Source: Candidatus Eiseniibacteriota bacterium (lineage in GTDB: Bacteria; Eisenbacteria; RBG-16-71-46). Taken from it: a DNA stretch of 64,000 nt. Under the pieces are notes generated by a model. It was not told the origin of the DNA and searched no databases. It was given only the letters and a program-made list of their open reading frames with translations. Location of the stretch: the NCBI GenBank assembly GCA_963717505.1, contig OY970342.1, positions 1,408,001-1,472,000 of the forward strand, in the 5' to 3' direction. Below are positions 1 through 64,000 of the stretch, in pieces. Within the stretch, counting starts at the first letter, position 1. The number at the start of each line of letters is the position of its first letter. A program made the position numbers and the translations under genes.

Positions 1-1
1 C

Positions 2-163
2 GATCGCGTTTACAAGAGTGTCATTCCGCGGAATGTGCGCCTCAGTGAGGCGCCGTCCTTTGGCAAACCCATCGTCCTCTATGACCCGCACAGCAGCGGC
101 GCCGAGAGTTATCGCGAGCTGGCGAGGGAGGTTCTGGAGCATGCACAGGAAGGTGTTAGGTAG
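2..163 (+). CDS. parA: ParA/Soj chromosome partitioning ATPase, 3' end (truncated by window edge)
   Basis: Manual frame-2 translation [45 protein letters not shown] is the typical Soj C-terminus; it overlaps the parB start. Confidence 0.92.
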
Positions 164-1004
164 GGGCCTCGAGGCCCTGATTCCCGCGGCGACGTCCGCG
201 GCAGTGGCGACTCCCGAGGCTCGACCCGCGGGCACCACCGAGCTGCCGATCGACGACATTGCCCCGAACCCCCATCAGCCGCGTGCCCGATTCGACGAAG
301 AGGCGATCAAAGAGCTGAGCCAGTCCATCAAGTCGAACGGAGTCCTTCAGCCGATCGTCGTGCGTCGAAGCCCGGGGAACGGCTACGAGTTGGTGGCCGG
401 CGAGCGGCGTCTGCGGGCCTCGCGGATGGCGGGATTGACGAACATCCCGGCGATCGTACGCCAGGTGGCGGACCGTGAAATGCTGGAAATGGCTCTGGTA
501 GAGAACATTCAGCGAGAAAACCTAAACGCGATCGAAGAGGCAAAGGCCTACCAGACCCTGCATGACAAGCTGAAGATGACCCACGATCAGATCTCGGAAC
601 GCGTTGGAAAGCAGCGGGTGTCGATCACGAACACCCTGCGCCTGCTGATGCTTCCTCCCGAGGTCCAGGACATGGTTTCACGTGAAACCCTGACGGCGGG
701 GCACGCCAGAGCGCTGCTGACTTTGCCTTCCGGAGGCGAGCAGATGATTGCCGCCCGCTACGTACAGTCCAAGGGTTTCTCCGTCCGCCGCACCGAGGCT
801 TACATTCGGCGCAAGATGCGCCGCCAGGGAGCCCGTACGCCCACTGCTCGGCGGAACGGTCTGCAGGAGTGGGAGACCAAGCTTCAACAGCGCTTCAGCA
901 CCCAAGTCGCGATTCGCAGAGGACGCAAAGGCGGCAAGGTCGAGTTCGAGTTCTACGGCGATGAGGACCTCGAGCGTCTGTTCGAGGCCTGGGGAGTGAT
1001 CTAG
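141..1004 (+). CDS. parB: ParB/Spo0J partition protein
   Basis: Likely ATG at 141 ([15 protein letters not shown]), [25 protein letters not shown]-binding motif, [12 protein letters not shown]. Confidence 0.96.
674..689. promoter_or_regulatory. parS centromere site inside parB
   Basis: Perfect 16-bp palindrome GGTTTCACGTGAAACC; the inner 14 bp are identical to the parS consensus TGTTTCACGTGAAACA. Confidence 0.85.
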
Positions 1005-1055
1005 GTCGCGCCGATGAAGCGCGCCTGGATTCGGGAATTCACGGAGGGACACCCG

Positions 1056-1472
1056 ATGAAGTTTCTGTCGCGAACTCTTGGTACCGAATCGCCAGAGCCA
1101 CCCGGCACCATTATCGGAGTCGGAGCCAGCTTCCGCGGCACGCTCATGGTCAGCGGCACCCTGCGCGTCGAAGGTGAGCTCGAGGGGGATGTGCTGAACT
1201 GCGAGCGGTTGGAGATCGGCGAGCACGGGATCATGCGCGCCGATGTCGAAGTCAAGGAAGCCGTTATCTCCGGCCGCGTGTACGGCAATGTTCGGTCGCT
1301 CGGCGTGCTCGAGATGAAGGCCGGAGCGCGCGTCGAAGGCGACATCTCGGCGATGAGCGTGATCATGGAGCCCGGCGTGTTCTTCACCGGTCGCTGCACG
1401 ATGCTCGATACGGGCGGCACCGGTGTGGAAATGCGACCAGACCAGCTCCGACGCGAGCCCGTGCGAACGTAG
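1056..1472 (+). CDS. Bactofilin (polymer-forming cytoskeletal protein)
   Basis: TIIGVGASFRGTL...LRVEGELEGDV...ISGRVYGNV...VEGDI...EPGVFFTGRC beta-helix; GGAGG before ATG 1056. Confidence 0.9.
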   Translation: MKFLSRTLGTESPEPPGTIIGVGASFRGTLMVSGTLRVEGELEGDVLNCERLEIGEHGIMRADVEVKEAVISGRVYGNVRSLGVLEMKAGARVEGDISAMSVIMEPGVFFTGRCTMLDTGGTGVEMRPDQLRREPVRT

Positions 1473-1474
1473 GA

Positions 1475-2926
1475 ATGACCGATCGTCGATCCCTGGGATT
1501 CCTCTCCGGCGTTCGCTTCAGGTTGCGTTCGGGAATCCGAACGGCTTCGGCGGTCTCCAGCGATCCCGGCTCGTCTGGCAGTTGGCTGATCGCTTCCCGC
1601 GCCGTGCGAAATGCCGCACTGGCCCTGTCCGCCTTGATCTTGCCGAGCGGGATCTCCTTCCCATTCGCTGCCCCAACCGCGCATGCGCAGCCGCTCCCGA
1701 GGAGCGATGCCTCCAAGGGAGAGATCCCGATCGAGATTCTCGATGGCCTGGTTCTCTTCCAGGTCCGACTCTCCGGGACGAATGGGCGCGACACGGTTGG
1801 CGCGCTGGTCCTCGACACCGGGGCGGGGCGACTCGCGCTCGATCGCGGCATCGCACGATTCCTTGCAGTCGATTCAACATCAACCGATTCGGGCTCGATC
1901 ATCGTGGCAACTGGCCCGCTTGCTCGGATGACGATTGGCGAGTTTCAGCTCGATCACGTCGCGCCGGTCCTGGTGATCGATGCCGGCGCGGTGACTCAGG
2001 TCACCGACCGGGTAGTGCTGGGTCTGGTCGGTGAGCGCGCCTTCGTAGGGTTCGCCGTCGAGATCGACTACGTCGGTTCACATATGACGCTGATCCCGAT
2101 TCCCATCGCAACGGAAACGAGCGCCATGTCGCCCATTCAGCGCGCCGACCTCTCGAGGGCCGCGCTCGGCGCCAAGATTTGGCGCGAGGCCATCCCCGTT
2201 CCGCTCGAACGCGCCGGCGACGGCAAGCTGATCGTTCGAGCGCAGCTCTCGGACCCGAGGCCGCCGAAGACCGGCCGCCCCATGCGATTGATCCTCGACA
2301 CCGGCGCCACCAAAACGACTTTCTTCGAGCCGCGTCTGCGCGAAACGACACGACGCAGCTCCGAGTGGCACTCACTCAAAGGGCTCACTGCACCGACGCT
2401 CATGGGACCGGCCGAGGCCAGGATGGTGCGCGTGCCGGCGTTCGAGGTCGCGGCGGCTCAGGGCATTGCCGCCCGCGCCAAGGACGTGGATGCCGCGGTG
2501 ATCGACGGCCCACTGGGAGCGGCGCTGTCGCGCGAGGTCGGGTTCCCGGTCGACGGTTTGCTCGGGCATTCGTTCCTGCGGCGGTTCCACGTCGTGCTCG
2601 ACCCCATTCATCTGACGCTGTGGCTTGCGCCCATCGCCCACGGCTATGACGTGCGTGAGTTCGAGTACACGCACATCGGCATCCAGATCGAGCGCATCGG
2701 CGGCGCGTTGCGCGTGACCGGGGTGTGCGAGGAATCGCCAGCCCAGGTGGCGGGCATCCAGCGCGGCGACGAGTTGGTCGCCGTGGGCGGCGCCGACGTC
2801 GAGAACATGAACGTGGTCGACGTCACGCGCATGCTCGAGGGTCCGGCCGATAGCGCCATCGAAATCGTGATCCGACGCTCGGGGGTCGAGCAGCGCTTCT
2901 CGTTGTATCGCGCTCGACTCCTCTAG
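1475..2926 (+). CDS. Secreted aspartyl protease (two retropepsin-like domains) with C-terminal PDZ
   Basis: Two LDTGA motifs, GLVG and GLLG motifs, C-terminal PDZ (IGIQI...SPAQVAGIQRGDELVAV). Confidence 0.82.
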   Translation: MTDRRSLGFLSGVRFRLRSGIRTASAVSSDPGSSGSWLIASRAVRNAALALSALILPSGISFPFAAPTAHAQPLPRSDASKGEIPIEILDGLVLFQVRLSGTNGRDTVGALVLDTGAGRLALDRGIARFLAVDSTSTDSGSIIVATGPLARMTIGEFQLDHVAPVLVIDAGAVTQVTDRVVLGLVGERAFVGFAVEIDYVGSHMTLIPIPIATETSAMSPIQRADLSRAALGAKIWREAIPVPLERAGDGKLIVRAQLSDPRPPKTGRPMRLILDTGATKTTFFEPRLRETTRRSSEWHSLKGLTAPTLMGPAEARMVRVPAFEVAAAQGIAARAKDVDAAVIDGPLGAALSREVGFPVDGLLGHSFLRRFHVVLDPIHLTLWLAPIAHGYDVREFEYTHIGIQIERIGGALRVTGVCEESPAQVAGIQRGDELVAVGGADVENMNVVDVTRMLEGPADSAIEIVIRRSGVEQRFSLYRARLL

Positions 2927-2931
2927 CCGGC

Positions 2932-3852
2932 ATGTCGCAGGAGTCACGCGGTCGCTGGCTGATCGTCGGGGCTACGTTCTTCTGGGGCACATCGGCGACC
3001 TTGGCGAGGTTTCTGTTCCGCGATCTGGCGATTCCGCCGCTGGTGGTGGTCGAGCTGCGCCTCGCGATCTCGGCCCTGGTGCTGTTGGCCTGGCTGGCCT
3101 GGCGCCGGCCAGGCCTGCTCGCGATCTCCCCCAAGTCGCTACCCTCGTTGCTGGTGCTGTCGGTGGTCGGGGTCGCGATGATTCAGGGCACCTACTACTA
3201 CTCGATCTCGGTGCTCGGCGTCGGGCTCTCGATTCTGATCCAGTACCTCGCCCCGATCCTGATCGTGATCTGGGAGATCCTGCGAGGCGCCAGGCCCGGC
3301 GCCCGCACGGGCCTGATCGTGGCCGCCGCGCTCACCGGCACGGCGTTGCTCGTAGGGCAGGTCGGACCCGAAGCCGCCCGCGCCCGCCCGATCGATTGGC
3401 TCATCGGGTTCAGCAGCGCCTTCACCTTCGCGTTCTACATCGTGTACTCGAAGCGCGTGCTACAGCGACTCGCGCCCGAAACCGTTCAGGTTTACTCGTT
3501 CGTGATCGCGGCCGCCTTCTGGATGCTCGTCGTGCCGCCCGGGCGGATCCTGGCGGCGGGGTACTCGTCGTCGATGTGGGTGCTCTTTCTGGTGATCGCC
3601 CCGATTTCGGCGCTGATCCCATTCGCCATGTTCCTCGCCGGCTTGCGCCGGTTGCCCTCGACCGAAGTCGGCATCCTGGCGACGGTCGAGCCGTTGATCG
3701 CCGTGCTGTCGGCGTGGCTGTTCCTGGGCGAAGGGCTGCGCTCCCTACAGTGGCTGGGAGCGGTCCTGGTGCTGGCCGCGGCGATGATGGCGAGCACCGG
3801 GTCGGGGATCGGAATGACCAAAGGCGACGCGGCCAACGCCACGTCGCCCTGA
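2932..3852 (+). CDS. DMT/EamA family transporter
   Basis: About 10 TM helices in two repeats; FFWGTS, EPLIAVLSAWLFLGE. Confidence 0.88.
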   Translation: MSQESRGRWLIVGATFFWGTSATLARFLFRDLAIPPLVVVELRLAISALVLLAWLAWRRPGLLAISPKSLPSLLVLSVVGVAMIQGTYYYSISVLGVGLSILIQYLAPILIVIWEILRGARPGARTGLIVAAALTGTALLVGQVGPEAARARPIDWLIGFSSAFTFAFYIVYSKRVLQRLAPETVQVYSFVIAAAFWMLVVPPGRILAAGYSSSMWVLFLVIAPISALIPFAMFLAGLRRLPSTEVGILATVEPLIAVLSAWLFLGEGLRSLQWLGAVLVLAAAMMASTGSGIGMTKGDAANATSP

Positions 3853-3871
3853 TCGAGAACCGTCTCGCGGT

Positions 3872-4336
3872 TCAGCTCTTGCTCGCCATCGTCTCCATGT
3901 GTTGCTTCATCTCGGCGTCCGAAACGTCGCGAACGTGGGTGGCGATCGTCCACACGTGGCCGAAGGGATCGGTGAACGTTCCGGATCGATCCCCGTAGAA
4001 CTGATCCTGGAGCGGCTTCATCTCCTTGCCGCCCACCTTGAGCGCTCGCGGATACGCCTCGTTCACGTTGTCGACGTAGATCATCAGGCTGACCGGCGTG
4101 CCGCCGATGGTTTCCGGCCCCAGGTAGTTGAGCGACGGAACTTCATCGGCCAGCATGATGCGCGAGTTGCCAATCTGGATTTCCGCGTGACCGATCGAAC
4201 CGTCGGGCATCGGCATGCGGAACAGCTCGCGCGCGCCGAGTGCTTTCACGTAGTAGTCGAGCGCCTTGGCGGCGTTCTTCACGATGAGATACGGAGTGAT
4301 GCTGTGATAACCGTCGGGAATGGACTTCACGGGCAT
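3872..4336 (-). CDS. VOC/PhnB-like glyoxalase family protein
   Basis: SITPYLIV..AAKALDYY, HAEIQIG, DQFYGDRSGTFTDPFGHVW. Confidence 0.9.
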   Translation of the reverse strand: MPVKSIPDGYHSITPYLIVKNAAKALDYYVKALGARELFRMPMPDGSIGHAEIQIGNSRIMLADEVPSLNYLGPETIGGTPVSLMIYVDNVNEAYPRALKVGGKEMKPLQDQFYGDRSGTFTDPFGHVWTIATHVRDVSDAEMKQHMETMASKS

Positions 4337-4415
4337 GACCGACTCCTTTCAAAGGCGGTTGGCGACATCGCCTGATGGACGTGACGGCAAACCGCGGCGA
4401 CGCGCCGCGGCGTGT

Positions 4416-4877
4416 TCAGCTGGCGCGAGCCAGCCCTTCATCGGGGGTATGCAGCGCCCGCAGACGCTCCCGAACGCGCGCCACGCGCACGGCGCTCACT
4501 GTTTCGACCGCGTAGCGCTCGTCCCATGCAAGGTTACCGCGCAGCCAGACCCGCAACTCGGGAAAGTCCGCCAGCAATGTGTTGGCGGTGCGGCCCTTGA
4601 GTTCGCGAATCACGCTGGCAATGCTCTGCGACGGACGGATTGCCAACAGCACGTGGACATGGTCCGGACCCGCGGCCACCTCGAGCAGCGAATAGCCGCG
4701 GTCCTCGCACACGGTCGTGACCTGGTGGTTGAGCGCGCGCACGTGGCGATCCTTGAGCACCGGTCGTCGCGCTCGCGTACTCCAGGTGACGAGGTAGTGG
4801 AGCTGGCTGCGATACATCGGTTCCCAGCGATGGCTGAGAGTTTCCTGGATCTCGGGAGCCAGCATTCGGCTATTCAT
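4416..4877 (-). CDS. IS200/IS605 TnpA-like (Y1 HUH) protein lacking the catalytic Tyr
   Basis: QLHYLVTWSTRARRPVL, PDHVHVLL (HUH), ELKGRT, WDERYAVETVS; the helix that normally carries YIxxQ reads RLRAL; GAGGAGG RBS before ATG 4877. Confidence 0.8.
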   Translation of the reverse strand: MNSRMLAPEIQETLSHRWEPMYRSQLHYLVTWSTRARRPVLKDRHVRALNHQVTTVCEDRGYSLLEVAAGPDHVHVLLAIRPSQSIASVIRELKGRTANTLLADFPELRVWLRGNLAWDERYAVETVSAVRVARVRERLRALHTPDEGLARAS

Positions 4878-4903
4878 GACGATCTTCCTCCTCACACCCC
4901 GCA

Positions 4904-4920
4904 CCTGAACGTATGTGCAC
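4904..4920 (-). promoter_or_regulatory. Putative LexA (SOS) box upstream of the tnpA-like gene
   Basis: Minus strand GTGCACATACGTTCAGG shares the TGCAC-N4-GTTCA core with the site in the lexA promoter. Confidence 0.65.
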
Positions 4921-4933
4921 CAACGGGTCCTAG

Positions 4934-4954
4934 AAAAAGGGAGCCGAAGCTCCC
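4934..4954 (-). terminator. Rho-independent terminator downstream of lexA
   Basis: Minus strand GGGAGC-TTCG-GCTCCC-TTTTT (UUCG tetraloop plus U tract). Confidence 0.8.
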
Positions 4955-4998
4955 GGTGAAAAACTCGACTGCTTCTTGTTCATCCTGGTTCGTGTTCA

Positions 4999-5034
4999 TC
5001 CGGAGCGCGCCGGCTCGACGGGGCGCGCTCCGGA
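4999..5034. repeat. 13-bp inverted repeat in the lexA 3' region
   Basis: TCCGGAGCGCGCC-N10-GGCGCGCTCCGGA. Confidence 0.7.
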
Positions 5035-5043
5035 CTTCGAACC

Positions 5044-5646
5044 TCAGTTCATCCCGGAGCGAACCAGGCCCCGCACCACTCCCAGAATCCTGAACGAAAC
5101 TCCCTCGCGAACCGGAATCGGGCGATACCTGGCGTTGGCGGGCAACAACTCGATGCCGCCGGGGCCAGGCTTGTAGTACTTGACGGTAGCCTCGTCTTCG
5201 AGCAATGCGACGATCATCTCGCCCGGGCTCGCGGTGTTCTGATGCCGGACGACGACGAAATCGTTCTCGAGGACCCCAGCCTCGATCATGCTGTCGCCGC
5301 GCACGCGAAGCGCGAACAACTCGCCCGAGGTGCCGAACAGCTCGTCGGTCTCCAGATGACCTTCGAACGACTCCTCGGCGAGAGTCGGCTGGCCGGCGGC
5401 GACACGACCGAGAATCGGGATCCCGGTCTGACGTGCTGGGTGGCGCGAGGTCTCGATCCCGCGAGAAATTTTCTCGCTGCGCCGGAGCTTGCCCTCTTTT
5501 TCGAGTCGGTTCAGGTGGTATCGGACGCCGTTGGTCGACGCGATGCCAAACTCCTTGCCGATCTCGCGGATCGTTGGCGGGAAGCCGCGCTGACGGATGA
5601 ACCGCTCGATGAACTGGAGAATCTCCAGCGTGCGCTCGTTCCGCAT
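5044..5646 (-). CDS. lexA: LexA SOS repressor
   Basis: GFPPTIREIG..STNGVRYHL wHTH, GRVAAG cleavage site, VRGDSM catalytic Ser, EATVK catalytic Lys; GGAG RBS before ATG 5646. Confidence 0.96.
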   Translation of the reverse strand: MRNERTLEILQFIERFIRQRGFPPTIREIGKEFGIASTNGVRYHLNRLEKEGKLRRSEKISRGIETSRHPARQTGIPILGRVAAGQPTLAEESFEGHLETDELFGTSGELFALRVRGDSMIEAGVLENDFVVVRHQNTASPGEMIVALLEDEATVKYYKPGPGGIELLPANARYRPIPVREGVSFRILGVVRGLVRSGMN

Positions 5647-5695
5647 ATGGTCGACTCCTTGATTCAAAGGTCCACGTGGGACCCGGCACAGGCGG

Positions 5696-5725
5696 ATACT
5701 AGTGAACACGCGTGCAGGCCGTCAA
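5696..5725 (-). promoter_or_regulatory. lexA promoter with putative LexA box in the spacer
   Basis: Minus strand TTGACG-N18-TAGTAT with CTGCACGCGTGTTCA (5703-5717) between the -35 and -10 hexamers. Confidence 0.72.
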
Positions 5726-6153
5726 GCCCTCTTTTCAATCGCCCCCGCTGGGGGCCACGCCCCCGTCCGAACCGTCAACCGGCCGCCGAACCTGTCCACG
5801 AAAGGATCGATTTCGCTCAGGTGACGGCTGGCGGTCCGACGCGGTACCGAGCATTCCCCGGTTTCGCCTCAAGGACTTGCCCGGTTTCATGCGCCGGCGA
5901 TTCGACGTGGCGCGCGGATTGCGGTGGGCCTAGGGCGAGATCGAGAGATCTCGAACCACGACAGGCAAGGAGCGGTGGAACGGCGCCGCGGAGGTTGATC
6001 GCAATCGGGGGCCGATCGGCTGAAGCGCGTCACCCCGCTACCTTGTCGGTCGGGGAAGCCAAGCGGATCGAACGGGAGACTTCTGGTCCGCGCGAGGGTT
6101 GGCCGTGGGTGGCGACGATCACCTGCCACCTGCGGTACCTTGCGCGGCCAACC

Positions 6154-6957
6154 ATGAAGACCCCGCTCGCCACCGAGCCGGTGCTCGAGGTTCCGCGCGA
6201 CGGCGAGCTGCCCTACCTCGTCGAGCACTGGTACCTGGCCTCGCGCACTCGGCGCTACATGATCGTCCGTCGGATCCGCGAGGTCCTCGAGAGCGCCGGA
6301 TTTCGCGCCGGCGACCGCGTTCTCGACCTGGGCCCCGGCTGGTCCTACGGGCCGTTGTGGGCGTCGCACTCCGGCGCGCGGGTCACCGGCGTCGACCTCG
6401 GCCTCGACCAGCTACGCTGGGCGCAGATGGCGCTCAATTCCAGCCGCCGCTTCGCGCTGGTCCAGGCCAACGCCAAGGCGCTCCCGTTTCGCGACCAGAG
6501 CTTCGACGCCATCGTGTCGGCCGAGATGATGGAGCACGTCTTTCGGCCCGATCGCCCGGGGGTGCTCCGAGAAGCCGCGCGTGTGCTGCGCCCGGGCGGC
6601 AGCTTCGCGATCTCGACGCCGAATCCCCATTCCCCGATCGAGCTGGTCAAGACGCTCGCGGTCCGCTGGCCGGCGCTGCGCCGGCGACTGCCCTCGGGGT
6701 GTTTCCCCGAAGCCTCAGACGATGCGGGGCAGTACCACCCGTACCGTTACCATCACCCGATTGCCGCCTCCGAGCTGGCGCGTGGTCTCGAGGCCGCGGG
6801 ATTCCTCGTGCGCGGGGTTCGGCACTTCCTGTTCGTCGCCAAGACGCTGCCGGACTCGCTGCTCTCGATCGCGCAGGCCACCGAACGCGTCGCGGAAGCC
6901 CTGCCGCTGATTCGTGGACTCGGCGCCACGACCCTGGTGTGGGGGACGAGACGATGA
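6154..6957 (+). CDS. Class I SAM-dependent methyltransferase
   Basis: VLDLGPGWS, VTGVDL, ALPFRDQSFDAI, EHV, RVLRPGG; likely start ATG 6154. Confidence 0.85.
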   Translation: MKTPLATEPVLEVPRDGELPYLVEHWYLASRTRRYMIVRRIREVLESAGFRAGDRVLDLGPGWSYGPLWASHSGARVTGVDLGLDQLRWAQMALNSSRRFALVQANAKALPFRDQSFDAIVSAEMMEHVFRPDRPGVLREAARVLRPGGSFAISTPNPHSPIELVKTLAVRWPALRRRLPSGCFPEASDDAGQYHPYRYHHPIAASELARGLEAAGFLVRGVRHFLFVAKTLPDSLLSIAQATERVAEALPLIRGLGATTLVWGTRR

Positions 6958-8184
6958 ATCCGGCATTGCGGCGTTTCGCATGGACCCTCACGCCGCTCCT
7001 GCTCTCCGCCGCAGGGCTCGCGGTCGCCATCGTGCTCCTGCGCGAGCACTTGATGGTGAACGAGGGCGGCCTCGCGAGCGGCCTCTTCTGTGGCGGCGGC
7101 GGCAAGTTCGACTGCAGCGCGGTCGCGGCGCACGAAAGCTCATGGCTCTTCGGCCGGCCGCTCTCGATGTGGGGAGTGCTCTACTTCATCCTGATGTCGG
7201 CGCTGGCGCTCGCCGCGTTGCTGCCATCGATGAGGGATCGTGCGATCGCGCGCCGCGTCGCGCTGGTACTGGCGTTCGCGTCATTCGTGTTCGACGCGTG
7301 GCTCTCGTGGGTCATGGTCGCGCGCATCGGCTCGATCTGCCTCAACTGCGTCGCGACCTACGTGATCAACTTCCTGCTCGCGGTCGTGTCTGTGGCGGCT
7401 GGTGCGCCGACCTCCGGAGGCGGCGCCCGTGGCCGAGGCCGCGACTCCGAGCCCGGCGGCCTCACCCGCCGGCGGTCCTGCCGTGTGGCTCAAGGCCGGA
7501 ATCTTCGGCGCGGCACTCGCCGGCGGCGTGTTCACGTTCGCCCACACCAACGACGAAGTGACGTTGATTCGCGAGCTGGCCGACCAGGAGGCGAAGGAGT
7601 TTCTCGCCCAACTCTCGCAGCCGCCCGCTATCGACATGGCGCGCTTCGCCGGCCGGCCGTCGCGCGGTGCGGCCGACGCCGAGCTACAGATCGCGGTGGC
7701 CAGCGACTTTCAGTGCGCCTACTGCCGTTCGCTCGGCGCCCACCTCGAGCGACTGATGGCCGAATACCCGGGACGAATCCGCGTGTTGTACGTGAATGCG
7801 CCGGTCAGCCGCCGGTGCAATCCACTCATCAAGAACGACCGCCACAAGTACGCGTGCTGGCTGGCGCGCACGGCCAATTGCGCCAGGGCCCAGGGCAAGT
7901 TCTGGGAGTACCACGATCTGGTCTACAAGACGTTGCCGCAGATCCTGGTCGACAGCGCGCACGTCGCGCCGCGGCTGGCCGGCATCGGCCTCGACGTCGG
8001 GCGCGTGCAGTCGTGCATGGACTCGGGCGAGGCGCAGACGATGCTCGAGCAGGACCTCGCGATCCTCACCGAGCTGGACTTGAAGTCGATCCCCTCGCTC
8101 GTGATCAACGGCTATTCCGAGCGCGCCGGAATCTACCCATCAGCGCTCCGCGCGATCGTGACCACCATGCTCGAGCGCCGGTAG
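6954..8184 (+). CDS. VKOR-DsbA/thioredoxin fusion, frameshifted near 7390
   Basis: VKOR part (C..GKFDCSAVAAHESS, ICLNCVATY) in one frame; DsbA part (SDFQCAYC, QGKFWEYHD, SIPSLVING) in the +1 frame. Confidence 0.8.
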
Positions 8185-8220
8185 GAACCGCGCCCGGGAG
8201 CCGCTAGGATCAACCGCCCG

Positions 8221-9174
8221 ATGACCGCCACCACGCTCGATCCCGTGCGCCGCCTGCGCACCTACGCGTCGTTCGTGCGCTTCGAGCACACGCTGTTCTC
8301 GCTACCCCTAGTCCTGGCGGGCGTGTTCAGCGCGCCCGGGCCGGCGATGAGCGCCGGGCGTTGGGTGCTGGTTGCGATCGCGGCGGTGGGTGCCCGCACC
8401 GCGGCGATGGCGATCAATCGGTTGATCGATCGCCGGCTCGATGCTCTGAATCCCCGCACGCGCGGCCGCGAGTTGCCGGCCGGCACCATGAAGCTCGCGG
8501 AAGGGTTGGCGTTGCTGGTGGTGAGCATCGCCGCCTACGTGATCGCGTGCGCCGCACTCGGCCCGTGGTTCTTGAAGGTCTCGCCGGTGCCGCTGATCGT
8601 GTTTACGGTCTATCCCTATCTCAAGCGCTTCACGCCGCTCTGTCACTTCGGGGTCGGGGCGGCGCTGGCATTGGCCCCGCTCGCCGGATGGGCCGCGGCT
8701 CGACCGGACCTGGGCGACATGGGTGCGGCCATCTGGCTGGCCGTGTTCGCCTTCTGGTGGGTCAGCGGTTTCGACATCATCTACGCGACCCTCGACGAGG
8801 AGTTCGACCGTTCGCATGGAGTCCATTCGATGGTCGTTTGGCTCGGACGCAAGCGGGCGCTCCTGGTTTCGGGATGGCTGCACGTGTTCGCGTTCCTCGC
8901 GCTGATCAACGCGGTTCGCCACATTTGGTGGGATACGCGCAACCTGTTCCCGGTGTGGGCACCGTGGGCACTTCCAGCGCTGGTGGCGGTGCTGGCCGGA
9001 GCCGCGGTGTTGCTATGGCTGGAGCAACGCTGGGCCGAGGATGTGAATCTCGCGTTCTTCAAGGTCAACGTCTACGTGGGCTTCGCCGTGCTCGCGACCG
9101 TGCTGCTCGCGCGCCTGCTCGACGGCGGGGGGTTCGGAGAAGTGCCGTCGACGCCGCCGGTGTTCGTGAACTGA
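8221..9174 (+). CDS. ubiA: UbiA-family polyprenyltransferase (MqnP-like, menaquinone biosynthesis)
   Basis: FEHTLFSLP, NRLIDRRLDALNPRT, YPYLKRFT, GFDIIYATLDEEFD, VNLAFF. Confidence 0.9.
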   Translation: MTATTLDPVRRLRTYASFVRFEHTLFSLPLVLAGVFSAPGPAMSAGRWVLVAIAAVGARTAAMAINRLIDRRLDALNPRTRGRELPAGTMKLAEGLALLVVSIAAYVIACAALGPWFLKVSPVPLIVFTVYPYLKRFTPLCHFGVGAALALAPLAGWAAARPDLGDMGAAIWLAVFAFWWVSGFDIIYATLDEEFDRSHGVHSMVVWLGRKRALLVSGWLHVFAFLALINAVRHIWWDTRNLFPVWAPWALPALVAVLAGAAVLLWLEQRWAEDVNLAFFKVNVYVGFAVLATVLLARLLDGGGFGEVPSTPPVFVN

Positions 9175-9175
9175 C

Positions 9176-9730
9176 ATGGCGCGCTACCTGATCGGCATGA
9201 CCGGCGCCTCGGGCGCCGCCTACGGCGTCGACTTCGTCAAGCGCTGCCCCGGCGAGAAGTATCTCGTGCTCTCCGACTGGGCGCGTCACGTGCTCCACGA
9301 TGAGACCGGTCTCAAGCCGAGTGACCTCGAATCGCACGTCGCGCGCACGTTCGCCGACAACGACCTGGCGGCGCCGTTCGCGTCGGGCTCCAATCGCTAC
9401 GACGCGTTCATCGTGATCCCGTGCAGTGTTTCGACGCTGGCCAAGATCGCGGTCGGGATCGCCGACACGTTGATCACGCGTGCCGCGTTGGTGGCGATGA
9501 AGGAACGCATGCGCATGGTGTTGTGCGTGCGCGAAACCCCGCTGCCGACCATCGCGCTCGAACACATGGCGCGACTGTCGCGCGAAGGCGTGATCGTGAT
9601 GCCGCTGTCGCCGCCCTGGTATCAGAAGCCGGGCTCGGTCGAAGACCTGGTGCGCGGGTTCACCAACAAGGTGCTTGGGGTGCTCGGCGAAGACGCCGGA
9701 CCGGGCTGGCGCGAGAGCGAACTCGAATGA
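9176..9730 (+). CDS. ubiX: Flavin prenyltransferase UbiX
   Basis: GMTGASGAAYG, APFASGS, PCSVSTLAKIA, LITRAA..MKER, RETPL. Confidence 0.94.
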   Translation: MARYLIGMTGASGAAYGVDFVKRCPGEKYLVLSDWARHVLHDETGLKPSDLESHVARTFADNDLAAPFASGSNRYDAFIVIPCSVSTLAKIAVGIADTLITRAALVAMKERMRMVLCVRETPLPTIALEHMARLSREGVIVMPLSPPWYQKPGSVEDLVRGFTNKVLGVLGEDAGPGWRESELE

Positions 9731-9773
9731 CGCCTGGAGCCCGCGAGCAAGTGACGGCCGTCGGACGGTTCGC

Positions 9774-11561
9774 GTGAGCGGTTTTCGCACGCTGACCGAC
9801 TTCCTCGACCACCTGCACGGGCGCGGGGACCTGAAGCGTGTCACCCGCGAGGTCGACTGGAAGTACGAAGTCACCGAGATCGCGTGTCGCGAAGCCAAGG
9901 CCGAAGGCCCCGCACTGCTGTTCGAGAACGTGCGCGGCGCGCGTTTCCCGCTGGCGGTCAACGTGCTCGCGGCGCGCCGGCGAGTCGAGTGGGCGATCGG
10001 CCGCACCCCGGGCTCGGTCGGCGCCGAGCTGGAAGAGATCCTTCACGCCGTGCCACCGCGCGAGCTCGGGGACTTGTGGAAGCTGCGGGGCAGCGCGTCG
10101 CGCGTATTGGCCATGCGTCCGCGACGCATGCGCCGCGGGCCGGCGCAGACTCTAGCGCTCGGTCCCAATCTCGACCTGCTGCCGATCCTCCAGTTGTGGC
10201 CCAAGGACGGCGGCCGGTTCGTCACCTTCCCGCTGGTGCTCACGCAGCATCCCGAGACGGACAAGCGCAACCTCGGCATCTATCGCATGCACGTGTTCGA
10301 CGCCGCGACCACCGGCATGCACTGGCAGATCGGGAAGGGCGGCGGGTTCCACTACCACGCGGCCGAGAAGCAGGGCCGCGGACTTGAAGTCGCGGTGCAC
10401 GTCGGCGCCGACCCGGCGACACTCCTGTCCGCGGTGTCGCCGCTCCCCGAAGGGATCGACGAGCTGGCGTTCGCGGGATTCCTACGCGGCTCGCCGACGC
10501 GGCTCGCGCGCGGCCGCACGATCGGCATGGACGTCCTGGCCGACGCCGAGTTCGTGATCGAGGGTTTCGTGCCGGCGGGCGAGCGACGTCAGGAGGGACC
10601 GTTCGGCGACCACTTCGGACACTATTCGCACGCGGCACCATTCCCGGTGTTTCACGTGCGCCAGGTCACGCATCGGCGCGCGCCGGTCTTCCAGGCCAGC
10701 GTGGTCGGCAAGCCGCCGCAAGAAGACAAGTTCATGGGCGAAGCGGTACAGGAGTTCTTCGCTGGCGTCCTGCGCGTGATCCACCCCGAAGTCGTCGACC
10801 TGTGGGCCTACTTCGAAGCTGGCTTTCACAACCTGCTCGTGGTCGCGGTCGAGAACCGATTCGCGAAAGAGGCTAAGAAGACCGCACTCGGGCTGCTCGG
10901 GACCGGCCAGCTGTCGCTGACCAAGGCGATCGTCCTCGTGGATGAGGACGTGAATCCGCGCGACCGCGCCGCGGTGTTCTCGGCTGTGGCGCGCAACTTC
11001 GATCCCGCCGAAGACTTCCTGCTGATCCCGGGTGTGCCGCTCGACACGCTCGACTTCACCAGCTACACCATGAACCTGGGCAGCAAGATGGTGCTCGACG
11101 CGCAGACCAAGGGGCGGCGAGTCGGATCGGCCGGCGTCGAACCCGGGCGCGACGCCGTGCCCCTGCGCGAGATCGCGGCGTCGGTGCCCGACCCACGTTC
11201 GTTCGATGACCGAGCCCTCGAGCATCGCCTGGCGTGGGGCGCGATGCTCGTCGTCCAGACCCGCGGCGACGGCAGGGCACTGGTCGAGCGCCTGATCGCG
11301 CGGCCCGAGTACGCGAAGGTGCCGCTGGTGATCGCGGTCAGCCCCGACGTGCCGCTCGACGACGACGAACTCTTGCTCTGGGGCATCTTTACGCGCTTCG
11401 ATTGCGCGCGCGACATCGTGCCGGCGTCGTCAGAAACGCGCGGCGCGTGGCTCAGCGTCCGCGGGCCGCTGGGGATCGATGCGACGTGGAAGGCGGGCTA
11501 TCCGGACACCGTGGAGAATTTGCCGGAGGTGGTCGCGGGCGTGTCGTCGTGGTGGGGGTGA
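9774..11561 (+). CDS. ubiD: UbiD-family decarboxylase (menaquinone biosynthesis)
   Basis: GPALLFENV, WPKDGGRF, NLGIYRM, EGPFGDHFGHY, GKPPQED; start probably GTG 9774. Confidence 0.93.
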   Translation: MSGFRTLTDFLDHLHGRGDLKRVTREVDWKYEVTEIACREAKAEGPALLFENVRGARFPLAVNVLAARRRVEWAIGRTPGSVGAELEEILHAVPPRELGDLWKLRGSASRVLAMRPRRMRRGPAQTLALGPNLDLLPILQLWPKDGGRFVTFPLVLTQHPETDKRNLGIYRMHVFDAATTGMHWQIGKGGGFHYHAAEKQGRGLEVAVHVGADPATLLSAVSPLPEGIDELAFAGFLRGSPTRLARGRTIGMDVLADAEFVIEGFVPAGERRQEGPFGDHFGHYSHAAPFPVFHVRQVTHRRAPVFQASVVGKPPQEDKFMGEAVQEFFAGVLRVIHPEVVDLWAYFEAGFHNLLVVAVENRFAKEAKKTALGLLGTGQLSLTKAIVLVDEDVNPRDRAAVFSAVARNFDPAEDFLLIPGVPLDTLDFTSYTMNLGSKMVLDAQTKGRRVGSAGVEPGRDAVPLREIAASVPDPRSFDDRALEHRLAWGAMLVVQTRGDGRALVERLIARPEYAKVPLVIAVSPDVPLDDDELLLWGIFTRFDCARDIVPASSETRGAWLSVRGPLGIDATWKAGYPDTVENLPEVVAGVSSWWG

Positions 11562-11666
11562 ATGGAGGAGACACACGGATTCTTTGAGGCCATGCCCGGC
11601 GGTTCTTCTCGGAGCATCCCGGTCTGCAACATGAGCGGCGTCCAGTGAGGAGCCTGATCGCGACGG

Positions 11667-11695
11667 TTGACAAGTGTTACCTTTAGAGGTAACGT
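11667..11695 (+). promoter_or_regulatory. Sigma70 promoter with palindromic operator for the TA-like pair
   Basis: TTGACA-N17-TAACGT; palindrome GTTACCT-TTAG-AGGTAAC at 11676-11693; GTG start 6 nt after the -10. Confidence 0.75.
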
Positions 11696-11701
11696 TTCGA
11701 T

Positions 11702-11896
11702 GTGGGGAAGGTGCGGCGGGGTGGGTACGTGTTTCTGACTTGGACGGGTGATCATGGGCCCCGCCATGTTCATGTCTATCGCCAGGGCAAGATGGTCCTG
11801 AAATGGGATCTGGAAAACGGCAAAGTCATGAGAGGCATGGCCACGCGAAGGCTTCGGATGCTCATCCACCAACTCGAACGCGAGGGCAGGCTGTGA
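11702..11896 (+). CDS. DUF4160-like putative toxin
   Basis: Small basic protein with GDHGPRHVHV motif; stop overlaps the next start (GTGA). Confidence 0.7.
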   Translation: MGKVRRGGYVFLTWTGDHGPRHVHVYRQGKMVLKWDLENGKVMRGMATRRLRMLIHQLEREGRL

Positions 11897-12360
11897 AGCT
11901 CCGATCGGTGGCGGTGAACAATCGCAAGAAGGCGTTTGAGGTCCAGACCTCAGGCCGCTCGCTGTCGTTCCCGTACGCCAAGGCCGATCCCAAACCGGGA
12001 GTTCGCGACCGGGTCAGCAGGGTGTTTGTCGATCGAGAACTGGGTCGTGAGGCCATCTCCTACGTTCTCGAGTCTGGCAAGGAAGGCTCGATCCACTCCG
12101 AGCAGATCCTCGAGTACAACGAAGACCCCGCCTACATGCGTGAGCTGCTTCTCTACAAGCTCACGCTCGAGGCACAGAAGCGAGTGGAGTCGAGCCCGCT
12201 GTCCAAGCGCGAGATCATTCGTCGCTTGGGGACGTCGGCGACCCAGCTCTACCGGCTTCTGGATCAGACGAACTACCGCAAATCCGTCGATCAGCTCCTG
12301 AGGCTTCTGCATGTCCTGGATTGCGAGGTCGATCTGGTGGTTCGCAAGAAAACCGCCTGA
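11893..12360 (+). CDS. Putative antitoxin with C-terminal XRE-like HTH
   Basis: LSKREIIRRLGTSATQLYRLLD HTH; coupled to the upstream DUF4160-like gene. Confidence 0.7.
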   Translation: MKLRSVAVNNRKKAFEVQTSGRSLSFPYAKADPKPGVRDRVSRVFVDRELGREAISYVLESGKEGSIHSEQILEYNEDPAYMRELLLYKLTLEAQKRVESSPLSKREIIRRLGTSATQLYRLLDQTNYRKSVDQLLRLLHVLDCEVDLVVRKKTA

Positions 12361-12387
12361 AGGGATACCGCCGCAGAGGAGTCGAAC

Positions 12388-12672
12388 ATGTCCACCAAAA
12401 GACAGTTCACCACCGAAGAAGCGAAACGAATTGGCGACGCACTGAAAGTCGACTGGTCCAAAGTCTGGCTGGAGCAGTTCCGTCTCGGCCTGGCCGTCGA
12501 GCTGGAGCACGGTGCACGCGACCCCAGCACCAACGTGACCAATGACGACGAGCTGACCACCGGTAAAATCGCGCTCGCTCACCTGTACGAGTTTCCGGAC
12601 TACTACGACCGGCTGTCTCGAATGGAGCAGGAAGCCGACGAGTACTGGGCGAAGAAGCAGACGAAATCATAG
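12388..12672 (+). CDS. DUF5661-like small protein
   Basis: GLAVELEHG...KIALAHLYEFPDYYDRL motif; AGGAG RBS. Confidence 0.75.
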   Translation: MSTKRQFTTEEAKRIGDALKVDWSKVWLEQFRLGLAVELEHGARDPSTNVTNDDELTTGKIALAHLYEFPDYYDRLSRMEQEADEYWAKKQTKS

Positions 12673-12712
12673 GTGGCGAACACGATTCCTGAGGAGTAGC
12701 CTTGATGTCGCC

Positions 12713-14428
12713 ATGAAGCCCCTCCTGGCGCTGGTCGTATTTTGCGTCGCGATGCTGCAAGCGAACGCGGCGATTGCAGCTGCGGGATCGACCGAGCCCG
12801 TGACCTACCGGCCCGGCGAGATCCTTGCGGTCCTGCGTGGCAGTGAAGACCTCCGTCTCGGCGCCGACAACCTGCTGCGCCTCGGCCACGCTGGCGACGC
12901 CGCGCGGCTCCTGGAACGCCACGGTCTCAGTCGGTACGAGCGCGTAGGCGGTCTCCTGTCTCCCGGCCTGAGCGTGGTGAAGCTCGTGAGCGACCGGCCG
13001 GACTTCGATCCGGTTCACGCCGCAGAGGAACTGCGATCGTCGGGTACCGTGCGGGCGGCGATTCCCAACTATCTGCTTCGGCTCTTCATTACGATCCCGA
13101 ACGATCCCTACGCGCTGCCCGAACAGTGGTACGTCCATTCCCCGGCCGACGGCGACGTCGACCTGCCGGACGCCTGGGACATCGAGCGCGGCGACACGTC
13201 GATCGTGATCGGTATCGCCGATACCGGTATCGACCTCGGGCACCCCGACCTGGCGCAGCAGATCTGGACCAATCCGGATGAGATTCCCGGCAACTCGGTC
13301 GACGACGACGGCAACGGCTACGTCGACGATGTCCACGGCTGGGACTTCGGCAACGACGACAACGATCCCAATCCGCATCCGGTGTTCGATCCGGTGGTCG
13401 AGATCGACGTTGGTTTCCACGGTACGTTCGTGGCGGGGATTGCGTCCGCCGCCACCAACAACGGCATCGGGATCGCCGGCGCCGGCTGGCGTTCGCGACT
13501 GATGCCGCTCAAGGTGGTCAATCAGGCCGGCGAGATCACGACGGAAGCGCTCGCGGAAGCGTTTCTCTACGCGGCCGCCGAGCATGCGGACGTGCTCAAC
13601 GTGAGCCTCGGACAAGTGGCCGAGCCCGGACTGCCGGAGTTCTTCCAACAGCTGGTCGACCACGCCGATTCCGCGGACGTCGTCTGCGTGAGCGCCGCCG
13701 GCAATGACGCCGACAGCGCGCCGGTCTATCCCGCCGCCAACGACAAAGTGATCGCCGTGGCGGCGACCGATCAGAACAACTTGCGCACCTCGTTCTCCAA
13801 CTGGGGGCCGTGGGTCGACATCGCCGCACCCGGCACCCAGATGTGGTCGTCGATCTGCCGCAACTACCCGCTCGACGAGATCAGCGACATCTACTACGTG
13901 TTCCTGTTCGGCTGGGACGGCGTCAATCCCTACATGTACGGCGACGGCACTTCGTTCGCCTGCCCGCTGGTGGCGGGGACTGTGGCGCTGGCGCGCTCGC
14001 GCTGGCCGGGGCTCTCCGCACACTCCCTGGAGCAACACCTGGTCACGACCGGTGACGCCATCGTCTACGACTTGCCGATCGGCAAGAAGCTCAACGCGTA
14101 TCGCGCGGTGACGATGTCGCTCGCGGTCGGCGACGGACCGGAGTCGGGTGCGCTCGTCTCGCTGGCGCCCGCGCGGCCCAATCCATTCCGCGATCGCGTC
14201 GCTCTCGAGTACTCGCTGGCGCGCGCCGGCGAGGCCTCACTCGTCATCCTCGACGTGCAGGGCCGTGTCGTGCGCACGCTGTTCCGTGGGTCGACCTCCG
14301 CCGGGACGCATCGCGTCGAGTGGGACGGCCGCTCGTCCGACGGTGCTCGCGCCGAGAGCGGCGTCTATTTCGCGCGCTTCCTCTCGGGGCCGGAGAGCGC
14401 AGTCCGGCGGATCGCCTACATCCGCTGA
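12713..14428 (+). CDS. Secreted S8 (subtilisin-like) peptidase with FlgD-Ig C-terminal domain
   Basis: Signal peptide; catalytic ADTG, HGTFVAG, GTSFACP; C-terminal PNPF...DVQGRVVRTL...WDGR...SGVYF. Confidence 0.92.
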   Translation: MKPLLALVVFCVAMLQANAAIAAAGSTEPVTYRPGEILAVLRGSEDLRLGADNLLRLGHAGDAARLLERHGLSRYERVGGLLSPGLSVVKLVSDRPDFDPVHAAEELRSSGTVRAAIPNYLLRLFITIPNDPYALPEQWYVHSPADGDVDLPDAWDIERGDTSIVIGIADTGIDLGHPDLAQQIWTNPDEIPGNSVDDDGNGYVDDVHGWDFGNDDNDPNPHPVFDPVVEIDVGFHGTFVAGIASAATNNGIGIAGAGWRSRLMPLKVVNQAGEITTEALAEAFLYAAAEHADVLNVSLGQVAEPGLPEFFQQLVDHADSADVVCVSAAGNDADSAPVYPAANDKVIAVAATDQNNLRTSFSNWGPWVDIAAPGTQMWSSICRNYPLDEISDIYYVFLFGWDGVNPYMYGDGTSFACPLVAGTVALARSRWPGLSAHSLEQHLVTTGDAIVYDLPIGKKLNAYRAVTMSLAVGDGPESGALVSLAPARPNPFRDRVALEYSLARAGEASLVILDVQGRVVRTLFRGSTSAGTHRVEWDGRSSDGARAESGVYFARFLSGPESAVRRIAYIR

Positions 14429-14432
14429 GCGC

Positions 14433-15869
14433 CTAGACCGGCCGCGGCTCCGCGGCAGAAACCCCCAACCCCTTCGCCTCGAACTCGGCGTAGCCACCTC
14501 GCGCGTCGAACAGGTCTTTGAACCCTGCGCGACGGAGCACGCTCACCGCGATCGGCGAACGCGTGCCGCCCTGACAGTGGATCGCGATCGGCCGATCCTT
14601 CGGCAGCTCGCCGGCGCGTGACGCCAGATAGCCGAGCGGGATGTGCACCACCCCCGGCACGTGGCCGGCCGAGTATTCGCTCGAACCGCGCACGTCGAGG
14701 AGCGTGACCTGGCGGGCCGCGAGCTTCCGCGCGGCGTCGCTGGCCGAAATCGACGGCGTCGCGATCAGCGCGCCGCTCGCTTTGGTCCATGCGGCGAGCG
14801 TGTCCTCACCCAGCCAGCCCGCCACGCGATCGAGGCCGATCATCGCCAGGTCGCGCACCGCCGCGCGCACCTCGGCCAGGTCGTTCGCCAGCAGGTAGAC
14901 CGGGCGATCGTAGGGCAGCAGCCAACCCGCCCAGGTGGTGAACGTGTTGCCCGCGGGTATGTGCAGCGTGCCGGGAATCGCGCCGGCGGCGTTGGCGGCA
15001 GACGATCGCAGGTCGACAACGACCTCGCCGCCATCCACCAGCTCGACGATCCGCTCGCCCGCGAGTTTCTCGGGATCGCGGAAGCCGCCCAGGAACGGCG
15101 GCCCCTGCTTGTTGATCCGCTTCATTTCCTTGAAGTAGACAGGCGGCTCGGGCTGGCCGGCGAGCACCTCGCGAACGAACGCCGTTTCGTTCTCGGAACG
15201 AACCCCCCAGTTGGTCAGCTTCTCGTAAGCGAGTGTCGTGGCCGGCAGGCCACCGAGGTTCTTGCCGCAGGCCGAGCCGGCGCCATGGCCGGGCCACAGC
15301 ATCAGGTGTCCGGGAAGCGTGCGGAACTTGGTCAGCGAATCGAACAGGACCCGCGCGCCCTTCTCCATCGTGCCCGCGTAGTTGGCGGCCCGCTCGAGCA
15401 GATCCGGCCGGCCGACGTCGCCGACGAACACGAAGTCGCCGGTGAACACCGCCATCGGTTCCTTGGAGGCCGGCTCGTCGGTGAGCACGAACGCGATGTG
15501 TTCCGGTGTGTGCCCGGGGGTGCGCATGACATCGAGTCGCACGTTGCCGATGCGAATGTGATCGCCGTCGCGCACCCGCGTCACGTTGGGTTGGTTCGCG
15601 AACCCGTACTTCCAGTCGGCGTCGCCTTCGTCCGACAGATAGAGTCGGGCACCTGCGCGCTCGGCCAGCTCGCGAGCACCCGACACGAAGTCGGCATGGA
15701 TGTGGGTCTCGGTGACCGCGGTGATCCGCATCTTCTCGGCCGCGGCTGCGCGCAGGTACTGGTCGACGTCGCGGTTGGGGTCGATGATTGCCGCTTCGCC
15801 GGTGGCGCCGCAGCCGATCAGGAAGCTGGCCTGGGCCAGTTTGTCGTCGTAGAAGCGCTTGAGGATCAT
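14433..15869 (-). CDS. MBL-fold persulfide dioxygenase-rhodanese fusion (CstB/Blh-like)
   Basis: ETHIHADFVSG, TPGHTPEH, GDVGRPDL, HGAGSACG, two rhodanese domains (HCQGGTRS). Confidence 0.9.
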   Translation of the reverse strand: MILKRFYDDKLAQASFLIGCGATGEAAIIDPNRDVDQYLRAAAAEKMRITAVTETHIHADFVSGARELAERAGARLYLSDEGDADWKYGFANQPNVTRVRDGDHIRIGNVRLDVMRTPGHTPEHIAFVLTDEPASKEPMAVFTGDFVFVGDVGRPDLLERAANYAGTMEKGARVLFDSLTKFRTLPGHLMLWPGHGAGSACGKNLGGLPATTLAYEKLTNWGVRSENETAFVREVLAGQPEPPVYFKEMKRINKQGPPFLGGFRDPEKLAGERIVELVDGGEVVVDLRSSAANAAGAIPGTLHIPAGNTFTTWAGWLLPYDRPVYLLANDLAEVRAAVRDLAMIGLDRVAGWLGEDTLAAWTKASGALIATPSISASDAARKLAARQVTLLDVRGSSEYSAGHVPGVVHIPLGYLASRAGELPKDRPIAIHCQGGTRSPIAVSVLRRAGFKDLFDARGGYAEFEAKGLGVSAAEPRPV

Positions 15870-15961
15870 GGCGCAAGGCTGCGGGAGTTTCGCTCGATTT
15901 TCAAGCCGCCGAACCACCGGGTTGGCGTTCGCGGACGGCGCCCGCTAGCCTCGCCGCTCCC

Positions 15962-16786
15962 ATGGACCGCCACCATCTGACCCACGCCCTGTTCGGTGAA
16001 TCCCGCGTCCTGATCGGGATGCTGCACCTGGGGGCGCTGCCCGGCAGCCCCGAGCACCGGCTCGACCTCGACGCCATCGTCTCGCGCGCCGTCGAGGACG
16101 CACGCGTCTACCGCGACGCCGGCTTTCATGCGCTGATGATCGAGAACATGAACGACCGGCCCTACCTGCGCGCGGCCGCCGACCCGGCGACCACGGCGGC
16201 CATGGCGGTCACCGGCTTCGAAGTCCGTCGCGAAGTCGCCCTCCCGCTCGGCGTCCAGGTGCTGGCGGCGGCCAACCGCGAAGCGCTCGCCGTGGCGGTG
16301 GCGTGCGGGGCGAGCTTCGTGCGCGTCGAGGGTTTCGTGTTCGCGCACGTCGCAGACGAGGGCACCATCGAGGGCTGCGCCGGTGAGCTGTTGCGCTATC
16401 GCGATCTGCTCGATGCCGAGAAGGTGCGCGTGTTCGCGGACATCAAGAAGAAGCACTCCGCGCACGCGATCACCGCGGACGTGAGCATCACCGAGACCGC
16501 CCGCGCCGCCGAGTTCGCGCTCGCCGACGGCGTGATCGTCACCGGGGCGGCGACCGGCCGCGAAACCGATCCGAACGACGTGCGCTCGGTGGCCGCAGCG
16601 GTCAACGTGCCGGTGTTCGTCGGCTCGGGCGTGACGCCGGAAAACGTCGGAAAGTACCCGCACGCCGACGGCTTCATCATCGGCTCGTCGGTCAAGCGCG
16701 ACGGCCATTGGGCGAACTTGCTGGAGGCAGGTCGGGTGCGTGCGATGGCCGAGGCCTTCAAGTCGCTGGCCGCCGGGCGAACGTAG
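15962..16786 (+). CDS. BtpA/SgcQ family TIM-barrel protein
   Basis: IGMLHLGALPGSP, ENMNDRPY, FADIKKKHS, ADGVIVTG, GSGVT. Confidence 0.9.
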   Translation: MDRHHLTHALFGESRVLIGMLHLGALPGSPEHRLDLDAIVSRAVEDARVYRDAGFHALMIENMNDRPYLRAAADPATTAAMAVTGFEVRREVALPLGVQVLAAANREALAVAVACGASFVRVEGFVFAHVADEGTIEGCAGELLRYRDLLDAEKVRVFADIKKKHSAHAITADVSITETARAAEFALADGVIVTGAATGRETDPNDVRSVAAAVNVPVFVGSGVTPENVGKYPHADGFIIGSSVKRDGHWANLLEAGRVRAMAEAFKSLAAGRT

Positions 16787-16796
16787 CGCGGCTACC

Positions 16797-17681
16797 GTGA
16801 GCACGGCTGTTCCCGACCTGGTTCTGCTCGGCAATCTGCTGGTCGACGACATCGTGCTCCGCGACGGGCGCACGCTCATGGGCGAGCCCGGGGGCGCGAT
16901 GCTCTATGCGGCGCTGGCGGCCAGAGCCTGGGGGCTGAACGTCGGGCTGGTTTCGGTGCGCGGCTCGGACTATCCGGAGTCGGCGCTCGAGGCACTGCGC
17001 GCGCGCGGCGTGGATCTCACCGGCGTGCGCTCGCTCGGCCGCCCGGGGGTGCGAACCTGGCTCCTCTATGAAGAGAGCGGCCGGCGGGTTCTCCACCATC
17101 TTGGCCGGCCGAGCCATCGAGAAGTCTCGCCGGCATTCGGCGACATTCCGAAGGCCTGGTTGGACGCACGGGCGTTTCACCTGTCGCCGATGCCGATCGA
17201 GTGCCAGCGGGAGGCTACGGCTGAGCTTGCACGCCACGCGGCCGCTGCCGCTTCACGAGGTGCGTCACGACCATTCGTATCGCTCGATCCTCACGAGTCG
17301 GTTCGCGATGACAATCTGGTCGAATGGCGGGCAGTGCTGGCTGACGTGGACGCGTTCTTCCCGAGCCAGGACGAGTTGAGGGTCGACGGCACCCGTCCCG
17401 TCGAATTGGCGCGCGTGCTGGCGGGGAACGGGCGCCTGCGATTCGTAGTGTTCAAGCGCGGGGAAAACGGTGGCATCCTGGTCGACCTCGCCGATTCGAG
17501 CGAGCGTCGGTGGACATCGTCGGCGTCGCGGATCGTGGATCCCACCGGTGCCGGCGACGCGTTTGCCGGCGGCTTCCTCGCCGGCTGGCTCGAGGGCGCG
17601 GATCTGGTCCGTGCACTTGAACAGGGATCGAAGTCGGCGGCACTGGCGGTTGCCGACTGGGGCGTTCGTGGTGTTCTGTAG
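16797..17681 (+). CDS. PfkB family carbohydrate/nucleoside kinase
   Basis: PGGAMLY N-terminal motif, KRGENG, VDPTGAGDAFAGGF. Confidence 0.88.
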   Translation: MSTAVPDLVLLGNLLVDDIVLRDGRTLMGEPGGAMLYAALAARAWGLNVGLVSVRGSDYPESALEALRARGVDLTGVRSLGRPGVRTWLLYEESGRRVLHHLGRPSHREVSPAFGDIPKAWLDARAFHLSPMPIECQREATAELARHAAAAASRGASRPFVSLDPHESVRDDNLVEWRAVLADVDAFFPSQDELRVDGTRPVELARVLAGNGRLRFVVFKRGENGGILVDLADSSERRWTSSASRIVDPTGAGDAFAGGFLAGWLEGADLVRALEQGSKSAALAVADWGVRGVL

Positions 17682-17718
17682 AGGGATCTGAAACCGCACG
17701 ATACTCGGGAGCGTTCAC

Positions 17719-19977
17719 GTGCCCGTTCTGCCTGGCCAAGACCTCACGCACTACCGGCTCGTCGAGAAGATCGGCGCCGGGGGAATGGGAGAAGTCTGGC
17801 GCGCCGTCGACACGCGGCTCGGCCGTGAGGTCGCCGTCAAGCTCCTTCCAGATCGCTTGGCTTCAGACCCCGAAGCCGTGGCCCGTTTCGAGCGGGAGGC
17901 GAAAGCGGTGGCGGCGCTCTCGCACCCCAATATCCTCGCGCTCTACGACGTGGGACAGGTCGAAGGCAACTTCTATGTCGTGACCGAGCTTCTGCAGGGC
18001 AAGACTTTGAGGGCGTTGCTGGCCGATGGTGCGCTGGCGCCCAAGGTTGCGGTCGAATATGCAATGCAGATCGCGCAGGGTCTGTCGGCCGCGCACGCGC
18101 GCGGACTGGTGCACCGGGATCTCAAGCCCGAGAACATCTTCGTCACCCACGACGGTCACACCAAGATTCTCGACTTCGGTCTGGCCCGATTCCAGTCGGA
18201 GAGCAGCTCGAGGGGCGGAGGGGTCGACGAACTGGCCACGACCATGGCCAGCCCCACGATTGCCGGCACCCTTTTGGGCACACCTGGCTACATGTCTCCC
18301 GAGCAGGTGCGCGGTCAGGTCGCCGATCATCGCTCCGACATCTTCTCGCTGGGCGCGGTAGTCCACGAGATGCTCACCGGCCGCCGGGCGTTCAGTGGCC
18401 CATCGATCGCGGACACGCTGAGTGCGGTGCTCCATGAAGATCCGCCGCGCGTGCAAACACAATCCGGCGCCGACTCTGCTTTCGACGAACTCATCCGGAA
18501 ATGCGTGAACAAGGCGCCGGCGCAGCGATTCCAATCCGCCCGTGACGTGATCCAGGCGCTGCAGAACGTCTTCACCGGACTACCACTGGCCCCGGAAGGG
18601 CCGTCGATCGCCGTGCTCCCGTTCGTCGACATGAGCCAGGGCAAGGACCAGGACTACTTCTGCGAGGGCATGGCGGAGGAGATCCTCACCTCGCTCTCGG
18701 AGATCTCCGGTCTGCGCGTGGCCGCCCGTACGTCGACCTTTCAGTTTCGGGGAGCGAACCAGGACATCCGTAGAATTGGTCAGGCGCTCGGGGTGAACAA
18801 TGTTCTGGAAGGGAGCGTGCGCACGGCGGGCAAACGCTTGCGAGTGACTGCGCAGTTGATCAACGTCGCGAGTGGATATCAGATGTGGTCCGAGCGCTAC
18901 GACCGCGAAATGGAGGACGTCTTCGCGATCCAGGACGAGATCGCGCACTCAGTGACGCAGGCCCTGGCCATGCAGCTCGGTGCGCCCGAGGCGGGGAGCA
19001 TCACGCGTAAGCACTCCGACAACCTGGAGGCGTACCACCTCTATCTGAAGGGCCGCCACGAACGCTACACGACGCGGAATTTCAAGGCTGCACTACGGTG
19101 TTTCGAGGAGGCGAGCGAGCGCGATCCTCGTTATGCCCTGGCGCGTCTCGGGATCGCCGAGGCGAGCATCCTGCTCGCCAACACTGGCCTGATTCGTCCT
19201 CGGGTTGCGATTGCGCGCGCCGACACGGAGCTCGGGTATGCAAAGGCCCTGGCGGGGGAATCGGCCGAGGCTCTCACCGTGGAGTGCCCGATCCGGGCCT
19301 ATGAATGGGATTGGTCTCGAGCAGAGGACTTGGGAAGGCGGGCGATCGAGCTGGACCCTGATTTCATCTTCGCCCGGACCTGGCTCAGTATCGTCCTGAG
19401 CGCGCGCGGCCGGTGCCAGGAAGCCTTTGACATGGCCCGGAGCGCCGCGCCGATCGATCCCCTGTCTCCCATGGGCTGGACGATGGCGGCCTGGGCCCTC
19501 AACACGGGCCGGCGGTTCAATGAGGCGGAGGCCGCTTTGATGCCGGTGGTGGACGGAAACCCGCGCCTCACGCTCGCGCTCTGGAATCTTGGGGTCGCCT
19601 TCATGGGTCAAGGCCGTCACGCCGAGGCGCTGCCTGTTTTCGAACGCGCCTACCAAGCGGAGCCGGAGTCGACCATGTACCTGGGGATGATCGCCTGGGC
19701 GGAGGCGGCCACCGGCAGGAAGGAAAGTGCGCGCGAGCATCTCGCTGACCTGCACGAGCTGGCGAAGCATCGCCACGTTCCACGGTACCTGCTCGCATGG
19801 ACGCTCGCCGCCCTCGGGGAGACCGAGGCTGCGCTAGACGAATTCGAGCGATCGGTCGACGAGCATGAACAGTTCACCGCCTTCCCACTCTTCCCCGGCT
19901 ACGACCCGATTCGCCGAGAGCCGCGCTTCAATGCGGTCTTGGAACGCATGGGGCTCGGGTGGGCCGTCGGTCGTTGA
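17719..19977 (+). CDS. Ser/Thr protein kinase with TolB-N-like and TPR domains
   Basis: GAGGMGEV, VAVK, HRDLKPEN, DFGLA, YMSPE; SIAVLPF domain; TPR repeats. Confidence 0.93.
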   Translation: MPVLPGQDLTHYRLVEKIGAGGMGEVWRAVDTRLGREVAVKLLPDRLASDPEAVARFEREAKAVAALSHPNILALYDVGQVEGNFYVVTELLQGKTLRALLADGALAPKVAVEYAMQIAQGLSAAHARGLVHRDLKPENIFVTHDGHTKILDFGLARFQSESSSRGGGVDELATTMASPTIAGTLLGTPGYMSPEQVRGQVADHRSDIFSLGAVVHEMLTGRRAFSGPSIADTLSAVLHEDPPRVQTQSGADSAFDELIRKCVNKAPAQRFQSARDVIQALQNVFTGLPLAPEGPSIAVLPFVDMSQGKDQDYFCEGMAEEILTSLSEISGLRVAARTSTFQFRGANQDIRRIGQALGVNNVLEGSVRTAGKRLRVTAQLINVASGYQMWSERYDREMEDVFAIQDEIAHSVTQALAMQLGAPEAGSITRKHSDNLEAYHLYLKGRHERYTTRNFKAALRCFEEASERDPRYALARLGIAEASILLANTGLIRPRVAIARADTELGYAKALAGESAEALTVECPIRAYEWDWSRAEDLGRRAIELDPDFIFARTWLSIVLSARGRCQEAFDMARSAAPIDPLSPMGWTMAAWALNTGRRFNEAEAALMPVVDGNPRLTLALWNLGVAFMGQGRHAEALPVFERAYQAEPESTMYLGMIAWAEAATGRKESAREHLADLHELAKHRHVPRYLLAWTLAALGETEAALDEFERSVDEHEQFTAFPLFPGYDPIRREPRFNAVLERMGLGWAVGR

Positions 19978-20036
19978 GGTCTAGGAAGCAGGGACGGGTC
20001 ATGAACAAATCGAGCGCATCGAGAAGGTGAGGCCAC

Positions 20037-20414
20037 GTGTACGAGCATCGAAGTTCCCCGCTCCTGTCCCAAACCGAGTTCCTTCAACGCCTCGCCATTC
20101 ACGCTGGAGCCGGGCTGGTCGTCGTCCTCGGGTCGCTGACGATCGGCATCCTCGGGTATCGGGGTTTCGAGCACATGACGTGGCTGGATGCCCTGCTCAA
20201 CGCCTCGATGATCCTCGGGGGAATGGGTCCGGTCACCGAGCTGCACACCTCGGGGGGTAAGCTCTTCGCATCCGTCTATGCTCTGTATTCTGGGTTCGTG
20301 GTCCTGGTGGTGGCCGGGCTCTTGTTCGTGCCCGTGGCCCATCGAATTCTCCACCGATTCCACCTGGAAATGGACGATGCGTCGAGCCAGGACACGAAGC
20401 GCCGGCCCCGCTAG
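20037..20414 (+). CDS. Small 2-TM membrane protein with a K-channel-like layout
   Basis: TM, then WLDALLNASMILGGMGP, then GKLFASVYALY and TM. Confidence 0.65.
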   Translation: MYEHRSSPLLSQTEFLQRLAIHAGAGLVVVLGSLTIGILGYRGFEHMTWLDALLNASMILGGMGPVTELHTSGGKLFASVYALYSGFVVLVVAGLLFVPVAHRILHRFHLEMDDASSQDTKRRPR

Positions 20415-20423
20415 AGGTGTTTG

Positions 20424-21371
20424 GTGAACAGCGACACGCTGGATCCGAACACAGAGTACAACCGTCCACTCTGGGCGAAACGAACCTTCGCGTTCGTTCA
20501 CCCGCCTTGGATGCTGAACGACTTCGTGGAACGACTCCGTGGCCTGATTCCGCGCCTGCTGCCGTTGATCGAAGGGCTCGACGACGAAGCCGCGCGCCGG
20601 CAGCTGGACGGCACGTGGTCGATCGCGCAGAACGTCGGACATTTGGCCGACGTCGAGGAACTGTGGCAGGAGCGCCTGGAGGATCTGCGGCTCGGCCGTG
20701 AGAACTACACACCGGCCGATCCCGCCCGATTCCAGGCCGCGGCACTGCGCCACCAGGACCGACCTCTGTCCTCGACCGTCACCGAGCTTGCCGAGCGACG
20801 GTTGCGGCTGGTCGAGGCGCTCGGTAACGCCCCGGAAGCCCTGCGGCGCGCGCGCGCATTTCACCAGCGTCTTCAGTGCCCGATGAGGCTGGTCGACTGC
20901 GCCCAATTCTACGCCGAGCACGACGACCATCACCTGATCCGCATTCGCACCCTGCGTGCCGCGGTTCGCGCTCCCGAAGCCACGACCCGGATGGAACTCG
21001 CGGTTCCCATCCTGCGCGTCCAGGACCTCGAAGCCAGCGTCGACCACTACGTCCGCGTGCTGGGTTTCACGCTCGATTGGAGCCACGAGGCGGTCATGGC
21101 CTCGGTCTCGCGCGACCGTGTCTCGCTCATGTTGTGCGCGGGCGACCAGGGGAACCCCGGAACCTGGGTCTGGATCGGGGTCGAGGACGCGCAGGCGTTG
21201 CACGAAGAGCTTCGCGCCAAGGGAGCGACCATCCGACTGCCGCCGACCAACTACTCGTGGGCGTACGAGATGCACGTCGAGGATCCCGACGGCCACGTCT
21301 TGCGAATGGGCTCGGGGCCGCGCAACGACCTCGACCTCTCGGAATGGGTCGTCTGGTATCGCGACCCATAG
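20424..21371 (+). CDS. DinB-family / VOC (bleomycin-resistance-like) fusion protein
   Basis: WSIAQNVGHLADVE and AEHDDHH (DinB), then PILRVQDL...EMHVEDPDGHVL (VOC). Confidence 0.8.
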   Translation: MNSDTLDPNTEYNRPLWAKRTFAFVHPPWMLNDFVERLRGLIPRLLPLIEGLDDEAARRQLDGTWSIAQNVGHLADVEELWQERLEDLRLGRENYTPADPARFQAAALRHQDRPLSSTVTELAERRLRLVEALGNAPEALRRARAFHQRLQCPMRLVDCAQFYAEHDDHHLIRIRTLRAAVRAPEATTRMELAVPILRVQDLEASVDHYVRVLGFTLDWSHEAVMASVSRDRVSLMLCAGDQGNPGTWVWIGVEDAQALHEELRAKGATIRLPPTNYSWAYEMHVEDPDGHVLRMGSGPRNDLDLSEWVVWYRDP

Positions 21372-21407
21372 TGGTCGCCGGCGAGGTCACCCGCAAAGGA
21401 GGGGCAG

Positions 21408-21518
21408 ATGATGCCGCATTGGAAGCCGCTGGTGCAGTGGAAGGCGACCTCGGTGTACCGCCGGCTCGAGGGGGAGTGGCGCATCGTGCACGCGCACTGG
21501 TCCAAGGTGAAGGCCTAG
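21408..21518 (+). pseudogene. 36-aa remnant of an NTF2/SnoaL-like protein
   Basis: AAAGGAGG RBS; MMPHWKPLVQWKATSVYRRLEGEWRIVHAHWSKVKA matches only the C-terminal strands of the family. Confidence 0.55.
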
Positions 21519-21549
21519 TGCTCGCCACCTTCGGGAGGGACTCGTAGCC

Positions 21550-22059
21550 GTGCAGGTCCGAGTCCTGAGTTCGACCGACGCCGAGATATTTCAGGCACTA
21601 CGCCTCGAGGCCCTGCGCCAAGAGCCTTCGGCATTCGCCTCGAGCTATGAGGAAGAGTGCGACACGCCGATCGCGACGGTGGCCGAGCGCCTGGCCTCCT
21701 CGCCCGATCGCTGCGTCCTGGGCGCCTTCGACGGGGAAACGCTCGTCGGCATGGTCGGACTCGAACGCGAAAGCATGCGCAAGCTCGCGCACAAGGCGTG
21801 GATCTGGGGCATGTACGTGACGCCGGCGGCGCGCCAGCGCGGCATAGGGCGCCATCTCATGAGCGAGGCGCTCCGCTACGCGAGCGACACATTGAGCGTC
21901 CAGCGCGTCAATCTCGGGGTCAATGCCGCGAACGTCGCCGCGGTCGCCCTCTATCGGGCTTTGGACTTCGAAACCTACGGCCTGGAACGCGCGTTTCTGC
22001 TGCTCGACCGCGAGCTGCACAACGAATTCCTGATGGTGCGGGTGCTCTCGAAGCGCTGA
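21550..22059 (+). CDS. GNAT N-acetyltransferase
   Basis: LRLEALRQEPSAF, GMYVTPAARQRGIG, NVAAVALYRALDF. Confidence 0.9.
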   Translation: MQVRVLSSTDAEIFQALRLEALRQEPSAFASSYEEECDTPIATVAERLASSPDRCVLGAFDGETLVGMVGLERESMRKLAHKAWIWGMYVTPAARQRGIGRHLMSEALRYASDTLSVQRVNLGVNAANVAAVALYRALDFETYGLERAFLLLDRELHNEFLMVRVLSKR

Positions 22060-22091
22060 TGGATCCTGATGCGCACCGATCCCTATCGCGG

Positions 22092-24404
22092 TCAAGTCCC
22101 CGGGGTGGCGCGCGCGCGGCTCCGGCGCTGATAGCCCCACGATATGGCAAGCATCGCCGCGCCCGCCGCGATCGCGGTGAGAAAACGCCAGAATGGATCT
22201 GCGCTGGCGAGGTCGTGCAGCACGAACTTGGCAGCGGTCAGGCCGACGAGCGCGAGCCCCATCCAACGCAAGAACGCCGAGGCACGCCACCATCCGGCAG
22301 TCATGGTGACCAACGCCTGAAGGAGCCAGCCCACGCTGGTGAAGACGGAAGCCAAAGCCACGCGTCGTTGCAGCGCATCCTGCGCGACCTCGATCGAGTG
22401 GCGGGCCCCGGGTCCGGGAAGCCCGAGGAGCACGCGGGCGACGTGGTCCGCCTCGCGAGCGGTCCACGCCATCAGGACGATGGCCGCAGCGGCGCCCCAA
22501 AACTCGGGAGCGCGGCGGTCGAAGTCCGACAACGATTCACGCTTGACGGCGAGATACCCTCCAATGGCGACGATGACCGCTACCGCGGCGAAATGCAGTA
22601 CGCCCGCCGCATGCAGGACCGGCAGCCAGTCCCGGCCCCATGGATCATCGAGCGCCATCAGTGCGACCAGTGACGCGATGGCCAGCATGGCAAGCAGGAT
22701 GGTGGCCGCCAATCGGAGGGCAAAACGGCGGGCTCTTGTTCCCGCCCATGCGAGCCAGCCCGCCTGGAGCGCCCAGGCCAGCGCCAAGATCGCATTCGCG
22801 AGTGCTGTCGAACGAACGTTGCCGCCCGGTCCCTGTAGACTGGGCAATCGACGCCACACCCCACCGGCACCCTCGAACGCGTAAGCCACGCTCCAGGCCT
22901 CGCGCGCCAGCCAAAGCGCCAACAGCCAATGCCCGCTGAGGACCGCGATTTCAGGAAGAGAGCGCTCGGCGTGGGTCAGCGCCCCTCGGTTGCGGCCGAG
23001 CACGAACCCCACTGCCAGCACTGTCACCATGATGACTAGCGTGTAAACCGAAAGCGGGGACAGGGGGGGTGCCGCACGGGGTAGGGCTTCGACCGTCTGG
23101 ACGAATGCCCACATCGCCCCGAGGGTCAGCATCACGCCGCCGCAAACGCGGAGCCAGCCGCCGCGGGGTGTCACCCCCAGCCACATGAGCAAAGCGCCCT
23201 CGAGCGTCCACGCCATCGGCGTCATCTCGTGGCCGAGCGCCCGCTGCAGCGCTGCCGCCAGGAAGAGCGATGCGGCGCCGGTGAGCGGGCGCCAAAGGTC
23301 CCGCTCGGAGCGGCGCGCGTCCACCCACGCTGCCGCCAAGCCATAGAGCACCGCAAGCCCGAAGAAAAAGAGGGCCGCGTGGCGCGGGTTGGAATGGACG
23401 AGCATCGGCCACGCGGCGCCGATCAACGCCAGCGGCGCCACGGCGATCACGGCAAGATCGGCCGATCGCACGCGGTCGCCGGTGCGCACCAGCCCGGGCA
23501 GCGGCGCGAGCCCGAACGCCGAGAACAGGGTGGCGAGTCCGAGCGTGATTCCCCACCCCCAGTCGCCGCGCGGGAACGCTCCCGCCCACACGACTGCGGC
23601 AAGCACTAGGGCCGTGAGGTTGATGCCGCTCCAACCAGGCCGGGCTGCCGCAACGAAGACCAATGCGCTTACGGCTCCGATCCACCCGAGCAACGCCGCC
23701 GGAGCGAGCGAGAAACCCCGTAGCGGCAGGATTCCGGCGAGCAACTGCGGCAGGTAGGCCCCGATCACGCCCAGGGCCGCAATACTCTGCACGCGGTAGC
23801 GAAGGCCGGCGCCCGCCGCCAGCGCCGATGTTGCCAGCAGGGCGGCCATCGCGGCCGGCGCCGGGAGCACGCGCAAGGTGAAATGGCCGAGGTAGAGCGT
23901 TACGTAAGCTACGCCGAAGCCGACACCGATGAAGGCGTGGCCGAGCCCCGGCACGGATGCCCTCAGTCTGTCGCCACGCCACACGAGGACGCCTCCGATG
24001 AGGACACCCGAGGCGACGAGCACACCCGGGCCGAACCGCCCAGTGGTCCAGCCCCATAGAATGAGAAAGAACACACCGATGAGGAGCAGCACACCGCCGA
24101 GATTTTGGAGCCAAACGCCGCCGATCAGTTCCTCGAGGCGGCTCATGTCCAGACGACGGGGTGTCTGCGCCGCCTTCGGCAGGGGGGGCATGCTCGCCCA
24201 CGCTGCGGCTGCAGCTGACGGCATGGCCGCAATCGACTCCGGCGTGGGGGCAGGTGACGGTGTCTGCTCGAAGATCGCCGCCTGCGTAGGGTGTGCTGCC
24301 TGCTCGAGGCGCTCCACTCGGGAGCGCAGCTCGCGAAGCTCGTGCCTGAGGCGCCGCCAGTAAAGGAAGGCGATCAGGACGAATAGGCCTAACAAGCCAA
24401 GCAT
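22092..24404 (-). CDS. DUF2339 family membrane protein
   Basis: LEELIGGVWLQNLGGVLLLIGVFF; many TM helices; C-terminal AKFVLHDL...WRFL. Confidence 0.82.
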   Translation of the reverse strand: MLGLLGLFVLIAFLYWRRLRHELRELRSRVERLEQAAHPTQAAIFEQTPSPAPTPESIAAMPSAAAAAWASMPPLPKAAQTPRRLDMSRLEELIGGVWLQNLGGVLLLIGVFFLILWGWTTGRFGPGVLVASGVLIGGVLVWRGDRLRASVPGLGHAFIGVGFGVAYVTLYLGHFTLRVLPAPAAMAALLATSALAAGAGLRYRVQSIAALGVIGAYLPQLLAGILPLRGFSLAPAALLGWIGAVSALVFVAAARPGWSGINLTALVLAAVVWAGAFPRGDWGWGITLGLATLFSAFGLAPLPGLVRTGDRVRSADLAVIAVAPLALIGAAWPMLVHSNPRHAALFFFGLAVLYGLAAAWVDARRSERDLWRPLTGAASLFLAAALQRALGHEMTPMAWTLEGALLMWLGVTPRGGWLRVCGGVMLTLGAMWAFVQTVEALPRAAPPLSPLSVYTLVIMVTVLAVGFVLGRNRGALTHAERSLPEIAVLSGHWLLALWLAREAWSVAYAFEGAGGVWRRLPSLQGPGGNVRSTALANAILALAWALQAGWLAWAGTRARRFALRLAATILLAMLAIASLVALMALDDPWGRDWLPVLHAAGVLHFAAVAVIVAIGGYLAVKRESLSDFDRRAPEFWGAAAAIVLMAWTAREADHVARVLLGLPGPGARHSIEVAQDALQRRVALASVFTSVGWLLQALVTMTAGWWRASAFLRWMGLALVGLTAAKFVLHDLASADPFWRFLTAIAAGAAMLAISWGYQRRSRARATPGT

Positions 24405-24422
24405 CCGGATCCCCCCGTTTCG

Positions 24423-25163
24423 CTATCTCCGAAACAAATAGAGCGCGAACCCCAGCGTCTGCCGCCCCCAGCGGAAGTACGCGTCCTGCCAGCGCGCGAT
24501 GCGCTCGCGCATCTCGGCCGCGTCGGGATCGTCCGGATGCTCGCGCACGTAGCGCTCGACCGCGCGGGCGTACATCCCTTCGTAGAGATCCCAGTCCTCC
24601 TCGGTGCTGACAATGGTTTCGACCAGAACCAGCTCTTCTTCCACTGCGATTGCCAGGTTGCCCTGGTGGTCGGTCAGCTCGTCGGGCGTCCCACCAATGA
24701 CCGCGAGGTACTCGGCCGCCGGCGGCTGGCGCCAGAATCCCTCGCCGACCAACAGCGAACCACCGGGGCGCACCAGACCCTTGAGCGCTGCGAGCGTCTG
24801 CCGGTATCCGCCGTGCGCGTGCGTCGACGCCACACAGGTGGCGGCATCGAACGAGTGCGGTGTCGCGACGAATCGCGTGGCGTCCAGCTCGTGAAACTCG
24901 AGCGAAGCTCCCCGAGCCCGGCTGTGCGCTGCCGCGCGTGCTTCGGCGAGAAACACGGGGTTCAAATCGACGCCGACGCCGGCGATCCGGTAGCGCTCGG
25001 CCATGCGCACCAGCAGCGCCCCTTTGCCGCAGCCGACGTCGAGCACCCGAGCGCCTGCCGGCAGCGTCATGGCCGCCAGCAGCCGGTCGAGGTTCGCGGG
25101 GTCGATCGGGCTACAGAACGAGTGGTCGCGGTGGGCGATGGTGGAATACCTTGTCCGGTCCAT
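24423..25163 (-). CDS. Class I SAM-dependent methyltransferase
   Basis: VLDVGCGKG, GVDLN, LVRPGGSLLVGEGFW, WDLYE. Confidence 0.85.
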   Translation of the reverse strand: MDRTRYSTIAHRDHSFCSPIDPANLDRLLAAMTLPAGARVLDVGCGKGALLVRMAERYRIAGVGVDLNPVFLAEARAAAHSRARGASLEFHELDATRFVATPHSFDAATCVASTHAHGGYRQTLAALKGLVRPGGSLLVGEGFWRQPPAAEYLAVIGGTPDELTDHQGNLAIAVEEELVLVETIVSTEEDWDLYEGMYARAVERYVREHPDDPDAAEMRERIARWQDAYFRWGRQTLGFALYLFRR

Positions 25164-26070
25164 GGCGGATCACGTTCTCATCTCGGAATCAGTTGCGGAA
25201 GCCCTCGCGGCGGGGCGCGCGGTGGTGGCCCTCGAGACCACGGTCGTGACCCACGGCCTGCCGCGCGCCGAAGGTCTGGCGGCGGCGGCGGAACTCGAAG
25301 CCGCGGTGCGTGAAGCCGGTGCCGAGCCGGCGACCATCGGCGTGCTCGCCGGCGCCGTCCGCGTCGGCATGTCGCACAACGATTTGGACCGGCTCGCCAC
25401 CAGCAACCCAGCGAAACTCAACCCGAGCAACCTCGCCGCGCACGTGGCGGCCGGCGCCAGCGGCTCGACCACCGTCGCGGCGACCATGCAGGTCGCCGCC
25501 CGTGTCGGAATTCAGGTGTTCGCGACCGGCGGCATCGGCGGTGTTCATCGCGGCGCTGCTGAAACCGGCGACGTGTCGGCGGACCTCGCCGCACTCGCGC
25601 GCATTCCGGTTGCGGTCGTGTGCGCCGGCGCCAAGGCGATCCTCGATCTCGAAAAGACCGTCGAAGCGCTGGAAACACTGGGCGTACCGGTGCTCGGCCT
25701 GGGCACGGACCACTTCCCGGCGTTCTACCGGCGCTCGAGCGGGCTCCCGGTCGACCGGCGCTTCGACGACGTCGCCACGATCGCCGCCGCGGTGCGCGCC
25801 CACTGGAAGCTCGGGATGTCGACCGGGGTGGTAGTCGCGAATCCGATTCCCATCGAGCACGAGATGCCTCGCGAGACGTATGAGCAAGCGCTGGCCACGG
25901 CCCTGGCCGACGCCACCGCGCGGGACGTGCGAGGCCGCGCGGTGACGCCGTTCCTGCTCGATCGCGTTCGCGAACTGACCGAGGGCCGGAGCGTGTTCTC
26001 GAACCGCGCACTGCTGCGCCACAACGCACGGGTCGCGGGTCAACTGGCGGCCGAGCTGGCGCTCGGGTAA
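25162..26070 (+). CDS. psuG: Pseudouridine-5'-phosphate glycosidase
   Basis: VVALETTVVTHGLP, TTVAATM, FATGGIGGVHRG, DVSADL, GAKAILD, VTPFLL. Confidence 0.93.
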   Translation: MADHVLISESVAEALAAGRAVVALETTVVTHGLPRAEGLAAAAELEAAVREAGAEPATIGVLAGAVRVGMSHNDLDRLATSNPAKLNPSNLAAHVAAGASGSTTVAATMQVAARVGIQVFATGGIGGVHRGAAETGDVSADLAALARIPVAVVCAGAKAILDLEKTVEALETLGVPVLGLGTDHFPAFYRRSSGLPVDRRFDDVATIAAAVRAHWKLGMSTGVVVANPIPIEHEMPRETYEQALATALADATARDVRGRAVTPFLLDRVRELTEGRSVFSNRALLRHNARVAGQLAAELALG

Positions 26071-26200
26071 GTGGGGGCTGGGCAACCGAGGAGCCAGCAC
26101 GCCGCCACTCCCAATACCGCTCGCCGGCGGTAAAGTTGGCGGGCATCTCTTGACCGGCGGGTCACATCATGAAGCTCAATCGCGATAGAGTCCCTGGACC

Positions 26201-28351
26201 ATGACGCCAACCACCCCGACGACCATTTCCCATTACCGCCTGCTCGACCGCATCGGCGAAGGCGGCATGGGCGAAGTCTGGCTGGCCGAGGACACGCAGC
26301 TGCCGCGTCGCGTCGCGATCAAGATCCTGTCGCCGCGGCTGGCTGCCGATCCCGACGCCGTCGACCGGTTGCTGCGCGAAGCGCAGGCGGCAGCGACGGT
26401 CGACCATCCTGGCGTGGTGACCGTGTACGAAGCCGGGCTCTCCGAGGGCCGGCCCTACCTGGTCATGCAGCGGGTCGAAGGCGAGACGCTCGAGGAGCGA
26501 CTCGCACGCGGGCGCATGCCGGTGGCCGAGGCGATCGAGGTGACGGCGCAGATCGCCGACGCGTTGGCCGAAGTACACGCACTCGGCATCGTTCACCGCG
26601 ACCTCAAGCCGTCCAACATCATTCTCACCCCGCGCGGACCCAAGATCCTCGACTTTGGAATCGCCAGCCTCAAGGGTTCGACACGTCTGACGTCGACGGG
26701 CATCGCAATCGGGACGCCGCTGACCATGAGTCCCGAGCAGATTCAGGGTCGGCCCGCCGACAACCGCGCCGACCTATGGTCGCTCGGCGTGTCGCTCTAT
26801 CGCGCGGTCACTGGGCGCCCACCGTTCACCGGCGACAACTTCGAAGCCTTGAGCTACCAGATCCTGAGCCTCTCGCCGCCACCGCCGAGCGAGCTGAACC
26901 CCGAAGTCGGTTCCGATCTCGACTACATCGTCATGAAGCTCCTGCGCAAGGATCCCGCGGCGCGCTACGCGCGCGCCGAGGACCTGGTCGCCGATCTCGG
27001 CAACTGTCCCGCGAACCGCACCCCGGCGGCGATCGCGAGCGGCGGCAAGCGGACGCCACGCATCGCGGTGCTCTACTTCGACGTGCTGAGCGCCGACCCG
27101 CAGGACGCGTTTCTCGCTGCCGGACTCGCCGAGGACCTGATCGTGGATCTGACGCGGGTGAGCGGAATCCAGGTGTCCGGGCGCACCGAGGTCCTGCCCT
27201 ATCGCGACCGCACCGTGCCGCCGCGCACGCTCGGCCGCGAGCTGGGCGTCGACTACGTGGTGCACGGCAGCGTGCGCCGGGTCGGCACCCGGGCACGGAT
27301 CGTCTATCAAATGGTGCGAGCCGCCGACAGCCACGTGATGTGCGGCGACCGACTCGACCGCAACGTCGACGACCTGTTCGACATGCAGGCCGAGGTCTCG
27401 AAGCGCATCGTCGACGCGTTGCAGGTGGCACTCGATCCCGGCCAGCGGGAAATGCTCGACCGCGTGCCGACCCGCAGCAAGGAGGCCTACGCCGAGTACC
27501 TGCGCGCGCGCGCGATGCTCGACCTCGGGACGCGTGAAGGCAACTACCTGGCCGAGGACCACCTCAAGTCCGCGATCGCACGTGACCCCGAATTCGCATT
27601 GGCTCATGCCGCCCTCGGTGAGGGCTACGCGATTCGCGTCATGAGGTGGTGGGCGGGGCCCGAGGTCGCGAAGTTGGCGGCGCCGTGCGCGGAACGCGCG
27701 CTCGAGCTCGATCCGACGCTGCTCGAGGGGCACTTGGTGCGTGCGATGGTGCACCGGGTTCGTGGCGAGCCCGAGCTGCTGCTCAAGGCGCTCGATCGGG
27801 TGATGGAGCTGGATCCCAATCACCCGGAAGCGCTCGACTGGGCGGGATGGAGCTACATGTCGATGAACCAGCCGGAGAAGGCACTGCCGCTGCTCGAACG
27901 GCTGGTGGCGACGTCGCCCGAGCGCTACCTGGCCGCGAGCTTCCTGGGGTCGTGCTACGAGATGCTCGGGCGCCCTGAGGAATTTCACCGCATGCAGCTC
28001 CTGGCTCGCGATCGCTGCATCGAGGTCCTGCGCCGCCATCCCGAGAACGTGCACGCGCGCTCGATCCTCGGAATCCATCTACTCACCCTCGGCGAGCCCG
28101 AGGCCGGCATCGCCCAGTGCGAGCGGGCAGTCGAAATCGCACCGGCGGACACGCGAGTCCGATACAACCTGGCATGCATCTATTCCCGCGCGGGACGTCT
28201 CGATGATTGCGTGAACCAACTCCACGAGGCGACACGCAACCTGCCGGAGTTCATTGCCGACTGGCCGCTCCACGATCCCGACCTGGTGAACGTGCGCGAC
28301 CATCCCGGGTTCATCAAGCTGTTCGGTCGGGCGACGACCCCCGCGTCCTAG
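26201..28351 (+). CDS. Ser/Thr protein kinase with TolB-N-like and TPR domains
   Basis: GEGGMGEV, HRDLKPSN, DFGIA, MSPEQ; IAVLYF domain; TPR repeats ending YNLACIYS. Confidence 0.93.
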   Translation: MTPTTPTTISHYRLLDRIGEGGMGEVWLAEDTQLPRRVAIKILSPRLAADPDAVDRLLREAQAAATVDHPGVVTVYEAGLSEGRPYLVMQRVEGETLEERLARGRMPVAEAIEVTAQIADALAEVHALGIVHRDLKPSNIILTPRGPKILDFGIASLKGSTRLTSTGIAIGTPLTMSPEQIQGRPADNRADLWSLGVSLYRAVTGRPPFTGDNFEALSYQILSLSPPPPSELNPEVGSDLDYIVMKLLRKDPAARYARAEDLVADLGNCPANRTPAAIASGGKRTPRIAVLYFDVLSADPQDAFLAAGLAEDLIVDLTRVSGIQVSGRTEVLPYRDRTVPPRTLGRELGVDYVVHGSVRRVGTRARIVYQMVRAADSHVMCGDRLDRNVDDLFDMQAEVSKRIVDALQVALDPGQREMLDRVPTRSKEAYAEYLRARAMLDLGTREGNYLAEDHLKSAIARDPEFALAHAALGEGYAIRVMRWWAGPEVAKLAAPCAERALELDPTLLEGHLVRAMVHRVRGEPELLLKALDRVMELDPNHPEALDWAGWSYMSMNQPEKALPLLERLVATSPERYLAASFLGSCYEMLGRPEEFHRMQLLARDRCIEVLRRHPENVHARSILGIHLLTLGEPEAGIAQCERAVEIAPADTRVRYNLACIYSRAGRLDDCVNQLHEATRNLPEFIADWPLHDPDLVNVRDHPGFIKLFGRATTPAS

Positions 28352-28367
28352 GGGCGAGCCCGCTGCC

Positions 28368-29045
28368 ATGCATCCCTACCTCGACTCGCTGCGCGCGGCT
28401 GCCGAGCAACGCCGGCGCACTCCGGCGCCACCCGTGTTCAAGATGGCGGTCGTGCTGTTCGCGGCCGTGGGGCTGGTGTTGGTGCTGTCGCTTTTCGTGG
28501 TCGGAGGGAGATCCCGGCTCCACAACTTCGCCGGTCAACGCGGCGTGGTCACCGTGGTTTCGGCCATCTGCCTGTCGATGGCGGCCGCATTCGCCTTCGC
28601 GGCTGGCGCGCTCAGTCGCGGGCGCGATCCGTCGCACGTCGAGGCCTGGTTGCTGTTCGCCGGGGGGCTGGTCTTTCTCGCGGCGGACGAGTTGCTCCAG
28701 TTCAACCTGTGGCTCGGTCTCCACGTGGACGACTGGATCGACATCGGCAGCGTGCCCGGGGACGATCTGGTGCTGATCGGCTACGGGTTGGTGGCCGGGA
28801 TGGTCGGTCTATTGGCGCTGCCGGCCCTGATTTCGCAACCGCGCGTCGGGCGGTTCCTGCTGCTCGGTTTCGGGTTCTTCGTCGTGCACACTTTGTTCGA
28901 CGTGTTGGGCCACGGCTGGCGGCCGGCGGTCGTGTTCGAGGAGTCGGCCAAGGTCTTCTCGGGCGTGTGCCTGCTGCTCGCGGCCTATGTCGGACTGATG
29001 AGCATCGGGGGCGCCGCCGCGAGTCGAGCCGCCCCGGACTCCTGA
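28368..29045 (+). CDS. Hypothetical multi-pass membrane protein
   Basis: About 6 TM helices; FLAADE and EESAK motifs. Confidence 0.7.
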   Translation: MHPYLDSLRAAAEQRRRTPAPPVFKMAVVLFAAVGLVLVLSLFVVGGRSRLHNFAGQRGVVTVVSAICLSMAAAFAFAAGALSRGRDPSHVEAWLLFAGGLVFLAADELLQFNLWLGLHVDDWIDIGSVPGDDLVLIGYGLVAGMVGLLALPALISQPRVGRFLLLGFGFFVVHTLFDVLGHGWRPAVVFEESAKVFSGVCLLLAAYVGLMSIGGAAASRAAPDS

Positions 29046-29060
29046 GGCCCCGCCGCCTCT

Positions 29061-29089
29061 TTAACAGAGCCTCGGGCCGGTGGTAGCCT
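29061..29089 (+). promoter_or_regulatory. Sigma70 promoter of the DUF5916 gene
   Basis: TTAACA-N17-TAGCCT with extended -10 TG; ATG lies 10 nt downstream. Confidence 0.6.
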
Positions 29090-29099
29090 GCGCCCGCCT

Positions 29100-31772
29100 A
29101 TGCCGTCGCTCCAGGCCGCCTGGAGGCACACCCCCATGCCTTTCGCGACCCGCTGTATCGCTGTGTCTTTCTTGGTGCTCGTCGCCGACGCCGCGCGCGC
29201 CGCCGACTCGGGCACGAGCGCCGAAAAGCAAGAGCTTCAGCGCCCGACGATTCACGCCGTGCGCACCGCATCCCCGATCACGATCGACGCCAACCTCGAT
29301 GAACCGGCGTGGCAGGCCGCGCGGCCGGTCACCGAGTTCCGTCAGCTCGATCCGGTCGAAGGCGCCGACCCAAGCCAGCGCACCGAAGTCCGAATCCTCC
29401 ACGACGACGACGCCCTCTACATCGGCGCCATCCTGCACGACACCGCCCCCGACTCGATCATCGCCCGGCTGACGCGGCGCGACGTCAGCATCCCCGCCGA
29501 TCGCTTCTCGGTCTACGTCGATCCGTTTCACGATCGACGCAGCGGCTTCTACTTCTCGATCAACGCCGCCGGCACGCTCTACGACGGCACGTTGCTCAAC
29601 GACGACTGGGACGACAGCTCGTGGGACGGCGTGTGGCACGGCCATGCGCGGGTGACGAACGGTGGCTGGGTCGCCGAGATGCGCATTCCCTATTCCCAGC
29701 TGCGATTCCGCGCCGGCACGCCGATGGTCTGGGGCATCAACTTCGGCCGCGGCATCCAGCGGCGCAACGAGTGGGTCTACGTCACCTATCGCCCCAAAGA
29801 AGCCAGCGGCTTCGTCTCGCGCTTCCCCGACCTGGTCGGGCTCGACGGCATTCGGCCGCCGCGCACGGTCGAGATCCTGCCGTACATCACCGGCAAGGGG
29901 GAGTACGTACCCGGAGTCGAGGACGACTACACCGGAAACGGCGGTGTCGACGTGCGGGCCGGCCTCGGCAGCGGCCTGACGTTGAGCGCCACCGTCAATC
30001 CCGACTTCGGCCAGGTCGAGATCGATCCGGCCGTGGTCAACCTGAGCGACGTCGAGACCTTCTTTCAGGAGAAGCGGCCGTTCTTCGTCGAAGGCTCGTC
30101 GATCTTCGGGTTCGGCAACCAGGGTGCCGCCGACTACTGGAACTTCGCGTGGCCCGAACCGCTGTTCTTCTACTCGCGGCGCATCGGTCGATCTCCGCAG
30201 GGCGGCGCCCCCGACGACGCCGACGTCCCGGTCGGCACCACGATCCTGGGCGCGCTCAAGGTCACCGGCAAATCCGGCCCGTCCTGGAACGTCGGCACGC
30301 TGCACGCGCTCACCCAGCGCGAGCTGGCGCCGTCACCGACTGCGGGCGACGTCGAGGTCGAGCCCCTCACTTACTACGGTGTTGCGCGTGGGCTGCGCGA
30401 GTTCGCCCGCCGCCAGCACGGCCTGGGCATGATGGGTTCGCTGGTCGCACGCTCGTTCGAGGACCCTGCGTTGCGCGACGTGGTGAGCAGCTCGTCGGCC
30501 ATGGTCGGGCTCGACGGGTGGACGTTCCTCGATCGTCAGAAGACCTGGGTGGTCTCGGGGTGGTCGGCGATGTCTCACGTGAGCGGCACGCCAGAGTTCA
30601 TGACCTCGCTCCAGCAAAGCTCCCGGCACTATTTCCAGCGGCCCGACGCCGATCACGTCGGCGTCGATCCCGATGCCACCTCGATGACCGCAATCGGCAC
30701 CCGACTGTGGCTCAACAAGCAGGAGGGAGCGTCGTTCGTGAATGCCGCCGCCGGCTTCATGACGCCCGGCTTCGACGTCGCCGACATGGGCTTCCAGCCG
30801 CGCTCCGACATCATCAACACCCACTTCGGCGGCGGCTACAAGTGGACGACCCCCGGCAAGTGGGCGAAGTATCGCGACGTGCGCGGTGCCATCTACAGCG
30901 GTTGGAACTTCGGCGGCAATCACTCTTCGGCCGGTATTCACGCCGGTGGCTTCACCGAGTTCCAGAACAACTGGAGCTGGGACTACCACGCCGAGTACAA
31001 CCCCGAGCTGACCAACAGCGGCCTGACCCGAGGCGGCCCGCGGGTGAAGAATCCGCCCGGCTTCGAACTCGGCACCTACTTCGACACCGACGGCAAGCAG
31101 CCGCGGTTCTACTACATCGACATGTTCGCCTACATCCAGCCCGAGCCCGGCACCTACTACGCCGAAGTCGAGCCGGGGATCGAGCTCAAACCGATGTCCA
31201 ACCTGATGCTCCAGGTTGGGGTCGAGGCGGTGCGCAATCGGGAAGACGCGCAATACGTCACCACCGAGACCGACCCACTCGCCACCGAGACGTACGGTGC
31301 ACGCTATGTGTTCGCCGAGCTGGACCTGACCACCGTCGGGCTGCCGATCCGGCTCAACTACGCGGTGACGCCCAACCTGAGCCTCCAGCTCTACGCGCAG
31401 CCGTTCCTGGCCGCCGGCTCGTACACCGAGTTCAAGGAGCTGGCGGAGCCCAACACCTACTCGTTCAACTTCTATGGCACCGGTGGCTCGACCTACGATC
31501 CGTCGACCGGAATCGTCGACCCCGATGGCCCCGGCCCGGCACCGGCGTTCGACGTCGGCCCGCCGGACTTCAACTTCGTCTCGCTGCGCGGCAATGCGGT
31601 GCTGCGTTGGGAATACATCCCCGGCTCGACGCTGTTCTTTGTGTGGACGCAGGAGCGGAACGACGAGCAGCCGACCGGGGACTTCGACTTTGGCGACGAC
31701 GCTCGTCGGTTGTTCGACCTGGATCCGGTGAACACGTTCCTGGTGAAGCTGACGTACTACTTCACGCCGTAG
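29100..31772 (+). CDS. CBM9-like plus DUF5916 outer-membrane protein
   Basis: IDANLDEPAW, TEVRILHDDDALY, GWVAEMRIP, NPDFGQVE, EKRPFF, FYSRRIG, C-terminal FLVKLTYYF. Confidence 0.85.
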   Translation: MPSLQAAWRHTPMPFATRCIAVSFLVLVADAARAADSGTSAEKQELQRPTIHAVRTASPITIDANLDEPAWQAARPVTEFRQLDPVEGADPSQRTEVRILHDDDALYIGAILHDTAPDSIIARLTRRDVSIPADRFSVYVDPFHDRRSGFYFSINAAGTLYDGTLLNDDWDDSSWDGVWHGHARVTNGGWVAEMRIPYSQLRFRAGTPMVWGINFGRGIQRRNEWVYVTYRPKEASGFVSRFPDLVGLDGIRPPRTVEILPYITGKGEYVPGVEDDYTGNGGVDVRAGLGSGLTLSATVNPDFGQVEIDPAVVNLSDVETFFQEKRPFFVEGSSIFGFGNQGAADYWNFAWPEPLFFYSRRIGRSPQGGAPDDADVPVGTTILGALKVTGKSGPSWNVGTLHALTQRELAPSPTAGDVEVEPLTYYGVARGLREFARRQHGLGMMGSLVARSFEDPALRDVVSSSSAMVGLDGWTFLDRQKTWVVSGWSAMSHVSGTPEFMTSLQQSSRHYFQRPDADHVGVDPDATSMTAIGTRLWLNKQEGASFVNAAAGFMTPGFDVADMGFQPRSDIINTHFGGGYKWTTPGKWAKYRDVRGAIYSGWNFGGNHSSAGIHAGGFTEFQNNWSWDYHAEYNPELTNSGLTRGGPRVKNPPGFELGTYFDTDGKQPRFYYIDMFAYIQPEPGTYYAEVEPGIELKPMSNLMLQVGVEAVRNREDAQYVTTETDPLATETYGARYVFAELDLTTVGLPIRLNYAVTPNLSLQLYAQPFLAAGSYTEFKELAEPNTYSFNFYGTGGSTYDPSTGIVDPDGPGPAPAFDVGPPDFNFVSLRGNAVLRWEYIPGSTLFFVWTQERNDEQPTGDFDFGDDARRLFDLDPVNTFLVKLTYYFTP

Positions 31773-32032
31773 GGAACGGCAAATCCGCGATCGGCGGCTT
31801 CGCGAGCCAATCGCCGGCGGGGTCAGAGTCTTGAGCCGGGGGCGGATAGACTCCGAGAGATCCCGATCGGGCGGGTTCGTTTGCAGCCAATCGCGAGGCG
31901 GATTCGCGCAGATGGAACGCGCAACCAAATGGGCATCAAGCGATTGTGACGCCTGCAAAGACAGGCGAGTAGCGTGATAGGCGGAACCGAGTAGGTGATA
32001 GTGCGGACTGCCGAATTGGAGCTAGCCAGACC

Positions 32033-32380
32033 ATGGGCGCTGATCGAGGCAACCTTGAAAGGGCGGCGCGGTGGCGACCTGAAGCCGTGAGGGCTGCACA
32101 GGCAGTCATCGGAGGTGAGGTCGGACTCATCGAGGGAGCTCGGCGGCTGACCGCAATCGGCCACGAACTGGTGCTCGATCTGTGGAGTGACCCTGACTTC
32201 TCAGTGCTCGGCGCGGTGGCCTCGGAGTCGGATGGTTTGCCAATTGGCAAAGCCCGGGCACATTGGGAACCATCGGCATTGGCCGAGAAGGATCGAGAGC
32301 TGGCGACGTATGAATCCAAGGTCCACGATATTGTTCTTGCTGCGTGCTGTTCGATCCGAGATCGCTATGCGGCTGGCTAA
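32033..32380 (+). CDS. DUF2489-like protein (gene cassette)
   Basis: IEGARRL...SESDGLPIG.AR..W; stop codon lies in an attC R'' box (GGCTAAC). Confidence 0.6.
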   Translation: MGADRGNLERAARWRPEAVRAAQAVIGGEVGLIEGARRLTAIGHELVLDLWSDPDFSVLGAVASESDGLPIGKARAHWEPSALAEKDRELATYESKVHDIVLAACCSIRDRYAAG

Positions 32381-32434
32381 CAGGCTGCTTGAGCGGACCG
32401 GCTGCGACGGCCGCTCAGCGGCGATCCGTCATGC
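32375..32434 (+). mobile_element. attC-like integron cassette recombination site (degenerate R')
   Basis: GGCTAAC...TGAGCGG..CCGGC.....CCGCTCA...GTCATGC hairpin; GTC in place of GTT. Confidence 0.62.
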
Positions 32435-32514
32435 GGATCTCTTGGCAGCAGGAGGGACGTTGTGGAACGTGCTAGGTTGAGAGCTGCATACGCCCCCGGA
32501 GGAGTTATCTTGGG

Positions 32515-32751
32515 ATGCCGCGGATCAAGGGGATTCCTGGACCGTATCGGCTCTTCTTCACGAGCTTCGACTGCAACGAGCCTCCGCATGTGCACGTCGA
32601 ACGCGAGAGCGCGACGTGCAAGTTCTGGCTTCAGCCAATCGGACTTGCCCGCGCCCATGGCTTTGGCGCACGGGAGCTGAACGCGGTCCGCCGGATTATT
32701 GCGACCCACCGCACCGCGATACTGGAGGCTTGGCATGAGCACTGCGGCTGA
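32515..32751 (+). CDS. DUF4160 family putative toxin
   Basis: FFTSFDCNEPPHVHV, CKFWL, ILEAWHEH. Confidence 0.85.
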   Translation: MPRIKGIPGPYRLFFTSFDCNEPPHVHVERESATCKFWLQPIGLARAHGFGARELNAVRRIIATHRTAILEAWHEHCG

Positions 32752-33091
32752 CTTCACCAGCGATCCTCGGATTCAAGACGTGCGCGTTACGGCGGACGAG
32801 ATCGTTGCCCACCTCGCCGATGGGCGCGTCATCAGCGTTCCGCTTGCATGGTCGTGGCGGTTATCTGAGGCCACGCCTAAGCAGCGGGCCAACTTCCGTC
32901 TCATTGGCACCGGGCAAGGCGTGCATTGGCCTGATGTGGACGAGGACATCAGCGTCGAGGGCATGCTGCATGGAATTCCTGCACGTCCACCAAAACGGAA
33001 GCGTGCAGGTATGGGGGCTGACATCGTCCGAGATCGTAAGCCGCCTAACAGGCGCATCAAGCCGGCGCGCAAGGGGCATGCGCGCGGCTGA
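32735..33091 (+). CDS. DUF2442 family putative antitoxin
   Basis: LADGRVISVPLAW..RL..AT..QR, GVHWPDVDEDISVEG; overlaps the DUF4160 gene. Confidence 0.88.
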   Translation: MSTAADFTSDPRIQDVRVTADEIVAHLADGRVISVPLAWSWRLSEATPKQRANFRLIGTGQGVHWPDVDEDISVEGMLHGIPARPPKRKRAGMGADIVRDRKPPNRRIKPARKGHARG

Positions 33092-33106
33092 TACGCGACG
33101 TTACCT
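33043..33106 (+). mobile_element. attC-like integron cassette recombination site
   Basis: GCCTAAC...GCATCAAGCCGGCGCGC / GCGCGCGGCTGATAC...GTTACCT hairpin. Confidence 0.65.
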
Positions 33107-33168
33107 GACGCTCCTTCCCACGATGGCGAACGGGGGTGACGGCCGTGCACATGCCGGGTGCGAAGTAC

Positions 33169-34379
<1,211 letters not shown>

Positions 34380-34383
<4 letters not shown>

Positions 34384-34757
34384 TGCCGCGGGCTCTGGTT
34401 CAACAGCTCGTTCATGCGGCCGATCAGCCGCTCGAGATCGACCGGCTTGGTGTCGTAGTCCGAACAGCCGGCGGCCAGCGCCTTCTCGCGATCGCCCTCC
34501 ATGGCGTGTGCGGTCAGCGCGATGATCGGTACTTCACGCAGTACTACCTCGGCCCGCATGCGGCGCGTGGTCTCCCAGCCGTCGACGTCGGGCAGGCTCA
34601 TATCCATCAGGATCAAATCCGGTGGGTCGCTGAGCGCCATTTCCATGCCCTGCATGCCGGTGACCGCGATGCGGATTTCGTAGCCGCGGCGAATGAGCCG
34701 GCGCGACAGCATGTCGCGGTTCATCTCGTTGTCCTCGACCAAAAGGATGCGGGTCAC
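34380..34757 (-). CDS. Single-domain response regulator (DivK/CheY-like)
   Basis: ILLVEDN, LMDMSLP, ALTAHAM, TKP. Confidence 0.93.
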
Positions 34758-37679
34758 GCCGAACCCGCCACTGGGATACCAATCACAGCGTGGATCTCCT
34801 CGATCAGTTCGTCGAGCGGGTGGGCGCCCTTCTGGATGATGCGCTCGACCGAGCCGTTGAGGCGGCGCCGGTCGGCATCGTCGAGCGTCTTAGCGGTGAC
34901 CACGATCACCGGGATCTCGCGCCCACGGTCCGAACGGCGCAGGGACTCGACGAACTCGAAGCCATCCATCTCGGGCATCATCAGGTCGAGCACCACGAGA
35001 CTCGGCCGCGCGCGCGCCACGGCGTCGAGCGCCTCGCGGCCGTTGCGCGCCTCGACCACCTTCCAGCCGTCCTTCTCGAGCACGCGCCGCAGCAGCTCGC
35101 GCGTGTCGTCGTGGTCCTCGACCAGCAACACCGCCGGCTCGACGCCGGGGCCGCGGTGGCGCTGCAGCGCCGCCAGCAGTCGATCGCGATCGATCGGTTT
35201 GGTCAGGAACTCGGACGCCCCGAGCGCATAACCCACTTCGGTGTTGTCGAGCATGGTCATGATCACGACCGGCACGTCGGCGAGTTGGGGATCGGCCTTG
35301 ATCGCGGCCAGCACCGTCCAGCCGTCGGTGCCCGGCATCAGGATGTCGAGCGTGATCACGCGCGGCTGAACCTCGCGCGCCAGTCGCAATCCCGCCTCGC
35401 CGTTGAGCGCGGTGGCGACGCGGTAGCCGTGTTTCGGCAGGATGCGCGACATCAGGTCGAGAACGTTGGGATCGTCGTCGATGACCAGCACCATCGGCCC
35501 GTGCGCCGGGGCCGCGTGGCCGGCGGGCGCGGGCGTCACCTCGGCGCCGGCGATCGCCACCGGCAGCCGAACGGTGAAGGTCGAGCCGGCGCCCGGCTGC
35601 GATTCGGCGGTGATGCCACCGCCCATCATCTGACAGAAGCGGCGCGTGATCGCCAGACCGAGGCCCGGTGCCGCCGTACTTCTTGGTGACCGAGGCGTCG
35701 GCCTGGGCGAACGCCTCGAACACGCGCTCGAGCTGCGGCTCGGTCATGCCGACCCCGGTGTCTTCGACCGCGATGGTCAGCCAGTCGCCGGCGTCGTCGC
35801 GCATGCGCCAGGCCGAGAGCGTGATCTTGCCGTGGTCGCTGAACTTGCTGGCGTTGGACAGCAGATTCATCAGCACCTGGCGCAGCTTGGTCTGGTCCGA
35901 TTGCATGGTGCCGACGTCGGCCGCGCAGTGAATCTCGAGACGGTTGCCGTTGCGGTCGATCAGCGGACGCACCGTGGTCGCGACGTCCTGGATCAGCGTG
36001 GCAACGTTGAACGGCTCGACGAACAGTTCGGTGCGCCCGGCTTCGATCTTGGACAGATCGAGGATGTCGTTGATCAGCGCCAGCAGGTGCTTGCCGGCCG
36101 AGCGGATCTTGTTCAGGTCGGGGACCATGCGCTGGTCACCGGCGTCCTCGGCCTCTTCGACCAGCATCTCGCTGTAGCCGATGATCGCGTTGAGCGGTGT
36201 CCTCAGCTCGTGGCTCATGTTGGCCAGGAACTGGCTCTTGGCGCGGCTCGCGGCCTCGGCCTCGCGGCGCGCGCGCAGCAACTCGCTGACGTCGTGGTAG
36301 AGCGCCATCAGCCCCTGGCGCTTCCCGTCGACGTGCACCGGCACGCCGGCCAGCTCGACGTCGATGAACGTGCCGTCCTTGCGCCGGCGCTTGCCGATGC
36401 CATGTGCCGCCTGCTCCTGCGCCTGCACCGTGTAGCCGACCGCCTCGGCCAGCGTCTCCTCGGTGTTGATCAACGAGTCGAGATTCTTGCCGACCGCCTC
36501 GTGGAGCGAGAAGCCGAACAGGTGCTCGAAGGCGGGATTGAACGAGGCGATGTTGCCGTCGATGTCGACGGTGACGATCGCGACCGGGCTGTTGACCACC
36601 ACGGCCTCGAAGTACTCCTTCTGGCGGCGGGACTCGGAGAACAGCCGCGCGTTCTGGATGGCGACCGCGGCCTGTGGCGTGAACAGGTTGAGCAGCCGCA
36701 GATCCTCGGGGCCGAACTGGCGATTGGGATCGCTGTCGACGCACGAGAACGCGCCGACCAGACGCTTGCCGATCAGCAGGGGCGCGACCATCACGGAATG
36801 GGCTTTGACGCTCACGTACTTGGCCGAGCGGCCCGACCAGTCGTGGTACGAGGGGATGATGATCGGCTCGTGCGTCTCGGCGACCCGCCCCATCGCGCCT
36901 TCGCCGCGCGCGAGCCGGGTGCCGGTCGAATCCTCGCCGCCGATGTCGTGGCTCGCGACCACGACCAGCTCTTCTTTGTCTTCCTCGTAAATGGCCAGCT
37001 CGCCGCCGGTGCCGCGCACCAGGGCGACCGCGCGTCGCAGCACGGCTTGCAGCAGACGCGACAGCTCCAGTTCCGACGAGAGGTCCGCGATCGATTGTAA
37101 GAGTGCTTCGTGTTCGCCGGCGCGCCGCCGCCCCGCGGCCTCGAGCCGCGATTGCCCGAGTGCCAATCCGGTGACGCCGGCCACGGCCTGGCCGAACTCG
37201 CGAGCCTCGCCGCCGAGGGACTCGGCCTGGAGGCAACCGAGCACCAACAGTGCCGTGGTCTTCTCATCGAGCCGCATGGGCGCTTCGAACGCAGCGCCCG
37301 CGCCCAGCTCGGAGTAGAGCGAGCGGTCGCCATCAGAGGCGGCAAGCATCCGCGCCCGAGCACCCGGGACGAGGTTCGCGCCGAGCGGCGAGTCGGCCGC
37401 GGGTCGCCAGCCGGGTTGCACCGGACACGGCCCGGCGACCGAGCGCAGCACCAGGTTGCCGGCATCGTCGGGCGTGAGGATCGCCACCAGGTCGAACCCG
37501 ACGCGCCGCGCACACAGGACGTCGACCACCAGGCGACAGGTCGCGGCCTCGTCGCGCGCCGAGCCGGCGCGGGCCGCGATCGCCGTCAGCGCCGAGAGTC
37601 TGGCCTGGCCCAGGGCGGCGTCCGGCAGGAGCGCCGAAGGCGCCTCGGGTGAATGGGACGGCTGAGCAGCCTGGGTCAA
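34754..37679 (-). CDS. Hybrid histidine kinase (GAF-GAF-PAS-HisKA-HATPase-REC-REC), frameshifted at about 35665
   Basis: FLANMSHELRTPL, NLLSNASKF, DTGVG; GGTGLGLAI is broken by one extra G and the REC domains continue in ORF 34754-35629; start uncertain (TTG 37679). Confidence 0.85.
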
Positions 37680-37773
37680 AGGGGGCTCGAGGTTCGAGTT
37701 GGGAGTGGTTCGTATCGCGGGGGACCAACATTGTGCCACAACCCGCGCCGCCCCACGACGATCCCTGCGCTTT

Positions 37774-38688
37774 CTAGCGCGAGAGCACGACCTTCTGTAC
37801 CCGCGGCGAGACTTCACCCGGGGCGATGAGGCGCGCGAAGTAGACCCCCGCCCGTGCCCGGCTCCCGTGCTCGTCACGCCCGTCCCAACGCGCCACCCCC
37901 GACCCCGCGGGCTGCTCGCCGCGGATCAGGCTGCGCACGCGCCGGCCCTGAGGATCGAAGATCGACAGGTCGGCGTCGCCCGCGATGGCGAGCGAGTAGC
38001 GAATCTGGCAGTCGTCACGCACAGGGTGCGGCGCCGGACGCGACAGCTCGGTGCCTGCCACCGGGCCATCGCCGACCGCGACGTTGACGTAGTCCATGCT
38101 GCCCGAGGTGGTGAAGATCCAATCGCCGATGGGGGAGCCGTCGCCGTCAGCCGAGTTGCCCGCGGCGAAGATGAGGACTTTGCCGGCGGCGTAGCCGGGC
38201 GAGCGCCATGTAACGGTCCATTCGACCGGTCCGGTACTGCCGGTATGCGTGCCACCGCTCGTGTGGGTGACGTACTGACGGGTCGCGTGCGCCGGCATCC
38301 CACCCGATCCCGCGGTCGTGATCTGGGCTCCGGCTCCGGGCGTGAGTGTGCCGTACCCCGTCCCGGAGTCGGCGCGCGCCGCGGTTAGCTGAAATCCCCA
38401 ACGCACAGGATCGGGCGGCAGGGGATCCCAGTTGTGCGTGACCCGCACGCGCAGCACGTAGTCGGTGTCGAGGTCGAACTGCGCCGGCAGGTCGAGGATC
38501 TCGACCGAGCCGCTCGGATCATTCAGCGTGGCGTCGTGGCAGAAGGTGCAATTCTGCTCGGCGACGACACTGCCGACCGCCGGGGCGCCGGTAGCACCGC
38601 GCGGCGCGCCGGTGCTGCGCGCGATCGCCGCCGAAGCGCCCAGGGTGAGGGTGGCGATGACCGCAAACCGGACGAGATGGCGCCTCAT
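37774..38688 (-). CDS. Secreted Reeler/choice-of-anchor-V-like protein with CxxCH and FlgD-Ig C-terminal domain
   Basis: Signal peptide from ATG 38688, TGAP...NCTFCH, WGFQL, WTVTWRSP, C-terminal DPQGRRVRSL...WDGRD...AGVYF. Confidence 0.75.
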   Translation of the reverse strand: MRRHLVRFAVIATLTLGASAAIARSTGAPRGATGAPAVGSVVAEQNCTFCHDATLNDPSGSVEILDLPAQFDLDTDYVLRVRVTHNWDPLPPDPVRWGFQLTAARADSGTGYGTLTPGAGAQITTAGSGGMPAHATRQYVTHTSGGTHTGSTGPVEWTVTWRSPGYAAGKVLIFAAGNSADGDGSPIGDWIFTTSGSMDYVNVAVGDGPVAGTELSRPAPHPVRDDCQIRYSLAIAGDADLSIFDPQGRRVRSLIRGEQPAGSGVARWDGRDEHGSRARAGVYFARLIAPGEVSPRVQKVVLSR

Positions 38689-38889
38689 GGGAGTCGGGTC
38701 CTTTGGGTGGTCGGGTTGGCTGCCGAGGCGGTGTGTCGAAAAGGGCCGAATAACGATACTGGATTCGCCTCCGGGAATCCCGAGGAAAATCCTGGTCGGC
38801 ACGCGCCGCCGCCCGTCGCGGTCCGTCCAGGTTCGGCGCGGCTCCTCGGCTTGGGAGGCCCTTGGGGCGTCGCTATACTCCCGCGTCCC

Positions 38890-39987
38890 ATGACCCACCT
38901 CGCACGACTCGCCCTGCGCGACCCGACCGTGGCCCGCGCCCGAGACCAGCTCCTCGCAGGCGAGCACCTGTCCCAGGAGGACGGCGTTCGGCTGTTCGAC
39001 GCCCCGCTCATGGAGCTGGGCCGACTGGCCGACGCCTTCGCCCGCGACCGGCACGGCGACCGCGTCTACTTCACGGTCAACCGGCAGCTGAACCCGACCA
39101 ACGTCTGCGTGCTGGCCTGCAAGTTCTGCGACTACGCCAAGAAGCCCGGAGGCGAGGGCGCGTACACCATGACGCGCGCGCAGATCGAGGCGCACGTCGA
39201 TCCCGAGATCAACGAGATCCACATCGTCGGCGGTCTCCACAACAAGTGGCGCTTCGACGATTATCTCAACGTGATCCGCTGGGTGAAGGCGAAGAAGCCC
39301 GATCTTTCGGTCAAGGCCTACACCGCGGTCGAGATCGATTTCTTCTGCCGCCTCACCAAGCAGCCCGCCGAATGGGTGCTGAGCGAGCTGAAAGCCGCCG
39401 GCCTGGACGCGATGCCCGGCGGCGGCGCCGAGGTGTTCAGCGAACGCGTGCGCCGCGAGCTGTTCCACCAGAAGATCGGCGCCAATCGCTGGCTCGAGAT
39501 CCACGAGATCGCGCACCGCCTGGGCATTCCCTCGAACAGCACGATGCTCTACGGCCATATCGAGACGCGCGCCGAGCGCGTGCAGCACATGATCCTGCTG
39601 CGCGAGCTGGAGTCGCGCGCCCCCGGATTCTTCGCATTCATTCCGTTGGCGTTTCAACCTGGAGTCACCGGGATCGTGCGCCGACAGGCTTCCGCGGTCG
39701 AGGACCTGAAGACGCTCGCGGTGTCACGCCTGGTGTTCGACAACGTGCCGCACGTCAAGAGCTATTGGGTGATGCTCGGCCAGGACACCGCTGGATTGGG
39801 GCTGAGTTTTGGCGCCAGCGACCTCGACGGCACGATCGGCGTCGAGAAGATCGCGCACGCGGCACTGGCGCGGAGCCCGGTCGGCATGGCCGAGGAGGCG
39901 ATGGTGCAGACGATCCGCGAGGCGGGGAAGACGCCGGTCAAGCGGGATGCCTTGTACCGGGTGGTCGCCGAGGTGATGACGTCTTGA
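38890..39987 (+). CDS. mqnE: Aminofutalosine synthase MqnE (CofH-like radical SAM)
   Basis: NPTNVCVLACKFC, EIHIVGG, KAYTAVEI, PGGGAE, FIPLAFQ, HVKSYW, FGASDLDGT. Confidence 0.9.
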   Translation: MTHLARLALRDPTVARARDQLLAGEHLSQEDGVRLFDAPLMELGRLADAFARDRHGDRVYFTVNRQLNPTNVCVLACKFCDYAKKPGGEGAYTMTRAQIEAHVDPEINEIHIVGGLHNKWRFDDYLNVIRWVKAKKPDLSVKAYTAVEIDFFCRLTKQPAEWVLSELKAAGLDAMPGGGAEVFSERVRRELFHQKIGANRWLEIHEIAHRLGIPSNSTMLYGHIETRAERVQHMILLRELESRAPGFFAFIPLAFQPGVTGIVRRQASAVEDLKTLAVSRLVFDNVPHVKSYWVMLGQDTAGLGLSFGASDLDGTIGVEKIAHAALARSPVGMAEEAMVQTIREAGKTPVKRDALYRVVAEVMTS

Positions 39988-40183
39988 GAAAAGGACCTCC
40001 GCCGCCTAAGTAGAGGCGGGGTTCCCCGGCCGACACCCTGATCGGCCGCCCATAGATCCCCTCTTCATGTCCGGAACGACCGCCGCACTGCGTTAGACCT
40101 TATGGGCGCCGCCGAGGTGCCTCCGAGGTCCCAGGCACCACCGCCCCGGGGCTCGTGAACGACCAGTGCCCCGGAGGTCTTCC

Positions 40184-40732
40184 ATGTTGTTCCCACTGCG
40201 CGTCCGCCGGGACGCCCTACCGAAGCCCGCCCTGGTAGGTGCAGCCGGCACCCTCTGCGCGCTCGCAGCGCTCGTACTCGTCCCCCTGGCGGCAGGGGAC
40301 ACTCCGATCAGCACGGATGCCGCCACGAAGGTCCGGCACGAGGGCCCAGCCGAGTTCACGGCGCCGGCGGCACCGCCTTCGGCGGCGCAGCGCGCGCAGC
40401 TCGACGCCAAGCGCGCGATGGTCGAGCGCATGACCCCGCACGCCTCGGCGTCTCCCGCGGCCAAGGCGGTCGAAGTCATGACGGTGGTTCCCGGGGCCGA
40501 AGGCGCGGCCCCGCTCAAGCCTTTCCTGGAGAGTGCTCCCGCCGGATCGAGAGGGATGGCCGCGCCGCGCATCGAGACCTTCGATATCGCGCCCTACCTG
40601 AGCTGGTGGGGATGCCGCGAGACGGGTCTCTGCAAGAGCGGCGACTTCTCCCTGATCGGCACCGAGCGCATCGAGACCAGCGCCGTTCCGACCCGAGTGC
40701 TCAGGAGCTCAGGACCTGGGAGGCAGCCATGA
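40184..40732 (+). CDS. Hypothetical exported protein
   Basis: GGAGG RBS, N-terminal hydrophobic segment, ATGA overlap with the next gene. Confidence 0.5.
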   Translation: MLFPLRVRRDALPKPALVGAAGTLCALAALVLVPLAAGDTPISTDAATKVRHEGPAEFTAPAAPPSAAQRAQLDAKRAMVERMTPHASASPAAKAVEVMTVVPGAEGAAPLKPFLESAPAGSRGMAAPRIETFDIAPYLSWWGCRETGLCKSGDFSLIGTERIETSAVPTRVLRSSGPGRQP

Positions 40733-43131
40733 ACTCGCGCCGCTTCCTGCACCGGCGCGGAGACTGGGGAGCCCTGCTCCCGGCCGCACTGGCCGTCGCT
40801 CTACTGACCCTTCCGCGGACGGTGGCAGCCTTCTGCTGGGGTCCCACCGTGATGAATCCGGACATCCCGACGTTTCCCGTGATTCCGGACCGTGGTTACT
40901 ACTTCGATCAGCAAACATCCTTCTGGTCCGTTTTCGCGGCGATGCCGTTCGAAGAGACCGACGACGGTGACATCGAACTCTACTCGTACCAGGACTTGTC
41001 CGGGACCCAGCCCTATTGCCTCAACGGCTACATTACGAATTCTCAGAATGGAGCGGGCCGCACGGACTTCATCATCGGCGACTTCAACTTCAACAGCCTC
41101 GGGGGTTACTACCCTCGCGTCTTCTGCTACAGCGGGGCGTGCAACGACAATGTGGACCAGTGGAATGGGACCGTGTGGCGCCCCGGCGAGTTCATGTTCG
41201 TCGACTTTCCGCCCACCACCGTTTCATTTGGCGGAGGCAATCCCGTTCCCGGCGACCGGATCATCAAGGTGTGGGACGTATTCCTGAGCGTCGGCACCAC
41301 GTACAACTTCCGTTTCACGAGCACCATGGGCACCGACGCCAAGATGCTGCTGTTCCGGAACACGGTCGCCGGAACCTACTTTGCGGGCCGAAACTCGGCC
41401 GAGTTCGAGGTGACCGGCTGCACCAACTACACCGCGCTCTCGACCGGATACTACGGGCTGGTCGTGGTGCTCGATCGCTGGACTACCGGCAGCTACACGG
41501 TCGGCGTCACCACGCTGCCGTCGTGCGCGTGCGCTGACTCGCTCGCCCCGGACACCCCGGTCACCGCGGTGCCGAGCTTCGGTGAGGAGCGGCGTCACAT
41601 CACGCCGCGCTTCTACTACTGGAACGTGGTCGGGATTCGCGCACCGGTCGGGCACGATTGGGATCTCGAGATCGGCGACGGCAACGCAGGTGGCGACGGG
41701 CCGGGCTGCCAGGCCAACGTGCTCGCCAGCTCGACCTCCGGGTTCGGCGCCGACATCGTGGTCGCCGACTTCAATCACGTCGCGCCGGGCGACCTCGCGG
41801 TGCGCGCCTACCGCTACAGCGGCTACTGGGGCCCCTCGATCGAGTGGGATACCGGATCGGCCGCCTACGATCAGACCCTGTTTGCGAACGGCCCGCAGGT
41901 CGCCGAGGCGTGGAGCGCGAACGACGTGGTCAAGATCTGGGACGTGGGAATGACATCGGCGCAGACGTACACCTTCCAGTTCTACAACCCGGGTGGCAAC
42001 TTCCGCGTGCTTCTGTTCCGCAATCCGTCGAATGGCGCTTACTACGCGGGCGGCACCCAGGCGGTCGTCAACACCACTGGGGACTTCAGCTACACGGCGC
42101 CGACAACCGGATACTACGGAGTCGTCGTGCTCAAGAACGACGACAACCCCGGGACGTTCGCGCTCAGGGTCGGGACGTGCGCGACGCCGGCGACGTTCAC
42201 CGCCATGACCCCGCAAGTTGCGGGCAACGTAATCAACTACGCCCAAATCGCGCCGACCACAGGGTCGTGGACCGTGGCGGGCATACGTTGCGTCAGCGCC
42301 GACTGGGACATCTTCCAGTACGGCAACGCTCCGGGTTCGTGGCCCGACTGCTTCTCGCCGATGGGAGCCGCATCGGAGGCGTCGTCGGGAGTGGACTTCG
42401 TGGTCGGAGACTTCCATTACAACTCTCCCGGTACCTACAACCTGCGCCTGAAACAGTTCAGCGGCGGCTTCCCCGAGTTCGCGCTCGCGATGTGGACCGG
42501 AGAGGCGATGAAGCTGGGAGTGAATCAGCCGGCGGCGGAGGACACCATGCCCTGGACCCACCCGCTGCACGCGTGGGAGGCGTACCTGGTCGACGGCGCC
42601 CCCTACGAGCTGCGGCTCACGCAGCCGGCCGGCGGCGCGCTCAAGGCCTTCGTGTTCCAGAACCCGACTTCGGGCCCGTACTGGGCGCCGAGGAGCGCGC
42701 GCATGATCGAGACATCGACCACCGGCTCGTTCGTCGCTCCAAACCGGGGCTGGTACGGGATCGTGGTCACCAACGAAATGGAGCTGGACACGCCCTACAC
42801 GTTGCAACTCGTCACCGTGCCGACCGCCGTGGACGAGACGAAGCCGCACTACGAGACGGCCCTGGCCGGGTCGTTCCCGAACCCGGCGCGTTCCGATTTC
42901 TCCTTGCACTACACGCTGGCACAGTCTGCCCACGTCGCGATCGAGATCCTGGATCTCGCCGGCCGGCGCGTGGCCGACATCGACGAGGGCGAGCGTGGCG
43001 CCGGGGAGTGGAGCGTTTCAGTGCGCCGCCGGCGTGACGACGGAACGCGGCTGCCTGCCGGGGTCTACTTCGCCCGCCTACAAGTGGACGGCAAAATCGC
43101 GGCAATGCGCAAAGTCAGCCTGGTGGACTAG
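40729..43131 (+). CDS. Large secreted protein with three internal repeats and FlgD-Ig/T9SS-like C-terminal domain
   Basis: RRFL signal; three copies of D-x-(I/V)-x-x-DF, WDV/WEA, LFRN/VFQN and GYYG/GWYG motifs; C-terminal PNPAR...DLAGRRV...AGVYF. Confidence 0.8.
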   Translation: MNSRRFLHRRGDWGALLPAALAVALLTLPRTVAAFCWGPTVMNPDIPTFPVIPDRGYYFDQQTSFWSVFAAMPFEETDDGDIELYSYQDLSGTQPYCLNGYITNSQNGAGRTDFIIGDFNFNSLGGYYPRVFCYSGACNDNVDQWNGTVWRPGEFMFVDFPPTTVSFGGGNPVPGDRIIKVWDVFLSVGTTYNFRFTSTMGTDAKMLLFRNTVAGTYFAGRNSAEFEVTGCTNYTALSTGYYGLVVVLDRWTTGSYTVGVTTLPSCACADSLAPDTPVTAVPSFGEERRHITPRFYYWNVVGIRAPVGHDWDLEIGDGNAGGDGPGCQANVLASSTSGFGADIVVADFNHVAPGDLAVRAYRYSGYWGPSIEWDTGSAAYDQTLFANGPQVAEAWSANDVVKIWDVGMTSAQTYTFQFYNPGGNFRVLLFRNPSNGAYYAGGTQAVVNTTGDFSYTAPTTGYYGVVVLKNDDNPGTFALRVGTCATPATFTAMTPQVAGNVINYAQIAPTTGSWTVAGIRCVSADWDIFQYGNAPGSWPDCFSPMGAASEASSGVDFVVGDFHYNSPGTYNLRLKQFSGGFPEFALAMWTGEAMKLGVNQPAAEDTMPWTHPLHAWEAYLVDGAPYELRLTQPAGGALKAFVFQNPTSGPYWAPRSARMIETSTTGSFVAPNRGWYGIVVTNEMELDTPYTLQLVTVPTAVDETKPHYETALAGSFPNPARSDFSLHYTLAQSAHVAIEILDLAGRRVADIDEGERGAGEWSVSVRRRRDDGTRLPAGVYFARLQVDGKIAAMRKVSLVD

Positions 43132-43222
43132 CCGCTCCGGCCGCTGCTTCCTGCTTGGCTGCCTCCCAGCAAAGTGTAAAGATGGCCCGGATCCTTACCG
43201 CCTTGGACGGATGGAGACGGGC

Positions 43223-43648
<426 letters not shown>

Positions 43649-43659
43649 GAGGAGGCAAC

Positions 43660-44061
43660 ATGGCACACCAGCACACCCCCGGATTCCTGGCGATTGTTGC
43701 CGACGCGAAGAGGCGCATTCGCGAGTTCTCGATCGACGAGTATCGCGCCCGCGTCGCGCAGGGCGAGAAGTTCGTGCTGGTCGACGTGCGCGAGGATCAC
43801 GAATGGGAGGACGGCCACCTGCCGGGCGCGACCCACCTGAGCAAGGGCGTGATCGAGCGGGACGTCGAGAAGACCATCCCTGACAAAGAAACGCCGATCG
43901 TGTGCTACTGCGGCGGTGGATTTCGCTCGGCCCTCGCCTGCGACAACCTTCAGAAAATGGGCTACAAGAATGTGACTTCGCTCGACGGCGGCTTCCGCGG
44001 CTGGTCGGGCAAGGGCCTGCCGGTGGTCGACGAGGCCGGCGAGAAAACTCCGCGCGGGTGA
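43660..44061 (+). CDS. Rhodanese-like sulfurtransferase
   Basis: DVREDHEW..GHLPGA, CYCGGGFRSAL, SLDGGF. Confidence 0.9.
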   Translation: MAHQHTPGFLAIVADAKRRIREFSIDEYRARVAQGEKFVLVDVREDHEWEDGHLPGATHLSKGVIERDVEKTIPDKETPIVCYCGGGFRSALACDNLQKMGYKNVTSLDGGFRGWSGKGLPVVDEAGEKTPRG

Positions 44062-45285
44062 CCGCCGGCTTCGATCTCGCTCCCGGTTTTCGCGCGGCCG
44101 CAACCGCATGTGGGCTCAAGCCCAGCGGCCGGCCCGATCTCGCGCTGATCGTCGCCGATGGGCCGTGCTCCGCCGCCGGCGTGTTCACCACCAACCGCGT
44201 GAAGGCTGCCCCGGTGCTCTACGACCAGCGCGTGCTCGCGCGTGGTGCCAGCGACATTCGCGCGCTGATCGCCAACGCCGGGTGCGCGAACGCGTGCACG
44301 GGTGCAGACGGTGCCAACGACGCGGCGGCGATGGCGGGACTCGCAGCGCAGGCGATGGGCTGCATGCCGGAACAGGTGCTCGTGCTTTCGACCGGCGTGA
44401 TCGGCGTGCGACTCGATCTCGAAAAGGTCGAACTCGGAGTCGCAACGCTGGCGGCGAGCCTCGGCGCACCGGATGCGGAGGGTGCTGCCGCTCCACAGCG
44501 CCGAGGCGGTATCACGCGCGATCCTCACCACCGACACGCGGCCCAAGGTCGCGACCGCCCAGTTCAGTGCGGGCGGCCGGAACGTGACCGTCAGCGGCTT
44601 CGCCAAAGGCGCTGGCATGATCCATCCGAACATGGCGACCATGCTCGCGGTGATCACCACCGACGCACGTATCGCCGCCGACCTGCTGGGCGGAGCACTG
44701 GCGTCCGCGGTCCGCCACAGTTTCAACCGGATCAGCGTCGACGGCGACATGAGCACCAACGACACGGTACTGGTGCTGGCGTCGGGCGTTTCGGGCATCA
44801 CCGTCGAGGCCGCGCAGCTCGCGAAGTTCACGACCGCGCTCACCGAAGTCTGCGCGTCACTGGCCCGCCAGATCGCGCGCGACGGCGAGGGAGCGACCCG
44901 ACTGGTCGAGATCCGGGTCACCGGCTCGCCCGACGAGGATCACGCGCATGCCGTGGGCAATCGCATCGCCTGCTCGCCGTTGGTCAAGTCGGCGATTCAC
45001 GGTGGCGACCCCAATTGGGGACGGATTCTGGCGGCCGCGGGCTCGGCCGGCGTCGAGATCGATCCCGACCGGATTTCGCTGTGGGTCGGGGCCGGCGATG
45101 GCGCGGTGCGGCTCGCCGAGCGCGGTATGCGCTCCAACTACGAAGAGCGATTGGCCGCGGAACGTTTGCGCGAGGACCCCGTCCGTCTGAAGCTCGATCT
45201 TGGGCTCGGCACGTCCGAGGCGACGGTATGGACCTGCGACCTGAGCGAGGAGTACGTGGCGATCAACGCCGAGTACACGACATGA
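44058..45285 (+). CDS. argJ: Ornithine acetyltransferase ArgJ, frameshifted at about 44460-44495
   Basis: GVFTTNRVKAAPV, NAGCANACTG and STGVIG in one frame; LTTDT, KGAGMIHPNMATML, DGDMSTND, DGEGAT and NAEYTT in the +1 frame. Confidence 0.88.
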
Positions 45286-47135
45286 GTAATCTTCTTTCTC
45301 CGCGCTCATTGTTGCACCGGCGCTCATCCCTGCTCTTGGTCTGCGTCTTGTCATTCGCTTGCCAGCCCTCAGGGACTCGGACGGACTCGAACACCCCACA
45401 TCAGCCCAGCGGACGGGAGCCTGGCGTCTGGGGGCTCGCGGAGTCGCAGCCGATCATCGACAAGACTCAGCCGTTACGCCTCGACCCCGATCTCTCGCCG
45501 TTGTCCGAGGCCGAATCCTCGGCGGTCGCCCAACTGCTCGCCGCGGGTCGGATCATGGAGAACATCTACCAAGACGAGCGGCACCATCAGGCGGTGCGAG
45601 CTCGTCGCCACCTTGCGCAACTGGCACGACGCCAGCCCTCGGACAGCTCCGCGCGCAATCTGGTCGAGCTCTACGAAGTGTCGAGTGGTCCGATCGCGAC
45701 CACGCTCGACAACCAGCGACTGCCGTTCTTGGCGGTCGATTCGCTCGTCCCCGGAAAGAACTTCTATCCGTGGGGCGTCAGCAAAGCCGAGATCGACAGC
45801 TTCCTCGCCCGCCATCCGGATCGCCGCGAGACTCTGCTCGATCCGCGCACCGTCGTGCGCCGGGCCGACGCCGCCACGGTACGCGCGGACTTGGCCGCGC
45901 TGTCGAGACACCCTGCGCTCGCGACGCTTCACCTGAGCCTCGCGGGCGAGCTACGAGCACTCGAGCGCTCACCGAACCCGCAGGGTTTCTACGCGGTGCC
46001 CTACGCGGTGGCCCACGCGGACTCCCTGATGCGTGTCTACGAGCTGCTGAATGGGGCCGCGGCGGCAGTTGAAGCGTCCGATCGGCCCTTCGCGCGTTAC
46101 CTGCGCCTTCGCGCTCGCGATCTGCTGGCCAACGACTACGAATCGGGCGACGCCGCATGGGTCACCAGTCGCTTCGGCAGGCTCAATGCGCAAATCGGCG
46201 CCTACGAAACGTATGACGACGAGTTGTACGGCGTGAAAGCCGGACACTCTCTGAGCCTCTTGCTGACAGATTCTCTTCGCACAGCTCAAGTGCGCAGCGC
46301 CATTCAGGGGCTTCAGAGTCTCGAGAACTCGTTACCGTATTCGCCACACAAGAAGGTCATTGAAGACATCCCGATCGGCGTCTACGACGTGATCGCCGAC
46401 TTCGGCCAGGCGCGCGGCACCAACACGGCGAGCATCCTGCCCAACGATGCCGATCTCGCGCGGCGCTACGGCCGCATCATCCTCATGCGCCGGAACATCC
46501 TCACGCATCCGGACCAAGTGGCGGCGGCACGTACGTCGTTCCAGGCCACGGTTCAGCCCGCCCACCACGGCGACCTCGACGCGGAAGGCAGTTTCCAGCG
46601 CGTTCTGTGGCACGAGATCGGCCATTACCTGGGCCCCGACCAGACCCGCGAGGGCCGCACGCTCGACCTGGCGCTCGAAGAAGAGGCGAGCACATTCGAA
46701 GAGATGAAGGCCGACCTGGTGTCCTTGTTCGTCGCGAAAGAGCTGTGGCAACGTGGCTACTACGACGATTCAGGTCTGCGCAGCGTCTATGCCAGCGGCG
46801 TGCTAAGGATGTTACAGAAGAACCGACCGCGTCCCGACCAGAGCTATGGGGTCATGCAGCTCATGCAGCTCAATTGGTTCCTGGAGCGGGGAGTGCTGGC
46901 GTACGACCCGGTCTCGGAAACCCTCTCGATTCACTACGACCGCTATCACGACACGGTCGCTTCGTTGATCGAGCAAGTGTTGGGCCTTCAGTACGCGGGC
47001 GACCTGAACGCCGCGCGTCAGTTCATCGCCCGCTGGACGGCGTGGGACAAGCGTCACGAGTCGCTGGCCGAGGCGATGCGGGCGGCCGAGACCAGCCGGT
47101 TCCGGCGCATGCAGTACGCCGCACTCGGCGAGTAG
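45282..47135 (+). CDS. Peptidase M49-like (dipeptidyl-peptidase III-related) lipoprotein
   Basis: Lipobox LSFAC, GKNFYP, YETYDDEL, LPND, HEIGH zinc motif, EEMKAD. Confidence 0.8.
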   Translation: MSNLLSPRSLLHRRSSLLLVCVLSFACQPSGTRTDSNTPHQPSGREPGVWGLAESQPIIDKTQPLRLDPDLSPLSEAESSAVAQLLAAGRIMENIYQDERHHQAVRARRHLAQLARRQPSDSSARNLVELYEVSSGPIATTLDNQRLPFLAVDSLVPGKNFYPWGVSKAEIDSFLARHPDRRETLLDPRTVVRRADAATVRADLAALSRHPALATLHLSLAGELRALERSPNPQGFYAVPYAVAHADSLMRVYELLNGAAAAVEASDRPFARYLRLRARDLLANDYESGDAAWVTSRFGRLNAQIGAYETYDDELYGVKAGHSLSLLLTDSLRTAQVRSAIQGLQSLENSLPYSPHKKVIEDIPIGVYDVIADFGQARGTNTASILPNDADLARRYGRIILMRRNILTHPDQVAAARTSFQATVQPAHHGDLDAEGSFQRVLWHEIGHYLGPDQTREGRTLDLALEEEASTFEEMKADLVSLFVAKELWQRGYYDDSGLRSVYASGVLRMLQKNRPRPDQSYGVMQLMQLNWFLERGVLAYDPVSETLSIHYDRYHDTVASLIEQVLGLQYAGDLNAARQFIARWTAWDKRHESLAEAMRAAETSRFRRMQYAALGE

Positions 47136-47250
47136 ATCCCAGTGTACGGAGGCGAAGAACAGCCGATACCAGAATCGGCCACCGACATCCGCCTGAGCTT
47201 GATTCAAGGAGCTTTGCTTGCGACCAGATTGGCGAGCGCTTCGCAGGCCC

Positions 47251-47862
47251 ATGGGTGTGCTCGTCGCCGGCCTGCTCGTCCTGACGAGCATCGCCCGGGC
47301 GACGCCGGAAGCCGCAACGTGGCGGCGCCAAACGCTCGTGGGCCAGAACCCTGAATACTTCTTTCGCTACGTAGCGGAGAGCGTCCACCCGGGGTCCTAC
47401 TACACCTATTCGCGGACTCTTAGGCTGGAGAAGGTCCAGAAATCGGACCTCAAGATCGTCGAGAGCTTCGTGCTCAGGGACGTCACCTACTCGCAGGACT
47501 TTGACACGAATCTCTGGTCGGAAGCTTCCGGCCCGGTTGATTCCCTCGATTTGCCGAGGTACTTGACCGTCAACCAAGTGGCCCTCGCCTTCGCTGAAGA
47601 CCTCTTTCGGGTCAGGTCCTTTGCAATCGACTCTGCCGGGGTTTGGGAGGTATTTGAGGACGGCCGAATCCAGTTGGCTACTCGGCGCGAACTCGATCGC
47701 CAGATCCCCATGCTTGATGAGGACCCACGAGTGGCGGGAATCGAGATGACGGGGGGCATCCTGAGCGAGAATTTCTACCTTCGCATCGAATCCGGATCCA
47801 CCGCGTGGGACATGAATTGGGCGGAGGACCTGCTGCTGGTCCAAGGCGTGCAGCTGCGCTAG
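47251..47862 (+). CDS. Hypothetical exported protein
   Basis: Signal-like N-terminus and natural amino-acid composition; fills the gap between neighbours. Confidence 0.6.
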   Translation: MGVLVAGLLVLTSIARATPEAATWRRQTLVGQNPEYFFRYVAESVHPGSYYTYSRTLRLEKVQKSDLKIVESFVLRDVTYSQDFDTNLWSEASGPVDSLDLPRYLTVNQVALAFAEDLFRVRSFAIDSAGVWEVFEDGRIQLATRRELDRQIPMLDEDPRVAGIEMTGGILSENFYLRIESGSTAWDMNWAEDLLLVQGVQLR

Positions 47863-48588
47863 TCAGTTCAGCATGTACTCCACAGTGCTGACCACGCGCA
47901 GCGTCTTCTCGATCTGATTCTGCTCGGAGATCCCCGGGGCGCGGTCGCGCGCCAGGATTTCGAATATCCCCTGAGACGCGCGCCGGATCCCGCCAACCTT
48001 GGCTTTCGACTCGCGAGCGAACTGCTCGGCGGCGACCCGCGCATTGACGTTGGCCTCGGTCAACATCTCGGGCTTGAGATCGTTGAGACGCGTGAACAAG
48101 TACGTGGGCCCCGAAGCGCCATACTCCTGGCCTGCCGACAACACGACACCGCGCCGCACCAGCTCGTCGATACTCTGACCTGCCTGGCGCAAGGCATCGA
48201 CGTCGTTGGTGCGCACGATCAGGCCCATCTTCACGACATATCGGTTGGGTGGCGTGGGACCGCCATAGGGATTCGCCCGGGTATCGGTCACGTTCAAAGA
48301 GTTCAGCGAGATCGCGGTCGAGTCGATTCCAAAGCGAGCCAGGAACCGAGTCGTCGCCCGACGATCCGACTCGACCTTGGTCTGGGCGAGGCTCAGATCG
48401 TTATCGGCGGCAGTGAAGCTGATCGGCCACAGACCGACGTCGGCTTTGACCTCGCGCTCGGCGACGCCCTTGACCGTCACGACTCGGTCGGCGAGGCGAA
48501 AGCGAATGAGGCCGCCGCCGACGGAAATGCCGGCGAACACGATGGCCAGCGACAAGACGAGCGTGCGTCCCATGGTGAATCCGTTCAT
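47863..48588 (-). CDS. SIMPL domain (DUF541) protein
   Basis: VTVKGVAEREVKAD, LNDLKPEML, AEQFA, GGIRRASQG, KTLRVVSTVEY. Confidence 0.88.
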   Translation of the reverse strand: MNGFTMGRTLVLSLAIVFAGISVGGGLIRFRLADRVVTVKGVAEREVKADVGLWPISFTAADNDLSLAQTKVESDRRATTRFLARFGIDSTAISLNSLNVTDTRANPYGGPTPPNRYVVKMGLIVRTNDVDALRQAGQSIDELVRRGVVLSAGQEYGASGPTYLFTRLNDLKPEMLTEANVNARVAAEQFARESKAKVGGIRRASQGIFEILARDRAPGISEQNQIEKTLRVVSTVEYMLN

Positions 48589-48761
48589 GCTCAAGCCCTC
48601 CCTCACGAGCGCAGTCTAGAACCCGCCGTGGAACCTCGCCAGCGTCGCGCTGACTCCTGCTCAGAGTGATCGCGGGACCCCCGATCGCGCCGAAACTCCG
48701 CGCAGCGGCCAACGATCGGTCTCTTGGGGCCACCGCTCACTCGGTGTAGATTCCCTGCCCC

Positions 48762-49568
48762 ATGAATCCTTTGACTCCCATGAACGCCACGCGTCTCACC
48801 AGCACTTTGGTCGCCGCGCGCATTCCATACGCCAACGCCGCCCCGTTTTACACGCTGTGGGGCGAGGCGCCGTTCGCCGTGCGCAATCTGGTGCCGCGCG
48901 AGCTGGGTCGTGAAGCCGAGGCGGGAGCCGTGGACCTCGGGCTCATGGCGACCGGCGACTATCTGCGCCTGCGCGATCGCTTCGAGCTGGTTGGTCCGCT
49001 CGGCGTGGCCACGCGCGGTGCGGTTCAGTCGGTGCTCCTGTTCTCGCGCCGCCCGGCGAATGCGCTCGCCAACGCGATGGTCTCGGTCACGCCCGAGACT
49101 TCGACCTCAGTCCGTCTGCTCAAGCTCCTGCTTGGCACGCGTCGCGGCCTCGAGAACGTGCGCTACGTGCGCGGGCTCGAGCCGACGCAGGCCGACGCGC
49201 TGCTGATGATCGGCGACCAGGCGATGCGCATGCGCCAGCAGCGACCGGAGGGTTTCACACACACGCTCGACCTGGGCGCTGACTGGCTCGAGTGGACCGG
49301 CTTGCCGTTCGTCTACGCCGTGTGGGCGGTGCGCACCGAGTTGGACGAGGCGGTGCGCGCGGACCTGACGCGCTTCCTCGAGGCCTCGCTCGCCGCCGGG
49401 CTCGCCGACCTGCCGTCGCTGGCGCGCCAGCTCACCGAGCCGGGTTGGAGCGCGGCTGAGATGGAAGCCTATCTCCGCAGATTCCATTACCGATTGGGCC
49501 CCGAGGACTTGGAGGGGCTCGAGCGCTTCGCGACCCTGGTTCGCGAGCACAACCTACTCGAGGACTGA
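48762..49568 (+). CDS. mqnA: Chorismate dehydratase MqnA
   Basis: IPYANAAP, GAVQSVLLFS, SSTSVRLL, IGDQA, DLG..W..WTGLPFVYAVW. Confidence 0.88.
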   Translation: MNPLTPMNATRLTSTLVAARIPYANAAPFYTLWGEAPFAVRNLVPRELGREAEAGAVDLGLMATGDYLRLRDRFELVGPLGVATRGAVQSVLLFSRRPANALANAMVSVTPETSTSVRLLKLLLGTRRGLENVRYVRGLEPTQADALLMIGDQAMRMRQQRPEGFTHTLDLGADWLEWTGLPFVYAVWAVRTELDEAVRADLTRFLEASLAAGLADLPSLARQLTEPGWSAAEMEAYLRRFHYRLGPEDLEGLERFATLVREHNLLED

Positions 49569-49650
49569 CGCAACTCGCGCCCGCGCTGGGCGTATTCGAG
49601 TCGCCCACGCCCGCCCTCTCGGCGGCGCCGGACACGAAGGAGAAAGCCAG

Positions 49651-50451
49651 ATGCCCACCATGCACGAGATCGAATACCAGATCCTTGGCGACGACATGCA
49701 GTTCGTGAAGGTCGAGCTGGACCCTGGCGAGGCCGCAATCGCCGAGGCCGGAATGATGATGTACCTGGAAGACGGCATTCAGATGGACACCGTCTTCGGC
49801 GACGGCTCGACGCAGAACAAAGGGTTCATGGGCGCGTTGATGGGCGCCGGCAAGCGGTTGCTGACCGGTGAGTCCTTGTTCATCACGGTGTTTCACAACG
49901 AATCGACTGCAAAGAAGAAGGTCGCGTTCGCTGCACCCTATCCCGGCAAGATTCAACCGGTGCACCTGGCCGAGATGGGCGGCGAGCTGATCTGTCAGAA
50001 GGATTCGTTCCTGTGCGCCGCCAAGGGCGTGAGCCTGGGCATCGCCTTCAACCGTCGCTTCGGCGCCGGTCTGTTCGGCGGGGAAGGCTTCATCATGCAG
50101 CGCCTGCAGGGCGACGGTTGGGTGTTCATGCACGCCGGCGGCACGCTCGAGGAGAAAGTGCTCGCGCCGGGAGAGATGCTGCGCGTCGATACCGGCTGCC
50201 TGGTGGCGCTCCAGCCGTCGGTGGAGTACGACATCCAGTTGGTCGGCGGAATCAAGACCGCGTTGTTCGGCGGTGAAGGACTATTCTTCGCGACCTTGAA
50301 GGGTCCCGGGAAGATCTGGCTCCAGTCGTTGCCATTCAGCCGCCTCGCCAGTCGCATCTACGCGGCGGCGCCGCAGACCGGTGGCCGGCGGGTGGGTGAG
50401 GGGTCGATCCTCGGTGGCCTCGGCAACCTGCTCGACGGGGACGGTCAGTAG
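49651..50451 (+). CDS. TIGR00266/AIM24 family protein
   Basis: GDDMQFV, AEAGMM, TGESLF, CQKDSFL, GGEGF, QSLPFSRLA. Confidence 0.92.
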   Translation: MPTMHEIEYQILGDDMQFVKVELDPGEAAIAEAGMMMYLEDGIQMDTVFGDGSTQNKGFMGALMGAGKRLLTGESLFITVFHNESTAKKKVAFAAPYPGKIQPVHLAEMGGELICQKDSFLCAAKGVSLGIAFNRRFGAGLFGGEGFIMQRLQGDGWVFMHAGGTLEEKVLAPGEMLRVDTGCLVALQPSVEYDIQLVGGIKTALFGGEGLFFATLKGPGKIWLQSLPFSRLASRIYAAAPQTGGRRVGEGSILGGLGNLLDGDGQ

Positions 50452-50454
50452 CGC

Positions 50455-50900
50455 TTGCCGAAGATCGTTCTCGACGCAGCGCACGCCGGCGTGCAGCTCG
50501 CCGACATGGAGTCGGCGGCCGCGGCTTTCGTGGCGTGGCTCCGGTGCCGGGCCGCGGTCTGCTCCAGAAGCTCGGCGTTCATCTGCTGACCCAGAGCGCC
50601 AAGTTTCCGCGCGGCGGCAAGACCATCGCGCCCGCCGAGCCCGGTGCCCAGCTCGACCCGACGACCACGATCGCGCGACTACGGGGGGAGGTCGCCCGTT
50701 ACCGTCCGCTGGTCGTGCGCCTCGGCCGAGACGGACTCGAACGCGTGTGGATTCGGAATCCGTTCATCAAGCTCAAGTGGCACTACCGGCTGCCCGAGAT
50801 GATGCGCGTCCATGCGCAGCACACGTGGCATCACGCGATGCTGGCGCGCGAGGGTGTGGGCCAGAGCGGCCGTTCCGCGGCAGCCATACCGAGAGCCTAG
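50455..50900 (+). pseudogene. DinB-like protein, internally deleted or frameshifted
   Basis: N-terminal helix from TTG 50455 joins out of frame near 50540 to KTIAPAEP...NPFI...HAQHTWHH; the WS..H segment is missing. Confidence 0.5.
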
Positions 50901-50949
50901 CGCGACGCGCGCCCTTGTCGCAGCAGCCGCTCCCGGGTGAGACTGGCGC

Positions 50950-52476
50950 ATGCCCCGCCGTGACGCCGCGCCTCCCAAACCCACGACGCCACAACCCGTT
51001 CGTCTCGATCTGATCGCCGACATCGCGTTGGGCGTCGTCGGCGTCTGGTGGCTCGCGCGACTCGCGACGTTTGCCGCCGGCGCGCGGTACATGACCGACG
51101 AGTGCTTCCACGCCTACATGGCCGAGTGGATCGCCGGCCACGGGACGCTACCCGCGACGATTCCCGATCTCTACTCGGGCTTCGCCTACTACTACCCGCC
51201 GCTCTTTCATTTGCTTGGGGCGGCGGTCGCGGCGCTCTTTGGAGATTCGGCGTTCAGGTTCGTGAACGTTCTGGTGTCCGCCCTGTTGCTGATCGTCACC
51301 TACTGGGGCTGCAGAACCCTGGGCGTTCGCGCAGCGGGCCGCTGGGCGATCGCACTGTGCGCCGCGAATCTCTGGCTGTCGGTGCACGCCGTCCGGCTCT
51401 ATGTCGAGCAGCTCACGGTCCTGTTGGCAGCAGCAGCCATTCTTCTGATTCTCAAGGTCCGTCGCACCGGCGGAACCCGCGATGCCGCCTGGCTCGGAGT
51501 CGTTGCCGGCCTCGCGCTGATCGCCAAGCATTCGTCGCTGGTGCTGGTTGGCCTCATTGTCATCGTGGCGGTCGCCTACGCGATGCGGAAGCAGACGGCA
51601 CTTGCCCGTGCCTACGCGATTGCGGCAGGCATCGCGCTGCTGGTCGCCGCACCGATGTTCATTCGCAATCAGATCCTGTTCGGCAGCCCGATCTATCCAG
51701 CGTTGGCGCCGGATCTCCACCCGCTGCTCTACCAGCTCAACAAGTCCACGTTTACACCCAGCCCGGCTTCGCTCTACTCGCAGATCGTGCGCTACACGGG
51801 TTGGGCGATCGGCTTGGTCGCGGCCACGGGCTTGGGGCTGGCGATCGTGCGCCGCCGCTGGACGCTGGAAATCGGGCTCGTGGGCTTCTGCCTTGCGGTG
51901 TTCGTCGCGGCACCACTTCAGGCCCTGCTCGACGCGCGCCACATGCTGCCGGTAATCGTCGTGGTGGCCTTGCTCGGGGCGATTCTGCTGGCGAGGGAAC
52001 TCGAGGGTCGACGCGCAGCCATCCTGTGCGTCGACATCTCGCTCTTGGTGGCCGCCGTTTGGTTCGTGAGCCGACTGCCCAATCCGCGACTTAGACTCGA
52101 CCAGCCACTCGATGCGATGGAAGTCTATCGCGCCGTCCAGGAACACGTCCCGGAGGGCGAGACGGTGTTGAGCCTCTACACCTACGACACGTTCTACTAC
52201 GCAAAGCGTCCGGCCACTTGGCCGATCCCCTGGGGCCAGAGGTCGCACCCGGTCGAGATGTTCCTGACCGCGAATTGCGACTCGGTGCTGGCAGCGCTTC
52301 AGCAGCACGAGCTGCGTTGGGTGCTGACCACCCGGGCGTTCCAGGACGTCCCATTCAACGGCGCCAACTTTCCGGGCGCGTTCGTCAAATGTATTGGTGA
52401 TCTATACGGGCAGAAACGGGTGGAAGTCGTCTGGTACTCGCCGACCACGGCGCTGGTGCGCATCGAGGAGCCTTAG
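50950..52476 (+). CDS. GT-C (ArnT/PMT-like, GT39/83) membrane glycosyltransferase
   Basis: TDE..H, YYPPLF, many TM helices, GLALIAK, RNQILFGSP. Confidence 0.8.
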   Translation: MPRRDAAPPKPTTPQPVRLDLIADIALGVVGVWWLARLATFAAGARYMTDECFHAYMAEWIAGHGTLPATIPDLYSGFAYYYPPLFHLLGAAVAALFGDSAFRFVNVLVSALLLIVTYWGCRTLGVRAAGRWAIALCAANLWLSVHAVRLYVEQLTVLLAAAAILLILKVRRTGGTRDAAWLGVVAGLALIAKHSSLVLVGLIVIVAVAYAMRKQTALARAYAIAAGIALLVAAPMFIRNQILFGSPIYPALAPDLHPLLYQLNKSTFTPSPASLYSQIVRYTGWAIGLVAATGLGLAIVRRRWTLEIGLVGFCLAVFVAAPLQALLDARHMLPVIVVVALLGAILLARELEGRRAAILCVDISLLVAAVWFVSRLPNPRLRLDQPLDAMEVYRAVQEHVPEGETVLSLYTYDTFYYAKRPATWPIPWGQRSHPVEMFLTANCDSVLAALQQHELRWVLTTRAFQDVPFNGANFPGAFVKCIGDLYGQKRVEVVWYSPTTALVRIEEP

Positions 52477-52483
52477 GTCCTGG

Positions 52484-53197
52484 CTAGCGGTAGTGCAGCT
52501 TGAGGCTTCCCCAGCTCGCGCGCTTCACCGGCGTGATTACATCACAGTCGACGACTTCGTAGTGCTCGATGCCCACCGAGCAACCCTCGACGCTCAAGCA
52601 GCCGATCGCGCCAAAAAACTCTACCGCGGTCCCCGTTCCCGCGAGTGCTCGCAGTTCACTCATGAATAGTCCATCGGAAACATAGGCACTTTGGTAGCAA
52701 CTTCCCGGGCAGGGGGTGAGGCGCAAGGCCCAGCCCCCGTCCTCGAGCGTCCCGTGGGTCACCGGAGCCGAGAATTCCGGGCAGCTGGCCCACACGCTGC
52801 GTTCGCAAGGGTCGCATTCCCACGGGGGCACGCCTGTCTGGTTTCGGTTTTTGTCGACGGAGACGATCCGGTACTGAAACATCTGCCTCGTGGCAGGAGG
52901 CTCGTCTACGAACGTGTGGCTGTGGGTCGCCCCGACCGTCCGAGGGAACGGTTCGTCGTTCACCCGGACATAGTCCGAGCACGGGTCGATTGAGCGCCGG
53001 TACACGTCGTAGCCCACCCACTCGGACTCGTACGGGTCGCTCGGACTGTAGTAGTACGTCCAACGAAGAGTAACCCTGACGCTGTCTTCGCAGGATGCGC
53101 TGGAGGACAGCCACCCGTACCCGTAGGAGTCGGCGGTCACGCCGACCCAGGCCACCAGGGTCATGGCCATGGCCAGAAGCGCGGCTCCACGATTCAT
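52484..53197 (-). CDS. Secreted Cys-rich protein ending in TPVKRASWGSLKLHYR
   Basis: Signal peptide from ATG 53197, FN3-like GYDVYR...FVDE...YRIVSVD, conserved-looking C-terminal motif. Confidence 0.75.
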   Translation of the reverse strand: MNRGAALLAMAMTLVAWVGVTADSYGYGWLSSSASCEDSVRVTLRWTYYYSPSDPYESEWVGYDVYRRSIDPCSDYVRVNDEPFPRTVGATHSHTFVDEPPATRQMFQYRIVSVDKNRNQTGVPPWECDPCERSVWASCPEFSAPVTHGTLEDGGWALRLTPCPGSCYQSAYVSDGLFMSELRALAGTGTAVEFFGAIGCLSVEGCSVGIEHYEVVDCDVITPVKRASWGSLKLHYR

Positions 53198-53343
53198 GGC
53201 CCATGAGCCTATTGAACTGCGGAGGCCCGAGCAATGGGTTTCCAGAGTGTAGTTCAGCGCTTCTGAGTGGGGGCGTTCGAGGAACCATCGCGTGGCCAAC
53301 GATTTCCCTGGCGGCCCGCCCTGGCGTCCGGCAACATAGGTCC

Positions 53344-55806
53344 ATGCGTCCCATGCCCCTCGCCGCCCTTCTCGTGCTGTATGCCCTTGCACTTGCGACC
53401 CCTTCCGCTGCCGCCGGCGAGCGCGAGTCCCCGCCCGAGCGCATTTCGCGCGAGCAGGCGATGGCCAACGCGTCGCACACGACCGATCAGGCGCCGCTCG
53501 GCGCGGTCGCGGGCGCGCGCACGCTCGGGGCCTCGGGTTTCCTCCAGTGGGAGCCGCTCGGTCCCCGTCCGATCGCCTATGACTATTGGTCCACCGGCCC
53601 CGCGGCCGGCCGTGTGTCGGCAATCCTGGTCGACCCGCGCGACGGCGACGTCGCCTACGTCGCGGCCTCGCAGGGCGGCGTGTGGAAGACGACTGACGGC
53701 GGCGCCAGTTGGACACCGCTCACCGACCATCTTTCGTCGCTGGCCTCGGGCGCGCTGTGTTTCGACCCGCGCAATCCCGACGTCATCTACTACGCGACCG
53801 GCGAACAGCACCAATCGGGCGACAGCTTCTACGGCGACGGACTGTTCAAGAGCACCGACGCGGGAGCGAGTTGGGCCAAGATCTCGACCCGCGAGCAGGT
53901 CGGCAGCTACGTCGCGCGCATCATGACGCACCCGCAGAATCCGGACACGCTCTATGTCGCCAGCAGCCGAGGATTCGCCCGCAGCTTGGACGGCGGCGCG
54001 AACTGGACGGTGACTCAGTCCGACGAGTGGGCGTTCGATATCGAGCAGCATTCGACCAATCCAAACCTGATGTATACGACCATCGCGGGCTTCGGAATCT
54101 ATCGGTCGACCAACGCCGGGTCGTCGTGGACGCAGCTTGCCGGCGGACTGCCGGTCAGCGGCTTCGATCGCATCGAGATCGCACTCGCGCCGACGAATCC
54201 CAACATCATCTACGCCGGTTTCGCGACCCCGGGCGGCGCGTTGCTCGGCATGTACGTCACGACCAACGGCGGCAACGCGTGGGCGCTCCGGGCGTCGACC
54301 CCCAACTACCTGGGCGGCCAGGGCTGGTACGACCACGCGATCATCGCCGATCCGACCAACGCCAACGTCTGCTACGCGGGTGGTGTGTTCCCCTATCAGG
54401 AAGGCTACGCCGGCGTGATCCGCACCGGCGACACCGGGAACAACTGGACCGACATCACCTTCGACAACGACGGCAACTCGGTTCATCCGGACCAGCACGC
54501 CCTCACGTTCGGACCCGACGGCACGCTGTGGCTCGGCAACGACGGCGGGGTGTGGAAGACCACCAACGGTGGTGGCGACTGGCTCCACTGCAACAACGGA
54601 CTCGAGATCACCATGTTCTACACGGTGACGCCGCACCCGACCGATCGCGATCGGCTGCTGGGCGGCACGCAGGACAATGGGACGGTGCTCTACGAGGGCA
54701 ACCCGGTCTGGCCGCAGGTGATCGCCGGCGACGGCGGTTACAACGTGTTCCTGTGGAACGATCCCGACACCTACTTCACCACCTACGTGCGACTGAACCC
54801 GGTCTACGAATGGAACCTCGGGACCTTCGTCGCCGAGCGGCAGGGACCGTGGAACAGTGACCGCATTTCGTTCACGCAGGGGCCACTGGTGGTCGACCCC
54901 AACATGGCGGATGGCATGTTCGCGGGGACACACCGCGTCTGGCGCACCAACAATCGCGGCCAGGGGTGGAGTCTCCTGAGCGGCGACCTGTCACCCTCGG
55001 GTGGACACCTGCGCGCGGTCACGCCGGTCCCGGGCGACCTCAACACCATCTACGCTGCCAGCTCGCGCGGCGAGGTCAGCGTGACCACGAATGCCTCGAC
55101 CTGGACACGGCGCGACGACGAGCTGCCGCGCCGGCCGATCAACGATCTCTGGGTCCATCCGGCCAACTATTCCGTCGCCTATCTTGCCGCCGACACGACC
55201 AACGGCGGCCGCGTGTGGAGCACGACCGACGCCGGCGATACCTGGACCGACGTCAGCGGCAACCTGCCGGGAAACCTGCGCGCGCTGAGCCTGGCGGTGG
55301 ATTTCGTCTTCACGCCACCGCGCCTCTACCTGGGCACCGACTACGGGGTCTATAGCTCGCAGGACGACGGCGCGACCTGGATCAAAGAAGAACTCGGCGG
55401 GCTGCCGTCGCTCGCGATCTACGATCTGGCGTTCACGCGGCTCGGCGGCGAGGTGATCGCCGCGACCCACGGGCGCGGCATGTGGCGCGGAGCGGTCACG
55501 CTCCTCGCGGTCGGCGATCAGGACCCGGTTGTGTCGGGTATCGCGCTCAACGTGCCCAACCCGGCGCGTGTGCCGGTGCCACTCGACTTCCGCATGCTTT
55601 CCGACGCAGCGGTCAGCATCGAGGTCTTCGACGTCACGGGACGTCGCGTACGCGTCATCGAGCATGGGCCGCGGTTCGCCGGGACCCATCGGGTGAGCTG
55701 GGACGGGCGCGACGAGCAAGGCATGGTCGCCGGCAACGGCATCTACTTCTATCGCGTCGCCGCCGGGCCGACGGCCTACGTCGCCAAGTTCGCGCTGCTG
55801 AGGTAG
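53344..55806 (+). CDS. Secreted BNR/Asp-box beta-propeller (VPS10/GH74-like) protein with FlgD-Ig C-terminal domain
   Basis: WEPLGP, GRVSAI, repeated S/T-x-D-G-G-x-x-W boxes, HPDQH, GGTQDNG, ATHGRG, FlgD tail. Confidence 0.88.
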   Translation: MRPMPLAALLVLYALALATPSAAAGERESPPERISREQAMANASHTTDQAPLGAVAGARTLGASGFLQWEPLGPRPIAYDYWSTGPAAGRVSAILVDPRDGDVAYVAASQGGVWKTTDGGASWTPLTDHLSSLASGALCFDPRNPDVIYYATGEQHQSGDSFYGDGLFKSTDAGASWAKISTREQVGSYVARIMTHPQNPDTLYVASSRGFARSLDGGANWTVTQSDEWAFDIEQHSTNPNLMYTTIAGFGIYRSTNAGSSWTQLAGGLPVSGFDRIEIALAPTNPNIIYAGFATPGGALLGMYVTTNGGNAWALRASTPNYLGGQGWYDHAIIADPTNANVCYAGGVFPYQEGYAGVIRTGDTGNNWTDITFDNDGNSVHPDQHALTFGPDGTLWLGNDGGVWKTTNGGGDWLHCNNGLEITMFYTVTPHPTDRDRLLGGTQDNGTVLYEGNPVWPQVIAGDGGYNVFLWNDPDTYFTTYVRLNPVYEWNLGTFVAERQGPWNSDRISFTQGPLVVDPNMADGMFAGTHRVWRTNNRGQGWSLLSGDLSPSGGHLRAVTPVPGDLNTIYAASSRGEVSVTTNASTWTRRDDELPRRPINDLWVHPANYSVAYLAADTTNGGRVWSTTDAGDTWTDVSGNLPGNLRALSLAVDFVFTPPRLYLGTDYGVYSSQDDGATWIKEELGGLPSLAIYDLAFTRLGGEVIAATHGRGMWRGAVTLLAVGDQDPVVSGIALNVPNPARVPVPLDFRMLSDAAVSIEVFDVTGRRVRVIEHGPRFAGTHRVSWDGRDEQGMVAGNGIYFYRVAAGPTAYVAKFALLR

Positions 55807-55815
55807 GTTCCCCGC

Positions 55816-57045
55816 GTGTGGTCCACCATCGAACGCAAGGTCCTCGACGGCCAACGCCTCGACACTGCTGAGGGCGTGTACCTGTTGACTGAAGCCCCGC
55901 TGGTCGAGCTGGGTGCACTGGCTCACGAGGCGAGGGCACGCCGCACCGACCCGGCCGTCGTGACCTACGTCATCGACACCAATCCCAACTACACCAACCT
56001 GTGCACGGTGGACTGCCACTTCTGCGCGTTCTACCGGCGCCCGGCGGCGCACGCGCCCGACGCGTACACACACGACGTCGAAGGCGTGATGGCAATGATG
56101 GAGCGCGCGAGCCAGCTGAACGCGACGACGGTGCTGCTCCAGGGCGGGCTCAATCCCGAGATCCCCTGGGAGTTCTACCCAACGATCGTGCGCGAGGCGC
56201 GGCGTCGCTATCCGAACATCACGCCTCACTTCTTCTCGGCGCCCGAGATCCACCAGATGGTCGAGGTTTCGGGGCTCACGATCCGCGGCGTGCTCGAGGC
56301 GCTCTACGAAGCCGGGCAGCGCACGCTGCCGGGCGGCGGCGCCGAGATCCTGGCAACGCGTGTTCGAAGGCGCATTTCCATAAAGAAGGGCGGTCCCGAC
56401 GCCTGGCTCGACGTCCACCGCGCGGCGCACCAGGTCGGGATGCGCTCGACCGCGACCATGATGTACGGGCATGTCGAAACGCCGGCGGAAGTAGTCGAGC
56501 ACTTCGACTACATCAGGAACCTTCAGGACGAGACGCAAGGCTTCACGGCGTTCGTCCCGTGGTCCTACAAGCGCGGTAATACGCCGATGGAATCCAAGGT
56601 CAGGTACATCGCGGGTTCGTCGCAGTACTGCCGCGTGCTCGCGGCGTCGCGGCTCTACCTCGACAACTTTCGGCACATCCAGGCGTCGTGGTTCAGCGAG
56701 GGCAAGAAGACCGGCCAGGCGGCGCTCCACTTTGGCGCCGACGACTTCGGCGGCACGTTGTTCGAGGAAAACGTGCACCTGGCGACCGGCCACGTGAACA
56801 AGACCACGGTGGCGGAGATCGAGACGCTGATTCGCGAGGCCGGCTTCACGCCGGCCCAGCGCACGACGCTGTACGAGATTCTCCGCACCGGCGACGGCCC
56901 GGGTGCGGCTCCGGGCGACGATGTGCCGCTGTTCGTCGAGAGCCTGCGCGAGCTGCCGGCCGAGTATCCGGTCGCGATCGAGGGTGAAGAGCCACACCCC
57001 GCTGCGCCAGACGCCGCAGCCGCGTCGCTGCGAGTCCTTCGCTAG
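55816..57045 (+). CDS. mqnC: Cyclic dehypoxanthinyl futalosine synthase MqnC (radical SAM)
   Basis: NYTNLCTVDCHFCAFYR, LLQGG, PGGGAEIL, TAFVPW, IQASW, FGADDFGG...EENV. Confidence 0.9.
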   Translation: MWSTIERKVLDGQRLDTAEGVYLLTEAPLVELGALAHEARARRTDPAVVTYVIDTNPNYTNLCTVDCHFCAFYRRPAAHAPDAYTHDVEGVMAMMERASQLNATTVLLQGGLNPEIPWEFYPTIVREARRRYPNITPHFFSAPEIHQMVEVSGLTIRGVLEALYEAGQRTLPGGGAEILATRVRRRISIKKGGPDAWLDVHRAAHQVGMRSTATMMYGHVETPAEVVEHFDYIRNLQDETQGFTAFVPWSYKRGNTPMESKVRYIAGSSQYCRVLAASRLYLDNFRHIQASWFSEGKKTGQAALHFGADDFGGTLFEENVHLATGHVNKTTVAEIETLIREAGFTPAQRTTLYEILRTGDGPGAAPGDDVPLFVESLRELPAEYPVAIEGEEPHPAAPDAAAASLRVLR

Positions 57046-57239
57046 CGGGCGGTTGGCTCTAGGGGTCCCGGGGCTGCGTGCAATTCCCAATTCAATCCCA
57101 TCGAGCGCGCGAGTTGCCCGGCCGATCTGCATTGAGACCAGGCTTCTAACTGGAAGCCGTGCATGCGAATCGGCTAGAATCACGGCCGCTTTTCGGGCTC
57201 GCCGCACCCCGCTTGCGTAGCAACTCTTCGAGGAGGCCC

Positions 57240-60200
57240 GTGACCATCCCCCCGACATGGGCACGCTCCGGCGCGACTGCCGCGCTGGTAGCGAGCCTGG
57301 TTTCTGCGCTCCCCGCCGCGGCACAGCCCCATCTGCCGCCGAAGTTCGTGGCCGAGAACGCGGTTCCCGGGCCTCCCTTCAATCTCCCGACCTGCGTCGC
57401 GTTCCTGCCCGATGGCCGCATGCTGGTCGGCGAGAAGGCCGGCCGCGTATGGGTCGTGAAGAACGGTATCCGCCACCCGATCCCGATGTGGGATCGCCAG
57501 AACGAGGTCGAAACCATCGGCGACTGCGGGCTGATGAGCATCGCCGTCGATCCGGCCTACTCGCTGAATCGGTTCGTATATTTCCTCTATACGGCCGATC
57601 CGGACTCGAACGGAGTCGACACCGATCCCTATGCGTTCGGACGGCTGACTCGATATCGGATCAGCACGACGGACTCGAACACCGTGGACTCGACTTCGCG
57701 CGCGATCCTCATGGGGGTCAACTGGACGCAGGGGCCACTGACCGCCGGCACCTCGCACACGGTCGGCTCCTTGCGCTGGGGTGAGGACGCCAGCCTGCTG
57801 GTATCGGTCGGTGAAGGCGCCGAGTCGGGGCAGCTCGACCCCGGCGGTCTCTACCCCGAGGCCTTCGGCGCGGGCAAGACCGACCCGTTCGAAGACATCG
57901 GCGCGTTCCGCGCGCAGTACCGCGGCAGCCTGGGGGGCAAGGTGCTGCGGATCAATCCCCAGACCGGCCGCGGCTATTCCAGCAACCCGTGGTATCAGCC
58001 CGGGAATCCCGGTTCCGTGCGTTCGCGAGTGTGGACCTATGGCATGAGGAATCCGTTCCGGATCTGCGTGCGCCCCGGCTCGGGCGACCCCGATCCCACC
58101 GTCGGCGATCCCGGATCGCTGTTCATCGGCGACGTCGGCTGGACGCTGTGGGAGGAAGTCAATCTCTCGAGCAACGGCGGCGAGAACTTCGGCTGGCCCT
58201 GCTACGAGGGCGTCCCGGAGCAGGCGGACTACCAGGCGGCCAACCCCTCGAGTTACGACTGCTCCACGATCGGCTCGCCCGCCAATCCGTCGCCTCATGC
58301 GCCGCCGATCATGTCGTGGCACCACGTCGACTCGACGCTTTCGAATCCGCCGGGCGCGGGCTTGTTCGGCAATTGCACGATGATCGGCGCGTTCTACAAC
58401 GGAAGCGGATATCCGACCGGCTACCAGGGCGCACTGTTCTTCTGTGATTTCGGCCACAACTGGATGAAGGTCGCCTCGTTCGATGCAGTCGATCAACTGG
58501 TCACGATCAGCGACTTCGCCACCAACATGCAGGGCCCGGTCGACTTCGCCATGCACCCGTTAACCAAGGACCTGCACTATGTGTCGATCGAGATGGGGGA
58601 GGTGCGCCGAATTCGTTACACCGGGCCGGTGACCGACGATCCGGTCGCGGTCGCGACCGGAACCCCGCTGGTCGGCCAGTCCCCGAGCGAGGTCACGTTC
58701 GGTGGCTCCGAATCGTTCTCCCCGGTGGGGCGCCCGCTGACCTACTTCTGGAACTTTGGCGACGGACAGGGCTCGTCCAGTCCCAGTCCGGTTCACATCT
58801 ACTACGACGCCGGCGTCTACGACGCGGTGCTCACGGTCACCGACGACATCGCGGCGATCGGCCGGGACACGGTCCGCATCGTCGCCTACGAGCTCCCCGA
58901 CTTCCCGACCACCGAAGTGCTCGACGACTTCAATCGCGCCAACGGTCCGGTCGGTTCGCAGTGGGTCGACGACTTGTTCGGCCTGGTGGTCGCCGACAGC
59001 CAGCTGACGCAGACGGCCGGGATGGCCTTGCCGGTGTGGAACGGGTCGGTGTTCGGTCCGGAGCAGGAAGCCTTCGTGACCCTGAATGCGATCACGGCAA
59101 CCTCGCCGCACCACACACTGATGCTCAAGGTCCAGGGAACCAGCTTCAGCACCGGACACATCCAGGTGCGATACGACGCCAACTTTCCGAGGATCACGGT
59201 GGCCACTTTTGCCCCAGGCCAGGGGTGGGTGACCCGTGGCGAGATCAACCCCTGGACCTTCAAACCGGGTGATCGCTTCGGGGCGCGCGCCTATTCCAAT
59301 GGCGTGGTCGAGGTGTATTGGGACGAACTTGCCATCGGCACGTTCCTGACCGAGGGCTGGCCGTTCAGCGCCCAGGGTGGCCGGATCGGGATGGTGCTGC
59401 AGGATGCGACCGCCTCGCGGCTCGACGACTTCGGTGGTGGCGACATTCGCGTCATCGACAACGATCTACCGGTGGCCACGATCCTGGCCCCGCCCGACAG
59501 CGGTTTCTTCGCAGCCGACACGGTGTGGCTGATGGGTCAGGGCACCGACGCCGAGGATGATCCTGAGGAGCTGTCCTTCAACTGGCGGGTGGACACGCAC
59601 CACAACAACCACGTGCATCCCGGCTACTTCCAGTCGACTAGCGCCACCGACTTCTTCATCGGCGAAGATCACGACGACGGGACCGGCGTGTGGTTGGTCG
59701 CGCTATTGTGGGTGACCGATACTCGCGGCGCCAGCGACACCACGAGCGTCGTGCTCTTCCCCGAGGTGGACCTGGAGCCGACCGGGATCGCGACCGATCC
59801 CAACCCGGTGCCCTCCAATGAGGCGGCGGAATACTCGTTCTGGCTGCACAATCGCGGCCGCATGCTGGCCGCGCGCAGCCACTGGGCGCTGCGCATCGGC
59901 GGCGCGGTGGTGGCCGAGGGCGACACGGTTGTGCCCGCCCTGGACAGTCTGTACATCAGCCAGGTGCTGCCGCCGCTGGTCGGTCCCGGGGTCTACGATC
60001 TGAGAGCCACCGCCGACACCACCGCTCGCGTGGTCGAAACCGACGAAAGCAACAACGGACTCACGGTCGAGCTGCTGGTCGACGACTCCACGGTAGACCG
60101 CACGCCGCCGCTGTTCGTTTCCGGCCCGGGGGCGGAGCCGCACGGCGTCCATGCGTTCGTCATGTGGACCGCCAGCGAGCGATCGAGCGGCAAAGTGTAT

Positions 60201-60683
60201 TTCGGAACGACGCCGGCGCTCGGCGATTCGGTCCCAACGCCGTTCGATACCACGAGCCACCGTATCCTGATCACCGGCCTGCCGCCGTCGGCCTGGGTTT
60301 GGTATCGCGTGCGAATTGCCGACTCGCTCGGCAACTGGCGCGACGCGGCGGTGGATTCGTTCCAGACCGAGGGCGGACCGCTCTCGGCCGACGACGCCCC
60401 GGTGCGCGACTTCGCGCTCTCGGCCGCCTTCCCGAATCCGAGTCGGGGGACCGTCCGCTTTGCCGCCGAGGTGCCGAAAGCCTCCCACCTGCGCCTCACC
60501 GTGTTCGATCTCCAGGGTCGGCTGGTGTGGGACGACGGTGGGCGCGAGGCCGCCCCCGGTCGCTGGACACTCACCTGGCCCGGCGTCGGCTCCGAGGGCG
60601 GGCCCGTGAACCCCGGGCTCTACCTGGCGCGCGTCCACCTCGGCGCCCACGTCTACCGCCGCCGGATCGCCCTGATCCGCTAG
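57240..60683 (+). CDS. Secreted PQQ-dependent (GSDH-type) sugar dehydrogenase with PKD, CARDB, FN3 and FlgD-Ig domains
   Basis: FLPDGR, GKVLRI, YGMRNPFR, GDVG...EEVN, NFGWP; PKD WNFGDG; ETDESNN; FlgD tail; GAGGAGG before GTG 57240. Confidence 0.85.
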   Translation: MTIPPTWARSGATAALVASLVSALPAAAQPHLPPKFVAENAVPGPPFNLPTCVAFLPDGRMLVGEKAGRVWVVKNGIRHPIPMWDRQNEVETIGDCGLMSIAVDPAYSLNRFVYFLYTADPDSNGVDTDPYAFGRLTRYRISTTDSNTVDSTSRAILMGVNWTQGPLTAGTSHTVGSLRWGEDASLLVSVGEGAESGQLDPGGLYPEAFGAGKTDPFEDIGAFRAQYRGSLGGKVLRINPQTGRGYSSNPWYQPGNPGSVRSRVWTYGMRNPFRICVRPGSGDPDPTVGDPGSLFIGDVGWTLWEEVNLSSNGGENFGWPCYEGVPEQADYQAANPSSYDCSTIGSPANPSPHAPPIMSWHHVDSTLSNPPGAGLFGNCTMIGAFYNGSGYPTGYQGALFFCDFGHNWMKVASFDAVDQLVTISDFATNMQGPVDFAMHPLTKDLHYVSIEMGEVRRIRYTGPVTDDPVAVATGTPLVGQSPSEVTFGGSESFSPVGRPLTYFWNFGDGQGSSSPSPVHIYYDAGVYDAVLTVTDDIAAIGRDTVRIVAYELPDFPTTEVLDDFNRANGPVGSQWVDDLFGLVVADSQLTQTAGMALPVWNGSVFGPEQEAFVTLNAITATSPHHTLMLKVQGTSFSTGHIQVRYDANFPRITVATFAPGQGWVTRGEINPWTFKPGDRFGARAYSNGVVEVYWDELAIGTFLTEGWPFSAQGGRIGMVLQDATASRLDDFGGGDIRVIDNDLPVATILAPPDSGFFAADTVWLMGQGTDAEDDPEELSFNWRVDTHHNNHVHPGYFQSTSATDFFIGEDHDDGTGVWLVALLWVTDTRGASDTTSVVLFPEVDLEPTGIATDPNPVPSNEAAEYSFWLHNRGRMLAARSHWALRIGGAVVAEGDTVVPALDSLYISQVLPPLVGPGVYDLRATADTTARVVETDESNNGLTVELLVDDSTVDRTPPLFVSGPGAEPHGVHAFVMWTASERSSGKVYFGTTPALGDSVPTPFDTTSHRILITGLPPSAWVWYRVRIADSLGNWRDAAVDSFQTEGGPLSADDAPVRDFALSAAFPNPSRGTVRFAAEVPKASHLRLTVFDLQGRLVWDDGGREAAPGRWTLTWPGVGSEGGPVNPGLYLARVHLGAHVYRRRIALIR

Positions 60684-60829
60684 GCGGCTCCCGCCTGTAG
60701 CGCATCGCTACGCCGGTCGCGTCGGGCTCTCCAACTCACCACCCACGCGTGGCGGTTTCGCGATTCCACTGCTGCGAAGCCCCTCTCGGCTGCGGTACTA
60801 TTCCGCGCTCCGATCCCTCCGTCAGACCC

Positions 60830-63800
60830 ATGAACCCCAGGGAACTCCATCCCCCCCGGAGGTCTTTCTGCGTTCGCTGCCCGCATGGACGCTCGTGGTT
60901 CTCGCGACGCAGTTCGCCGCTACGGCGTTCGCGGCCTCCGATACCGGGACGCCCGGTCCCGAAACCCACGTGCTCGACGTGCACGCCGGCTTCGTGATCG
61001 AAGACATCGTCGCTGCCAACGTCCCGACCTGTCTCGCGTTCCTGCCGGACGGATCGTTCCTGTTCGGCGAGAAATCCGGCCGGGTGTATCGGGTCACGAA
61101 CGCGGTCAAGCAGCAGCCCCCGTTGTGGAACGGCGAGACCGAGGTCCTGAGCGCGGCCGACGACGGGTTGATCAGCATTGCCGTCGATCCCAACTACGCG
61201 ACCAACCGGTTCGTGTACTTCCTCTACGTGGTCGATCCCGACACCAACGCGGTCGACGGGGACGCGCACGGTTTCGGCCGCCTGACGCGCTACCAGATCG
61301 ACGCGAGCGGCAACGCGCTGTTGCCCGGCTCACGCACGATTCTCATGGGTGTCGATCGCAGTCGCGGTCCGCTGGTCGGGTTCGGCTCGCACACGGTGGG
61401 CGCGCTGCGCTGGGGCGCGGACGGTAGTCTGCTGGTCTCGGTCGGCGACGGCGCGACCGCAGGCAACGTCGATGACGGCGGCAACGATCCAGGTTCTTTC
61501 GGCCCGGGACGCGCCGATCCCGCCGAGGACATCGGGGCCTTCCGCTCGCAGGACATGAACAGTCTGTGCGGCAAGATCCTGCGTCTCGATCCTACGACCG
61601 GGCAGGGCCGGCCCGACAATCCGTTCTACGACGGCGATCCGCACTCGGACCGCTCCAAGGTTTGGGAGTACGGGCTCCGCAATCCGTTCCGCTTCTCGGT
61701 GCGACCCGGCACCGGCAGCAGCACGCCGGGAGCGCTGCATCCCGGAAGTCTGTTCATCGGTGATGTCGGCTGGACCGAGTGGGAGGAAATCTCGGTCGCG
61801 CGCGACCCCGGCATGAACTTCGGCTGGCCATGTTTCGAGGGTCCCGAGGCTCTGGCGTCCTACCAGGCGTCGAACCCGGCGCACCATGGCTGCGGGACTC
61901 TCGGCACGCCGGCGAACCCGTCGCTGCCGACGCCACCGGGGATGTTCTGGACTCGCGATCAACCGGAAGCCGCGCAGCCCACCGGGATCACCGGCAACTG
62001 CGCGGTGGACGGGACCTTCTACGTCAGCGGTGCCTACCCGAGCGAATTCCAGGGCGCCTATTTCTTCGCCGACTATGGGGGGTCCTGGCTCAAGGTCGCG
62101 CGTTTCGACGCCGCCGACCGCGTGATCGCATGGAACGACTTCGCGACCGGGGTCAGCGGCCCGACCGACTTCGCGCGCAATCCGATAACCGGCGACATCC
62201 ACCTGACCTCGGCGTCCGACGGTCAGGTTCGCCGGATTCGATACATTGGTCCGCCCAATGAGCGACCGGTGGCCGTCGCGTCGGTGCAGACTCAGGGTGG
62301 TCGCGCGCCGTTTACTGCGACCTTCTCGAGCGCCGGCACCTACGATCCCGACGGTGTGCAGCTCACCTACGACTGGCGTTTCGGCGACGGCAACCTGTCG
62401 TCCGCCGCGAACCCAGTACACGTCTACGCGGGCGGCGGCGTCTACTCCGCCGTGTTCACCGTGACCGACAGCGTCGGCTGGATCGATCGTGACACCGTGC
62501 AGGTCACGGTGACCGGGCCGGCACCGTTCCCGGCGACCGGGATCTTCGATCGCTTCGACCGGCCCAACGGCGCGATCGGCGGACTCTGGATCGGCGAAGC
62601 CACTGAAGCCACGGTGCTCGACAGCATGGTCCGTCAGTCGGCCACCGGGGTCACGACCATGACCTGGGGCGGTCCGGTGCCGGGCATCGAGCAGGAGGCG
62701 TTCGCCCGCTTCCAGGTCGTGCCCACGTCCGGCAACGTCTCGGTGTTGCTCAAGGCCCAGGGGTCGACCCTGACCTCGGGCGGGATCGAAGCACGCTACT
62801 CACGCTCGACCAACGCGGTGAGCATCATCGAACGCCCACTCGGCGGCGGTTCGAACACGATCGGCACGATCAATGGCGTCACGCTGTCGGCGGGGGATCG
62901 ATACGGAGCCCGAACCTACACCGATGGCACCGTTCAGGTGTTCCGCAACGCCGTCTTGCTCGGGCAGGCGGTGCTGAACCCGGGCCCCTTGCGCACGCTC
63001 GGCGGCCGAGTCGGGCTGCGCTTCGACAGCGCGACCTCCGCGCGGCTCGACGACTTCGGCGGCGGTACGTTGTACGACGCCAATGAGAACGCCGAGCCCG
63101 AGGCGATCGTTCTGTCGCCCGAGCCGGTCGCGTTTCGCGCACTCGGCGACACCGTGTGGCTCGAGGGCGCGGCGTTCGACGCCGAGGACCCCGATTCGGT
63201 GTTGCGCTTCAACTGGGTGGTGGACTTGTTCCACAACAACCACATCCACCCCGCGTTCTTCACCTCCGAGAAGCGCCAGGACTTCTTCGTCATGACCGAC
63301 CACGACGACGGCACCGGCGTCTGGTATCACGTGCGGCTGATCGTGACCGATCTCGGCGGCGCCCAGGACGAGGTTCTGCATCTGCTCTACCCCGAAGTCG
63401 ATCTGGTGCCGGGTCCGGTCGTCGCCGCACCCCTGCCGCCGGGGAGCGGCGCGCCGTTCCAGCTCCAGTTCACCCTGAGCAACGGTGGAGGATTGGGTGC
63501 GCCGCGCACGCGCTGGATGATGCTGATGGACGGCCTCAAGGTGGCGGAGGGCGACACCTCGGTCGCGGCCACCGACAGCGTGCGCCTCAGCGTTCAACTG
63601 ACTGCGGGGGTGGCACCCGGGATTCGCGCGCTCCGAGTGGTCGCCGACACGCTCGAGGAGGTCAGCGAGACCAACGAATCGAACAACGCCCGCCAACAAT
63701 CGCTGATCGTGGTTCCCGGTTCGGGTCCGGACAATCAGCCTCCCGGCATCATGTCCGGACCGACGGCCGAACCCCATGGCGTGTTCGCTGAGGTGCAATG

Positions 63801-64000
63801 GTCGACCAACGAGCCGGCGTTCGGCCTGGTGCGCTACGGCCCGACGCCGGCGTTCGGGGATTCGGCGGCGACCCCGGTCGGGATCACGCACCTGGCGATC
63901 CTCGATGGACTGGCGCTCGGCACGCGCTATTACTACCGAGTGGTGGCGCGCGATCCTTCGAACAACGCGACCACGGCACCGCTCGATTCCTTCGTCACCC
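60830..64000 (+). CDS. Second GSDH-PKD-CARDB-FN3 paralog (3' truncated by window; apparent 1-nt frameshift near 60865)
   Basis: Absent from the ORF track; frame 1 reads VPTCLAFLPDG, GKILRL, YGLRNPFR, NFGWP, WRFGDG, HNNHIHP, ETNESNN and appears open to the window end. Confidence 0.85.

Follow-up and report, generated by a model that had tools for sequence, protein, structure and literature searches.

A tyrosine-less IS200-type Y1 transposase homologue retained beside lexA, behind a putative LexA operator, in one order of Candidatus Eisenbacteria

In Candidatus Eisenbacteria, a small gene related to the transposases of IS200-type elements directly follows lexA and appears to be a hitherto undescribed component of the DNA-damage response in one order of the phylum. 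The explanation that we favour, and consider probable, is that an IS200-type Y1/HUH transposase was domesticated, no longer transposes, and now belongs to the SOS regulon as a fixed gene repressed by LexA, whose product binds single-stranded, hairpin or fork-like DNA without cutting it. The gene was found in a window of 64,000 nt, the whole stretch of DNA that was analysed. A preliminary description of this DNA had proposed a domesticated, Tyr-less Y1 homologue beside lexA with a putative LexA-type operator in front of it, and comparison with related genomes supports that proposal.

The Y1-like gene, encoding a Tyr-less, IS200-like protein of the Y1/HUH fold, occupies positions 4416–4877 on the minus strand (153 aa plus stop); the open frame spans 4416–4904(-), with the ATG start at 4875–4877. 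An RBS, GAGGAGGAAG (4884–4893, minus strand), stands 6 nt upstream of this ATG, and a putative LexA-type operator, TGCACATACGTTCA (4906–4919, minus strand), ends 28 nt upstream of it. The intrinsic terminator downstream of lexA, GGGAGC-TTCG-GCTCCC followed by TTTTTCT, lies at 4929–4954 on the minus strand, and a GC hairpin is found between the end of lexA and this terminator. lexA itself (5044–5646, minus strand; 200 aa plus stop; TIGR00498, 176.5 bits) encodes both a winged-helix DNA-binding domain and an S24 peptidase, and the cleavage site A84-G85 and the S119/K156 dyad are invariant among 26 sequences. A sigma-70 scan placed the lexA promoter, TTGACG-18-TAGTAT, at 5696–5725 on the minus strand, and another putative operator, TGCACGCGTGTTCA (5703–5716, minus strand), lies inside its spacer. 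The initial reading of an intact 153-aa Y1 homologue with an RBS, co-oriented just downstream of lexA, was confirmed for the ORF, the family and the RBS, and the boxes reported upstream of the Y1-like gene and in the lexA promoter spacer were both located. Between the lexA terminator and the Y1-like gene the sigma-70 scan recognised no promoter, so transcription of the latter may use an unrecognised promoter or read-through. A -10 element read into the box of the Y1-like gene (TnnGTT) was rejected because position 2 varies. Small parts of this stretch are covered in 17 entries from public runs, four of which were compared with it. One RNA library contains two 151-nt contigs identical to lexA (5293–5580); over the Y1-like gene there are solely pieces of relatives that diverge further along, giving no usable cover. 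Next downstream of the Y1-like gene come a glyoxalase-family gene in the same orientation and then a convergent gene encoding an EamA transporter. The glyoxalase-family gene was considered as part of the unit and rejected, being matched in 0 of 71 related loci.

The encoded protein matches Pfam Y1_Tnp over residues 24–136 (1.9e-23) and the NCBIfam model for IS200/IS605 transposases at 82.8 bits (cut-off 55), and it scores 39.5 bits with the RAYT model NF047646, below the cut-off of 80. Its best sequence match among solved structures is ISDra2 TnpA (2xm3; phmmer E 1.3e-14). In this alignment IQKYIESQH of the transposase stands opposite VRERLRALH, placing Arg138 at the site of the nucleophilic Tyr and Leu142 at that of the metal-ligand Gln, and the protein has no Tyr anywhere after Y122. 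The HUH motif is retained as PDHVH (H73/H75), and YLVTW stands in place of YH(I/L)VW. Two claims made from the letters of the window, that the catalytic Tyr had been lost while the HUH motif was kept, and that the conserved N-terminal His was gone, are therefore upheld by the 2xm3 alignment and by the YLVTW motif, respectively. An AlphaFold2 model built with 27 homologues (mean pLDDT 78.9, pTM 0.71) has the expected order of strands and helices, with a C-terminal helix at residues 129–143. A structural comparison with TnpA had also been suggested; in Foldseek, each of ranks 1–30 for the model was either a Y1 transposase or the RAYT of E. coli, with ISDra2 TnpA as the best match (E 6.5e-10, TM 0.66/0.76) and TM scores of 0.66–0.78 against IS200/IS605 TnpA structures. 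PADLOC matched nothing for the Y1-like protein or the small ORFs. With Arg in place of the nucleophilic Tyr and without the Gln ligand, the protein would no longer be able to transpose, and transposition chemistry is excluded as far as its sequence can show.

Arg at the Tyr site is shared by nearly all of the orthologues compared. Residues were counted in 72 orthologues, comprising the protein encoded in the window and 71 from genome contigs. The Tyr site is Arg in 70/72; H73 is kept in 70/72, H75 in 72/72, D72 in 66/72 and H143 in 70/72, and the C-terminal end, which belongs to a disordered tail, reads [LWFM]-A-x-A-[SG] in 70/72. Six of the 72, all from one subclade, have a Tyr in the disordered tail about 10 residues past the helix. 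Canonical relatives in the same alignment carry Y(I/L)xxQ at the Tyr site, one of them (P0149) with F. Of 1037 candidates from a word-indexed search, 886 proteins reached E<=1e-3, and among the 120 matches listed identity was 65–89% and length 150–180 aa. In a library clustered at 50% identity, the family consists of one full-length representative (239 bits) and fragments, and the full-length proteins that come next reach 104 and 91 bits at 41% and 34% identity; this gap in scores indicates a clade sharply set apart from other Y1 proteins. The canonical TnpAs nearest to the Y1-like protein are at most 37% identical to it.

The Y1-like gene is under purifying selection, as the preliminary description had anticipated, with dN/dS of 0.02–0.24 in the 13 closest pairs (dS 0.22–0.43). 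For the 2419 of 2556 pairs with 0.05<dS<1.5, the median was 0.30 and the maximum 0.77, a rise in distant pairs that is probably due to saturation of dS (the genome has 68% GC). Mean identity to the proteins of the window across the 71 loci was 64.7% for the Y1-like protein vs 60.0% for LexA, and almost all of the 72 orthologues have an intact frame. Broken-looking copies were seen at loci L077, L056/L090 and L091.

Linkage to lexA is equally constant. A scan of one genome per species yielded 71 distinct loci, nearly all from Candidatus Eisenbacteria MAGs, with a few from MAG records under other labels. lexA lies immediately upstream of the Y1-like gene, in the same orientation, in 71/71 loci, with a gap of 89–217 nt. 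The box pattern TGNAC-N4-GTNCA was sought within 130 nt upstream of each gene. By this strict pattern, a box precedes the Y1-like gene in 68/71 loci, in most cases near -35 and with the sequence TGCACAT-NN-GTTCA (summarised as TGCAC-N4-GTKCA), and lexA carries TGCAC-N4-GTGCA in 70/70 loci, a count that leaves out L035, whose sequence ends there. Conservation of the lexA neighbourhood and of the upstream box, which the preliminary description had proposed as a check, is found in all and in nearly all of the 71 loci, respectively. Among the three loci without a strict box, two have one with a single mismatch and L077 has none; the boxless L077 also shows an aberrant C-terminus. Across the 71 loci, the pattern occurs 142 times in the two 130-nt upstream windows vs once in the other 528,542 nt. 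The exact 10-base core is not enriched within the genome under study alone (4 occurrences in 4.16 Mb vs 4.07 expected), and it is the comparison of the 71 loci that decides in favour of the predicted box. A common layout is seen upstream of the Y1-like gene, in which a terminator hairpin with its T-run is followed by the box and then by GCAGGAGG and the start codon, with spacers of about 10 nt on both sides of the box. All told, 69 upstream regions were aligned; they share the GCAGGAGG-type RBS, and the hairpin with its T-run is kept at the same position in most related loci.

The identity of the box is suggested by the other genes that carry it. A weight matrix made from 70 lexA-upstream sites was scanned over the genome under study. 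The sites scoring 27.2 and 24.4 belong to two operons and lie in their promoter spacers; both operons have an 84–85-aa ORF followed by a gene for a Y-family (IMS) polymerase. Further, lexA scores 18.0, a site 30 nt upstream of a radical-SAM gene 14.3, the recA promoter (TTGACG-16-TATCAT) 13.9, and the Y1-like gene 13.5. Sites with scores of 19.7, 19.5 and 14.2 are near genes with no recognised tie to DNA repair, one encoding an OsmC protein and two having no family match. The same box at recA and at two Y-family polymerase operons of one genome points to a LexA operator, and LexA regulation of the Y1-like gene is a well supported prediction. The Fibrobacter-type LexA box is TGCNC-N4-GTGCA, which the box shared by the Y1-like gene and lexA presumably resembles.

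Several observations show that the gene does not behave as a mobile element. The genome under study, a single contig of 4.16 Mb with a marker completeness of 86.68%, has exactly one Y1 domain, and a genome-wide search for TnpB-type domains found none, in agreement with the absence of tnpB noted at the locus. Three flanking intergenic stretches compared with the genome by blastn-short gave only GC-rich 14–20-mers and no repeats; neither IS ends nor REP-like repeats were found flanking the gene in this genome. The GGGAGC-loop-GCTCCC hairpin was rejected as a dispersed repeat, with 9 copies genome-wide vs 0–43 for composition-matched stems. Among 48 genomes of the same GTDB family (this one and 47 others), 40 have one Y1 domain, 3 have none and 5 have more. 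An orthologue of the convergent EamA gene lies downstream of the Y1-like gene in 57/71 loci, a count that leaves out four further weak matches located elsewhere. The Y1-like gene is single-copy, as the preliminary description had expected, and has stable chromosomal synteny. The opposite scenario, a multicopy IS at variable loci, is contradicted by the one copy, its unique flanks and a position that is fixed in 71/71 loci.

Relatives were searched across 206 genomes of the phylum. Matches were found in 80 of the 88 other genomes of the same family (f1), in 10/10 genomes of a second family (f2; 40–55% identity; one of the ten, G073, is unpublished), and in 3/3 genomes of a third (f3; 30–38% identity). 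The other 15 families contributed weak matches in five genomes; the one in G003 (locus L088) is a canonical TnpA with its Tyr, and so is L089, which genome G083 of f1 carries as its second copy. The Y1-like gene is confined to three related GTDB families, in one order of Candidatus Eisenbacteria. In f2 and f3, all nine loci examined have the order lexA, Y1-like gene, (small ORF), Y-family (IMS) polymerase gene and DUF72 gene, all co-oriented, with the small ORF, a homologue of the 84-aa ORF, present in 6/9. The box upstream of the Y1-like gene is found by the strict pattern in 6/9 of these loci, and by eye in 9/9 with one mismatch. At the HUH position the f2 and f3 proteins read DRVH, GQVR/TQIR, DRLD or DHVN; the residue at the Tyr site is R or K, and the f3 proteins stop before the C-terminal helix. 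One MAG has extra Y1-like copies that accompany extra lexA copies.

The ancestral arrangement can be judged from outgroups, for which 12 lexA loci from nine genomes of six other families were taken with 1.5 kb on each side (a tenth genome had no LexA match). The small ORF and/or dinB is directly downstream of lexA in 10/12 of these loci, and within the 1.5 kb on each side a Y1 gene is absent from all 12. In f1, the part comprising the small ORF, dinB and DUF72 lies elsewhere with its own box, at 2.755 Mb in the genome under study. Most simply, an IS200-type element would have inserted between lexA and the translesion operon in the common ancestor of f1–f3 and then been retained.

An IS200 insertion into the lexA-dinB operon would have been kept as a non-cutting SOS protein. 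Upon DNA damage, RecA-stimulated self-cleavage of LexA would derepress the Y1-like gene, and its product, probably a dimer like its relatives, would bind single-stranded, hairpin or fork-like DNA without cutting it, with Arg138 holding the phosphate formerly attacked by Tyr. The protein could then take part in gap or fork processing, possibly alongside the SOS Y-family polymerase. Since the f2 and f3 orthologues occupy the same lexA-linked position and have lost the HUH motif, the function shared by f1–f3 would be independent of the HUH centre; together with the fold, that of a binder of single-stranded DNA and hairpins, and the translesion context, this favours a non-cutting binder of single-stranded, hairpin or fork DNA. 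Binding of single-stranded DNA or hairpins is the most economical expectation for the Y1-like protein. More tentatively, and with some doubt on our part, the protein might recognise hairpin or fork DNA without cleaving it and direct or hold back the damage-inducible Y-family polymerase where forks have stalled. The sections of a survey of the Y1 HuH superfamily drawn on here describe an affinity of IS608 TnpA for fork-like DNA and a suspected binding to the beta clamp, DnaN (PMC6006769). However, the dinB neighbourhood in f2 and f3 may simply mark the place where the IS landed, and in f1 the polymerase operon is elsewhere.

The near-invariant HUH histidines of f1 would be dispensable for a pure binder and could point to residual metal-dependent chemistry. 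The f1 protein might accordingly be an SOS-induced, metal-dependent hydrolytic nuclease for single-stranded DNA or hairpins, in which water replaces Tyr at the HUH centre; conservation of H73 (70/72), H75 (72/72), D72 (66/72) and H143 (70/72) exceeds what the fold needs. We regard this as unlikely, given that Tyr and the Gln ligand are both gone and that orthologues at the same lexA-linked position do without the HUH motif in f2 and f3, and in f3 also without the helix; we know of no hydrolytic Y1 enzyme. Constant proximity to lexA (71/71 loci) could instead reflect a protein whose targets are other proteins and not DNA; it might assist or modulate LexA, RecA, the Y-family polymerase, the beta clamp or the product of the small ORF, tuning, for example, LexA cleavage or polymerase access. 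Such a role would suit the extra Y1-like copies that go with extra lexA copies in one MAG, as well as the disordered tail, whose [LWFM]-A-x-A-[SG] ending in 70/72 orthologues would befit a tag for docking or degradation, and the DnaN binding that parts of the superfamily survey suspect for IS608 TnpA (PMC6006769). It is nonetheless rather improbable: the insertion history also accounts for adjacency to lexA, and the tail is unlike the clamp-binding consensus given in those parts of the survey (PMC6006769).

The preliminary description had offered a dominant-negative inhibitor of IS200/IS605 transposition during SOS as an example of what the protein might be. Y1 transposases of the IS608/ISDra2 type are dimers with active sites formed in trans, and a subunit without Tyr might, in principle, disable the active one with which it pairs. 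This proposal is not borne out by the genomes: the one under study has a single Y1 domain and no TnpB, and with exactly one Y1 domain in 40 of 48 family genomes there would usually be nothing to inhibit. The nearest canonical TnpAs are, moreover, distant in sequence, and we consider inhibition of transposition very improbable. Least credible of all, to the point of being negligible, is the idea of an IS remnant in decay, or of a neutral pseudogene, located near lexA by chance. The few broken-looking copies would fit decay, but it is refuted by intact frames in almost all orthologues, by the low dN/dS in close pairs, by a conservation of the protein above that of LexA, and by the conserved putative operator and RBS. 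Overall, the evidence agrees best with a domesticated, non-cutting DNA-binding protein of the SOS response.

A Y1 protein that lacks its nucleophile and has yet been kept through a whole order, under predicted LexA control, would bring a new component into the SOS response of a phylum that is uncultured. Its active site can be seen in three states of decay, in which Tyr, then the HUH motif and then the helix are lost, and they provide a dated, stepwise case of a selfish gene becoming a host gene for DNA damage. If the reading in which the protein guides or restrains a polymerase were true, translesion synthesis would here have an accessory factor derived from a transposase, and the SOS response a protein of a new kind. 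Because it is small and looks soluble, the protein lends itself to in vitro work without culturing the organism. Literature searches combining Eisenbacteria with LexA or the SOS response found no paper, and searches for a LexA-linked or domesticated IS200/HUH TnpA with translesion found no such protein.

Among known systems, the IS200/IS605 TnpA proteins (ISDra2, IS608, IS200) share with the Y1-like protein the Y1_Tnp domain and fold, the HUH motif, the W..Y strand motif and the C-terminal helix. They differ in the catalytic Y---Q, which the Y1-like protein has lost, having Arg138 for Tyr and no Gln ligand, and the Y1-like gene is without IS ends or TnpB, being single-copy at a fixed place behind a putative LexA operator. 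SOS translesion cassettes linked to lexA include umuDC, imuA-imuB-dnaE2 and YolD-type small proteins with Y-family polymerases. The Y1-like gene resembles these in its predicted control by LexA and, in f2 and f3, in sharing an operon with a small accessory ORF and a gene for a Y-family polymerase, whereas the polymerase operons of the genome under study are located away from it; to our knowledge, no translesion cassette includes a protein of the Y1/HUH fold. Few domesticated prokaryotic transposases are known to us, and RAYTs (TnpA-REP) are the known examples among Y1 proteins. Like them, the Y1-like gene is single-copy, vertically inherited and retained by the host. However, RAYTs are flanked by REP repeats and, according to the parts of the survey used here, retain Tyr in a Y---NP context (PMC6006769), whereas the Y1-like gene has neither flanking repeats nor Tyr, and its product falls below the cut-off of the RAYT model. 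In the same parts, the HuH and Y motifs are given as common to all sequences of the superfamily surveyed (PMC6006769). Active ISCR transposases, whose expression is reportedly promoted by SOS (PMC13393415), offer another HUH-type transposase gene tied to SOS, a tie that for the Y1-like gene is predicted. ISCRs, however, are active mobile elements, whereas the Y1-like gene is an immobile, Tyr-less gene of its host.

Two operons elsewhere in the same genome (G000), at 921,884-923,386 (L002) and 2,755,410-2,757,000 (L003), each combine a LexA-box promoter with a small ORF and a Y-family polymerase gene. Their promoters read TTGATA-17-TATGCT and TGGACA-17-TAGATT, with the LexA box lying inside the spacer in both. 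The conserved small ORFs, of 84-85 aa, are followed by the polymerase gene and have only weak matches to DUF6504, with E-values of 5e-4 and 0.016 that fail the cut-off; in several outgroup genomes from other families of the phylum, homologues are found directly 3′ of lexA. One possibility is that the small ORF encodes a polymerase accessory protein not described before. A box-like site, TACTGCACACTTGTGCCCGT, was also seen at G000 1,875,974 (L092), 30 nt upstream of a radical-SAM gene, which may be an additional member of the SOS regulon.

The second LexA-controlled polymerase gene, at G000 2,755,754-2,756,195 in L003, occupies two frames, with the IMS profile matched over positions 1-108 in one frame and 113-147 in the next, and is followed 3′ by a DUF72 gene; the split comes from a frameshift in the gene or else from a faulty assembly. 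Three lexA/Y1-like loci (L015, L056/L090, and L091) occur in a single MAG, G096, where one LexA is just 34% identical to that of the window and two Y1-like copies appear damaged, one by an altered C-terminus and the other by a frame break. Segmental duplication could account for the extra loci, as could a co-binned strain.

Between lexA and the Y1-like gene, the terminator stem (window 4929-4954, minus strand) is kept in most species at the equivalent place in the related loci (L008-L078), where conservation extends beyond pairing to the GGGAGC/GCTCCC sequence itself. The stem could be left over from the hairpin at the left end of an IS, or it could serve as a binding site; in the window's own genome it does not form a dispersed repeat. 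On the other side of the Y1-like gene, a glyoxalase/bleomycin-resistance-family gene (window 3872-4336, minus strand) separates it from the EamA gene, a placement found in this genome only, and none of the 71 related loci contains a match to the glyoxalase-family gene.

The Y1-like protein itself ends in a disordered tail (window 4416-4445, minus strand), whose terminal [LWFM]-A-x-A-[SG] is present in 70 of 72 orthologues. Such a tail has the look of a tag for docking or degradation, and it may resemble ssrA-type ends.
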